In this document: piece after piece, positions 1 to 64,000 of the stretch
Position numbering within the stretch: position 1 is the first letter of the stretch
How the letters are laid out: every line of letters begins with the position of its first letter
Made by a program: the position numbers and the translations under genes
Notes under the pieces: model-generated
The model's input: the letters and a program-made list of their open reading frames with translations, nothing else
Databases searched by the model: none
What the model was told of the DNA's origin: nothing
From: Pelagomonas calceolata
Taxonomy: Eukaryota
Assembly: GCA_918797485.1 (NCBI GenBank)
Contig: CAKKNE010000001.1
Coordinates: 1,054,001 to 1,118,000 of the forward strand
Direction: 5' to 3'
DNA: 64,000 nt

Positions 1-52
1 TTGCGGCATTTGGCGCCACAGGGGCTGCACAAGCCTGCATGCTGCACGACGC

Positions 53-1297
53 ATGATGCGTCGCGCGAAGAAACGAGCCGAGCCGCGCGGCCCGTCGCCG
101 CGGAGGATAGGACTCCTCGTCGCGTTCTGCCTGCTCGCCGTCGGCGTGCCGTACTGGTTCAAGGGACGCACGAGCCCGCCCGCACCACCTACAACCTCGC
201 TGCACGACCTCCGCCGGTCCGCTCCTGTCATAGGCGACGGCCTCGTGAGCCAGTGGACGGAGATCGCGAGCCTTAGCTGGTACCACACGGACAAGCTCGA
301 CAAAGATGAGCTGGCGAGCGAAGCGTCGAAGGCGGAGGAGCGTGCAAGACTCGTAGCAGAATGTTTCCGCCGCGACCCGGGTAATGGCGCGCGCCTCTGG
401 GGTACCGACCAGATGAAGAAGCGCCTCATTTTTGTGCACGTGCCCAAGTGCGGCGGCTCGGCGCTGACGGCGACGTTAAGACGTTTAGCGTGTGTCGCCA
501 ACGGGAACCCGACGAACCCCTGCTGCAGCAACCCCGGCTTCTGTCAAAGAAATAGGCAGAAGATGCGCCTGTGTCCTGATGTCTTAAATTGCCACTCGCA
601 CCAGCCGCAATTATCGTTATTCTTCGGGGCTCGAAGCCTGAACCGCCACCTCAAGGCCGTGACCATGGTCCGCGAGCCACTCGGAAGGGTCGTCTCTGCG
701 TGGCACTACCGCTGCCACAACCCGAACTGGGACTGCTTTCATATCGACGGGAGCGTGCAGTGGGCCGAGAGAAAGCGATTGCATGATGACTGGTACGTGC
801 GGCCGCCGAACGCGTCGGACTCGCTGCCCTGGGTCTCCTTCGGTCAATTTTTGGGGATGGAGCACTACCAGAACGTCCAGACGCGGATGCTTGGGAGTGA
901 TCGGTTCCCCTACTCCCCAACAAGAGTGGAGGCCCTGGACGTGCGGCGCGCTTTATCTCGCATCGACGCCCACTTTGCGGTCGTGGGGGTGTTTGAGCTA
1001 TTCGAGCACTCGGCGGCATTAATAGCGGTCCTGGCGGGCGTGCCCGTCGACCCCGCGGATTTGCTAAGGGTGCGCGCGCAGCATACGCCCAAATATTCCG
1101 AGTTTACCGCGGCGCTGACGGGCGACGCGGCGCTGGCCGCGAAGGTTCTGGAGAAGAATGTTCATGATCAAACGCTGCACCGGGAGGCGTCCATGCGATT
1201 GTGTCGGCAGCTGCGCGAGAATGATTTGCTGGAGCTGCCGGGGTGCGCGGATCCTGTTGCCGCGAAGGCGCGGGCGTTTTGTGCTAAAGTTTTGTAG
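53..1297 (+). CDS. Golgi-type sulfotransferase (Sulfotransfer_2-like), type II membrane protein
   Basis: N-terminal TM helix; 5'-PSB motif FVHVPKCGGS; 3'-PB motif REPLGRVVSAW; NVQTRML and VGVFELFEHS segments typical of the family. Confidence 0.8.
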   Translation: MMRRAKKRAEPRGPSPRRIGLLVAFCLLAVGVPYWFKGRTSPPAPPTTSLHDLRRSAPVIGDGLVSQWTEIASLSWYHTDKLDKDELASEASKAEERARLVAECFRRDPGNGARLWGTDQMKKRLIFVHVPKCGGSALTATLRRLACVANGNPTNPCCSNPGFCQRNRQKMRLCPDVLNCHSHQPQLSLFFGARSLNRHLKAVTMVREPLGRVVSAWHYRCHNPNWDCFHIDGSVQWAERKRLHDDWYVRPPNASDSLPWVSFGQFLGMEHYQNVQTRMLGSDRFPYSPTRVEALDVRRALSRIDAHFAVVGVFELFEHSAALIAVLAGVPVDPADLLRVRAQHTPKYSEFTAALTGDAALAAKVLEKNVHDQTLHREASMRLCRQLRENDLLELPGCADPVAAKARAFCAKVL

Positions 1298-1321
1298 TAG
1301 TCTTACTTTTCACATACAATA

Positions 1322-1409
1322 GGAAGCGTGGGGCCGCGTGTCTCGGCGGATGGGGTTGGAATAGTTCCGTCCTCCACCCACGTCATGTCAGTGCGCGGTC
1401 GTGCTTCCT
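1322..1409 (-). promoter_or_regulatory. SECIS element (type II-like) in the 3' UTR of selenoprotein O
   Basis: Minus strand reads GGAAGC..CCGCG..AUGAC GUGGGUGGAG GAC GGAA-CUA-UUCC AA CCCCAUCCGC CGAG..CGCGG..GCUUCC: helix I, UGAC/CGAG quartet, 10-bp helix II and apical mini-stem, starting ~12 nt after the stop. Confidence 0.8.
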
Positions 1410-1420
1410 CGCTCGACGCT

Positions 1421-3166
1421 TCACGACGATCACGACATGTAGCCGACGCCGCCCTGCGTGTGAGCGCCGTCGGGCGCGCGGCGGGCGTATTTGGCCACAA
1501 GCGCAGGGTCGTGGTCGTCGCTGTACGGCCTACTAAACAGCCGCTGCAGCGTCTCGATGACCGAGTTGTCGCCGCGCTCGGCGGCTTCGTAGGCCTCCAC
1601 GAGCATCCACTCGCGCGGCACGAACAACGGGTTCACTTGATTCATTCCCTTCACGTCGGGTTCCGCGCGGCGCCAGCGCGCGAGCCAATCGCGCCACTTT
1701 TTCGCCTTTGCCGGCGACGGCGGGACATAGAACGCCGGTGCGAGCGCCTCCAACGCGTCGGCGTCCGTCCGAGCGGTGGCCGCCAGACGGCGCCAGAATA
1801 ACGTATAGTCGACGTCCGCGTCGAGGAGAGCGGCGGAGTCGGCCCATAGCTTCGTAGCCGAGGCTTGATCATGGACGAGGCCTAGCTTGGCCGCCCACAT
1901 CGCCATCTCGGCCCGTTCCGCTTCGTCGGCGAAGGCTTGGCGCGCGGCGGTCGCGGCGGCCGCGTCGTCGAGGAGTGGTTCCAGGCTTCTCACCAACGTC
2001 TCCCAGTTTCGCCGAGCGGCCTCGACTTGGTTGCCAAAAGAAAAGTGCTCGCCGGACCCGACCCACATCGCCCACTTCGGATCATAGCGCTCCATGAAGC
2101 CAAAGGGCCCGTAGTCTAATGTAGAGCCTCCGACGAGGCAGTTATCGCTGTTGAAATTTGACTGGACGTATCCAACGCGCTGCCATGAGAGTGCCAGTGA
2201 GATGAACCGGCGCCGCGCGGCGACGATCAGGTCGAGCACGGCGTCGGCGAGCAGTGGGCGTCCAGTGCCGTAGCTCTCTTTTTCTCGCACGTACCAGAAG
2301 AGCTCCTCGAGCTGTTGTTTCGCGAGCGGGTCGCCGGTCCGCCTCCAGCGCCGCGCGTATAGCTCGAGACTGCCGACTCTTACGAACGTTCTCGCCACGC
2401 GCGTCGTGATCGCGCGAAATTCTTGATGCATAATGTCTCCACCGTGCGGCGGGACCGGCCGATAAAACGGGTCGACAGTCGTCTGAGTCGAATACCAGGG
2501 GCGTGCTGCCATGTCCTTTTCATCACGAGACGCGATCAACGACAGCGCCCGCGTTGTCGGTACTCCTAGCGCCGCCATCGCTTCCGAAGCGAGGAACTCG
2601 CGCGTCGACGACCGGATCACGGCGTTGCCGTCGCCGCGCCGAGCAAATGGCGTCGGGCCGCTGCCTTTCAATTGCAACTCCCAACCATCGACCGTACATA
2701 TGGACGCAGCTCGGCCGTCGCCGTAGCCGTCCCCCACACCGCCATCAGAAATTTGTTCGCTACCGTATATGCTGAGACCGTACGGCGTGGACCATGGATT
2801 GGAATGCAGCGGCCGGAGCGCTTCGATGCCAGCATCACCGCCTGAGAAGATAGCCGCAAAGGCGGCTCGCGACGCCTCTTGCGGATCTAGACTCAGCAAT
2901 TCGAGCGTCGAGTTCGACACAGCGAGGAGTTGCGGCTGAGAGAGTGGCCTCAGGCGCAGCGGCGCGACGAAGTGGCCATTGCGCACAGGCCTCGCGCGAT
3001 CGTTCGGCGCGTGAGCAGCGGCCTCAGCTTCGACGGTGAGCTGCGAGGTGTACGTGTTGTCGACGCGTCGCGCGAGAGCCTCCAACGTAGAATGGTTGTC
3101 TGCTGCGGCCCGCGTGTGCTGTAACAAAACTACTGGGAGCAATATCAATGGCAAACACCAATTCAT
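1421..3166 (-). CDS. SELENOO: Selenoprotein O (YdiU/SelO protein adenylyltransferase); in-frame UGA at 1432-1430 read as Sec, C-terminus MS-U-SS*
   Basis: Motifs YGDGRA, ELQLKGSGPTPFARRGDG, SSTREFLASEAM, LGVPTTRAL, NSDN, LDYGPFGF, NPLFVPREW; ATG TCG TGA TCG TCG TGA matches the SelO xU/CSS terminus; SECIS downstream; hydrophobic leader after ATG 3166. Confidence 0.92.
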
Positions 3167-3340
3167 CGCTGAGTAATCGATCAAAAACTAGGTTTGCAAG
3201 CACTGGCTCAAAGGCTGCCAAACGTGCGCGCAGGCGGGATCTTGAGCTCAAGTCGCTGTCGGCTATCAAGCCACAGTCCAGAGGCCACTCCTGATTGCTA
3301 GTTCGCATCCATGCGAGCTGTACAGCCGAGGTGCGCGCTC

Positions 3341-3363
3341 CTAGTGTGTTACAGACCGCTAGC
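3341..3363 (+). promoter_or_regulatory. Recurrent upstream motif (CTAGTGTGTTACAGACCGCTAGC)
   Basis: Copy of a ~23-bp motif found at about 12 gene starts; lies between divergent SelO and PCYOX genes. Confidence 0.6.
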
Positions 3364-3434
3364 TGGCGCTGCCGCGCTTTTGCGCAGGCTTTCACGCTTG
3401 TTATGCCTCGAAAGGAGAACGGCAGCTCGTAAAA

Positions 3435-4781
3435 ATGCTGGTACTCTTAACGCTGCTGACGTTGAAAGCCGCAGCTCCGATCACTGTGCGCGAAGAGCGA
3501 GTGGTGGGCATTGTTGGCTCGGGTGTTGCGGGCGCGGCGACGGCGCATTTCCTGCGCGAATCGCGGCCGGACCTGCGAGTGATCGTCTTCGAGCGCGATG
3601 CGGTAATAGGCGGCCGCGCGAGGACCGTCGATCTGGCCGGCCGTCGGGTCGACCTCGGCGCGACGGCCATCTCGACGCTGAACCACTATTTGCTCAACTT
3701 CACGGCTGGCATGAAGCGCGCGAACGACGGAGGCCCGTCGACGCTCGCGATCTACGACGGGTCCAGCTTCCGCTTCCAGAGCAGCGAGGGTACGCTGCCT
3801 CTGGCTGCGCACCTCACGGAGCGCTACGGCGCCGACTGGTTGAAAATAATACCTATCGTGAGGCAGATGGCTTCCAGACTAAGTCGAATCTACGAGCTGC
3901 AGCGCCGCGGCGTCGCCTTCGAGACGCCGGCCGCGCTGTCAGAAGCCTTGGATCTGTACAATCTGACGCAAGTCAGCGCCTACGACTACTTTCGACGCAT
4001 CGGCTTGCCGTCGGAATTCATCTACGAGTTCATCGATGGGGCCTCGCGAGACAACTACAACCAGGACGGGTCACTCAACGCTCTAGCTGATCTCGTATCC
4101 CTCGCGGGCGCCGGCCTGGCCGGCGACGTCTTCGAGCTTCAGGAGGGAACGGCCCAGATTCCACAACGGCTTTTGCAGGGCGCCGAAGTTCGACTGAACA
4201 CCCGCGTCGAAGCCGTGCGGCTCCACCCCAGCCAGCTCAATTATGCGATTCTCGACGCCGCGGGCCGCGAAACCAGCGTCGACGCGGTCGTTCTGGCTAC
4301 ACCCCTGGAATTTACCAATATCTCACTGCCCGTCGACGTCAAAACTAGCCCGCGCCCCTACCAACCTACGTATGTGGCGCTCGCTGCAGGGCGCCTGAGC
4401 CGCGAGGCCTTCGGCGACCGCGCGGACGAGCTCGACACTGTGCTAACTGTCGAAACTACCAATGTGAGCTTCAGCTGTATTGGGGTTCATGGGGAGAGCG
4501 CCGGCGGTGATCCGATCTATAAAATCATGAGCCGCCACCGGCTGAGCGACAACGAGCTCGACGCCTACGTCTTCGAGCGCCGGTCGTCATCAGTCGCGCG
4601 GGCGGACTGGGACGCGTCGGGGGCCTACACGAAACTGGAGCCATCAACCGGATGGCCGCCGTTCGTCCTCCGCAACCGACTCTTCTACGCGAACATGGAG
4701 TCCCCGGTCAGTTGCATGGAGACGCAGATCATCTCGGGGAAGAACGCGGCGCTGCTCGTGGCGGAGGCGCTGCCTTTGTAG
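3435..4781 (+). CDS. PCYOX1: Prenylcysteine oxidase/lyase (FAD-dependent), with signal peptide
   Basis: VGIVGSGVAG Rossmann motif, IGGRART, NYNQD, YANMESPVSCMETQIISGKNAA C-terminal signature. Confidence 0.85.
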   Translation: MLVLLTLLTLKAAAPITVREERVVGIVGSGVAGAATAHFLRESRPDLRVIVFERDAVIGGRARTVDLAGRRVDLGATAISTLNHYLLNFTAGMKRANDGGPSTLAIYDGSSFRFQSSEGTLPLAAHLTERYGADWLKIIPIVRQMASRLSRIYELQRRGVAFETPAALSEALDLYNLTQVSAYDYFRRIGLPSEFIYEFIDGASRDNYNQDGSLNALADLVSLAGAGLAGDVFELQEGTAQIPQRLLQGAEVRLNTRVEAVRLHPSQLNYAILDAAGRETSVDAVVLATPLEFTNISLPVDVKTSPRPYQPTYVALAAGRLSREAFGDRADELDTVLTVETTNVSFSCIGVHGESAGGDPIYKIMSRHRLSDNELDAYVFERRSSSVARADWDASGAYTKLEPSTGWPPFVLRNRLFYANMESPVSCMETQIISGKNAALLVAEALPL

Positions 4782-5127
4782 GATGCCTTGTGTGACTAAC
4801 TTGTAACTTGAATACGCCTATTCGGGATTAGAAACGCCCCTCGGTTTCGGCGAGTCGTGCGACGACCGCCGCCCCGACCCGCCGCGGACACGGAAGTCGG
4901 CTCGGCCACCATCGCGACGACATGATCTCGACGGCGACGACCGTCGCGTAATCGGAGACGCTACCCGACCGCGTTATTCGCCAGTGGACGTGGTCGAAGC
5001 ACTCTCGTAAAGCCAGCGGCACGTGCGCGGCCGGCGTCGTCTGGCGCGTTCGACGGCCTCGACTCGCGGAACGGGTCCGCGCCCTGAAGCTGCACGCCGT
5101 AGATCAAAGAAGACACATAACAACAGA

Positions 5128-5601
5128 TTACTTGTGGTACCCGCTCCCTCTCCTAATTTCCGCCGCCCTGTAAATTTGCTCCGCCAACACGACGCGCGCG
5201 AGCTGGTGCGGCAAGGTTAAATCTGACAGGCTCAGCAGCGACGCCCGCCCCCTTAATTCATCCGTGAAGCCCTCGGCCGGGCCGATGCACAGACACAGCC
5301 GCGACCCGCCTTTGTCCAACGAATCATACAAAAGTTTTGAGAACCCCTCGCTGTCGACCCGTTTTCCCTCTGGAGAGAGGCAGAGGACGGCCTCCATCTT
5401 CGCGATGGACTTTTCGAGCTGGTCGCCGCTCTTGTGCCACGTCGTCTTCAGGTCGATGGTCCCGCGCAATCGCTTCGCGTACTCGTCGACGGCGGCGGCC
5501 TCCCAGCTTTTTGGGGATGGCGCTCGTCCCGCAATATGTATATCTACTTTGTAGAGGGCCGTCGCCGTCGCGAGCAGCGCGGCGAGCGCGTGGCGCCGCA
5601 T
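5128..5601 (-). CDS. rlmH: 23S rRNA m3-pseudouridine-1915 methyltransferase (SPOUT), probably organelle-targeted
   Basis: IGPAEGF, LSLSDLTLPHQLARVVLAEQIYRA..I..GSGYHK signature; N-terminal signal-like leader. Confidence 0.9.
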   Translation of the reverse strand: MRRHALAALLATATALYKVDIHIAGRAPSPKSWEAAAVDEYAKRLRGTIDLKTTWHKSGDQLEKSIAKMEAVLCLSPEGKRVDSEGFSKLLYDSLDKGGSRLCLCIGPAEGFTDELRGRASLLSLSDLTLPHQLARVVLAEQIYRAAEIRRGSGYHK

Positions 5602-5892
5602 TTATGCTGCGGCGCTGCTAGTTGTTTGGTTCGCGGCGATGGCGTACAAGCGTGCAGGAGTGCTGGTGACGGTTGCGTGCAAGAGTGCTAATGACGGTCG
5701 CGCGATCAATGCGCCGCGTTACGGCTCTTAAGGCACACTGCACAGTGCTGCACTCCAACAAGAATGACTTTGACGGCGCAAGCAGTGGCAAAAGCAGTCC
5801 AGCTCTTAGTATCTGACCCTTTGCGACTGCTTGCACGTGGTTTTAGGCAGATCCAGCACCAGTGCGGTGCTGCACCAGCCAATTAATTCACG

Positions 5893-5915
5893 CTAGTGTC
5901 TTACAGCACGCTAGT
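5893..5915 (+). promoter_or_regulatory. Recurrent upstream motif (CTAGTGTCTTACAGCACGCTAGT)
   Basis: Between divergent rlmH and dusA. Confidence 0.6.
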
Positions 5916-6033
5916 AATTGCGACCTTCAATTGCAAAAAGTGGCGAATACGACCGCGCCTGGCTTTGTCAAGGGTGTAGAATTATCGCAGATACACCTTG
6001 GAGCCGAGCAACAACAGTGCAAGGGCAAAGCGC

Positions 6034-7185
6034 ATGCGCACCGCACTCATCATCATGGCGGCAGCGCTGCGCGGCGCCGCCGCCCTGGCCAAGCTGCCGC
6101 TCGAACGCTTCAGCGTCGCGCCCATGATGGACTATACCGACCGCCACTTCCGGCACCTCTTCCGGTTACTCTCCAGAGAGAGCGTGCTCTACACGGAAAT
6201 GGTGACTGCCAACACTCTAGTGGACGACACTGGTGCGCCGCGCCACGGGAGCGGCGACCGCTGGCTCGCGCACGACGATCACGAAGATAAGACGATCCTA
6301 CAGCTCGGCGGCTCGTCGCCAAAGGTGCTCGGCGCGGCCACTGAATTAGCAATGGCGCATCATTCGTATGCGGGCGTTAATTTGAACTGCGGCTGTCCCA
6401 GTGAGAGGGTGGCGGGTGCCGGGTGTTTTGGGGCCGCGCTCATGCGCGATCCCGATCAAGTAGCGAGCTGTGTGAAAGCGATGCATCGACATGCGCCTGT
6501 GTCCGTGAAGTGCCGCATTGGTGTTGTTGATAGTGTGAGGGATCTGAGCGACGACGAAGACGAGCTATATACTTCGCTCGCCCGATTTGTGGAGACCGTA
6601 TCAAGGGAGGGCGTTTCTCGATTTATTGTGCACGCGCGCGTCGCGGTCCTATCAGGATTGTCTCCCGACGCGAACCGCAAGGTGCCCCAAATAATGCCTG
6701 GTATTGTGCAGAGGTTACAAAGCGAGTTTCCTGCGTTGGAGATCGTCACGAACGGTGAGGTTAACTCAGTAGACGACGTCCTGGCGAGGTCTACTGGTTT
6801 GCAGGGAGCCATGGTCGGCCGCGACGCGTGCCGCCGGCCCTGGCACTACGCCGTGGTCGACGAGGAGGTCTTCGGGGCGGCGAATCCTGTTAAATCGCGG
6901 CGAGCGCTCCTCGACGCTTATGCTCACTACTGCGACCGCGCGGAGGTGGAGCTCGCCCACGACGGCTACTCGCCGCGCCGCGCGGTCCTCAAGCCCGCTT
7001 TGACCTTATTCCACGGCGACGCGGGTGCCGGCGCGTTCAAGCGGACGATCGACGCGTTGCACAAGGACGCGTCGCTGAGCGCGGGCGGCGTGCTGCGGGC
7101 GGCGGCGGAACACGTGCCCGGCGCGGTGCTGGACGCGGCGCCGGGCGAGCGCGCCGTCGTGCGCCGGGAGGCGGCGGCGGCGTAA
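6034..7185 (+). CDS. dusA: tRNA-dihydrouridine synthase, DusA-type
   Basis: SVAPMMDYTDRHFR, LYTEMV, QLGGS, NLNCGCPS, VKCRIG, HARVAVLSGLSPDANR; start taken at ATG 6034. Confidence 0.9.
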   Translation: MRTALIIMAAALRGAAALAKLPLERFSVAPMMDYTDRHFRHLFRLLSRESVLYTEMVTANTLVDDTGAPRHGSGDRWLAHDDHEDKTILQLGGSSPKVLGAATELAMAHHSYAGVNLNCGCPSERVAGAGCFGAALMRDPDQVASCVKAMHRHAPVSVKCRIGVVDSVRDLSDDEDELYTSLARFVETVSREGVSRFIVHARVAVLSGLSPDANRKVPQIMPGIVQRLQSEFPALEIVTNGEVNSVDDVLARSTGLQGAMVGRDACRRPWHYAVVDEEVFGAANPVKSRRALLDAYAHYCDRAEVELAHDGYSPRRAVLKPALTLFHGDAGAGAFKRTIDALHKDASLSAGGVLRAAAEHVPGAVLDAAPGERAVVRREAAAA

Positions 7186-7263
7186 TTTATGTTGTTGATA
7201 GAGTATTCCCCAGGCCTCGGGCGCCGTTGTGTACTCCGTGAAGCCTGATTGCGTAAATTTGCA

Positions 7264-7286
7264 GCTAGCGTCTTGTAAGACACTAG
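7264..7286 (-). promoter_or_regulatory. Recurrent upstream motif (reverse orientation)
   Basis: GCTAGCGTCTTGTAAGACACTAG about 95 nt before ATG 7382. Confidence 0.6.
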
Positions 7287-7381
7287 CAAGCCGTGCAACG
7301 CGGCCAACGCGCGCAAACGAGCTGTAGCAGCGCTTCTGTGGGGAAGGGCTGCCTGCACACGAAGGCAACCGCAGCAGAACC

Positions 7382-8605
7382 ATGGCCGGCCGCCCGCCGC
7401 GCCGCGAGTACGACGGCGACGCGCCCGGCGCCCCCGGCGGCATCATGCCTTTGAGGGCAAGGGAGCTCGTCATGCGGGGCAGCCCCGGTAAAGTGTACGA
7501 GCGCCCTGTGACCGCTGGTGGCACACGAAGGAAGCCCTCGCTCAAGACCAAGTCCCAAACTTCTCTGAGGAGGCCCTCGACGGCGGGGTCGACAGGCGGC
7601 CGGACGCTGCGGCGACCGAAGGACCGCGCTACTCTAAGTCAACAGGAGGCGACGAAGCACTTTTCTTTATCGTTAGAATTGTCCGACGCGTTGGTCAACT
7701 TTGGCGTCCTCAAGCAGGGTTTTAGGTATACCTGTTCTCGGACACTGACCAACCGGTCGGCGTCGGGACTGCGATGGAACTACAAGCGCGGTCTAGAAGA
7801 CAGCATCTCGCAATCTACCCTATCAGGAGACGACCAGGTGTCCTGCGTGACGCCGCGCGGGAGGCTAGCACCGGGCGTGGCCTTACGTTTAGCGTTTGAA
7901 GTCGTGGCCAAGAGACCGGGCGAGTGCCGGGCGTCCTTCGTGATCCAGGGCCAAGAAGATGTAGTGAGAACGGATCCGGAGCGATACACGCGGACCATCA
8001 ACGAGAAGACGCTGCAGCGGTTGTGTTCTATACCTGTAAAGTGTACTGCTACTATTTTAAGTGCAGACGACTTCAAGGCGCATGTCTTGCAGCAGCGCTT
8101 CGAGAGGAAGCCGCTCATGGCCAAGGGCGTCGAGTGCCACGGGCGGCTGCCCCCCTCGAGCGTCGAAGTGGCCTCAGTGGTCGACGAATCAGATGATGCG
8201 TCCGAGAAGCTTGATGCCGCAGTCAACGACTGGTTGGAGGGTTCGGCATTACCACAACAAGCTATTGACTTGCTCGAGGGCCAAGATGAAAATATTGTAG
8301 ATGAATTAGCACATATGCCGTTCTTCCCGGAGTGCGTGTACGACCCCGCGACCGGTGAATTGAGGATCGACGAGCGGCAGCAGGGCTTTATCGTCGATCC
8401 TAGTAGAACGCTGGAGGAGGTCGTCGCCGAGTACGACGCTCGAAATGCGAAGCGGATGAGTGAATTGGAGGGTGGCGGGTTGCTCACGGGGCGGTGCCTG
8501 GCGGAGTTCGCGCGGCGGCACTTACCGGAAGAAAAGCAGAAGGAAATAGATAGAGAGGGTCTCACTAGGAAAGATGCGGTACGCAAGGTCATGGAGGGTA
8601 AATAA
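7382..8605 (+). CDS. Hypothetical protein with a possible Ig-like (ASH/MSP-type) domain
   Basis: 407-aa ATG ORF; VNFGVLKQGFRY..LTN..GRLAPGVALRL resembles ASH-type domains. Confidence 0.6.
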   Translation: MAGRPPRREYDGDAPGAPGGIMPLRARELVMRGSPGKVYERPVTAGGTRRKPSLKTKSQTSLRRPSTAGSTGGRTLRRPKDRATLSQQEATKHFSLSLELSDALVNFGVLKQGFRYTCSRTLTNRSASGLRWNYKRGLEDSISQSTLSGDDQVSCVTPRGRLAPGVALRLAFEVVAKRPGECRASFVIQGQEDVVRTDPERYTRTINEKTLQRLCSIPVKCTATILSADDFKAHVLQQRFERKPLMAKGVECHGRLPPSSVEVASVVDESDDASEKLDAAVNDWLEGSALPQQAIDLLEGQDENIVDELAHMPFFPECVYDPATGELRIDERQQGFIVDPSRTLEEVVAEYDARNAKRMSELEGGGLLTGRCLAEFARRHLPEEKQKEIDREGLTRKDAVRKVMEGK

Positions 8606-8608
8606 TTA

Positions 8609-10907
8609 CTAGCCTCCTGGGCTGTTAGCAGTCTTCACATGGCCCGGCTCCCAGAAGCCGAAGGCATGGGCGAAGGCGTCGGGGTAGGGGCCGAAGGCTA
8701 CCTCCTTGATTGGTGGAGGTTTTGTGTTTGATACGTCGTCCTTCAACGACTCTGCGAATTGTGCGGCCGCGCGCCGCCGTCCTTCGACGCTGAGCGACCC
8801 GCGGCCCTCGCGCACCGCTTCCACGACTTTGGGCAGCTTCCCGGCCCGCCGGAGCATCTTCTTGCGCATGTCGTCGGCCAGCTTCCGCTTCCCTGCGCGA
8901 GAACGACGCCGTCGCGAAACTACCACGTCGACGGCGTCGCGGCGACGCGGTCTCGTGAAGACGCCATCTTCATGATATTGAAGTTCGGAAACGTTCGGAA
9001 ACGGACGCTGAGTCAGCACCGGCGTTCTGGCCGCCGCACTCGAAGGCCGCTCCTACCAAAGCCACCCTCCTTTTCTCGCGGTGCTTGTAGTCGCAGAAGG
9101 TCAGATGGTTGTATACCGAAGCGAGCCAGGGCTCCCTCTTGCCATCGGTTATAGCTCGCGTCTCGAAGGGCGTCCTCGCTGGCGCGACGGCGAGGCCTCT
9201 TTGTGGATCGACATCCACAAATAATACGGCAGCGTCCCTGCAACGTCTATCATGCAAAGAAACGTGGACGAGGAAGCGCAGATGCGCGGACCGCGTATCT
9301 TCACCAGTAAAGGCCGCGTCGTAGTGCGCGCCGTCGCCGTTCACATCAACAACTGAAGCACCTTGTTCAGTCAATTTTAATGATACGAACGTCGCGTCCT
9401 CATCAACTTTGAGGCGCGGGTTCGCCAAGTACGTCGCCTCCCTCCACCCAACACCTAGCCGTTCGAGGGACGCCAGTTCCACGAGCTCCCACGCTTGTAA
9501 TCTCCGAGACAGGTGCCACGTCGCCGGTAATATGAGAATGCGGTTCGTTTGGCGTGCCAGGGCGCAGAGCTCGGTCAGTCTATTTTTAAGGTAAACAAAG
9601 TCGTCGGCGCCGCTCGATGAAGCGAGGACGCCGTCGAGCGCGAGGAACCTGCCCCTACGCACGTGGAAGTAGTCGTCGCCGTCCTCCCACAACATGAGTT
9701 CCTTCGCCACAACCTTCTTGCCGAAGGACGACGACAGAGGCACCGAGGACAGCACGTGCACGGCCAGCGTGTCCCGGAACAGAAAGGGCAAGGCGTAGGA
9801 CGCGGCCACGACGCCGTCGACCAGCGTGAAGTTGTAGTTGCCCGTGCCCATCATCTTGCCCGGTCGCGTCTTTAGTATTAATGACTGCAAAGCTCCGTCG
9901 ACGAGATGGCCCCGCTCGTCCGTGTCAAATCCATCTACTTTGCAATTGTCGCGGTCTTTGATGTAGTTGATGCGCGGATGGCTGATGACCTTCTTGAGGA
10001 CGCAGTTCACCAAGCCCTGGTCGAAGGCATGGGGGTGCCTCCTCAGGTAGTCTAACAGAGTGTCGAAGAGATCATATGATCTACCATCAGTATCAGATGC
10101 GATATAATATAAACCAATATTTATCGTGTAGGGATTGTCCTCGTGCAACGCCCACGCACTTCCTGGATTCAAACCAGCCGTATCGGTTGCTGCGGCGGCT
10201 CGGAACACATCGACCACCGACGGTCCGGACGGTCGCGGCGGCAGCCACAGGTCCATCTCCCAGAAGAAGAAGCGGATTCGAGCTTTACATAACAACATGG
10301 CGGCGTAGTACTTTCCCAAGTATACGACGTCCTTCGTGGACGCCGTCCGAGGCTTCGCGAGGAACGCGACGCGCTTTTTTTGGGAACAAGCATCTTCTGC
10401 GGTGTGTCTATCTAGCGACACGTAGAAGAGTCCATCAGAGAAACCGGCTTTGCGAGCCATCTCAAAATTCGCCTCGAGCAAATCCCCATAGGCCTGGTCG
10501 ACAATTGTGAACACAACTTCGTTGGTGTGAGTGCGTCGCAAAATCTCCCTTACGACCTCTTCGAGCTGGGTCTCGAAGGGCGCATCTAGCGAAGAACAGC
10601 GTGCTGCTCCTCGTGTCGTGTTGAGGAATGTTGGCTGTACGCTGGGTAGTGGCGCGTCGCGCCAGCGGAGCTTTTTTGCCGCGGTTTGTATGTGTTGTAG
10701 CGCTTTCTTAAGTTTTAAAGATCTTCGATCGACGCTCGCGCAGCGCTGCGGCTCCGTGCACGGCGCGAGTGCTCTCGCGAGCTCTAGAGTGGCTGGTGGT
10801 GGCGGTTCGTGCACCGGCAGCTCGGGCGCGAGGTTCGATCGCTCGAGGAGCGCCGTGAAGAGGGCGAAGGTGGCTGCTGCCGCGGCGGCGGCGCGGTGGA
10901 GCTTCAT
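8609..10907 (-). CDS. Two-domain glycosyltransferase (nucleotide-diphospho-sugar transferase/GT77-like plus O-fucosyltransferase-like); exons 10907-9020 and 8892-8609
   Basis: Signal anchor; FFFWEMDLW, INIGLYY, FDQGLVN; LCALARQTNRILILP; a GT..CAG phase-1 intron at 9019-8893 joins the 8609..9019 frame. Confidence 0.7.
8893..9019 (-). other. Spliceosomal intron carrying the shared GATGGCGTCTTCACGAGACC..CCGCGACGCCGTCGAC motif
   Basis: GTGCTG...CGCGCAG; restores frame; motif closely matches the one in intron 50320-50502. Confidence 0.7.
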
Positions 10908-11127
10908 GCAGCTCCTATGCCCTTACGGATGCTCGTCACGCTTTGCGAATTGATCCAGCCGCTGCGGTAGTCGCAGGCATCTTGCAAACGCCCGCATGCA
11001 TTGGTGGGGCTGCCCTTTGCCCGTGACGGCCAAATTTATGCGCAGCTAGCTAGCGGCGTGTAAAGACAGCCGCGAGATGCATTCGTGAGCTGCCTTGTGC
11101 TCGTGACGCCGACGGGCAAAATTTGCA

Positions 11128-11149
11128 GCTAGCGGCCGTAAGACACTAG
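11128..11149 (-). promoter_or_regulatory. Recurrent upstream motif (plus a degenerate copy near 11049)
   Basis: GCTAGCGGCCGTAAGACACTAG upstream of the gene starting at 10907. Confidence 0.55.
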
Positions 11150-11468
11150 GAAGATGATTACCCACGGCGCTTAGCTAACTGCACGCTGACCGCGTGGTTC
11201 ATTGACCAGCGCAGTATTCATCATTTGTGTCGGTGCACAAACGCTCAGCCGCGTGGCGCAAGCGCGCGCACACGCACCGCTTTAAACACACATGCTCCCT
11301 CCCTGCTGGAAACGCGTCGCCGCGGCGCCGCATTACCGCGCCTCACATTTGCGCCGCGCCGCCGGGAACAACGGCTCGGCAAACATGTCGCTACCTCACA
11401 GGCACTAGCGGACGTCCCCTCAACGCGCGCCCTCGAAGCACGACCTTCGGGCGGCGTATCACACGAAA

Positions 11469-11542
11469 GCTCTCGTGGCCTAATGGACAAGGCGTCGCCC
11501 TCCTAAGGGCGAAGATTGCGGGTTCGAGTCCCGCTGGGAGCC
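11469..11542 (+). tRNA. tRNA-Arg(CCU) or tRNA-like gene with one extra nucleotide in the anticodon arm
   Basis: GCTCTCG/TGGGAGC acceptor, GCCT-AATGGACA-AGGC D arm, TCGCC-CTCCTAAG-GGCGA anticodon arm, GCGGG-TTCGAGT-CCCGC T arm. Confidence 0.85.
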
Positions 11543-11860
11543 CCTGCAACTTGAAGCGTTATGGACAAAAAAACGCAAAAAAAACGCATGGAGGGCGCCC
11601 CGTTCGTTTTTTGACAGCTGTCGGAGCAAAAAAAAGTGAACGGCCACTTAACCTAAGACGGAATCGCTACGCGCTCAGCGCCAAAACCGGCCGGTACCAG
11701 AGGCGGTTTACGGCCGGCGTCGCGACTAAGACTCCATGCGTCCGCGGCGCGCGGCGCGCGCCACTATCGGAGCGCACGCCTCCACGAAGAGACGGCGCCG
11801 GCGCCCAGCTCGAGCCGCGCGACGCGCGACGAGGTCGTCGCGCTGGAGGGCGCGCCGCGA

Positions 11861-14800
11861 TTACTTGGCGGGCGCGGCCTTCTTGGCTTTTTTGGCTTTT
11901 TTGGCGCCCTGCGGCTTTGGAGCGGCCGTGCGCTTTTTAGGACATGGTTTGTAGACAATCGTAACGCCGAAGTCGATGCCGTGCTTGTCTTGCACTTCCT
12001 TCGCGGCTTTAAGGATGGCGCTGTTCCTCGGATACCAGAACTGGTCGCAGGGCTTGCAGGCCGTTCCTTCTTGGAGATCACCAACAAATTTGATGCAGAT
12101 TTTGCACGGCTGCCCGACGCGTTTCCCTGTGCACTTATTCCCTATATATTCGATGCCGGACAAGTGCTGTTTGATGTCGGCCGCACATTTCGGCTTTGAG
12201 AGTTTGGTGGTGCAGCCCGTGGCCAACGTGAACTTAACCGTGCCTCCGAAGGCTTCCCGGTCCGCTTGGTTTTTCTCTACATTCTGGGCATTCCTTTTCC
12301 TTTGGGCCTCGACCGCATCTGCCTCCAAACCGTTGTCGCTCTTCCACTTGTTAATTTTCGCCATGAAAGCATCCTCGTCGAGGGCCTCGATGTCGGCCGG
12401 CGACATGTTCTTGAAGAGTACCTCGGGCGTAAACTCGCTGAGATCCAGGTCGGGATTATGTTGTTGGAGCGCGCCCCGCACACGCTTGAGGCGCAAGACC
12501 TTCGCGCCCGCGAGGCCGGCCTCGTACGCGGCCTGCATGACGTCGGACCGGACGTTAGCATAGGACGCCTCATCGTTCACCTGCGCAGACGCGGCGTCAT
12601 TTCTGTTTTCCTTCGATTGGCGGGCGCGTGACGTTTCGCGCGTGTCGGCGGTCCACAACGAGAGAGGGTACGCGATCGGGGCGTCCTGGATGATCGCAGG
12701 CGAGAATTCGGGCGCCGTGCGGGAGACGCGAAAATATAGAGTACGGCACGGGCACGCTGACGTCGAAGTTCGTCGCGCCGCTCTCGTGGACCACGGCCTC
12801 GCACGCGGCGACGTTGAACTGCTTCACCCGTCGTTTTTCCTGGACCCTGCCGTACATCGACCGCGACGGGAGCCCGGCGTCGTACGCGCGCTGCAGCGCT
12901 TCTGCCGAGAAACGCCGGAGCGCGTCCGGATTGCGGACCTGCGCGACGCGGTGTTGTGGACGACGGCCTCGCGTGCGCGCGGCGACTGCGGTCTTCCCTC
13001 GCGAAGGGAAGAAACGGACGTGCGGCGCCGCCGCGGACGTCGGCTTCCGTTACAAGGCGGCCTTCCTTGGAGAGGGAGGCGGCGACGAGGGCTGCACCGA
13101 GCCATCCGAGCTGGACCCCTAGCGGGATCTTTTGTGTCAAGGGCGCATACCGCGCCTCGAGCCCGGCGTCGTACATGCGCTGCAGCACGTCTCCCCGGAT
13201 CGCCCGGAGCTTGGCCTCGTCATCGACCTGCGCGGCGCGTGACGGTGACGCGGACGAGGGCCCTGGTGCGCGCGACGACTGGTGTGTCTCTCGAAGCGTC
13301 GACGGACAAAGGAAGCGGGCGTGGCGCGCCGGCGCGGACTTCCTCGAGCGCTAGTTGATAACCGGCCTTCTGGGCGACGGCGGCGGCGGCGGGTCTATCG
13401 AGCATCTTGAGCTGGCACTGCAGCAGGAACCGTTCTATCAAGGGCGCGTACCGCGCCTTCTGCGCGGCCTTGAGCGCGGCGTCGAATGTCTCCGGATTGC
13501 GCTTGTCGAGCCAGGCTTCTACTAAAGCCCTGTCCGACTCGTTCGTCGAGCCGCGGGCGTCGGACGAATCATCAAGGTCTGCTGGATCGAACAACACGCG
13601 GTCGAACGGGTCATCGCAGCTGTTGTCGTCGGCGACCAGCGACGGCGGCGCGGCCGTGCGTGTCGTGGAGGCGTCGACCATCACGACGTCGGACTCCGGC
13701 GCGACGGCCGCGCGCGCGGCGGAATCGGACGCGCTGCCGCGCGACGCGTCGACGGCGCGGAGCCGCGGCATGGCGACCGCGGCGTGCGGGGCGACGGCGG
13801 CGACGACGCCGCCGTCGGCAGCAGCTAAAGCGGGCCGGAGCCAGCCCTTGGCGGCGGCGATGCGCTTGGCAGCCGCGAGCACGTCGGCGGGAGCGCGGTC
13901 GCCGAGCGCGTCGAGCGCGTCGAAGAGGTCGAGGAAATAGATGACGTGGTTCATCCGCGCGAAGAACTCGGCCTTCTGGGCGTGCGTCTTCCGCGCGAAC
14001 TTGTCCTTGCGCATCTGGCAGATCGCGTCGACGGCGGCCGCGTCGCCTAAGTAGATGTCGTTGTAGATGGTAACCTGCGTGGGGCGCGGGCTTGAGGGGT
14101 CGCGCGGCGCTCGCGAAGGCGCGACGGAACATGTTGCTTTCGAAGCTGCGTGCTGACCTCTCGGATCTTTCGGTCGTCGCCGGCGACGGCGAACATGAGC
14201 TGGGACGCGCCTCGGTCCGACGAGGCCCGGAGCTTCGGACCCGGGATGCTCCACGACGTCTCCTCGTCGGTCTCGTCGTCGAGGATGCTCCTGGCGAGAT
14301 TGGCCTGCATGTCCATCGCGGCCTGGGCGTGCATCAGGATGTCGCCGAGCGGGTTCTCCAGGTTCTCCTTGACCCACTTCGCAGCGGCGCCGCCGGCCGC
14401 CCAGACCGTCTGGCCGGTGTACTGGCCCTCCTCCATGATCGTCTCGATCATCTCGAGGTAGGCCGCGCGCACCCACGCCGCGTCGAGGCCGGCGTCCGCG
14501 AGGACCGCGTCGTTGGTCTGCTTGACCTTGCGCGCGCCCGTCTGGCGGCCGGTCGAGGGGTCTGTCGCCGAGCACTGCAGGAGCTCGGCGTCGAAGAGGA
14601 GCAGGTACCCGCCGAACTCGTCGGCATCGAGGCCCACGTGCTCGAATATCGTCTTCATGTGGAACTCGATGCACGCGTGCTTCTGGGGGATCTTCGGGCC
14701 CTTGAACTGCTTCTTCGGGACATAATGTTTAGCCAGCACCGCGCGCAGTCTCGGGTTCAGAAGGTTCAAATCGGGGAAGCTAAGTAACGCGAGCGGGATG

Positions 14801-15117
14801 CCGTGCACCACCAGTGTCGCGGCGAGCCACTTTTGCTTCTCGCCGGACTCGACGTACGTAGAGCCGCCGAACTCATTTTCGATCTTTCGCAGATCTTCCA
14901 AAATGGACGCTCTTTCGGCCTCCGTCGCGCCGTTGAGCAGGTCGTCGACGCCGGGTCTCGTTAGGAACTCAGCAAAATTCCACGGCTCCGTGCCCCGGCG
15001 AGCCATTTCGGGCGCGGCGGGGTCTGAGCCGGCGTGCTCGAGCGACGGGTTCGAAGCAGGAGCGAAGCGTAGCTTTGTTTTGTCCCCAACGAGGGCCAGG
15101 GGTACGGTCACTTTCAT
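11861..15117 (-). CDS. Orphan five-exon protein (~926 aa): exons 15117-14158, 14074-13340, 13227-13039, 12938-12762, 12580-11861; repeated ~60-aa helical modules, Cys-rich C-terminal domain, Lys/Ala-rich tail
   Basis: Four GT..GCAG phase-0 introns join five separate ORF-track frames without stops; exons 3-5 start with related VDDEA/VRNPD/VNDEA...(Y)(D/E)AGL repeats. Confidence 0.65.
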
Positions 15118-15565
15118 GGCTTGTCGAGCGGAATTGAGGCCAGGAGGCCGAACGCGGATAGATGGGGTACTGCTGACGAGCAGGCGTGCTCAAATACGAC
15201 TTTATCGCGGAGTTGTGCGGCTTTTTATACTTACAAACGCAAACAGGCTAAACCCGAAATTACCGCACGCATCCCACCGGCCTCGCACGGCTCGCGTCGC
15301 AATTCGGAGGCCTCGGCGAGGGACACCTCGCTGCGAAATGCAATCTCCTTGGAGCATCCGCGGGACCGTCCGCTAATACCTGTCCATTGACACACTAGCA
15401 TTTACGATCGACGATCTCCGCGAGGCCGTGACGACGCATGAGGAGGTGGAGCGGACCGCGCGGCGGCGCGTACTCGGCAGCGCGCACCCGCTCACAGAGG
15501 CGATTGAGACATCCTTGAAATTGTCGAACCGGACTAGCTATCAGAAGATTCACAGTAAACCATTA

Positions 15566-16492
15566 TCACCACGTCGCGTCGCGGTCGTCGTCGCCGAGGC
15601 CGTACGGCGCGGCACCTCGTAAGTGGGGTTCCTCCGCGGCAGGCTCCTCGTCTGGTGCAGGCTCCTCCGCCGCTGCCTCCTCCTCGACAGCCTCCTCCTC
15701 CTCGCCGCCGCCGCCAGCCTCCACGTCGCCAGGCGCGTCCGCCGGCGCGGCGGCCGCGTCCGGCTCGTCCGCGTCCAGCTTTCCAAAGTCCGCGTCCGCC
15801 GGCTCGTCCGCCTCCGCCTCCGGCGCCTCAGTATCGAACCCGTCCAACCTGCCGAAGTCCTCGTCGAGCTCGCCGAAGCCATCGTCCAGGGGCGGCCTCA
15901 ATCGACAACTCCGCCCAAGATGGAAGTCGCCGAAGCGGTACCTCAGATGACACCTCTCGACCGGCTCGCACTTTTTCGTGGCCCAGCGCCAGTCGCACTC
16001 GACCGACGTGTCCGGCGCCGCATCTCTCAAAAAGCCCAGGAGTTGATCAAAGGCTCTTTCACTTCGCACGGCGATGAGACCAGCTACTTTCTCGAAAGTT
16101 CCGCGTTCACCGCTCACGTCCGGGTCGCACACTTCTTCCTGGAGAAACGAGTCGGGCGGCCGCAGTCGACACGCCCGCGACGGCGTCAGATCCCCCGCGC
16201 GGTGCTGGAACGAGCACTCGCAGCGCGGCACACACACGGACTTGGCATAATTCCAGCGACACTGGGCATCGCTCCTAGGTAGCAATCTATTCACGATGAA
16301 ATCGCCCGCCGCGTCCGTGAACTGTTCTAATAAAGATCGTTCGTCGTTCTCGTCGTCCGTGACCTCGGGTATGTTCGTGAGTCGCAACCGCTCCTCTAAT
16401 AAAGCGACTCGATCTAGCAGTTCCTTGTAGTCGCCACTAGGCTCTGCGTCCTGCGCGGCGGCCAGCGCTGCTATTGTGAGGAGGACTCGCAT
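15566..16492 (-). CDS. Secreted protein with two Cys-rich repeats and an acidic tail
   Basis: Signal peptide; CRWNY..CVPRCECSFQHRAGD..SRACRLRPP and CDWRW..CEPVERCHLRYRFGD..GRSCRLRPP. Confidence 0.7.
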   Translation of the reverse strand: MRVLLTIAALAAAQDAEPSGDYKELLDRVALLEERLRLTNIPEVTDDENDERSLLEQFTDAAGDFIVNRLLPRSDAQCRWNYAKSVCVPRCECSFQHRAGDLTPSRACRLRPPDSFLQEEVCDPDVSGERGTFEKVAGLIAVRSERAFDQLLGFLRDAAPDTSVECDWRWATKKCEPVERCHLRYRFGDFHLGRSCRLRPPLDDGFGELDEDFGRLDGFDTEAPEAEADEPADADFGKLDADEPDAAAAPADAPGDVEAGGGGEEEEAVEEEAAAEEPAPDEEPAAEEPHLRGAAPYGLGDDDRDATW

Positions 16493-16687
16493 GCCGTTGC
16501 TGCGGGGCTCGTGACGCGCGTACAGGCAGGTACGCTCTGCAGGAGGTGCCTCGAAAAGGCGCCGCGCCGCGTGACTGGTGGTGCTGGCAGCTGCGCTTTG
16601 ACAAGTCGAAAATCACGCGAATCGCGTCGTGTAGCGCATAAATGGCGCGGTTTTTATCCACGTTTGCAAAGCTTAAAGCGGTTGTAA

Positions 16688-16712
16688 GCTAGCGGCATGG
16701 TAGACACACTAG
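16688..16712 (-). promoter_or_regulatory. Recurrent upstream motif (variant)
   Basis: GCTAGCGGCATGGTAGACACACTAG between divergent genes. Confidence 0.5.
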
Positions 16713-16994
16713 CAAGCACGCCTCACCGATCGAGCGAGTCCTCGGCGCCGACGCCGCACGCGCAAGGCTCCCGAGGACTCCTGCGGCGCGTCCAAAACGC
16801 CTGCGAAAGGCCAAGCTTCGGCTGCGGACACAGCTCCAAAACCGGGTGATCTCCGGCCGCCCGCCGGAGTGATCACTGCGCAGGAGCGGCAGCGACGACA
16901 CCACTCACGCGCGCACGCAGGGCAGGGCTGCCCAAGCCCAGCAAGAGCTTAGACTTGGCCAGAGAGGGCAGCGTCCCCACGACGCGTCGGACCC

Positions 16995-19900
16995 ATGGAC
17001 GGCGCCGACGAGGAGACCAAGGAGGAGCCCCACTGGGAGTTGGATGATAAGGCGCGAGCCTTAGCCAAGCAGCAAGAAATACAAGAGAGAGAGGCCGACG
17101 AGCAAAGGAGACAACAAGAACTGATCTCCGCCTACGCGCACTCCGTAGCTAGAGATGCGGCGAACAATAATAAAGATGACTGGTCCGAGCTACGTACAGA
17201 AGATGTGGAAGAAGAGGGTACCGTGGTAGATTCTCTGAGTTCCTACTTGTTCGGGAGTACTCCAGTGCAACCGGAGTCCCCGAAGGACCAACTCATCAGA
17301 GACGCCATCCTCGACGAGAACACGGTCGTCGACGACGATGAATTAGAACGCCAGAAGCAGGAGTCGGCCTTAAGGCACTGGAAGAATTACGACCTCGAAA
17401 CGTCCCTGAAACCGCAGCTCGTGCCGGAGAGAGAATACTTGGCTGCCCTCAAGATTTGTAGGGCCTGTAGGATCTTCAACCAACGTAGAGAAGCGGCTCG
17501 ACGGCAACAGAGCGTAGGCAACATCGCTATTTGTAGTAGAGAAGCGACAAAAATAAAACGCGCGTGGCGGGGCGGGAAGGGCAGAAGAGCCATGCGCGAC
17601 GCCAAACAAGCCTCATTTGAAGATGAAAAAGATTGGAAGTCCTACGAGGACTTCCGGGCGACCCTACTGGGTCCCGGGTATACGTTATCGCGATGGTCGC
17701 ATAGTAAAAAAACTCTGGTACCCTGTAACATCACGGTCTCGAAGGATAGAGATTGGCTGCTCATGAAGCAGCCGAACCGCAAGACGAAGAAGCGGCGCCT
17801 GAAGGATATTCATACCATCGCGAAGGGCTACAAGTCGCCGTTTCTCCGAGATCTGTTACATCAGCCCAAAGAAGATCTTGTGTTGACGTTGATGCTGCGG
17901 CGGATTAAGGTACTACCGTTGGGCCTGGGCGAGGAGGTTGTGGAAGATTCGCTGGACTTTTTGTTCGAGGTGCCGGCCTCGATGCGCGCGGCGCGGCGTC
18001 CGAAGTCATGCGACTCGCGTCCGAATTCACTCAATATCGAAAAAGAGACCGGCCACGACCTCGTCTGGTGGACACGAGTCGCGTCGACGGCGTAATGAGC
18101 GTCTCCGCGCGCAGGCAAGGGCAACTCCGAGATGGTCAACGACGGGAAATTTATTTGCAAGCGCTTCTTCTCGAACTTTGAAAAATTAAAAAGAGAAGTA
18201 GAAAGCGAGGAGGCCTTCTTCTTCAACGACGACGGCGTCTACTGCCAGGTGGGGACGTCGATCTTTGATCGGTGGGAACAAGTCACACTAATTGATCCCG
18301 AATGGGACAAGGCGATCGACGACGACGAGAAGCGCGTGCGCCTCCATAGGAAATACGAGGCCGAACGCTTAGCCCAGCAAGCGCCGACGAAGGCGCCGAA
18401 GCATTGTTATCTCCCGGCGCCGATCCCCGAAGGTCGCAAACCTCAAGATGATTTGAAGTACGTCTACCTCTCGACCGACGAGGACGGGAAGGAGTGCAAG
18501 GCGACGTGGCACAGTCGCACGGTCGAGATCGACTACGGCGAGTTCAAGGAGAAGGAACTTAAAAGAAGACAGCAGCACGACCCGTCCGTCGAGATCGTGA
18601 CGGTCTACCGGAAGGAGGTGTTCACGCTCCAAGCTTGTGGATGTATAGATGAGGACGACCCCGAGTCGGAGATAGTGCCGTTGTACGGGCGCCATCGGAA
18701 ACATCTACGCATCGAGGACGACGATCCTGTACCGGCGCCGTTCGACGACCTGTTACCGTACTTCCGGAACAAGCTCCAGGACGTGTACGGCGACATCGGC
18801 GTCGGCGGCTGGCGGAACACCTTCGACGGGACCTTTGAGTTGGAAGATGACTGCTGGCGGGAACTTTGTAAATTGTGCGAGAAGGGGTCGAGGGAACAGA
18901 AGTCGGCGGGCCGGAAATTGCTCCACGCTCTAGATGGGCGAAGCGCCGAGACGGACGACGAGGGCGACACGCCCAGTGGCTTTGCGGCCTGGCGGTCGTT
19001 TTCATTCTCCTCATTCAGTCCAAGAGCTCGCAAAGACACCTCTACCTCTATCGAGACCACGACGACAGCTTCCGAAGATGAGGATAAACCTCGAGTAGAA
19101 GTAGATGAAGCGTTGCGGAAGAAGCGGGAGCAGGCCGTGTTGGATGCGCTCTGGAAGAAGAAGGATCAAAAAGAGGGCACGATGTGGCGGAAGTCGGAAC
19201 GCGGCGTCCCCTTACGCCATCGACGCGACTCGTCACGGCCCGGGACGCGTCGACGGCGTCCCGAGACACTTATATACAACACAGGTCGCCGCGGAGCTTC
19301 AACACGGCGCAGAAGAAGGCCCTCGAGAAGGAGAAAAGGGACTTGGAAAAAGAAGCGCAGAAACGCATCGCCGAGGAGAAGGCCAAGGAGGAGGCGCGTG
19401 CGCGGCGTCCCGTCGTGTAGAGTCACGCCCTCAACTTGTGTCCATCTCACGATGACGTGGGTGGCCATTCGGACCGCGTTGACGGAAACGCTCCGCGCAG
19501 GCGGCCGAGAAGGAACGACGATTGGCTTTAGGTGAAGATGATAGCGAGGACGAGGCCACCGAAGCGAAGGAGGACGACGAGGCCAAGGAGGAGGCCCCAT
19601 CGGAGGAGAGCGACGAGGACGAGGCCAGGGGCGCGCCGACGCCCTTTTTTGATGTAGTAGTGTTAGAAAGATCACAAAAGCGGAAGCCCAAGATTCCCCT
19701 CGGGATATCCGTGTCGGAGATCAAGGACTTGAGTGGCATCCATTTTCGGAGGATACGGCTCCACGGCGCGAAGGAGTGCGTGCCCAAGTGTTGTCTGAAG
19801 GTCGTCGAGGTTCATGAGGACGCGTGTCCTTACTCGATCTCGAACGCGTCGCAGAACGGCCTGTTGAGGACCGGTGATTATCTAGTTGGTGTCAACGACC

Positions 19901-20022
19901 ACTATCCGGACGACGTGGCTACCCTTGCTAAATTAGCGGGGAATTCCGTGCACCGACGCGTGCTCACGATGGCGCGGCCCCACAACGCGACGCACGACGA
20001 GGGTAGCGTAATACAAATTTAG
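16995..20022 (+). CDS. Multi-exon scaffold-like protein (IQ-like motif, PH-like domain, coiled coil, C-terminal PDZ-like domain); introns ~17970-18119 (boundaries uncertain), 19193-19284, 19394-19500 (GC-AG)
   Basis: Four consecutive + frames joined by introns ending ACACAG/CGCGCAG; ATKIKRAWRG (IQ-like); PLGISV..GLLRTGDYLVGVND (PDZ-like). Confidence 0.6.
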
Positions 20023-22425
20023 GCTGTAGTTTGTCTATGAGGTCATCTTTCAATGAAGATGCTTGGAGGACTGAGAGGTTGTTCACTTTCGGGGCATTCA
20101 CCAGTCGGGCGTAGGCTCCGTCGTCGTCGTCTAGGCGCTTCACTTCGCGAGCGCACGCTTCTAGTTCATGACATCGGACGTAAGACTCGTTGGAGAAGAT
20201 GTGATCTGTGGCGGGGCCCCAGTAGATTGGAACCGAACCGGCCAAAAAGGCCAATTCTAATTTCTCCGTGACGTAGCCCGCTTTATCATCGTTCTCGAAG
20301 GCCACGACGAACTTGTAGGACGCGTACTGTTCGATAGCGTCGTCGTGCCACCTTTCACTAAATCTCTTGGAGACGAAGTCGTCTCCACTATGCGAGGAGC
20401 ATCTTCCGAGAGCATGTACCGTAAGACCTTCTCTTTTAAGTAATTCCACGAAGCGTTCGCGACGCGGTCGACATCGATAATACAAGTAGGCGACGCCGCG
20501 CCTCGGAACTTTCGGTTTTGTCAGCAAAAGGTCCTCCGGTTTGTAACCAACAAGTTCGCCGAAGGCCGTCGCGGCGACCGGGAGGTACACGTAGTCGGAT
20601 GAGAACGCCGTTGCTAGGACGACGTCGAAAGTCGACGATGCTTGACTCAAATCCCAGGCCTCGCCGCAAATCAAAAGGGACAAGGGCGCCTTCGCGGCCA
20701 CACTAAAAGCTTCCCGTTGGCAGCCGTCGCTCCAGCCGTCCGCGCAGCCGCCATCGAGGCACGACGCCACGCTGATGTCCGGTGTCTCACTGGATACAAT
20801 TTGGACCGAGAACGCCTTGCCAAGCGCTCCTGATATGAGTGAAGACGCGTACTTTGATGAAGGCGAGAAGAACACGGCCATCTCTGTGGATACGACGTCC
20901 TCCGCATCATCAACATCCGTCACTAAGGACGAGAGGAAGCGGTCGTACCGCGCCGCGAATTTAGTATCAGCAAACCGCCCGTCGAAGGTGGGAACGGCCC
21001 TTTGATCAGTCAGCACCAAATACATCACCACATCCGCATAAGCTTGCGGGTCGAGCGTGTCGAGGAGGTGCGAATGAACGCCGCAGGACTCGTTCGCGCC
21101 GGACCGCATGTAGGCCAGCACCACACATCCCGCGTTGGAAGCCTCCGCGTTGGCGATCCCAAACGTCTCTCCAACAGCACGCGGCTGGAGTAAGACGTCC
21201 ACGCTTGCTAGCTGCTCCCTTAGATTATCAGAGTGGCCCCGGAACTCGACGCCCGCGTTTAGGGAGGAGGCGAGCCGCTCCAATGACGATCGTAACGGCC
21301 CGTCGCCGTACATCACGAAACGAATAAAAGGTCGGTCGTCTCTTGGCATACCGGGGAAGGGGGGCCTCGGTGCAAAACGTGGATCATTACGGACCTGCGT
21401 GTGGTGTGCGTGTACGCCATCGCCGCGACGATGCGAGGACGCCGCCTGCAAACCAGCGCCGCGATTCGAATGAAGAGACCCGGCGACCGTTCCGGTGCGA
21501 GGCGCCCGGCGTGCGCGACCACAAAAACGCCCTTCCGTCTCAAAGATTGCGGCAAGGGCGTTCCGATGGATGCGGGGTAGATCGTCGCGATCGGGAGATC
21601 TGTTTCTGTCTGAGATGCCGCGAAGTGACTTGGGGCTACAAACGCGTCCACAACATCTGTCGAAGGTGGATATAAGTTGGGCAGCTCCATGACCCGTTTT
21701 GAGCCTGGTGAAGCGTATCTCGCCGCGAGCTCCGCGAGGGCGGCGGCGTCGGGGTCGTCATACGTGTTCGCATAGACGTGGACGTCGCATTTTTTTAGTA
21801 GGGAAGCCATGCGAGGGTCGAGCTTGTCTGAAACTTGCTTCCTCAGTTCCTGATAATCGATGTTACTAAGGTCGACGTAGTGCACGGGAATGAACGCCCT
21901 TCTAAAGTCCTCGTGTAGAGTTCCGACAGTATTAGCGGGCACGAACAGTGATGCCAGCCAGCGCCGTCGATCCAACAGAGCTGCCGTCCTTAAAAAGATT
22001 AAATTTTGCGAGTGGCGCTCCAATGAATTGGTAAGCGCGCAGTACCTGAGCCTTCGTTTCAACGGGACAAGGGGCAAATCCAAGGGTTCGGCTACGTGGT
22101 TCAATGGGAGCGGTCTCGTAGGTAATTCTTCCGCAGGAATAATGTCGAAGACCACCTCCGCCCTTTCATTGCCAGCAGACGCCGCAATGACGCGGGTCCC
22201 TGGCGCCAGACCGGAGACGTCGATCACTCTATCAGTAGAACAGTGGCGCGTGGCGTCGATGAAGATGCAGACGTCCGTCGCATTCGTGTGCTGCACCGTG
22301 ATGCGGATGCTGTCTCCACTAATGATGAATTGGCTGTGGTCGTAGGCCGCCGGGCCGTCGATCTGGAGCCGCAGCTGGGCTGCCGTTCTGAGCCCTAGGA
22401 GCCAGCACAAATGGGTGTAGCGCAT
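19964..22425 (-). CDS. GT4 + GT10 (alpha-1,3-fucosyltransferase-like) fusion glycosyltransferase; intron 21453-21395
   Basis: Signal peptide; AGRLAPERSPGLF and ETFGIANAEA (GT4); YKFVVAFEND..GYVTEKL..AFLAGSVPIYWG (GT10); phase-0 GT..CAG intron. Confidence 0.8.
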
Positions 22426-22505
22426 CGCTATCGTCTCTTATCAGTGCGCGGGTCACGCATGGTCGTGCGTGCGCGGCGTGGGGCAGCCTCGCGTTTGCCT
22501 GTTTC

Positions 22506-22528
22506 CTAGTGCTTTACTGGACGCTAGT
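22506..22528 (+). promoter_or_regulatory. Recurrent upstream motif (CTAGTGCTTTACTGGACGCTAGT)
   Basis: Between divergent genes. Confidence 0.55.
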
Positions 22529-22718
22529 TCGTGCTATCTCCACGCTCAAGCTTTTTGCTCCACCTGTAGCTAACAGTAGGTGTCCGCACGCGTTCTGCGG
22601 TTCATCGTAAGCCTGCCGGTGAACAGCTGCTCAAGACGCGCCGCCTGGACTCCACGTGGTCCTAAACCGCAGAGCGTTCTCCGACATCTAAGAGAGCAAG
22701 AGGCGCCTGCTCGCACCA

Positions 22719-23453
22719 ATGGCGATGGCCTTCGCGAGAATGGCGCGCCAGCGCCACGTCGTCGGTCCGGCGCTCCTCGCCGCTTCCACCATTGCATTCG
22801 TGCCGCGCGCGACGGTCTGCCGAGGTACTACTGATAGGTTCTTCGCGTCCCAGCAGGGCGGCTCCGAGGAAGACGACGTCGCGCGCTTGCGCCGCGAGAA
22901 TGCTGAATTGAAAAGCAAGCTCGCGCGACAAAAGGAGCCCGAGGGCGGCGGTTTTCTGGACGGCCTCGCGAAGACCTTCGGCTTCGGCAAGACGGAGGAA
23001 GAGAAGGCCCTCGAGAAGCAGAAGCAGCAGATGGACAACGCTATTGATGAAGTGTTCAAGGGCGGTGGGTTGGTAGGAGGCCTCATGGGGTCTTTAGCCA
23101 AGGGCGTCGTGGGCGCGGCCGGTAAAATGTTCGCGGAGACTCAAGGTGATATGGACTCCGTGCTACGGGCCATCGAAAACCGGCTCCGAGATCGACTGGG
23201 CGACGACGTGCAGTGCGCGATGCCCATGCAGCAGATGTACTCGTCCTCTTCTATAAATGGGAACGTCGTCAAGCAGGTGCAGCTCGTAACACAAGCACAG
23301 GGGTCGCGCGGCAGTGGCGTCGTGCGCGCGACGGCCTCGATCGACGGCGCGGGCAACGTTTCTATAAATTCCCTCGACGTCGACGGGAGCAGCGTCGCCG
23401 GGTCCGTGCGCGGCTCTAGTGGAGGCAAGAACGATGTGATCATCGATGTGTGA
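22719..23453 (+). CDS. Hypothetical protein, probably plastid-targeted
   Basis: 244-aa ORF with hydrophobic leader followed by IAF-VP (ASAF-like bipartite motif), coiled coil, Gly-rich helix and beta-rich C-terminus. Confidence 0.65.
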   Translation: MAMAFARMARQRHVVGPALLAASTIAFVPRATVCRGTTDRFFASQQGGSEEDDVARLRRENAELKSKLARQKEPEGGGFLDGLAKTFGFGKTEEEKALEKQKQQMDNAIDEVFKGGGLVGGLMGSLAKGVVGAAGKMFAETQGDMDSVLRAIENRLRDRLGDDVQCAMPMQQMYSSSSINGNVVKQVQLVTQAQGSRGSGVVRATASIDGAGNVSINSLDVDGSSVAGSVRGSSGGKNDVIIDV

Positions 23454-23552
23454 TAGCTCGGGGGCGTAAACCTTTGGGCCATAGGTTTTCTGTTGCGGTG
23501 CGAGGACTAGTTGGCGAGGCGCCTAGAGGGGGAAGCCACCCGCGTTTTTTTG

Positions 23553-23575
23553 CTAGTGTCTTACAGGACGCTAGC
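23553..23575 (+). promoter_or_regulatory. Recurrent upstream motif (CTAGTGTCTTACAGGACGCTAGC)
   Basis: About 185 nt upstream of ATG 23761. Confidence 0.6.
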
Positions 23576-23760
23576 TAGCTCGGTCTCCGGGATTTTGCGG
23601 CTGCTGCGGTCCCCTGCGGCTTATTTTAAAAACAGAGAAGGCCAGCGGACTGCCGGCAGCGCGCCGGCTGCACAGCGCAGTGACCGGTGTACGTAACGGT
23701 GCTCTGTACAGATTAGCCCCTGAGGCCACCAAGTGACTCGAGCGCCCACGCCGCGCGACC

Positions 23761-24876
23761 ATGGCTGAGGTAAAACCGCCCAGACCGCGCAACGTCCTGG
23801 TCGCCGAGTTCCCCGGCCTCTCGAAGGACGACGCGAGCCAGGCACTACGGGACGCCGGCGGCGACCTCAATAAAGCAAGGAAGCTCATAAAAAAGCGCCG
23901 CGGCGGCGACGTGTCCGATTCCGACGACGACGTTGTTATTGGAGACACGATCGCGTCCGACGCGGCCCTCGCGCGGCAGCTCCAGGCTGAGTTAAACGGC
24001 GAGGGCCGCCCGGCGCCGAAGCGCGGGCGCGACCCCTTCGCCCAGGACCTGACGGCGGACTCCGACGACGAGCCGGCCGCGAAGAAGGCCAAGGCGCCCC
24101 CGTGGCAAGGGAAGCGCGGCACGGCGCGGATGTTCGCTGAAATGAGCGCTCTACGGAAGTGGAAGGGCTCGCCGCGCGTCTTTGATATCGAGATGGTTCA
24201 AGATAGAGCGGACAAGTGGCGCTTTTCCGTAAATGGTTTTGATAATGACTGTTCGGCGGGGCGGAATTTAAATTCGGATTTGCGGAAATTGCGGGGCCAG
24301 TCCTGCATCAAGATGGAGATCACGTTCCCGTCCGACTACCCGACGCGGCCCTTCTTTCTGAGATGCGTCTCGCCGCGCTTCTGCTGGTACACGGGCCACG
24401 TGACGGCCGGCGGCGCGATCTGCATCGAGGCGTTAACCACAGAAGGGACGCCGGGCTCCTGGCAGCCGGACATCTGCGTCGAATCGGTGCTCAATACGGT
24501 GTTCATCTGTGTGGAAATCAACCAATGTCGCGTCGATGGCGTGGAGGTCGACGCGGCGATTCAGGTCGAACGCGCCGTAAATTCGATTTCCACACAGGTG
24601 TTCATGAACTTTCTGGACACGACGTCCGAGATCATCCGCACGGCGTAGCGTGCGGTGTCCCGAAACGACGCCGAGGCGTCACATCGATGGCGTCGGTGCC
24701 ACCGTTTCACTCACCACTCGATATCACACAGGACGGGACCGGGCGGGCGCTCGGGGCCCCTGCGCGTCGACCTGCGGGGCCAGTTCCACCCCTCGCCGCT
24801 CCAGGAGTACACCGAGCACGAGGCGCGGTCCGCGTTCAGCCGGATGCTGTCCCACCACCGGGCGAACGGCTGGTGA
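23761..24876 (+). CDS. Ubiquitin-conjugating enzyme, UBE2Q-like, with N-terminal UBA/CUE-like region; introns 24499-24597 and 24645-24731
   Basis: FPSDYPTRPFFLRCVSPR, GHVTAGGAICIE, W.P...VESVL; spliced C-terminus IRTATGPGGRSGPLRVD..YTEHEARSAFSRMLSHHRANGW. Confidence 0.85.
24499..24605 (+). mobile_element. Introner element (non-autonomous DNA transposon forming an intron) with 13-bp TIRs and 8-bp TSD
   Basis: GTGTTCAT (24499-24506) + CTGTGTGGAAATC ... GATTTCCACACAG (24507-24597) + GTGTTCAT (24598-24605); donor GT lies in the TSD, acceptor AG in the TIR. Confidence 0.9.
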
Positions 24877-24887
24877 GTAAGTGTACA

Positions 24888-26112
24888 CTAACTCACAATT
24901 AATTCGCGATCCCCATAGCCTGCAAACGCCTTCTGCGCGTCGTAGACGGCCTTCAGGCGGCCGTAGACTTGTTCGTGGAGGCGCTCGACGTCGGCGGCCG
25001 ACGGCGACGCGGTCTTCGTCGTTCGGACGGGCGCGACGCAGACCGAGAGCGCGACGCGGCGAGGAATAGGCAGGAACCAGCGTCCGTAGAAGCCCATGAC
25101 GCCCGCACGCATCTTCCGCGACAGCGTCTCCATGAGGCCCCACGGGTCCTGGACGACCGTCAGCAGGTCGCTGGTGCCGAAGAAGAACGCGGCGTGGACC
25201 TGCGCGCCCTCCGCGAGACACAACCGCATGAGGCCGCGCCGCTGGCCGATGACCAATTCGTCGACGCCCGGCCGGCTCCGGAACGCCCCAAGGATGCCGT
25301 CGGGCGGAATGCCCAGGACGCCGCCGCGCCGCGCGCCCCCTTGAGAAGAAGGGGCACACCGCTCGCGCAGCGCTCTGACGATGGACCGCTTGCCGGCGCT
25401 GACGACCCAGATGAGGGAGTGCATATACCTCAGACCCGGGACGCGCTTCACGACGTCGGCGGCGCCGGTGTACCTGTGCGTGTATCGCGTCGATGGCGTG
25501 TCCTGTAGACAAGACGCCATCGACGCGGCCCCAGCAACCAAAGGACGCCGCGCGCTACTGCCAGATGCCACAGCCCCACCGACAATAACAGCACCACACA
25601 ATCGCACCGTACGGAAACACGCCGTGCGGGCACGCGAGGTAGACCGTCGGCAGGAACTCCGCGAGGCGCTCGGGCTCGTCGACGGCCGGCGTAAAGCCCG
25701 CGGCGGCGAGGGGATCGTCGCGGTCCACAAACAGTTCGAGCGAGAAATAGCGGCCCAGCGCCCGCGCCAGCGGGCTACAGCGCGCCGCGAGGGAGCCCGC
25801 TTCCGGCAGCGGATGGAACGCCAGAATCAATGCGACGGCGACGACGCCGAGGCGCTGCGTCGTCCCGCCGGCGACGGCCGCCCAGACTGCTGCTGCGCCT
25901 AATGCAAACGGCAGCACGAGAGTGGTCGCAAAAAAAGCTAAAGCAAGCAACTCGTCGCGCAGCGACAGCGGGCAGGGCCGCCGCGGCGCATTCAAGCGCT
26001 GCGCCGGGCTCGTGACAGCTTTGATGGCCCGCCACTGCGCGTCGAGTTCCAGCGCGAAGAAGTCGTCGGGGAGCTGCCAGAGGCGGATGACGTCGACGTT
26101 ACTCGTCGTCAT
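24888..26112 (-). CDS. DGAT2: Diacylglycerol acyltransferase type 2 / MOGAT family; intron 25558-25474; start uncertain
   Basis: CPHGVFPYG, PDGILGAF, RRGLMRL, FFFGT, GRWFLPIPRR; phase-2 GT..ACAG intron restores WQYTGAA. Confidence 0.75.
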
Positions 26113-26299
26113 CTGCACTGCTCTGCGAGCTGTACGAGCTCTAGGAGGTGTGGCTGTACGCTCCAAATCGTTCGTTGGCGCGGGTGCCGGTGCTTCAGGC
26201 TGCCGGCCTGATATAGGAATAATTCGGTGAAGTGCAATTGCGCTTGAATCGTCGCCCATTAGCAGCTGTTTGGGCCCGCAAAGCCCGGAGCCAAGCCGA

Positions 26300-26321
26300 G
26301 CTAGCGGCCCTAACACACTAG
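26300..26321 (-). promoter_or_regulatory. Recurrent upstream motif (variant)
   Basis: GCTAGCGGCCCTAACACACTAG between divergent genes. Confidence 0.5.
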
Positions 26322-26571
26322 CAAGCCATGCCAAAAAAATCGTGAGGCCTCTGCGGATACGCAGCGAACCACTGGAGGGGTCGACAGCGCTGCCAGCATA
26401 TCTGTCGCAGCCGCAGCGCCTACTCCAGCTGCCGTTCCTGGTGACAGGCCGGGAGAGCCCAGCTGATACGCAGAGAGCGTGGCCTGGCCCGGAGCGCCCG
26501 GCGCCCCAGACGCCATCGACGCGACGCGGTTGCGTTCACGGCCACAGCTGGACTGCCGCCCCTTCGTGACG

Positions 26572-28176
26572 ATGAGACCCAGCGCGCTATTCTGCTGGGC
26601 GCTCGCCGCATCCACAGCAGCGGCCGGCGTCCTCCCTTTACCGTATCAATTGGGCGAGCACGTCGACCTGCGAGCCGACGCGGTCGGCTTTACGGGTGGG
26701 TGGGGCAGCGTGCCCGAGAAGGAGCGGTTAAAACTGCGCCAGAAGGCCGGTTATACGTGGACTTTTCCGAATGAACCGGAAGGCTATAAAAAGAGACAAG
26801 AACAGCGCTGGGTCGAGATCCAGGCGCTCGATCATTATCAGGAGCGCCTCGACAACTTCGTGCAATACACACAAGTACGAACAGTACCTAATTATACCCA
26901 AAACGGCTTCGATGTGGTCGATATTCCCCACGATCTGTGGCAGAGGATGCGGGATCGGCTGCACGAGCAATTACCTAAAGCGCGGACTGAAAGTGAGGTC
27001 CAGGGTATCTATGGTAGTGAGAGGCCTCGCATGGTCGGCCACGGGGAAGGAAGGAATCTGTTGAGTGAATTGCAGCCCATCCTGGAGAAATGGGTGCCCG
27101 ACATCGAAACGGGTCTGCAGCCGGTAACCGCGTACGGTATGCGCGCTTATGGTCGCGGGGCGTCGCTCGGCTTCCACACGGACAGAGTGGACACGCACGT
27201 CATCTCGGCGATCGTGCACGTGGACCACAAGTACGACGACGACGCGGAGCCGTGGCCGATCGAGATCGAGGGCCATGATGGCTTAAGGCACTCGGTGGAC
27301 CTGAAGCCGGGCCAGATGCTGTTGTACGAGTCGGCGAAGTGTCCTCATGGTCGGAGTACGGCCCTAAAAGGCGACTGGTACGCGTCGGTGTTTGTCCACT
27401 ACAAGCCCAAGGACATGGCGACCTACTGGCCCTACCAGCAGAAGGACGTGTGGCTGGCGGTGCCGCCGGGCTGGGACTCGAAGCCTTTGATGGATGACGG
27501 CACGCCCGGCGAGCGCTGGGCCGGCGCGTTTCTGACGCACGATTCCGTGGTCGTCCAGGGCATGGCCGACCGGTTAGCTACTTCGTCAAAGAAGGGCCTG
27601 CCGGACAAGGTCAAAAGAAATCTAGCCGCAGCACATCCGGCCCCCGCACCCAACAACCACAAACGCATGCGGCACGAGTCGCGCATCGACCCGGAGCTGC
27701 TCAAGAAGGCGCATGAAGCGGCCTTGGCCGCTGGTGAAGAACCCGTGAAACGGCAGGGGCCGTCCCTCTCGCAAGTCGCGCCCAAGGACATCCCCAAGGA
27801 GCACACGGGCGAGGACCTTGATGATGATGATGATGGTGATGATGCGGAAGAAGCGAAGGCGGCGCTGAAGCGGCCCGAAGGGCGGACGCTCAAGAAGTCG
27901 GCGCGGCGGGACCGCGTCGTCCCGGCGCGGCGGCGCGGCCGCCGGCGCGACGACGACGACGACGCCGCGCCGCGCCCCAAAAAAGCGGAGGAGGACGACG
28001 ACGAGGTCGAGGTCGTCGTCGGCGGCTCTTTACTGCTGATGGGCTTCGGCTGGTGGTTTGGTGGGATTTCATTGGTGTCTCTCACGCTGTGTCTCCGCCG
28101 GGCCGTCGTGACACGGGGCCGGTCCCTCGACCCGCGGCGCCTCGGGCGCAAGGAGAAGGCGGACCTGCCGATCTGA
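26572..28176 (+). CDS. 2OG-Fe(II) oxygenase-like protein with signal peptide and C-terminal TM helix
   Basis: YGMRAY..LGFHTDR..THVISAIVHVD, WPIEI, MLLYES..CPHGR, FVHY (HxD..H..R). Confidence 0.75.
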   Translation: MRPSALFCWALAASTAAAGVLPLPYQLGEHVDLRADAVGFTGGWGSVPEKERLKLRQKAGYTWTFPNEPEGYKKRQEQRWVEIQALDHYQERLDNFVQYTQVRTVPNYTQNGFDVVDIPHDLWQRMRDRLHEQLPKARTESEVQGIYGSERPRMVGHGEGRNLLSELQPILEKWVPDIETGLQPVTAYGMRAYGRGASLGFHTDRVDTHVISAIVHVDHKYDDDAEPWPIEIEGHDGLRHSVDLKPGQMLLYESAKCPHGRSTALKGDWYASVFVHYKPKDMATYWPYQQKDVWLAVPPGWDSKPLMDDGTPGERWAGAFLTHDSVVVQGMADRLATSSKKGLPDKVKRNLAAAHPAPAPNNHKRMRHESRIDPELLKKAHEAALAAGEEPVKRQGPSLSQVAPKDIPKEHTGEDLDDDDDGDDAEEAKAALKRPEGRTLKKSARRDRVVPARRRGRRRDDDDDAAPRPKKAEEDDDEVEVVVGGSLLLMGFGWWFGGISLVSLTLCLRRAVVTRGRSLDPRRLGRKEKADLPI

Positions 28177-28459
28177 TATCGTCTGTGTAAGAATCGTATT
28201 GAAGCTCTTTGTTGCGACGATGGCGTACTCCGTGGCTTCGGCACAGGACCGCTCCCGGGAATCAAAACGGGTTTTCCAGCTATAGATCTGGCGCTCGTTC
28301 GCGTGCCGAGAGCGTCTGCGCGTTTGCGTGAGGTGGAAGTGTCGATCAATATAGCGTCGTTGCCCTGGCTCGCGTCGTGCGGCGCCGTTTCTTACTAACC
28401 TGGACTTGGCCTGATCCTGCCTCGGCGCCTGGTCAAGCTGCGGGGAGAATCGCGACGCC

Positions 28460-28756
28460 CGCGCGAGAGCAGCCTGCGGGAACATCGCGGACGCCCCGTA
28501 GTAGCGACGACTGTACTCGGCCCTTTCTGGCCGTCGGGCGCGCGAGAAGGCGGAGCTCGACGCCGAGCTCGCGTGTCTCAAAGACGAGAACGCTAAGCTC
28601 AGGGAAGCTTCGGGGGCCGCCGACAAACCCGAGGCGGCCGCGCGAACCGTGACGCCCGGCGCTCCCGTGGTTGACTGCGACGAGGCGGCCTCCGAGCTCG
28701 AGGCCTACGCCGGATCTATGCCCTCCCCCCCAACACGGGGTGGCGGCGGGCCGTAG
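28460..28756 (+). pseudogene. Possible decayed bZIP-like coding fragment
   Basis: Frame reads DAP**RRLYSALSGRRAREKAELDAELACLKDENAKLRE: basic region plus Leu heptads after two TAG stops, no ATG. Confidence 0.3.
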
Positions 28757-29156
28757 CGCGGTCCCGACTCCAAGACTCTGAAGACGCCTAAGAATCTCTC
28801 CATTCACAGCTTGGCTCGTCGCGCGCGTGGGCAAGACCGCTAGCTTGATCGGGCGTTCACCACGGCGGAGTTGTCTCTGTTACGGTGCTAGGACTAGTGG
28901 GCAGAGCCCCGTCGCGCGGGCGACGCGCTGCGCGCAACGGACGGGGAAAGCGCTCGGGTGCAGGCTGGCAGTCAAACCAAGCGCTGGAAGCGCTGCGCAG
29001 CCGAGGCACGTATACGCGAGCTGTGGCCGGCGCCCACGCAGCGAAACAACCGCAGCCGGCACGCAGGAAGCGGTAGGAACCGTGTGCGGCAGCCCCGCGG
29101 TTACGGGGCAGCCCATAGCGCAAACACCACTACTTGCTGCCAAATAGACACCGACG

Positions 29157-30338
29157 ATGAGCGACGCCCAGATCGAGGCGGCCGCGCGCAACCTCGAGAC
29201 GACGGCGAAGATCGACCAGTTCAGCAGCATCCTGTTCGGCGCCGTCGCGCCCGAGGGCGAGCCGCGGGAAGCGCTCGCGGCGCTCGTGACCTATGCGCGC
29301 GATCGGGAAGCCGAGGCCGAGAGGCACACGAAATTGCTCGAAGAGCAGCGCGCCCAGATTTTGGATATGGAGGACCAGCTCGAGCAAGCGTCCCCGAACA
29401 ACAAACCACCAAACTCGCCGCCCGGCGTGGAATACGTCTCCGAGCTCGAAGACATGGTCGAGTTACTGGAAGCCGAGAACCAGAAGCTGCTGGACAAGGC
29501 GCAGAGCCGGCGGAAGGCCCTGAAGGAAGCTCAGGCGGAGCTCGCGAAGACGCAAGAGGCGCTGGACGCGTCGCGGACCGAAGCGGAGCGCGCCAAGCAA
29601 GATTTGGTGATGGCCCGGGACGAGCAAGCTCGCCTGCGGAAGACGCTTACCACGAAAGAGCAACATATAGAGGAGCTTGAGGAAGAGCTCGTGGTGATTG
29701 ACGAGGAGTTGCGGGAAGCGCGGAGTGAGGGGGCTGTCACCGCGTCGGCGGTCTTCGCGGCCAAGGCATCGGGCCAGCCTTTGTCTTCACTCGCGTCGAC
29801 GCCGGCGACGACACCCGCCCAAACGCCGATGAAGGCACCACCCGAGCTCGACGTGCAGTCCGGTGGAAGTTCAGACGACGACTCCGACGCCGAGCACCTC
29901 CTGTCGCCGGGGCCCGACGCGCTGGGCGCGGTCGGTTGCGCGTCGCCGGCGGTTTTGATGGAGAAACTGGACGTGAGCGACGACGAGTCGGAGGACGAAA
30001 GGATGGCGGCGCCCGTGGCCCATAGACCAGTGCCAGCGCCGCCTCCAGACTCCCCGGATGATGATCATGTAGACTTTCGATCAACGATGTCGGCGCGCAT
30101 TGCCGCGGCGCGGGCGGCGGCAGGACGAGGCGTGGGCACAAATGGGCGAATGCGCCCCATTCGGGACCGACGAGGGCCGTTCCGCAAATCGATCACCGTG
30201 GCGCGGTCGCCGCCCGCGTCGCCGGGCGGAATTGACATGGAGGAGGAGGACGGGTTGTGGAAGAGAGCGAAATCGCCTCCTCCAGCCTATGTGAGCGCTG
30301 CGCCGCGCATCGTCAATACGAGTCGAGAGCACTTCTAA
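29157..30338 (+). CDS. Coiled-coil protein
   Basis: 393-aa ATG ORF with long E/L/K heptad region and low-complexity C-terminus. Confidence 0.7.
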   Translation: MSDAQIEAAARNLETTAKIDQFSSILFGAVAPEGEPREALAALVTYARDREAEAERHTKLLEEQRAQILDMEDQLEQASPNNKPPNSPPGVEYVSELEDMVELLEAENQKLLDKAQSRRKALKEAQAELAKTQEALDASRTEAERAKQDLVMARDEQARLRKTLTTKEQHIEELEEELVVIDEELREARSEGAVTASAVFAAKASGQPLSSLASTPATTPAQTPMKAPPELDVQSGGSSDDDSDAEHLLSPGPDALGAVGCASPAVLMEKLDVSDDESEDERMAAPVAHRPVPAPPPDSPDDDHVDFRSTMSARIAAARAAAGRGVGTNGRMRPIRDRRGPFRKSITVARSPPASPGGIDMEEEDGLWKRAKSPPPAYVSAAPRIVNTSREHF

Positions 30339-30347
30339 GAAAAACAA

Positions 30348-33300
30348 CTAGTCTTTACCGTACGACGGGGCCCACCTTGTATTGGTCCTATCGAGCTCCC
30401 GCGCCTCCCGATCCGCCTCGGGTACCAGATCTTGATCATATTCCTCCACGTCCCGCCCGTGCAGCGCGAGCGCCGCCCGGCGCGACGGGTCCGCGATCTC
30501 CAGCTCCTCGAGCTTCGATCTGCAACGAGTATCGTGGTACGAGATGTTCGGGTGGTCGAACGTCTCGGGCGCGCCGAGGCCCAGTATCGGGTCGTATTGA
30601 GATGGGAATTCGTATTTCTTTCTGACGTCGATCTTCGTCAGTATGCTCTGGGTCGGGCGGTATGTAAATTCGGGCTCCATGAGTTCCGAAGTGGCCCGGC
30701 CCGACTTGAGCTGCCTCGGTTTTATTCGGGGAGCGCTTGGTCTTGGCGCCGTCGCCGCGAGGTGCGGCGCCTCGTGCTGCGAGCGCATTCCCAGAGGTTG
30801 TGCGCTCCTAATGGCGGAGTACGCATACGGCGTCGGGTCGTCGAGTAACGTGCCGCCCCGCAAGTACGTCGCGGGCTCCAAAGCCGGCCGGCCGCGCATG
30901 GCAGTAAGGTCGTTCAAATTCTCATTCTGCGGCCACGGCTCCGAGATCCTAAAGAGGATGGTCTCGTTTGCGAGGTCTGCTGTCATGTCCTGAGGCCGCA
31001 GGGGCATCTCCTGCCAGGGCGCGGACTCGTGGTCGTGCGGGTCGATGGGAATTTGAGTCGTATACGTGTCGACGTGCTGCGCCTTCGGGGCATTCGCCCG
31101 CAAATCGCGGTCGAGGCGGTGGTATTTGCTCCGGATGCCCGCGCCGGGGAGTTGGTAGCTTCCCGAGGGCGGCGCGAACTCGGCCTTGCTCCGCGGCCGC
31201 CTTCTCGCAGAATTGCGGCGGTACGTCGTCCGGGCCGAGCCGAAGGACGTGCGGCGCTCCGCCGACGCCCGGGCGCCCCGGGCCGACCCGATGGACGCCC
31301 GCCGATCGCCGCCCGGCGTCTTCTCCGACGCGAGCGACGTCCTGGCGGACCGCCGCTCGCCGCCCGGCGTCTGCTTCCCGGGCGTCATCGTCTCGGTGGA
31401 GGGCCGCCGGGTAGTAGACGCGGACGACGCCCGCCGCGAGCCCGTGGCGGAGGGCCGCCGCTTCGTGATGGGTGTTTTGGGAGGCACGATGTCGCGAGCC
31501 CGCGCGTCACTTTGGACCGCGGCCGCCGCCCGCATGCACCGCTCGTGCGCCGCCTCGACGGCGGCGTCGGCCTCCTCGATGCTCTTCCGCAGGGCCTCGG
31601 CGCGCTTCTGGTCGTCAGCCCGCGTCCGCGGCGTCCGCGCCGGGCCATCGAACGACACGGTTTTCGCGTCCGCCTCCGCGCGGATCGCATCCCTTTTATT
31701 GAGTGCCTCCTCGTAGACTCGCTCCGCCTCCTTGAGTTCGGACGCGCGCGCGCTCCGCGCGTCCCGTCTTCTATCTCGTTCGGTAGCAGCTCTCAAGAAC
31801 ATTTCCGCGGCGCCCGTCGCGTCCTTGGCCTTGGCCCGCAGCGTCCCCAGCGACGCCAGCAGCTCCGCATAATCGTCGTCGTCCGACGGGCTCGCCGCGT
31901 GCTCCCGCGCTCGGATAGGCACATATTCCTCCATGACCTCCCGGTGGCAGTCCGCGAAGCCGCCCAGCGACGCGCCGTTCAGGTGCGCGGCGCTGCCGGG
32001 GTACCAGTCCGGGTCCGTCAGATCAGAATCCAGATGGCGCACGCCTCTGACAAAAAACAACGCGTGGAAGAGCGCCAACAACGTGTCCCGGTCCTGTCTT
32101 AGTTCTTCCACCGTCGGGATCGCGGGGAGCTCCTCGATCGTCGCGAGGACCTTTTGCGTGGCAGTCAGCGGCGGCGGCTTCTGGGGCGTTTGCGTGCTCC
32201 TTATTGAACTCACCTCGACGACGCGGCGCTTCTGGGACGGCGTGGTTACTAACGAAGACGACGTCGCGAGCGTCGCCGCGACGGCCCCTTCGCTCTTGAC
32301 AGATGGCGGCGCCGACGCGCGCTCCCTTCGACAAGAAATGGTCAATCCATCGATCGCCACGGTAGATTGGTTCTTCGCGTGGCTCCGGTCGAACAAGAGC
32401 CCGGCCTTGACGCGCGCGTCGATGACTTCCTTGCTGACAAATTTCGCCTCGTGGGCCAACCGTTCTTCGTCTTCTTCGGACAGCGCCGGCGTGACGCCGC
32501 GCGCCGGATCGCCGGCGAACTCCGTGATCATGGCCTCGTAGTCGTCCTCGTCCTCCGATACCGTGCGGTCGTCGTCATCATTTAACGCAAACAGGGTCAT
32601 GAGCTCCGTGTAGTGCTTGACGCCGCTCTTGACGTCGGGGCCCGTCGCCGAGGACGTCGTCCGGCCGGGCCGGCCCTTCTGGCGTAACGAATCCCGTAGC
32701 AACGCGAGGTGGGCGCACTGCCGTCGTTTCCGTTGCCTTCTTCGTTCAGCCGCGCACTCGCGCGCGTGCAGCTTCCGCGCGACCAAGACTTGGTCCCGGA
32801 TCTTCTCGGGCCGCGTGAACGTTCTTTTACGAACGATCTCCCGGCACGCGCTGATGGAGCACGCTCGTCGGAGAACCTGCTTGACGTCGGACTTGCCGCA
32901 GGCCATCCGCAGGAAGTCTCGCGCCTCCTTCTCCAAATGAGCGACTAATTCATCCTCGGGGCACTCACCCTCGACGTTCCCAACCAACCGTCGATTCGCC
33001 TCCCGATGAGCAGCCGCCGCCGCCTCAGCAAACGCAACACCTACTTCGAGCGCCTCCCCCCTAGGATCGGGCTGGGACCGGTAGTGCTCCTTGAGGAGCT
33101 GGGCCCGGTTCATCAATGCCCCGGCGTCCTGCGTGTGGGGGCAGCCCCAGGGCCACCACATGTTTGAGGGACCCAGCGCTGGTGGAGGGTACTTGCTGAA
33201 GCGCGGCGCGTAGCGCCTTCGACCTCTCTCATCTACCAATCGCGTCTCGAACTTCTTGTCGTTCTGCAATTGGGGCAAGTTCTGGACCTCCTCGAGGCCT

Positions 33301-33857
33301 TCGTCGTCCGCTCTCAGCATCTCGATGATTGAGGCCACCCTCAGAGCGTTCTCGCGATCCTTCAACAACACGCCGTGCTCCCGGTCTCCGGTCATGGCGT
33401 CCTGCACGGCGATCGTCGCTCTGACCTTGTTCTTGAACTCCGTGCGCCGCTGTTTGGCTTCGTCGAGCTCGCGCTGATCTTCTTCATCCACAACTTCCGG
33501 AATTGTTTTAGTTAACCACCCGCGCGCGCGCGCCTCCCGGTATCTATGAGTAGCCACGCGATACTCCAGATGATGAGGATTTAAGTCGACGTTCCGCGGG
33601 ATTACAAAAGAAGCCGGCCCCTTGCCTAAAGACTCGACCGCGTTCAGCGCCTCGTCGTCCAAATCCCACTGCGCCAGCCCATCCCCCACGTCAATGGTCC
33701 GCATCTGTTCGTCGAGCTCGTCATTTTGCTGCTGCCAGTCCTTCGGCTTGTAATCATCTAACCATTCGTCGCCGTCGGGGACCGGTTCTTTTGGAGGGGC
33801 CGGCGACGCCGCATATACTCTTGAGGTGTCTACTTGGTACCAGGCGGACTTGCCCAT
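30348..33857 (-). CDS. Large hypothetical protein with coiled coil
   Basis: 1169-aa uninterrupted ATG ORF; no recognised catalytic motif. Confidence 0.7.
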   Translation of the reverse strand: MGKSAWYQVDTSRVYAASPAPPKEPVPDGDEWLDDYKPKDWQQQNDELDEQMRTIDVGDGLAQWDLDDEALNAVESLGKGPASFVIPRNVDLNPHHLEYRVATHRYREARARGWLTKTIPEVVDEEDQRELDEAKQRRTEFKNKVRATIAVQDAMTGDREHGVLLKDRENALRVASIIEMLRADDEGLEEVQNLPQLQNDKKFETRLVDERGRRRYAPRFSKYPPPALGPSNMWWPWGCPHTQDAGALMNRAQLLKEHYRSQPDPRGEALEVGVAFAEAAAAAHREANRRLVGNVEGECPEDELVAHLEKEARDFLRMACGKSDVKQVLRRACSISACREIVRKRTFTRPEKIRDQVLVARKLHARECAAERRRQRKRRQCAHLALLRDSLRQKGRPGRTTSSATGPDVKSGVKHYTELMTLFALNDDDDRTVSEDEDDYEAMITEFAGDPARGVTPALSEEDEERLAHEAKFVSKEVIDARVKAGLLFDRSHAKNQSTVAIDGLTISCRRERASAPPSVKSEGAVAATLATSSSLVTTPSQKRRVVEVSSIRSTQTPQKPPPLTATQKVLATIEELPAIPTVEELRQDRDTLLALFHALFFVRGVRHLDSDLTDPDWYPGSAAHLNGASLGGFADCHREVMEEYVPIRAREHAASPSDDDDYAELLASLGTLRAKAKDATGAAEMFLRAATERDRRRDARSARASELKEAERVYEEALNKRDAIRAEADAKTVSFDGPARTPRTRADDQKRAEALRKSIEEADAAVEAAHERCMRAAAAVQSDARARDIVPPKTPITKRRPSATGSRRASSASTTRRPSTETMTPGKQTPGGERRSARTSLASEKTPGGDRRASIGSARGARASAERRTSFGSARTTYRRNSARRRPRSKAEFAPPSGSYQLPGAGIRSKYHRLDRDLRANAPKAQHVDTYTTQIPIDPHDHESAPWQEMPLRPQDMTADLANETILFRISEPWPQNENLNDLTAMRGRPALEPATYLRGGTLLDDPTPYAYSAIRSAQPLGMRSQHEAPHLAATAPRPSAPRIKPRQLKSGRATSELMEPEFTYRPTQSILTKIDVRKKYEFPSQYDPILGLGAPETFDHPNISYHDTRCRSKLEELEIADPSRRAALALHGRDVEEYDQDLVPEADREARELDRTNTRWAPSYGKD

Positions 33858-34187
33858 CGTTACCTCGCGTGGTCACTGCCCTCGGTCACTCTGCCCCAGG
33901 GTCTCGGTCCGGACGGCGTGCGAGCGTCCTCCGGCTGCGGGCGTAGGTGAATTGACCACGGCTGCGTCTCTTCCGCCCGGCCGGGCTGCCCGAACGACGC
34001 TGTGCGCGCCGCTGCCGACGCGGCTGTCGGCGCTGCCAAACCTAGTGTCCAAACCTAGTGTGCGGCACCGCCGCTCGCCGCGCGTAAAGATCAGCCTAGA
34101 ATATCGTCTCGGGCAGCGCCGAGACCGCCAGACGCCCGCCGACGCGCCTGGCGACGAGTGGTCGACGGCTGCCCCAGAACAAAACAA

Positions 34188-35075
34188 ATGGCAGCCACCA
34201 CAGCCTCCATCCTGGAGCGCACGGCCGTGGCCGCCGCCGACGCGAATAGCGTGGACCTCGACGTCGTCGCGAATAACTTGGCAAGTGCGGCGCAGCGCGT
34301 CCGCGTGCTGGAGAAGCGCCGCGCGAAGAGCGCCCGCGCCGCGTTCGCCGCCGCCGCGCGGAAGCGGCGCCGCCCAACGCGACGCACCGCGCCAGTACCA
34401 CGGCCAATCAACGCGCCGAAAACGCTGCACGAGGCCCTGGCCGCGCCGCCGCCCGGGAACACCGCGTCGACCGCGCCGCCGCCCGCCGACGGCCCCGCCG
34501 CGCTCGCGGTCATGGCCGAAGCGCGCCGGGCCGAGATCCAACACGCGACGGAGGCCGTGCGCGCCGCGCGCGCCGCCCCGCACGCGCCGCAACCCTCACA
34601 GTCCTTCACGGCCCTCGTCGGCGACTTTTTGCGGCCCATGGTCGCGGCGGTGGCGGACGACGCGGCGCCCGACGAGCCCGGCGGTTGGTTGGATGTGGCC
34701 TTGGAGCGTGGCTGGGAGCGGCGCTGGTGCGCGGTGGTCAGCGGGCCGCACGGGCCCCGGCTCGAGATTGGGAAGAGCCCCGGCGCGCCTCCGGACGACG
34801 TCGCTTTATTGGTCGGCTGCGAGGTCGAAGCCGCCGACGACGGTGACCGCTTCGCCTTCCGCGTGGCGCACGCGCACCAGCGGACGCGCGTCCTTGCGGC
34901 GCGGAACAAGGACACGCGGCGGCAATGGGCGTCGACGTTGAGTGGCGCGGCGCGGACTCACGCCGCGAAAGCGAGAGAGCAGGACCTCGCGGCGCCCGCG
35001 GCGCGCCGGCGGCTGTTGGCGGCGGAGCGGCGGCTCGGGGTCGCGGTGGAGCGGGGGCGGGTTGAGGATGGGTAA
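34188..35075 (+). CDS. PH-domain protein
   Basis: GGWLDV..WERRWCAVV..FAFRV..LAARNKDTRRQWASTL. Confidence 0.65.
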   Translation: MAATTASILERTAVAAADANSVDLDVVANNLASAAQRVRVLEKRRAKSARAAFAAAARKRRRPTRRTAPVPRPINAPKTLHEALAAPPPGNTASTAPPPADGPAALAVMAEARRAEIQHATEAVRAARAAPHAPQPSQSFTALVGDFLRPMVAAVADDAAPDEPGGWLDVALERGWERRWCAVVSGPHGPRLEIGKSPGAPPDDVALLVGCEVEAADDGDRFAFRVAHAHQRTRVLAARNKDTRRQWASTLSGAARTHAAKAREQDLAAPAARRRLLAAERRLGVAVERGRVEDG

Positions 35076-35299
35076 TACTTGTATTGTGAATTCAGCCGAC
35101 TGGACACTTCCGTTACTTATCTTTCAATAACCCGCGCGCAGGAAATTTCCGGGATCCACCCTGGGGCGGAGAGCGGTGGCGGCGGAGCTGAATACGAAGA
35201 TCATATATTCGTCATTGATGGACCTGAGGGACGAACAGCGCTGAAGCGGGCGCCCCGCCGCCGTTCGAAGCTCCCCGCAGAAGTTTGCGGCAGCCCAAG

Positions 35300-38200
35300 A
35301 TGCAAGAGGGCTGGCTCTGGGAGCGGCGCCCGGGACGGCTCTACGGCAGCACTTGGAAAAGGCGCTGGTGCGAGGTGAATGGAGGGCGGCTTCGCGTCTA
35401 CGACGCGAACAAGGCCAGGGAAGTGGCGACGATTCACATCCGCGCCGAAACGACGCTGTGCGATCGACTGACCGAAGACGAAGTGCGGCGTGTGGGACGA
35501 GCGCCGCAGGCCGGCGCCGCCGCGGTCTACTTCCGCCTCGTGGACCGCGTGGGGGGGCGCAGTCTGGACTTCGCGGCCGAGTCCGAGGCGGACGCGGCGC
35601 GCTGGATCGCGGCGATCACGCCGACGCCCGTTGGGGACCTCCTAAGCTTCGACGTGCCGGGTCCGGTGCAGCCTCCGCCTCCGCTGCGGCCGTCGCTCTC
35701 GCAGCCACCGCCGCCGCAGCCGCCGCAACCGGCGCGCCAACCCTCCGAGCCCGTGCTCGCGACGGGCCGGGTCCTCGCGACGGTCGCCCACGCCTGGAAG
35801 GCGAACGAGCCGTGGCAGATCGATGCCGACGCCGAGGAGGTGGTCGAGGTCCTCGGCGGGCCGGACCAGGACGGCTGGGTCGAGGTCCGCAGCCCGCGTC
35901 GCGGCGGCAGCGGGGCGATCCCGGCGAGCTACCTGGCGTCGACGGCGCCCGACGCGCCGGGTGCGGCGGCCGAGGCTTGGGAACGGGCGACGGAGACCGC
36001 GGCGCGGCCGCCGCGGCCGGAGGCCGCCGAGTCCGACCAGCATGAGCGTGTGGCTCAAGAATATATAGACGCTCGGCAGCGTTGGGGCGATCCCCAAGCT
36101 CACATACCTGAAGGCGAGCGCGTGCAGCTTAGTGATCGGAGCAGCGAGGCGTCCTCGTCCCGGGACCGGCCGCTGCGCGTGCTGGCCGTGACCCTCAACT
36201 GCGGCGACGCGCCGCTCAAGGCCGTGGAGCTGCGCGCGTTCCTGCGGCACGGCCGCGTCGCGCGGCGAGGAGGCACGCGGGACGTGCTGGCGGACGTCGT
36301 CGCCGTGACGCTCCAGGAAGTGAAGATCAGCAGTTTATTCGCAAGAGTCGACCGACTGATCGAGGCGCACCTCAGCCAGCACGAGCGCGTCCCGAACGCC
36401 TGCATCGCGCACCTCCAGGCCCGCATGTTCTTGCTCGTGTTCCGGAGGAGAGACGTCGCGGTTTCCGACGCGACGCACGGCCGCGTCATCACCGGAGGCC
36501 TCGTCAAAGGCGCCTGCTGCGCGGCGCTGACGTGCGCGATCGCGGACAGGAGCTACCGCCTCGCGTTCATCGGCTGCCATCTTGTGACGGTGATGCTCGA
36601 GAGGCTGAACGATGCCTTGAGAAAGATCCTGGACGCGTTCCAATCATTATTATCAAGCGAGGCGGTCGTCTTCACGTTCGGCGATCTGGACTACCGCATC
36701 CACACGACCTACGACGACGCCCTGAAAGACGCGGACGCGTGGGCCACCGTCGTGCGCTTGACGACCGAACGGAGCGTCCCGCGGCTCGCGGCGCTCGACG
36801 AGCTCACGCGGCAACCGCAAGTGAACATCGACGCGTGCGGTTTAGCCGCCTTCTGGACGCCGGAGCTTAATTTCCTTCCGACGTTCAAATGCATCAAAGG
36901 CGTCGCCGGTCTCCGATATGATCGAGGGCGCGTGCCGAGTTATACCGATCGGGTCCTCTTCCGGCCCGGCTCGAATACAGATGTGACTTGCGTGGCGCAC
37001 GAGAACGCGCCGGCGGTGACCTCCTCGGACCACAAGCCCGTGTTGGCCGCCTTTGAAATTTCAGCGGGCTTCGGGAACGTTCACGGTGATATTGTAGATC
37101 TGGCGACGAGCGGCAGCGACGAGCCGCCTCCCGCGGCGCCGGCTCGACCGGAGGCCGCCGGCCCCAACCAGCATGCGCGTATAGCTCAAGAGATAGACGC
37201 TCGGCAGCGTTGGGGCGATCCCCAAGCTCACATACCTGAAGGCGAGCGCGTGCAGCTTAGTGATCGGAGCAGCGAGGCGTCCTCGTCCAGGGACCGGCCG
37301 CTGCGCGTGCTGGCCGTGACCCTCAACTGCAGCGACGCGCTCCCCAGGACGGTGGAGCTGCGCGCGTTCCTGCGGCACGGCCGCGTCGCGCGGCGAGGCA
37401 CGCGGGACGTGCTGGCGGACGTCGTCGCAGTGACGCTGCAAGATGTGGGGCGCTGCGCTCCAATACTCGTCGCAATGATCGAGGCGCACCTGAGCCAGCA
37501 CGAGCGCGTCCCGAACGCCTGCATCAAGTACCTGGGCGGGGGCATGAGAAGTCCGGAAAGCATGTTTTTGCTTGTGTTCCGAAGGAGAGACGTCGAGGTT
37601 TCTGATGCGACGCACGGCCCCGTCATCGACGAAGGGCTCATCAAAGGCGCCTGCTGCGCGGCGTTGACCTGCGCGGTCGCGGACAAGAGCTACCGCCTCG
37701 CGTTCATCGGCTGCCATCTTGTGACGGGGATGCTCGAGAGGCTGAACGATGCCTTGAGAAAGATCCTGGACGCGTTCCAATCATTTTTATCCGGCGATTC
37801 GGTCGTCTTCATGTTCGGCGACCTGAACTACCGCATCAACAGGACCTACGACGACGCCCTGAAAGACGCGGACGCATGGGCCACCGTCGTGCGCTTGGCG
37901 AACGAACGGAGCATCCCGCGGCTCGCGGCGCTCGACGGGCTCACGCGGCAACCGCAAGTGAACATCGACGCGTGCGGTTTAGCCGCCTTCTGGACGCCGG
38001 CGCTGAATTTTCTTCCGACGTCACCAGTCCGATATATTGAACAAGTTAAGTTACACCGTTTTGGGCCAACTCTATTTAAAAAGATTGAGTACAAGATACC
38101 AGTGCTGGGTTATACCGATCGGGTCCTCTTCCGGCCCGGCTCGAATACAGATGTGACTTGTGTGGCGCACGAGAGCGTGCCGGCGGTGACCTCCTCGGAC

Positions 38201-38830
38201 CACAAGCCCGTGTCGGCCGCCTTTGAGATTTCAGTGGGCTTCGGGAACGTTCACGGTGATATTGTAGATCTGGCGACGAGCGGCAGCGACGAGCCGCCTC
38301 CCGCGGCGCCGGCTCGACCGGGGGCCGCCGGCCCCATCCAGCATGCGCATATAGCTCAAGAGATAGACGCTCGGCAGCGTTGGGGTGATCCCCAAGCTCA
38401 CATACCTGAAGGCGAGCGCGTTGATCGGCTTAGTGATGACAATGTTCATCGGAGGTCGACGTGGACGCGGTCGCGGCCGTCGGCTTCGGCGCCAGCGACG
38501 ACGCCACCGCCACCGCCACCGCCGGCGCCCCAGTCGCAGAAGAACCAGGAGCACGCGGCACTCATCGCCGACGTGCAGTGGACGAACGTCTACGCGGCGA
38601 AAGGTGTGGACGGAGTGACGCACAGCGACTTGCTCATGACGCGCAGACACTACCGAGAGCTGGCGGAGGGCCACGAACGCGACCTCGTCCACGAGCTCCG
38701 CGATTACGAGGCGAGCGGCGGCGATCTCGACGCCATCCGCCGGCACATCGACGACGCGGCGAGTGCGCGCGTCTGGGACATGTTCGTGACGAACTACAAG
38801 CGGTTTCTCCGGACCGGAGACGCGTCTTGA
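35300..38830 (+). CDS. PH-SH3 protein with tandemly duplicated inositol polyphosphate 5-phosphatase domains
   Basis: QEGWLWE..WKRRW (PH); DGWVEV..GAIPASYL (SH3); two copies of VTLN, FIGCHL, FGDL(D/N)YRI, YTDRVL, SSDHKPV. Confidence 0.85.
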   Translation: MQEGWLWERRPGRLYGSTWKRRWCEVNGGRLRVYDANKAREVATIHIRAETTLCDRLTEDEVRRVGRAPQAGAAAVYFRLVDRVGGRSLDFAAESEADAARWIAAITPTPVGDLLSFDVPGPVQPPPPLRPSLSQPPPPQPPQPARQPSEPVLATGRVLATVAHAWKANEPWQIDADAEEVVEVLGGPDQDGWVEVRSPRRGGSGAIPASYLASTAPDAPGAAAEAWERATETAARPPRPEAAESDQHERVAQEYIDARQRWGDPQAHIPEGERVQLSDRSSEASSSRDRPLRVLAVTLNCGDAPLKAVELRAFLRHGRVARRGGTRDVLADVVAVTLQEVKISSLFARVDRLIEAHLSQHERVPNACIAHLQARMFLLVFRRRDVAVSDATHGRVITGGLVKGACCAALTCAIADRSYRLAFIGCHLVTVMLERLNDALRKILDAFQSLLSSEAVVFTFGDLDYRIHTTYDDALKDADAWATVVRLTTERSVPRLAALDELTRQPQVNIDACGLAAFWTPELNFLPTFKCIKGVAGLRYDRGRVPSYTDRVLFRPGSNTDVTCVAHENAPAVTSSDHKPVLAAFEISAGFGNVHGDIVDLATSGSDEPPPAAPARPEAAGPNQHARIAQEIDARQRWGDPQAHIPEGERVQLSDRSSEASSSRDRPLRVLAVTLNCSDALPRTVELRAFLRHGRVARRGTRDVLADVVAVTLQDVGRCAPILVAMIEAHLSQHERVPNACIKYLGGGMRSPESMFLLVFRRRDVEVSDATHGPVIDEGLIKGACCAALTCAVADKSYRLAFIGCHLVTGMLERLNDALRKILDAFQSFLSGDSVVFMFGDLNYRINRTYDDALKDADAWATVVRLANERSIPRLAALDGLTRQPQVNIDACGLAAFWTPALNFLPTSPVRYIEQVKLHRFGPTLFKKIEYKIPVLGYTDRVLFRPGSNTDVTCVAHESVPAVTSSDHKPVSAAFEISVGFGNVHGDIVDLATSGSDEPPPAAPARPGAAGPIQHAHIAQEIDARQRWGDPQAHIPEGERVDRLSDDNVHRRSTWTRSRPSASAPATTPPPPPPPAPQSQKNQEHAALIADVQWTNVYAAKGVDGVTHSDLLMTRRHYRELAEGHERDLVHELRDYEASGGDLDAIRRHIDDAASARVWDMFVTNYKRFLRTGDAS
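36014..38436 (+). repeat. Intragenic tandem duplication of about 1.13-1.17 kb (two full copies plus the start of a third)
   Basis: CAGCATG..GACGCTCGGCAGCGTTGGGG..CATACCTGAAGGCGAGCGCG recurs in units starting near 36014, 37146 and 38316. Confidence 0.9.
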
Positions 38831-39100
38831 GGGACCTTTAGCTTATGATGAGCCAAACCTCGCGGGCCGGAGGCCTGTTTTAGATTTCGAGCGCGAGCGC
38901 GGCGTCACGCTCGTCCTCATTTTTTTATGCGCGTATGTCCTATACCGCCGCAAGAAGCACCAACGCAACAGAATCCGACTCCGTTCGCACCGCATTCCTT
39001 CTATTCCGAACGAGCTTGAAGGTATGACGCGCAGTCAACCTCGCTCTCCTCGTTTGCGGTTCCCCTTCCTTTTTGAAATCACTAAAAATGTACATACAAA

Positions 39101-39197
39101 TACTCATCACCCGAAACATGCACCACCCGATCGTAAAACGAGCACGACGCGATCCGCCCGACGCCTCGTGGCGCACCGCGCCGTAGACGACGAGCCG
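39101..39197 (-). pseudogene. Diverged, frameshifted copy of the DPH7 3' end
   Basis: TACTCATCAC...GCGATCCGCC..GTGGCGCACCGCGCCGTAGACGACG aligns with 40963-41061 with substitutions and small deletions. Confidence 0.75.
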
Positions 39198-39414
39198 CTA
39201 GTTGAAAAAAAAGACGCCGGTATGACGCTACTTCGTCGCACTACATCTCTGGCCGGAGCAGGAGTCTTTATAACTGTCGATCGCGCGCGACCATGGGACG
39301 GGTATTCTGTGTGCCCGGAACTTTACGCGATATCGCGGCACCCAGGCGCTTGGAAGGGCTGCGCTTTTGTCGTATCTACGGTGCGCGAAGACTTGCATTC
39401 AAGAAGGCTCCCCG

Positions 39415-40683
39415 ATGCCACCTCGGACCCGTCCACAGCTACCCCAAGTAGGTGAAGATGGGCTCCCCACGTCTGTGGCGGACTGGATCCAGGAGGCCGT
39501 CAGCGCGTTAGACCAGCTCCGCTGGCGCGTGGCCGAAGCGGACTACCAGATGCGCAACCCCAACGCCATCATCGATACACTACAAAGAAAGTACGAGAAG
39601 GACGTCGCGCCTTTATTGGGTGACTCTCAGAAAAGGAGGAAGCCGCGGATCCCGCCCATGCAAGCACCACAGATGTCTAGAATGCGCACGTCTGCTGGAT
39701 TAACTTTAGATATCTTGGACGAGGCCGAGCGCGAGAGCGCCGCGGCGCGCGCTGCCTTCGACCGCGAGACGGCGAACAAGAGCGACTGCGTCCATGCCTT
39801 GTCGAAACACGGTGCGCTGGCGCGGCTCAAGGAGGCGGCGCTGCTCAAGGAGGCGGCGCTGCTCTCCTGCTACTCGAAGGAGCCCTGGGCCGAGCTACAA
39901 AAGAAGAAACCGCTTAACCCCTTCTGCCCGGCTCTGGCATCGGTGCCGCCAGGGCTCGTACAAAAAGTCCTGCATTTCCTTCCACTGGACAAGGTTCACC
40001 AGGCGAAGCAGGTCTCGAAGCTCTACCGGTCCGCGGCGCACTCTGCGATGACGCGCGGGCGGTGGAAGCCGGTCAGATTGGTCGCCGAGCATTTCAAGCG
40101 CCATGCGATGCCCCCCTCCCTCGCGCTCTGCCGGGCGGCCTGGGACGTGGACCCGATCGAGACTCTGAGGCTTGCCCCCGTGGCCGCCCAGTTCCTCGCA
40201 CTCGTCGAGCCGTCTCTCGACGGTTTGGAACGAATTTTGAAGGTCTGCGAGCGCAAGCCATCGGTCCGACTGGTATGCTTTATCATTACCGACTGGGCGA
40301 AGCGCATTGGTACCCCCATCACTGGGCAGCGAGGGCAGCCCTACCGCGCTCTCGTTCTGCGCGGGCTCTCCCGGGCGTTGCGAACTTGGACTGACGCTAC
40401 GGTGGCGGTGGATTACTATTTCAAGTGGTTGCAGATTCTGGGGGAAACTCCCAAACTGGTCGAATTTACCCGGAACTGGGAAGATAGCAAAGCGTCGGCC
40501 TTCGCCACGGCCCTCGCTGCAGCCCGTGCCCGGCAGCGGCAGCGCGCGCACAAGTGCTGCATCGAGTGCTCGCGGAGCGACCGCGAGTCCAAGGAGTGCC
40601 TGACGACGTTTCCGCGGGGCTCCAGCGTTAAGTGCGGGGTGTGCAAGAAGTTGAACCGCAAGTGCAGCTTCGTCTACAACTAG
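39415..40683 (+). CDS. F-box-like protein with C-terminal Zn2Cys6-like cluster
   Basis: LASVPPGLVQKVLHFLP..AKQVSKLYR (F-box-like); CIEC..C..CGVC..C at the C-terminus. Confidence 0.6.
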   Translation: MPPRTRPQLPQVGEDGLPTSVADWIQEAVSALDQLRWRVAEADYQMRNPNAIIDTLQRKYEKDVAPLLGDSQKRRKPRIPPMQAPQMSRMRTSAGLTLDILDEAERESAAARAAFDRETANKSDCVHALSKHGALARLKEAALLKEAALLSCYSKEPWAELQKKKPLNPFCPALASVPPGLVQKVLHFLPLDKVHQAKQVSKLYRSAAHSAMTRGRWKPVRLVAEHFKRHAMPPSLALCRAAWDVDPIETLRLAPVAAQFLALVEPSLDGLERILKVCERKPSVRLVCFIITDWAKRIGTPITGQRGQPYRALVLRGLSRALRTWTDATVAVDYYFKWLQILGETPKLVEFTRNWEDSKASAFATALAAARARQRQRAHKCCIECSRSDRESKECLTTFPRGSSVKCGVCKKLNRKCSFVYN

Positions 40684-40961
40684 CGCGGCGCCAGTCGCAC
40701 GGCGGACGTGACCATCCGTTGCGATGATGAGCTACCATTATCATAGCGCGGCCGCGACGCGTCGACGACGTCTCCCACTATTAATGCGACAACTTCTCTT
40801 GAGGCCTGGGCGGCCGGAGCAGCCCGTCGCGCGCGCGTTAAGAGATGCACCGTCTGATGCGGTCGCGAAGATGCGCTACGCGCCGACCGTCAGGATCCCC
40901 ACGAGGTTCGCTCTTGACTAAGATAATATTGTGATTGTGAGTTTCGAGTTTTACAAAAATA

Positions 40962-41885
40962 TTACTCATCACACCACACATGCACCCCCCGATCATAGAA
41001 AGAACACGACGCGATCCGCCGGGACGCCCCGTGGCGCACCGCGCCGTAGACGACGGAGCCGTGGTGGTCGTAGACGCCGGCCACCGCTAAGGGCGTTGCC
41101 CGAAGCACGCACGCGCCGGCGCCCATGCACGCCGCGAGGTAGCCGCCGCCGTCGCGCGCGAGCGCGTAGGCGCCGCCGCCCACCGCAACGGACGCCGTCG
41201 GCGCCGCCGGCGCGCGCAGGTCCCAGAGCCGCACGGACTCGTCGTACGAGCCCGTCGAGACGGATCCGTCGTCGCACAACACGGCCGTGACGCCGGCGCC
41301 GTGGCGCAGGGCGAGCGCCGGTTTTGGCGACCGCGCGTCCCAGGCCTTGAGCAGGCCGTCGTCGGCGCCGGACACGTAGAGCCCCGTGCTCGGATCGCGC
41401 CCGACGCACCAGACCTCGGCGGGGCAGCCCGGCGCGTAGGCGTGCGCGTCCCACGATTGGCTCTCCGCGAGCCCGTCGTCGGCGCGCCAGCGCGAGACCC
41501 GGCCCGAGTCGCCCTCGGCGACGACCAGCGCGTCGGGCCCGTCCCAGACGACGTCCGTGAAGAGGTGGCCCTTGGCCTCCGATACGGTTGATACGGTCAG
41601 CGTCTCGGCAACGTCGACGAGCGCGACGCGGCCGTCCGCCGTCGCCACCGCCAACTGCGAGCCGCGCGGCGCCAGCGCGTAGCCGCCGCGCAGCTCGAGC
41701 GTCGCCGCGATCTCAGTGTTACGCATGAGGCAGAGCCCGCCGACGCGCGTTCCCTCGGCCTCGACGTAGTCGTACGTCGCGGCGACGAGCGCGTCGTCGA
41801 CCCAGGCGAGGGCGCAGGGCTGATTTGGGAGCTCGATTTGTATCTTTGCGGGCGCGTAGCTGCGTGGCGCGGTCAGTGCGGCCAT
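40962..41885 (-). CDS. DPH7: Diphthine methyl ester hydrolase (WD40)
   Basis: AATY, AH..EVW, SGADD..LKAWDAR, HGAGVT, TGSYDESVRLWDLR, VGGG, ACM, HGSVVYG, SCSFYD. Confidence 0.85.
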   Translation of the reverse strand: MAALTAPRSYAPAKIQIELPNQPCALAWVDDALVAATYDYVEAEGTRVGGLCLMRNTEIAATLELRGGYALAPRGSQLAVATADGRVALVDVAETLTVSTVSEAKGHLFTDVVWDGPDALVVAEGDSGRVSRWRADDGLAESQSWDAHAYAPGCPAEVWCVGRDPSTGLYVSGADDGLLKAWDARSPKPALALRHGAGVTAVLCDDGSVSTGSYDESVRLWDLRAPAAPTASVAVGGGAYALARDGGGYLAACMGAGACVLRATPLAVAGVYDHHGSVVYGAVRHGASRRIASCSFYDRGVHVWCDE

Positions 41886-42032
41886 TTTGCACTGGGATGG
41901 TTTTGCTCCCGTAGCGGTCGAATTAATGGATGGATTGATATCGTTGGTATTAATTACGAGCGCTGCGACTTTCGCAAGCACTTGCACAGCCTAGGTGCTG
42001 AGATTGCAGGCTTTGCCGCTGCTGCTTGCTTT

Positions 42033-42055
42033 CTAGTGTCTTACTGGCCGCTAGC
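42033..42055 (+). promoter_or_regulatory. Recurrent upstream motif (CTAGTGTCTTACTGGCCGCTAGC)
   Basis: About 150 nt upstream of the DPH7 ATG. Confidence 0.6.
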
Positions 42056-42128
42056 GGTTGCACTGGGGAGGGTTCAATAAGTGGCTCTCTCTCTCTCTTT
42101 GCACAAAAAAAACACAACAACTCGTTAG

Positions 42129-43523
42129 TTAAACACCGTCCGGAGGCGCCGCAACGCGGTCCTCCGCCGCGAACCCCGCGGGAACGCCCTCACCCTCATC
42201 AACAACCGCCAGGACGCGGTACCGCTCGCCCATCTGCGCCGGATCCACGAGCCGCTCGCAGGCCGTGATCAGCTGGTCGACCTGCCGCTCCGTGATGTCC
42301 TCGAGCGCCAGTAGCGCCTCGAGCCGCGCGACGATGCCCATCCTCTGCAACCACTCGCCCTGCGTCGTGGATCCGAAGACGCGCGCGCCATCAACGGACG
42401 CGCCGTGCCGCGCGCAGGCGCCAAAGTCCGCGTCGACGGTCAGGTCGACCAGCCCCGGCTCGGCCAGCGGGTGCACCTGCTCGTGGCGCCGGAAGCCGCG
42501 CAGCGTGTCGCCCGGTGAAGCTCCATCGAAGCCGTAGTCGACAAATAACGCCGCGCCGCGGTCCGCCGCGATGCGCTCACTTATCGCGCGGCACAGCGCG
42601 AGCGCGCCAGGCGCCACTTCCACCGTGTCCTCGCCGTCCTCCGTGATGATATGCGGCGCGAGCGCCCGCGACGCGGGCGTCGGCTGCGGCGCCAACACAA
42701 AACGGAAGCCTCCCTGGTCATCTAGATCCACGAGCTTCTCGCGCCAGCCCTCGGCCGTGCGGACGAACTGGTAGGGCGGGAAGGCATCCAGCACCTCCTG
42801 GCCGATGAAGAGCGTCGGGATTCCGTGCGGCACGTCTTCCAGCGACGAGTGCCAGGCCACGCGCGCGTCCCTTCCTTCGTGGCCCTCGACGACCCACTCG
42901 ACGCTCTTCGTCTCCTCCGGTTTTGTGGAAGAGGTATGGGACGGCCTCGCTTGCAGCGTGCGCCGCTGCTCGACTCGCAACGTCAACGAGGGCTCGACCA
43001 GGTGCACGTCCGTCAGCGCATCCCTAAAAGGCGGCCACGTCGCCGTCGCTCTCAGTATATCAGCACACAACGTGCCGCGCCCGGGCCCCACCTCCACGAT
43101 TCGAATCTGCGCCGGCTTGCCCAGCCGCTGCCACTCGGACACGAACCAGACGCCAATAAGTTCCCCGAACAGCTGCGACAGCTCCGGCGCCGTCACGAAA
43201 TCGCCGCCGGCCCCGAAGTTGTGCACGGCGCCCTTCCTCGCATAATAGCCGTGCGTCGGGTGCAGCAGGCACTGCTTCACGTACTCGTGGACGCTCACGG
43301 GGCCTCGGGCTCTTATTTGAGACTCGAGCTCGCGGCCGAGCGGCGTCGCGGGCGGCTTCGGCGGGGCGTAGCCAGCTGTTCCTAGGCCGGAGCGGTCGAC
43401 CTTGACGTCGTCGTCGCTGCCGCCACCAATGCTGCTGCTGCTGCGCGACGCGGCGGCGGCGCGCCTCGCCAGCGTGGTGCTGCAGCGTGGCAGCCGCCGC
43501 ACGAGGCGAAGCATCGCGTGCAT
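42129..43523 (-). CDS. NDUFAF7: Mitochondrial arginine methyltransferase, complex I assembly factor (MidA)
   Basis: GYY..FGAGGDFVTAPELSQLFGE, VEVGPGRGTL, QEVLDAFP, DYG, PGLVDLTVDADF, RLVDPAQMGERY. Confidence 0.92.
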   Translation of the reverse strand: MHAMLRLVRRLPRCSTTLARRAAAASRSSSSIGGGSDDDVKVDRSGLGTAGYAPPKPPATPLGRELESQIRARGPVSVHEYVKQCLLHPTHGYYARKGAVHNFGAGGDFVTAPELSQLFGELIGVWFVSEWQRLGKPAQIRIVEVGPGRGTLCADILRATATWPPFRDALTDVHLVEPSLTLRVEQRRTLQARPSHTSSTKPEETKSVEWVVEGHEGRDARVAWHSSLEDVPHGIPTLFIGQEVLDAFPPYQFVRTAEGWREKLVDLDDQGGFRFVLAPQPTPASRALAPHIITEDGEDTVEVAPGALALCRAISERIAADRGAALFVDYGFDGASPGDTLRGFRRHEQVHPLAEPGLVDLTVDADFGACARHGASVDGARVFGSTTQGEWLQRMGIVARLEALLALEDITERQVDQLITACERLVDPAQMGERYRVLAVVDEGEGVPAGFAAEDRVAAPPDGV

Positions 43524-43616
43524 CTGTGTCGCGGCAGGTTCGGGTGCGACAAATGCTATCTAAGGCCACTAATGGGCGAGCTTTTTGCGACTCGCAAGCC
43601 GAGGTGGCAGCCATAC

Positions 43617-43638
43617 CTAGCGTTTTGAGACACACTAG
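43617..43638 (-). promoter_or_regulatory. Recurrent upstream motif (variant)
   Basis: CTAGCGTTTTGAGACACACTAG between divergent genes. Confidence 0.45.
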
Positions 43639-43879
43639 CCCCATGGCCTACGAGCATGCACCATTCCCTACCAGGACGTGGCAGACATACTACAACGGCA
43701 AAAGACGGCTAGTTCCCGCGCATGGAAACCAGAATGCTCCGCGCGGGTCCAGAAAGTTTCCAACTGAGAGCTGCCCAGCAAGCTGTACAAGCAACCAAAC
43801 CACCGCAAGAGCTGCCCGTGTAGCACGAGCTGCATCACTCCACACTCACAGTACCACTGATAGACAGACACCGACAACC

Positions 43880-44935
43880 ATGGTCGCCTTCTTCCAGCAA
43901 GTCGGCGGCGCCGACGACAGGATGTTCTTTGCGCCGGTGCGCAGTGCTAGCCGCGCCGACAAGGAGAAGCTCGCAAAGACGCCGAGCGTCGGCGTCAAAG
44001 TGATGGCGCCCTGGACCAATGGCCAGCTCTACCCGGGCAAGGTCAGCCGCGTGACGGGCGCCGGCGTCGTGACCGTCCTCTTCGACGACGGCGACGTCCG
44101 GGAGGGCGTCGCGTGGACGGCCTGCACGGCCCGCGCCACGGGCGCCGCGAGCCTCCACGAGGCGATCCGGCGCAAGGACCTCCGGGCCGTCAAGGCGTGC
44201 ATTGAGAGTGGACGAGACGTCAACGTTAAGGGCCCCGACGGCAACTACCCGCTCGCGAGCGCCGCGCACGACGGCCTCACGGAGATAGTCGACGCTTTGC
44301 TTGTGGCTGGCGCGGAGGTCAACAAGCAGGCCGCGACCGGCGCGACAGCCCTCCACTACGCGGCGTTCCGGGGCCACGCGGCCTGCGTCCGCCGGCTCGT
44401 CGACGCCGGCGCCGACGTCCACCTCACGGCCTGGAACGCGCCGCCCCTGACGCCCCTCGAAAGCGCCATCAGCCACAAGCGCACCGCCGTCGTGCGGATC
44501 CTCGCGCCGCTGACGAAGGAGCTCCATGCCGAGGCCAAAAAACGGAACGCTGCTGCGGACCCGAAGGACATCGACCTCTTCGAGGCCGTGCGCATCGGCG
44601 ACGTCGCCGCGCTCCAGCGGGAGGGCGTGGACGTCATCAACGCCCGCAACGGCGAGCAGGAGACCTTACTGCACAAATCCTGCCTTTACGATCACCTGGC
44701 CAACCAAGCAAAGGTCGTCGAAGTACTACTGGCGGCCGGCATTGACAAAGATGCAACGCGCGACGGCGGCTGGACGGCGTTGCACCTCTGCGCGGAGCAC
44801 GACCAGCGCGCGTGCGCGAAGCTACTCCTGGCGGCCGGCGCGGACGCGAGCGTCCGGGGCTCCAACGGCATGACCGCCCTGCGGATCGCCGAGGTGTGTC
44901 ACAACACCGCCATCGCGAAGCTGCTCCGCAAGTAG
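43880..44935 (+). CDS. Tudor + ankyrin-repeat protein
   Basis: VMAPWTNGQLYPGKV..VLFDDGD (Tudor); GATALHYAA and GWTALHLCA ankyrin repeats. Confidence 0.8.
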   Translation: MVAFFQQVGGADDRMFFAPVRSASRADKEKLAKTPSVGVKVMAPWTNGQLYPGKVSRVTGAGVVTVLFDDGDVREGVAWTACTARATGAASLHEAIRRKDLRAVKACIESGRDVNVKGPDGNYPLASAAHDGLTEIVDALLVAGAEVNKQAATGATALHYAAFRGHAACVRRLVDAGADVHLTAWNAPPLTPLESAISHKRTAVVRILAPLTKELHAEAKKRNAAADPKDIDLFEAVRIGDVAALQREGVDVINARNGEQETLLHKSCLYDHLANQAKVVEVLLAAGIDKDATRDGGWTALHLCAEHDQRACAKLLLAAGADASVRGSNGMTALRIAEVCHNTAIAKLLRK

Positions 44936-45051
44936 TTGTGTACGTGACTCTTTTCCCTCCCATGTCCCCGAACCAAGACCGTGTAAAATTAAGATAAGAG
45001 TAAAAACTCTCCCAGCACGCCGCCGCGGCGACATAAATGCAAACAAGAAAC

Positions 45052-46086
45052 TTACAGCCCCAACTGGCCCTTCAGCCCGCCGTCGGCGGCCATCTCCTGG
45101 ACGATGTCCAGGCCCCCCACCAACTCGCCGTCGACGTACAGCTGCGGATACGTCGGCCAGTCGCTGAACTTTTTGAGCCCCTGGCGCACGTCGTTGTCCG
45201 TCAAAATGTCGAAGGAGTCGAATTCTACACTATGCTCCCGCAGCAATGCCACGATCGTGCGGGAAAAGCCGCAGCGCTCGTTGTCGGGCGAGCCCTTCAT
45301 GAACAGCATGCACTTCGATTGACTCGTGAGGGCCTTCAGCCTTTCGTTCAATGCTGTTTCCTCGTCCTGGCCGTCGATGATGTTATCATCGATGGGCTTC
45401 AGGTCGAGCTGTCCCTTCAGATCGCCTTCCGCGACCATTTCCTTCAAAATGTCCAGGCCACCGACGAGTTCCCCGTTCGCGTAGAACTGGGGGTACGTCG
45501 GCCAGTCGCTGAACTTCTTCAGGCCTTGGCGCACTTCTTCGTCCGTCAATATGTCGAAATGTGAAAAAGGTACGGACGCCTCCCGCAGCAACTCCACGAT
45601 CTGCCGCGAGAAGCCGCATCGCGGCGTATCGGGACTCCCCTTCATGAAGAGCATGCCCGGCGCGCCACTTATCAACTGCTTGAGTCGCAATTCTAATCTT
45701 GTTTTTGCGACGGCTTCGGCGTCCGACGGCGTCGTCGGGACGCTTTCTCGCTTCGCGAATTCTTGCAGGGTCTCGTTCACTAGAGCAGCTGAAGGCGCCT
45801 CGTGCGTCGCGACCGTAGTATTATTCTCTCGCAGCAGTAGGGTAGGTAAAGCCTCGACGTCGAACGCGTCCGCTAAAGCTTCGCACGTGTCGGCGTCGGC
45901 CGTCGCGAGGGTGACGGTGCCGTAGGTCTTTTTAGATGCTGCTTCCGTGAGGAGTTGGGTGAGCTGCTGCGAGGGCGGGTCCCAGTCCGCGCCGAAGAGG
46001 ACGGCTACCTTGCCGCTGCCTAGAGCGGTGAGGGAGGCTTCATCTGTGAGGGCGGTGAGCTCGGTCGTGGCGGCGAGTTCGGCCAT
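45052..46086 (-). CDS. GLRX3: Monothiol glutaredoxin (PICOT/Grx3 type): Trx + two CGFS Grx domains
   Basis: FGADW Trx-like domain; two MLFMKG.P....CGFSR...RQGLKKFSDWPTYPQ...GGLDI domains. Confidence 0.92.
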   Translation of the reverse strand: MAELAATTELTALTDEASLTALGSGKVAVLFGADWDPPSQQLTQLLTEAASKKTYGTVTLATADADTCEALADAFDVEALPTLLLRENNTTVATHEAPSAALVNETLQEFAKRESVPTTPSDAEAVAKTRLELRLKQLISGAPGMLFMKGSPDTPRCGFSRQIVELLREASVPFSHFDILTDEEVRQGLKKFSDWPTYPQFYANGELVGGLDILKEMVAEGDLKGQLDLKPIDDNIIDGQDEETALNERLKALTSQSKCMLFMKGSPDNERCGFSRTIVALLREHSVEFDSFDILTDNDVRQGLKKFSDWPTYPQLYVDGELVGGLDIVQEMAADGGLKGQLGL

Positions 46087-46609
46087 CGTGCTCGGCGCAG
46101 GCGCGCAGCGATGGCGTACGAATGAGCCTCTTTGTCCTGCTGGTCAGAGAGGCTTTCCTCCCGGAGTTATTATCTCAAAACAAGCCGCGCCTCTCTGAAA
46201 ATACCCGTCCCGTTTAGCCAGAAGCCAAATCATACGTCTCCGACTTGAGACGGTCGCTGGAGGCTGCCACGAAGACGGCTAAGACGACGCAAGGGACGGC
46301 TGCGACTTTCGGCATCGGCCTCGACTAAATATTTTCAGGTCCGTTTTGGGCTGTGACCGCTCATCGTAGCGGCCTTATCGCTGCAAAAAAAAGCCGGGAG
46401 CAGTGCCAAAAATCCTCCATCGCATCGCTGTTGCAACGCGGTTGTAAAACAAGCCGCGCGCGATTGCATACCAACACACAGGCTGTCGGCATCCCCTCGG
46501 ACGCCGCGACAGCAAAACGGCGACCAGCCTCGGCGTCGCGTTGATTGACAAAACGGCCGCCCGCCGCGGCCGCGTCGGCGACATCACGGCCTATCGACGG
46601 AGGAGTTCG

Positions 46610-47962
46610 ATGGCGGCCCGGCCGCAGACGCGGAAGCGGTCGCGGCTGACGCTCTGCGTGGGCCTGGCGGTCGGTTTAGCCTTGTTCTTCTACCTGATGA
46701 GCGGGTCGCCGACGGACATCGTCGACGAACGGACCCCGGACTACGGTAAAGCGGGCTGGCGCTACCTGACCATCGTCGACGCGGGAAGTTCGGGATGTAG
46801 AGCCCACGTCTTTAGGTGGCGACCGGCGCCGCACGGCGTCGACGTGGACCCGAGGCATCCTAACCTCAAAGTGAAGCCGGGGCTCTCGACGTTCGAGTCG
46901 CATCCGTCGGATGCGGGCGCCTCCTTGAAGCCCATGCTCGACTTCGTGCTGAACGAGATCCCCGAGGACCAGTGGAGTTCCTCGCCTATTTTGCTCAAGG
47001 CGACGGCGGGCCTGAGGATGGTCGCGGAAGGTCCCCGCGAGCAGATCCTCGAAAGTGTCAGAGACGCGTTGGCTGCCTCACCGCTCAAGTTTGATGATAG
47101 GAAGAAAGGAGCCAGAGTCATCGCCGGCACGGACGAGGGCGGCTACGGCTGGATGTCCGTCAACTACCTGTTAGGTAATCTCCATGGAGACGCGGAACCG
47201 TCGGACTTCGTCGGCGTCGTCGAGATGGGCGGCGCGTCGGCGCAAGTCACGCAGATCGCCTCGAAGCAGGTGCCGGAGGGCTACGGGTTCTCGTTTGTGA
47301 TGGGCACGAAGACGTACAAGTTGTATACGCATAGCTACCTGGGCTATGGCCTGGAGCAAGCGCGGGAGAAGCTCTCTGCGGAACTCGCTTCCAATAGAAA
47401 GAGTGTCGAGGATCCGTGCCTGAACGACGGCTTCAAGCGCCCGGAGCCGCGGAACGACGTGTATGATGGCCACGCCTCATTACCAGTGACCGGCAAAGGC
47501 GACGCCGCTTCATGTAGGAAAGTTATTGAATCTGCCTTGTTCTCTTTGAGAGGCTCTTGCGCCTACCAGAGCTGTTCCTTCGACCCCAACGTCTACCAGC
47601 CGTCCGACCTGGCCTCGGGTAGACTATTGGCTTTCGAGAACTTTTACTATACGGGCCAGATGCTGGGCGTGCCGCGGCCCGACGCGTCACCTAGAGATTT
47701 TGGGACCGCAGCCACGGAGGCCTGCTCCATGTCCTGGAGCGCTTTGCAGTCTTCCGATATACCTAGAGACGGTTCGGGAAAAGAGGAGACGAACAAGCTC
47801 TGCTTCTCGGCGACGTACCTCGACTTATTCCTCGAGAAGGGCGTCGGCGTCGCGCCGGCGTCCACCGTCAAGGTCATGCAGCAGGTCGGCGAGCACGGCA
47901 TCGACTGGTCGCTCGGCGCGGCGATCTCGGAGGCGTCTTCGTTAAGGGCGAAGGAGGCTTGA
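46610..47962 (+). CDS. Apyrase / GDA1-CD39 nucleoside diphosphatase, type II membrane
   Basis: ACR motifs DAGSSG, KPGLS, ATAGLR, G.DEG.YGW..VNYL, EMGGASAQ, SYLGYG, WSLG. Confidence 0.92.
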   Translation: MAARPQTRKRSRLTLCVGLAVGLALFFYLMSGSPTDIVDERTPDYGKAGWRYLTIVDAGSSGCRAHVFRWRPAPHGVDVDPRHPNLKVKPGLSTFESHPSDAGASLKPMLDFVLNEIPEDQWSSSPILLKATAGLRMVAEGPREQILESVRDALAASPLKFDDRKKGARVIAGTDEGGYGWMSVNYLLGNLHGDAEPSDFVGVVEMGGASAQVTQIASKQVPEGYGFSFVMGTKTYKLYTHSYLGYGLEQAREKLSAELASNRKSVEDPCLNDGFKRPEPRNDVYDGHASLPVTGKGDAASCRKVIESALFSLRGSCAYQSCSFDPNVYQPSDLASGRLLAFENFYYTGQMLGVPRPDASPRDFGTAATEACSMSWSALQSSDIPRDGSGKEETNKLCFSATYLDLFLEKGVGVAPASTVKVMQQVGEHGIDWSLGAAISEASSLRAKEA

Positions 47963-48135
47963 GCTTTGGCGTGTCTAAGTGTTCACTTATGATCTTTTTG
48001 ACGCGCGCGTCGACGGCGTGATCCGGGGTGACGCACCTTGGGATTCAGGCGTCCGGCCTGAAAACAAACGTGGCATACACACTCACTGTTATACGAGGGG
48101 TTGTGGGGGTGGTTTTGGTGGTCAGTCCGCGCCGT

Positions 48136-48727
48136 TTAGCTCGAGGCCGCGGGCTTCATGGGTTCGGTGAGCCACGAGCGCTTAGGCGCCGCCCAGGCCA
48201 CGGGAAAGCGCGTCTTGACACCGATGATGTGGTCGCCCTTGATGAGCGTGCGGCGGTCGTGGTTCGCGATCGGCTCCGCGCCCGCCTGCGCGAGAAAAAG
48301 ATTTCATGACGCCTTTCTCGTCGTGTCGCCCCCCACGCCATCAACGCGACGTCAGCTTATCGGGTTCTTTCACACGGGAGCCGACGCGCGTCGCCTCATG
48401 AGCTACGTCGCTGATGGAACGTAGAGCGGCGAACTCGCGGTCCTCGCGCGCGCGGCGCTCCGAGCGCGCGCCGGCGCGGAGAGAGGCGAACCAGACTTCC
48501 GGAGCTGCGCCGCGGAGCCGGCGGCGGGCGGGCGTCGGCACGCGCGCCTTCGCGCCGATCATGTCCCGCGTCTGCTCGAGGGCGCTCGAGATCTCTGCGC
48601 CGCTCACGATCGCCGCGAACGAGAGGAGCGCGAGCGCGACGGCCGCGAGGAACACAGGCCGCGCGAGGCGCCGTCCGTGCGAGGCCGGCGCGGGCGCCAC
48701 TTCCTCGTGCGCGCGGCCTTCCTCCAT
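48136..48727 (-). CDS. Small hypothetical membrane protein, probably spliced
   Basis: ATG 48727, one TM helix, intron-like segment with CGCGTTGATGGCGT ending CGCGCAG near 48285; exon boundaries unresolved. Confidence 0.35.
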
Positions 48728-48911
48728 GGTGGCTTTTGCGTTTGGCGTCTGCTGGGGTGACTCGAACTTTTTGGTTGGCGGTTTCACGGCGCGCGCGCGG
48801 CTCTTGTGTGGTGACAAGGGGTCGAGAGACGACTCTGGCTCTCGCGGCAAACCACGCCGCGTTTTTTTGAGAGCCAAAAGTGGTCAAATAACGTTTCACA
48901 AATTGCGCGCA

Positions 48912-48932
48912 GCTAGCGGTGTAAGACACTAG
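48912..48932 (-). promoter_or_regulatory. Recurrent upstream motif
   Basis: GCTAGCGGTGTAAGACACTAG between divergent genes. Confidence 0.55.
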
Positions 48933-49110
48933 CAAGCCAGCCGGCATTTCACAAAGCAGCCCAGGAATTCATACAGGGACCAGGACAGCTCGTCTGCGTG
49001 CGCCTTATATAGCTCTCAAGACGTCACAGAGATTTTAGCTGCACCGCAGAGCTGTGCGGCTAGCCCCCAGGCTGCCTGGCCAAACCTGCGACTCGCCGCG
49101 GCCCGCGACG

Positions 49111-52100
49111 ATGCGCCGCAGCAACAGCGACAATTCCCAAGGCAAGGGACGGGGCCGCGGCGGCCGCCGCGACGGCCGCGGCCGCGGCTACTCGAACGTT
49201 AAACCGGAAAAGCGCGACGACGGCGGCGACGGCACCGTGTATCTAGCGACGGTCACGGAGCTCGCGTTGGACGCGCCGGCCCAAGGCGTCTTCGCGACGC
49301 TCAAGGCGTCGCGCGGCAGATACGACGGCCAGCGCTGTCTGTTGCGAGCACGGAACCAGCCCGCCGTCGAGGCCCTGCGGGTGAACGATATTTTAAGGGT
49401 CAAGTGCCGAAGCGACCGGCAGAACCGACTTGAAGGTAGATTGTGTCCGCCTCGCATCGGCACTACCGCTACGGGCACTGCGTCATCACCGAAGAAGCCC
49501 CTCTTGGTACTTGACTTAAATGGCGTCCTATGTGATCGAGGCACCTACGCGACGCGCGACGCGAAGCAGAAGAAGTCGATCAACCGACCACATGCGGCCC
49601 AATTCGTGCGGTGGTGCTACGAGCGGTTCGAGATTGGCGTGTGGTCTTGTGCCAAGCGCGACAACATGGACCTTTCACTATTTGAAGGGAGGGATTTGGT
49701 GCTGTGCTGGGACCAGCGCAAGTCGACGTCGCTGTGGCCGCGGACGTCGACCGTGAGTCCGCAGAAGCCCCTGTTCCTCAAGGAAATTGACCAGTTGTGG
49801 GCGTCGACGTTCGACGCGCCTCGGGATGAGGATCTGGGCGTGAGTGGCGACTGGCGCCGGAAAGTTGAGAAGCCGTCTGCCCCGAAGCTGACGCGGTACG
49901 ATGCTTCCACAACAGTATTGGTCGACAACCATCTGGAAAAGTTCGAGCGGAATCCCCTCGGGAGCTGTGTCTTGGTGCCGACGTGGACGGCCTCCGAGGA
50001 GTCCGATGCGGCGTTATCACTAGATGGTGACCTGTGTAGAACGTTGTCGCAGTACGCTACGGGCGACTGCCAGGAGACGGGCGAGAAGCTCGCCGGGAAC
50101 GGTATTGTTCCTAAAGAGCACCCGGCGCCTACTGATGATGATGTAAGAGCGGTGCAGGACTATGTGGCGCGGGGCTGCCCGGACGGGCCCTTGCATCCTT
50201 CGTTAGAAGCCTTGGCGAGCGCGCCGGCGCCGCCCCCGAGCGCGCGCGCCGAGGCGCCGCCGCCGCCCGTCAAGGCGCAGGAGGCGGCGCCGCCGCGCCC
50301 GCCTCAGAAATCGTCGCTGGTCAGTGATCGGAGCAGAACATGAACTTGAACGTGACGCGGTCGCGTCGATGGCGTCTTCGTGAGACCACACCGCCGCGAC
50401 GCCGTCGACAACGCGTCTCGCGAGAGAGCTGTGGCGGCGTCGGTCGCATCGATGGCGTCTTCACGAGACCACACCGCCGCGACGCCCTCTATTTCAACGC
50501 AGGAGCGCCTCGCGAGTCAACAGCAAGCACGGGGAGGCTTCGACGCGTCGCTAGCCAAGCGCTTCGCCGACCTCTACTGCTCGTCGCGCCAACATAAGAC
50601 GTCGTGCCCCGACTGGCCGCCCCGGAAGTATCTTGAGCGACGCGACTCGCCGGGGCCGCGGGCGCGACCTCTGAAACGACGAGACTTGGCCATGCTCCGG
50701 ACGCAGCGCTGGTTCGCGACCGAAAAGACGGACGGGGAACGGCACTGGCTCTGGGCCGACGCGGACGGTTGTCGGTTACTTTCCAGAGATCTGAGCGTCG
50801 CGAGGAGCTTCGGTCCCGTCCAAGGTTTATCCAGTGATACTATTCTGGACGGGGAGGTCGTCTCTGAATCTAACGGGAGGGAGTTCTTCGTGGCGTTTGA
50901 TGCCGTAAGGTGTCTCGGCGAGGACGTCGGGGCTCATCCAAACGCTCCTGCGAGGTTGAAGGCGTCCTCACGCGCATTTGAGTTGCTCTCGGACTTAGAC
51001 GGGTTACATGTAATAGCCAAGACCTATTATGGTGCCGATTTCGATATTCTGAGGAAGACGCTGGACACGGGCGTCTTCACCGATGGTTCTAGAAGCACGG
51101 AGTGCGACGGCGTCGTCTTGGCGTCGTATCGCGACAACCATGGGTACTACGACGCGGTGTGTTTCAAGTACAAGCCGCGCGTGACGCTAGATGTGAGGTT
51201 GAGGTCGGCGCCGAGGATCGGCGACATTGAGGCGTCCGTCCAGAACGGCCCGCACGACGTCACGGTCACGTCCGTCGCGATCGACGCCAAAGCTATGAAG
51301 CTTCTGAAGAGCGTGAAGCCGCCGCCGAAGGGCGTGCGAGGTCATATTGTCGAGTGCGAGTACATCGACGGGCTGTGGCGTATCCAAAGGATAAGGACAG
51401 ACAAGAAGAAGCCTAATTCATTGAGGACGGCCTGGGCCGTGTTGGAAAGTATCGCGGACCGAACGACCGTACAAGACTTAGCTGACGCTTTGGCACAAGC
51501 ATGGTCGCAGGATGACAACGCAATTGCAGCGGCAGAACACTACGACCAGCGGCAAAGGGATCGCAACGCCGGCAAACAACTGCAAGACCAGATGTATCGG
51601 CTGCGAAGGCTGAACAACTTCGTCAAGGCCCTCGTGTTGGACGCGTGTTGTGTGCGGCGGGACGCTGCCGCATCGGAGAGTTGTGATACGGCGTCCCTAC
51701 TGCGAGATTTGAGGAAGCCTGGGAAGTCGCGACGACCCGAGAGACGAGACCGAAAGCCCTGCGCAGTGTTGGAGCTCGGCTGTGGGAGAGGAGGCGACCT
51801 GGGGAAATGGAGGAAAGCAGTGGACGTCACCAAGCTCGTAGCGTGCGACATCTCGACGGTGGCACTCGATGAAGCGCGCGAACGGTGGGAGAAGGACGGG
51901 CCACCCCAGGGTAAATTTGTCGTCGGCGATTTGGGGGACGCGACGCTGGCCGCGAAGATCAAGGGCGAGGTGGGGGAGTGGAAGCCCTGGGCGGACGTGG
52001 CGTCGTGCCACTTTGCTTTACACTACGCTTGCGGGAGTCCTGAAAGAATAGATGCGCTGCTCGATTGCGTCGCGACGAACGTCAAGAGCGGTGGGGTGGT

Positions 52101-52542
52101 GGTGGCCACCATCATCGACTGGCTCCAACTAAGACAGCTGTTGGTGAATGGAGGGAGGATCGGCGACTTGTGTAAGGTCGAGTGCTCGGATGAAGCAAGG
52201 ACGCAATTGTTGCAATTACCCGATGAAAGCAGCGCGGGCCACCGCGCCTGGGGCGTCGAGTACAAGTTCACGCTGGGCGACGCCGTGCAGGACTGCGCGG
52301 AGTTCGTGGTGCACCGACCGTCGCTCATCGCGCGCGCGGCCGCGAAGGGTCTAAAATGCACGCTCGAGGCGCGCTTCGACTGCTTCTTGGATGGGGAGAG
52401 AAGGCGGCGGGGCCCGGCCTTCCTCGACCTGGCGACGAGCGTCGGCGTGCGGCCGAAGCATGCGAATGATGACGTTTTGAGTGATGACCAGTTCGCGGTG
52501 GCGTCCTTGTACTGCGTCGTGGCGTTCGTGCGCGAGGATTGA
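49111..52542 (+). CDS. mRNA capping enzyme fusion: FCP1/NIF-like HAD phosphatase + guanylyltransferase + cap guanine-N7 methyltransferase; intron 50320-50502
   Basis: HAD: LVLDLNGVL, RPH, GVWS, FLKEI, TVLVDN; GTase: KTDG, ILDGEV, FVAFDA, DGVVL, FKYKP, RTDKKKPN; MTase: HYD, LNNFVK, LELGCGRGGDLGKW, CHFALHY; phase-0 GTCAGT..ACGCAG intron joins the two ORFs. Confidence 0.8.
50320..50502 (+). other. Intron with an internal ~46-bp direct repeat of the shared intron motif
   Basis: CGGTCGC(G/A)TCGATGGCGTCTTC..GAGACCACACCGCCGCGACGCC occurs twice. Confidence 0.75.
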
Positions 52543-52897
52543 GGGCGTAAGTTCCCGCGTTCGGGTATTGAATCGGGTCTGCGTCGATGGCGTGGGCGCT
52601 TGAGTAGATCGCTTGAGTGCCGCGGCGGCCGCCGCGCGCCGTACTGCGGTACGCTGGGATTTCGGCGGCCTGCCGCTTCTGGGAGTACTCTTGGAGCAGA
52701 GCCCTGTTCGCGCGGAGGCTTCGGGCGGATCGCGGACGCTTGAGTTGCCCTCCAGAGTCGTGTTGGTCAGCGCTATTAGGCTTGGGCGAGGACGCGATTA
52801 AGCCGCACTGGAAGGAGAACGGACGCTGCATTATTAGTGCCGTAGCCACGTGCTAAGCCACCGCTTCGCAAAAACCGCGGACGACCGCCTGCTGGCC

Positions 52898-52998
52898 AAT
52901 AATCGCTGGCACCTCAACAGCCTCAGCAGTGTGGCGCGCGGCGCGAGAATAATCGCTGGCACCTCAACAGCATCAGCAGTGATGGCGCGCGGCGCGAG
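52898..52998 (+). repeat. 50/51-bp tandem duplication spanning a start codon
   Basis: AATAATCGCTGGCACCTCAACAGC.TCAGCAGTG(A)TGGCGCGCGGCGCGAG twice; only copy 2 keeps the ATG. Confidence 0.85.
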
Positions 52999-53944
52999 GA
53001 CCGCCGCCTACTGGGCCTTCATCGCTGCTAGCTCTGCAGCAGCCTCGACGGTCGAGCGGCGCCCTATGCGACCACCGCGCCTGCGCATCCGCGTGCCGCC
53101 GGTGGCGCCCCTGACGCCGCCGCGCGAGCGACCGACGCCGCCGCTGCCCGCGGCGAGCCGCATCGTCGAGGACATCGGCGACCCGGCCTCGTCGCTGCGC
53201 GCGGCCCAGGACGGCAACACGCGTCGGCTCGCGGAGCTCCAGGACGTCGGCTATTTACTCGAGCGCGTGCGGGACCGCAACGGGTGTAGTCTCACGCACC
53301 GCGCGGCGGGCTCGGGCCGGCTCGAGACGCTGGCCTGGCTATTAACGAGAACGGGCTGCCGCGCGGACCACGCGAGCGACGGCGGCAAGAAGGGCGCGAG
53401 AGGACGAACTCCCTTACATTTCGCGGCGCGCCACGGCCACGTCGCCTGCTGCCGGCTCCTCCACGAGCGCGGGGCGCTTATTGACGCGGAGACGGCCAGC
53501 GGCGTGACGCCCCTCATGTGGGCGGGCTACTACGGGTCGACGAACGCCGCGGCGTGGCTGCTGGACGCGGGCGCGGACCCGCTCTACAAAAACGCGAAGA
53601 CGGGTTGTAGTGTCGCGCACTGGTGCGCGGCCGGCGGCGACGTGCGCACGGCGCAGAAGTTGCTGGAGCTGGGCGTGCCGCGCGCGAGCTTCGCGGAACC
53701 GAACGCCGTCGGCCACACGCCACTCAACAAGGCCGCTGCGAAGGGCGAGGTCGCCATGGTCGACTTCCTCCTGGAGAGCATCGTGCCCCCGGCCAATCTG
53801 CTGCTCCGCGACCAGACGGGCCGCTCGGCCGCCGACGCCGCGGCTGACGCCGGGTTTCCCCACCTCGCGGCGCACCTGCGGTCCTTCGAGGACCGCGCCC
53901 TGGACGCGGCGCTGGCGCAGTACGGCGTGCCGCCGCCACCTTAA
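52982..53944 (+). CDS. Ankyrin-repeat protein with signal-like leader
   Basis: GRTPLHFAARHGH, GVTPLMWA, GHTPLNKAA. Confidence 0.8.
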   Translation: MARGARTAAYWAFIAASSAAASTVERRPMRPPRLRIRVPPVAPLTPPRERPTPPLPAASRIVEDIGDPASSLRAAQDGNTRRLAELQDVGYLLERVRDRNGCSLTHRAAGSGRLETLAWLLTRTGCRADHASDGGKKGARGRTPLHFAARHGHVACCRLLHERGALIDAETASGVTPLMWAGYYGSTNAAAWLLDAGADPLYKNAKTGCSVAHWCAAGGDVRTAQKLLELGVPRASFAEPNAVGHTPLNKAAAKGEVAMVDFLLESIVPPANLLLRDQTGRSAADAAADAGFPHLAAHLRSFEDRALDAALAQYGVPPPP

Positions 53945-54237
53945 CGTTGTTGTGTTTATACTTAGAACACTTGGGTACCGCGCGTCGCCGATTCGGCGGC
54001 GAACACGGACCGCGCCTTTCACAACAGCATACTTCCTTGTAGGCAGAAGCGCCTCGGCAAACGCTCCCGGGACAACGTGCAACGTTTCGTACGCGTGCGG
54101 GTCTCCATCCGGCAGCGCCTCGATCGAGCTGCCGCCCAGTAGTGAAGCTGCAGTGCGGGTCCCGGCTCAAGCCAGCACGCTAGTGAAGGATAGGCAGCCG
54201 CCAGCTGAATCGAGGCAGCCCTACAGGCAGCACCAAA

Positions 54238-63832: not shown

Positions 63833-64000
63833 TCTCAGACAGTCGCACGCGTGGTTTTGCTCACGCTCTGCGCGTTAAAAGCCAACAACCTCTTACTTAT
63901 AAGCCACCTTCGCTGCCCGAACACTTCTGTGCAATCGCTTTTGCAAATAATACACTCAACACTGCTTTGCTCTCCCAGCCGCCAGAGCCGCACACATCAT

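What the first reader, a model, noticed from the sequence alone, without database searches (positions are those of the whole stretch)
49111..52542. Three-domain capping enzyme with a HAD/FCP1-like phosphatase where the RNA triphosphatase normally sits
Seen: removing a 183-nt phase-0 intron (50320-50502) fuses the 429-aa and 720-aa ORFs into HAD (DLNGVL variant of DxDxT) - guanylyltransferase (KTDG and motifs III-VI) - N7 methyltransferase. Known: cap triphosphatases are cysteine phosphatases (animals, plants) or triphosphate-tunnel metalloenzymes (fungi, protists, DNA viruses); GTase-MTase fusions occur in Giardia and trypanosomes; single-chain trifunctional enzymes are typical of large DNA viruses. 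Inference: the HAD domain could be a third class of RNA 5'-triphosphatase, or a Pol II CTD-related or recapping module.
Basis: partly seen in the sequence, partly recalled or inferred. Interest (0 to 1): 0.75.

Follow-up and report, generated by a model that had tools for sequence, protein, structure and literature searches.

The report
Second capping enzyme with HAD phosphatase
A marine alga that already has annotated genes for a normal mRNA-capping kit also transcribes a second, conserved capping enzyme, in which a HAD phosphatase and a predicted RNA-binding domain sit in front of the cap-adding and cap-methylating parts and likely prepare the RNA 5' end by a chemistry not found in our literature searches.

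Summary
RNA reads splice out 50320-50502. The spliced 1082-aa protein is identical to an annotated Pelagomonas calceolata protein.

The fusion recurs in pelagophytes, Nannochloropsis and a labyrinthulid. An AT-rich form without the methyltransferase also exists; one copy lies in a giant-virus bin. The fused HADs group on one side of a 99/99 branch. They keep the nucleophile Asp but carry Asn at the general acid/base position (29 of 29), plus private invariant residues.

The main correction: the published gene table for this species also lists a WW-TTM triphosphatase-guanylyltransferase and two stand-alone cap methyltransferases. So this is a second capping enzyme, not the replacement for the main one.

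Best reading (0.45): the HAD makes the 5'-diphosphate end as an aspartyl-phosphate RNA triphosphatase. Rivals are a phospho-CTD module, a recapping phosphotransferase, or a small-nucleotide phosphatase. No activity has been measured.

The parts
49111..50319 (+). Exon 1 (residues 1-403): RGG region, S1/OB domain, HAD domain, helical and Pro-rich linker
49111..49221 (+). RGG-rich, predicted disordered N-terminus (residues 1-37)
   Evidence: sequence; pLDDT under 50; RGG-rich starts in several homologues
49222..49446 (+).
   Evidence: VIA-align to RNase R S1 region: Z 9.3, rmsd 1.9, 65 aligned; Z 8.7 and 8.3 to two other S1-type chains; Foldseek rows for ribosomal S1 and RNase E S1; weak Pfam S1 in homologues, E 0.032 and 0.25
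49486..50088 (+). FCP1/SCP-type HAD domain (residues about 126-326): D135 nucleophile (49513), N137 in place of the general acid/base Asp, S179, K224, D272-N273-H274
   Evidence: Pfam NIF; SCP1 Z 17.7, CTDNEP1 15.8, Tim50 15.7, UBLCP1 14.8, Fcp1 14.6; conservation
50320..50502 (+). 183-nt phase-0 GT..AG intron with an internal 49-nt direct repeat, introner-like
   Evidence: junction reads and contigs; similar pieces elsewhere in the window, and 197- and 100-nt introns at the same place in L004 and L007
50503..52542 (+). Exon 2 (residues 404-1082): guanylyltransferase and methyltransferase
50671..51480 (+). RNA guanylyltransferase, nucleotidyltransferase plus OB domain; K478 of KTDG at 50725
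   Evidence: Pfam PF01331 and PF03919; key residues of motifs I-VI invariant or nearly so in 19 aligned proteins; PDB capping enzymes
51586..52539 (+). Cap guanine-N7 methyltransferase
   Evidence: Pfam PF03291 E 3.7e-36; RNMT and Abd1 E 1e-14 to 1e-12; Foldseek to Abd1, RNMT and Ecm1

Best explanation
This is a transcribed, spliced single-chain gene for a second mRNA-capping enzyme, kept beside the annotated main capping kit, whose HAD domain likely acts as an RNA 5'-triphosphatase that feeds its own guanylyltransferase and methyltransferase. Inferred steps: (1) the RGG and S1 modules would hold the RNA; (2) Mg-bound Asp135 would attack the gamma-phosphate, forming an aspartyl-phosphate and releasing ppRNA, a leaving group good enough that the usual second Asp (here Asn137) is dispensable; (3) Lys478 would form the enzyme-GMP adduct and give GpppRNA; (4) the methyltransferase would give cap 0. 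Having no WW domain, it would serve an RNA class or compartment that the WW-TTM-GTase enzyme does not. Shown: gene structure, domain order, conservation, and the coexistence of the two annotated gene sets. Inferred: every catalytic step and the substrate.
For: (a) Coupling. In a HAD-only search, 25 of 32 longer hits carry a guanylyltransferase Pfam. Of the other 7, one is the intron-cut exon-1 frame, two are fragments that reach motif I, and four are weak hits; three of those four are stand-alone types and one was not examined. Among the top 150 representatives, 27 of 27 HADs with the DxH motif IV and at least 160 residues downstream have a GTase, against 0 of 7 with the DDS motif (the query was the fusion profile, so it favours fusions).

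(b) The HAD-GTase pair survives loss of the methyltransferase. Seven AT-rich proteins of 648-685 aa end 36-40 residues after motif VI. One lies in a giant-virus bin beside a helicase and an ankyrin gene. This mirrors the cysteine phosphatase-GTase layout of animals and plants.

(c) The HAD core is otherwise intact: D135, K224 and D272 are 29 of 29, and S/T follows the invariant W178. Fusion-only invariants are R211, S213, H274, E276 and E279. By motif alignment H274 falls at the position of Fcp1's substrate gatekeeper Arg299 (paper passages, PMC4436666). This points to a changed, fixed substrate.

(d) Precedent: cysteine phosphatases that split phosphoanhydrides (MCE1, PFA-DSP/Siw14) lack the WPD general acid (passages, PMC9038691).

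(e) A predicted S1 domain lies directly before the HAD, weakly supported in the viral-type form too (hhalign 52%, E 1.4e-4; two controls under 0.1%).

(f) The only Cet1-like TTM in the part of the gene table seen is fused to its own GTase, so no free triphosphatase partner is apparent.

(g) Two relatives with a lost or degenerate GTase have also lost the Asn of DLNG (P0195, P0134; n=2).
Against: The species already has an annotated TTM triphosphatase-GTase and two N7 methyltransferases, so no gap forces the HAD into this role.

DxN is also in 10 of 10 stand-alone relatives. Three of 4 virus records with a stand-alone DLNG gene also have a TTM triphosphatase.

In Fcp1 the second Asp is the general base that hydrolyses the aspartyl-phosphate (PMC4436666), so Asn there may slow turnover or make a substrate trap.

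The five best structural matches are all FCP/SCP-family proteins: protein phosphatases plus the Tim50 import subunit. The full-length model does not fix the domain packing (pTM 0.44). I found no biochemical data on any DLNG protein.
Confidence: 0.45

Rival explanations
1. The HAD is a protein-directed module: it binds or slowly dephosphorylates phospho-CTD of Pol II or Spt5 and recruits a GTase-MTase (TbCgm1-like), which takes ppRNA made by the cell's TTM enzyme.
For: The nearest folds are SCP1, CTDNEP1, Tim50, UBLCP1 and Fcp1. Loss of the general base would suit a phosphopeptide trap. TbCgm1 is reported to work with a separate triphosphatase (PMC11417388).
Against: The species has true Fcp1, UBLCP1 and CTDSPL2 genes, and its main capping enzyme has a WW domain. 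The only Cet1-like TTM seen is already fused to a GTase (chromosome 6 mostly unseen). The same unit occurs in a giant-virus bin, and such viral polymerases lack a heptad CTD (recalled). An S1 domain precedes the HAD.
Confidence: 0.22
2. It is a recapping enzyme. The HAD works as a phosphotransferase (ATP to Asp135 to 5'-monophosphate RNA), giving ppRNA from decapped or cleaved RNA, which is then recapped and methylated in one chain. It would be a functional analogue of trypanosome TbCe1 plus TbCmt1.
For: A second capping set beside a complete nuclear set is the trypanosome situation (PMC11417388). Without the general base, the aspartyl-phosphate would be kept from water and could pass to a phosphate acceptor (inference; P-type ATPases form such an intermediate from ATP, recalled). 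Dcp1, Dcp2 and DcpS are annotated in the species. RGG and S1 modules suit mRNP binding.
Against: No nucleotide-binding domain for ATP is seen. No HAD RNA kinase turned up in the searches. Localisation is unknown.
Confidence: 0.2
3. The HAD acts on a small molecule or another RNA end, for example hydrolysing the pyrophosphate released by guanylylation, clearing m7GDP, or healing 3'-phosphates, and only assists the capping core.
For: An acid-less active site suits any phosphoanhydride. There are faint HAD_SAK_2 hits in 2 of 12 members (best E 0.0078). Stand-alone DLNG proteins exist without capping domains.
Against: It leaves the source of ppRNA unexplained. The capless, open C0-type fold suits macromolecular substrates (established HAD knowledge, recalled).
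Confidence: 0.13

Closest known systems
Poxvirus D1 / NCLDV trifunctional capping enzymes (TTM-GTase-N7 MTase; PDB 4CKB)
   Same: Single chain, same order of GTase then MTase behind an N-terminal phosphohydrolase; top Foldseek hit for the full model, E 2e-26.
   Different: The N-terminal module is S1 plus an Asp-nucleophile HAD, not a triphosphate tunnel. The gene is a cellular, intron-bearing nuclear gene and coexists with a separate TTM-GTase.
Animal and plant RNGTT/Mce1 (cysteine phosphatase-GTase)
   Same: A phosphatase borrowed from a protein-phosphatase family, fused ahead of the GTase and lacking the usual general acid. The MTase-less viral-type form has this two-enzyme layout.
   Different: HAD fold with a phospho-Asp and Mg site instead of a metal-independent phospho-Cys; extra S1 and fused MTase; triphosphatase activity not shown.
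Trypanosoma brucei TbCgm1 and TbCe1
   Same: A GTase-MTase fusion, and an organism with two capping sets.
   Different: TbCgm1 uses a separate TTM enzyme and TbCe1 has an RNA kinase domain with no MTase; neither has a HAD or S1 domain in the passages read.
FCP1/SCP/CTDNEP1/UBLCP1 HAD phosphatases (Pfam PF03031)
   Same: Fold (Z 14.6-17.7), nucleophile Asp, motif II Ser, motif III Lys, motif IV Asp.
   Different: DLNGVL instead of DxDxT/V, so no general acid/base Asp; private R211, S213, H274, E276 and E279; fused to capping domains.
Stand-alone DLNG-type FCP1-homology proteins of plants, fungi-like records and giant viruses (uncharacterised)
   Same: D-x-N-G motif I, WS motif II, KP-F-K motif III; nearest relatives of the fused HAD.
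   Different: Motif IV is DDS/DDT in 10 of 10 against DNH/DDH in 29 of 29 fused copies; no capping domains; function unknown.

Membership tests
mRNA guanylyltransferase (covalent nucleotidyltransferase) | Motifs I (KxDG), III, IIIa, IV, V, VI and a C-terminal OB domain | tested here: met
   K478, G481, R483, D519, G520, E521, F535, D536, D605, G606, K625, K627 and R701 are 19 of 19; D480 and D703 are 18 of 19; PF03919
mRNA guanylyltransferase (covalent nucleotidyltransferase) | Enzyme-GMP formation and GMP transfer to ppRNA | not testable with these tools
   needs an assay
Cap guanine-N7 methyltransferase (RNMT/Abd1) | Class I SAM fold with the GxGxGGD motif and the cap-binding (F)ALHY region | tested here: met
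   PF03291 E 3.7e-36; RNMT and Abd1 hits; G831 and D835 18 of 19, the miss being a partial sequence
FCP/SCP HAD phosphatases | Capless HAD Rossmannoid fold of the FCP/SCP type | tested here: met
   Z 17.7 SCP1, 14.6 Fcp1, best unrelated HAD about 10
FCP/SCP HAD phosphatases | DxDxT/V motif with the second Asp as general acid/base | tested here: not met
   N137 in 29 of 29 fused copies; the role of Asp172 in Fcp1 is from PMC4436666 passages
FCP/SCP HAD phosphatases | Motif II Ser/Thr, motif III Lys, motif IV Asp | tested here: met
   K224 and D272 29 of 29; WS/WT in all 8 rows
FCP/SCP HAD phosphatases | Dephosphorylation of Pol II CTD or other phosphoproteins | not testable with these tools
   needs an assay
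TTM (Cet1-type or viral) RNA triphosphatase | Triphosphate-tunnel beta barrel with two glutamate motifs | tested here: not met
   the N-terminal 403 residues model confidently (pTM 0.80) as S1 plus HAD; no PF02940 hit
Cysteine-phosphatase RNA triphosphatase (Mce1 type) | HCxxxxxR P-loop in a PTP fold | tested here: not met
   no DSPc hit; HAD fold
S1 RNA-binding domain | Five-stranded OB barrel of the S1 type | tested here: met
   Z 9.3, rmsd 1.9 over 65 residues to RNase R; Pfam S1 only below the cut-off in homologues
S1 RNA-binding domain | RNA binding | not testable with these tools
   needs an assay
TbCe1-type recapping enzyme | RNA 5'-monophosphate kinase activity and cytoplasmic location | not testable with these tools
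   no kinase domain seen by Pfam; activity and location unknown

The most novel reading that the evidence does not exclude
A third class of cap RNA 5'-triphosphatase, a HAD working through an aspartyl-phosphate, or the same site run as an RNA 5'-phosphotransferase for recapping. It is built into a self-contained S1-HAD-GTase-MTase that several stramenopile lineages keep as a second capping pathway, and that a group of giant viruses carries as S1-HAD-GTase. It would also give the first function for the orphan DLNG-type FCP1-homology proteins of plants and giant viruses.
Probability: 0.6. Interest if true: 0.88.

Novelty: new variant of a known kind. Interest (0 to 1): 0.72.

Why it matters
Cap triphosphatases are described as two unrelated classes (passages of PMC5172449 and PMC2904801). 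A HAD would be a third, independently recruited from a protein-phosphatase family, as happened in animals and plants.

A second complete capping enzyme in abundant marine algae implies an RNA class or a recapping route that has not been described there. The enzyme behind mammalian recapping is still unidentified (PMC11417388).

A single-chain cellular cap-0 enzyme is also of practical interest for mRNA capping. The test is cheap: one recombinant protein and a few active-site mutants.

Tried and rejected
Rejected: two independent genes. There are junction reads, one contig across both exons, and intronless orthologues.

Rejected: a one-off fusion or mis-annotation. It is conserved across named lineages.

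Rejected: the HAD replaces a missing triphosphatase of the main pathway.

No whole genome was held, so Pca_1p21530 could not be inspected. Its row lists PF01331 and PF02940 but not the OB-domain family PF03919, and its active sites are unchecked.

Origin of the viral-type form is unresolved. Its HAD sits inside the fused group (on a long branch with skewed composition). The GTase tree put all HAD-fused GTases on one side of a branch in only 14% of bootstrap trees, and the one-clade test did not finish (P0060 dropped for lack of an end motif; 14 of 79 viral loci sampled; only one cellular conventional GTase). No direction of transfer is claimed.

Of 79 viral GTase loci plus 7 others, only the known bin had a HAD nearby. 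A scan with the viral protein found only itself.

No named diatom, oomycete or brown-algal hit appeared. These searches are word-limited and most hits are unnamed, so absence is not shown.

The PDB sequence search with exon 1 gave only UBLCP1 at E 0.7. The Atlas feature search with the viral protein gave no usable hit.

Literature searches with no description of this fusion in the listings or passages seen; SCP1 D98N gave 0 papers. Supplements of PMC12054182, PMC11980835 and PMC13284251 (6 of 17 files not searched and 4 more too large) had no row on these genes. The RNA-repair review I wanted was not held. Subscription journals and bioRxiv supplements could hold a description.

No complex prediction was run.
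Full report
1. Observation. The stretch 50320-50502 is a 183-nt GT..AG intron in phase 0. Removing it joins the two frames into 1082 residues without a stop. Raw poly(A) RNA reads show the joint on the sense strand: 9 and 5 reads in 2 of 4 runs, none listed in the other 2, all four from one sample. Contigs of 2 of 4 other runs, from two different studies and only guessed to be RNA, carry the same joint. One contig of 3595 nt covers both exons. The spliced protein is identical at 1082 of 1082 residues to P0072, which the collection names as Pelagomonas calceolata CAH0364281.1 and labels only as a cap methyltransferase. Pfam finds NIF in exon 1, and the capping catalytic domain, the capping C-terminal domain and the N7 methyltransferase in exon 2. 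Two metagenome loci encode the orthologue as one uninterrupted 1133-codon frame; L005, the one scanned, has the same GDA1/CD39 and ankyrin neighbours. Two closer relatives carry 197- and 100-nt introns at the same site.

2. Anatomy. The full model has mean pLDDT 83 but pTM 0.44, so the domains are good and their packing is unknown. The exon-1 model has pTM 0.80. Residues 1-37 are RGG-rich and disordered. Residues 126-326 are an FCP/SCP-type HAD (SCP1 Z 17.7, CTDNEP1 15.8, Tim50 15.7, UBLCP1 14.8, Fcp1 14.6). The GTase keeps its catalytic residues in 19 of 19 aligned proteins at 13 positions, and in 17-18 of 19 at three more. The methyltransferase keeps its SAM motif. The top Foldseek hit for the whole model is vaccinia D1.

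3. Spread. A search with the HAD region among long proteins gave 11 hits, all with GTase domains. A rescan of those 11 plus one cluster member found NIF and both GTase families in 12 of 12 and the methyltransferase in 11 of 12, the miss being a partial sequence. Named members are Chrysophaeum taylorii, three Nannochloropsis species, the labyrinthulid Mucochytrium quahogii, a partial Chrysoparadoxa australica protein and a Pedinella fragment. Most hits are unnamed. In the HAD-only search, 25 of 32 hits carry a GTase family. In the 50%-cluster library, 48 of the top 150 have a HAD. Of these, 27 of 27 with a DxH motif IV and room downstream have a GTase; 7 DxH rows were too short to tell; 7 were unclassified (5 with a GTase); 7 of the DDS type had none. 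An AT-rich form without the methyltransferase also exists: seven proteins of 648-685 aa end 36-40 residues after motif VI, and an eighth is truncated. One of them lies in the giant-virus bin GVMAG-S-3300012936-62. The others come from unnamed contigs, so they are viral-type by likeness only. Their N-terminus aligns weakly with the S1 region.

4. The HAD site. I aligned 29 fused and 10 stand-alone HADs (P0059 was left out because it lacks motif I; three fused rows are fragments). The fused ones lie on one side of a 99/99 branch. D135, N137, R143, K224 and D272 are 29 of 29. N137 is also 10 of 10 in the stand-alone set, so the loss of the second Asp predates the fusion. H274, S213 and E279 are 29 of 29 in fused copies and 0 of 10 outside; R211, C180 and E276 are 29 of 29 against 1, 1 and 2 of 10. 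In Fcp1 the second Asp is the general base for hydrolysis of the aspartyl-phosphate, and Arg299, two after Asp297, is a substrate gatekeeper (passages of PMC4436666). H274 occupies that position by motif alignment. Cysteine phosphatases that cleave phosphoanhydrides, MCE1 among them, lack the WPD general acid (passages of PMC9038691). An acid-less HAD is therefore compatible with phosphoanhydride chemistry, but also with a slow or trapping enzyme.

5. The key context. Supplement file 4 of the species' genome paper (PMC9481584; I saw passages of the text and searched this file, which is cut after chromosomes 1-5 and the start of 6) lists this architecture as Pca_1p06360. Its neighbours match the window. 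The file also lists Pca_1p21530 (WW, Cet1-like TTM triphosphatase, capping catalytic domain; best match in Phytophthora), two stand-alone N7 methyltransferases, true Fcp1, UBLCP1, CTDSPL2, Tim50, Dcp1, Dcp2 and DcpS. A review passage already places TTM triphosphatases in Phytophthora (PMC5172449). An Atlas cluster with both TTM and GTase families is commonest in diatoms. So the gene in the window is an additional capping enzyme. The domain combination is visible in database annotation. I found no paper that discusses it (listings and passages only; passages of PMC11980835, PMC2904801 and PMC12215270 did not mention it). No earlier finding of this scan matched by sequence or by the specific words. 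A broader word search listed findings of other systems, among them second GTase-MTase enzymes of giant viruses with helical N-termini, unchecked here.

6. Mechanism. A GTase needs a 5'-diphosphate RNA (established). The only Cet1-like TTM seen is tied to its own GTase. The HAD is kept with the GTase even when the methyltransferase is lost, it sits behind a predicted RNA-binding domain, and it has private invariant residues. I therefore infer that it prepares the 5' end, most likely as a triphosphatase through phospho-Asp135 (0.45). Less likely it is a phosphotransferase that turns pRNA into ppRNA for recapping, as the kinase domain of TbCe1 does in trypanosomes, which also have two capping sets (0.20; passages of PMC11417388). 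Against both readings: the nearest folds are protein phosphatases and Tim50; DxN is older than the fusion; and 3 of 4 virus records with a stand-alone DLNG gene also have a TTM enzyme. A phospho-CTD module with borrowed ppRNA gets 0.22, and a small-nucleotide or pyrophosphate role 0.13. No step is shown biochemically.

7. Membership. It meets the sequence and fold tests for cap GTase and N7 methyltransferase. It has the FCP/SCP fold but fails the DxDxT test, so it should not be filed as a CTD phosphatase. It is neither a TTM nor a cysteine triphosphatase. It is built like a viral trifunctional capping enzyme with a different first module.

8. Limits. The taxonomic range is a lower bound. The GTase tree did not settle whether the viral-type and cellular forms share one origin. 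Supplements I could not read may bear on expression or localisation.

9. Verdict. A real, expressed and conserved gene, and a new variant of capping enzyme that makes a sharp question testable with one recombinant protein. Interest 0.72; about 0.88 if the HAD proves to act on the RNA 5' end.

Noticed in passing
window 49100-51100, minus strand: Spliced antisense RNA overlaps the gene: CT..AC joints at 49373/49489, 50029/50131 and 51021/51079. Over exon 1 the antisense depth exceeds the sense depth in 3 of 4 runs of one sample.
   Followed up: no
window 48341-48727, minus strand: A short expressed gene with a spliced joint at 48284/48385 lies head to head with the capping gene. It matches by position the unannotated row Pca_1p06350.
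   Followed up: no
PMC9481584 supplement 4, rows Pca_1p21530, Pca_1p01820, Pca_5p01820: The main capping enzyme of this species appears to be a cellular WW-TTM-GTase fusion with two stand-alone N7 methyltransferases. An Atlas cluster with PF01331 and PF02940, commonest in diatoms, suggests the fusion is wider.
   Followed up: partly
L002:120-770, L022-L030: Stand-alone 156-217 aa DLNG-type HAD genes in giant-virus records. Four of 4 searchable records also have a GTase and 3 of 4 a TTM triphosphatase.
   Followed up: partly
P0155, P0160, P0161, P0167, P0174, P0182, P0193: Plant-like proteins with two tandem NIF domains, DxNG in at least one; two also carry DUF724.
   Followed up: no
P0152: A 901-aa protein with the reverse order, N7 methyltransferase first and guanylyltransferase last.
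   Followed up: no
P0195, P0134: Degenerate S1-HAD paralogues (DIHG, DMHG) whose GTase is lost or decayed.
   Followed up: partly
P0009 and L009:4640-5500: The Mucochytrium protein and the related locus L009 have KSNG instead of KxDG in GTase motif I.
   Followed up: no
window 50320-50502, 8927-8968, 19214-19237, 26508-26538, 53128-53177: The intron shares short stretches with other places in the window, as expected of a mobile introner family. Relatives have 197-nt, 100-nt or no intron at this site.
   Followed up: partly
window 54238-62523: A 2761-aa NACHT-WD40-ankyrin-Tudor-like gene.
   Followed up: no
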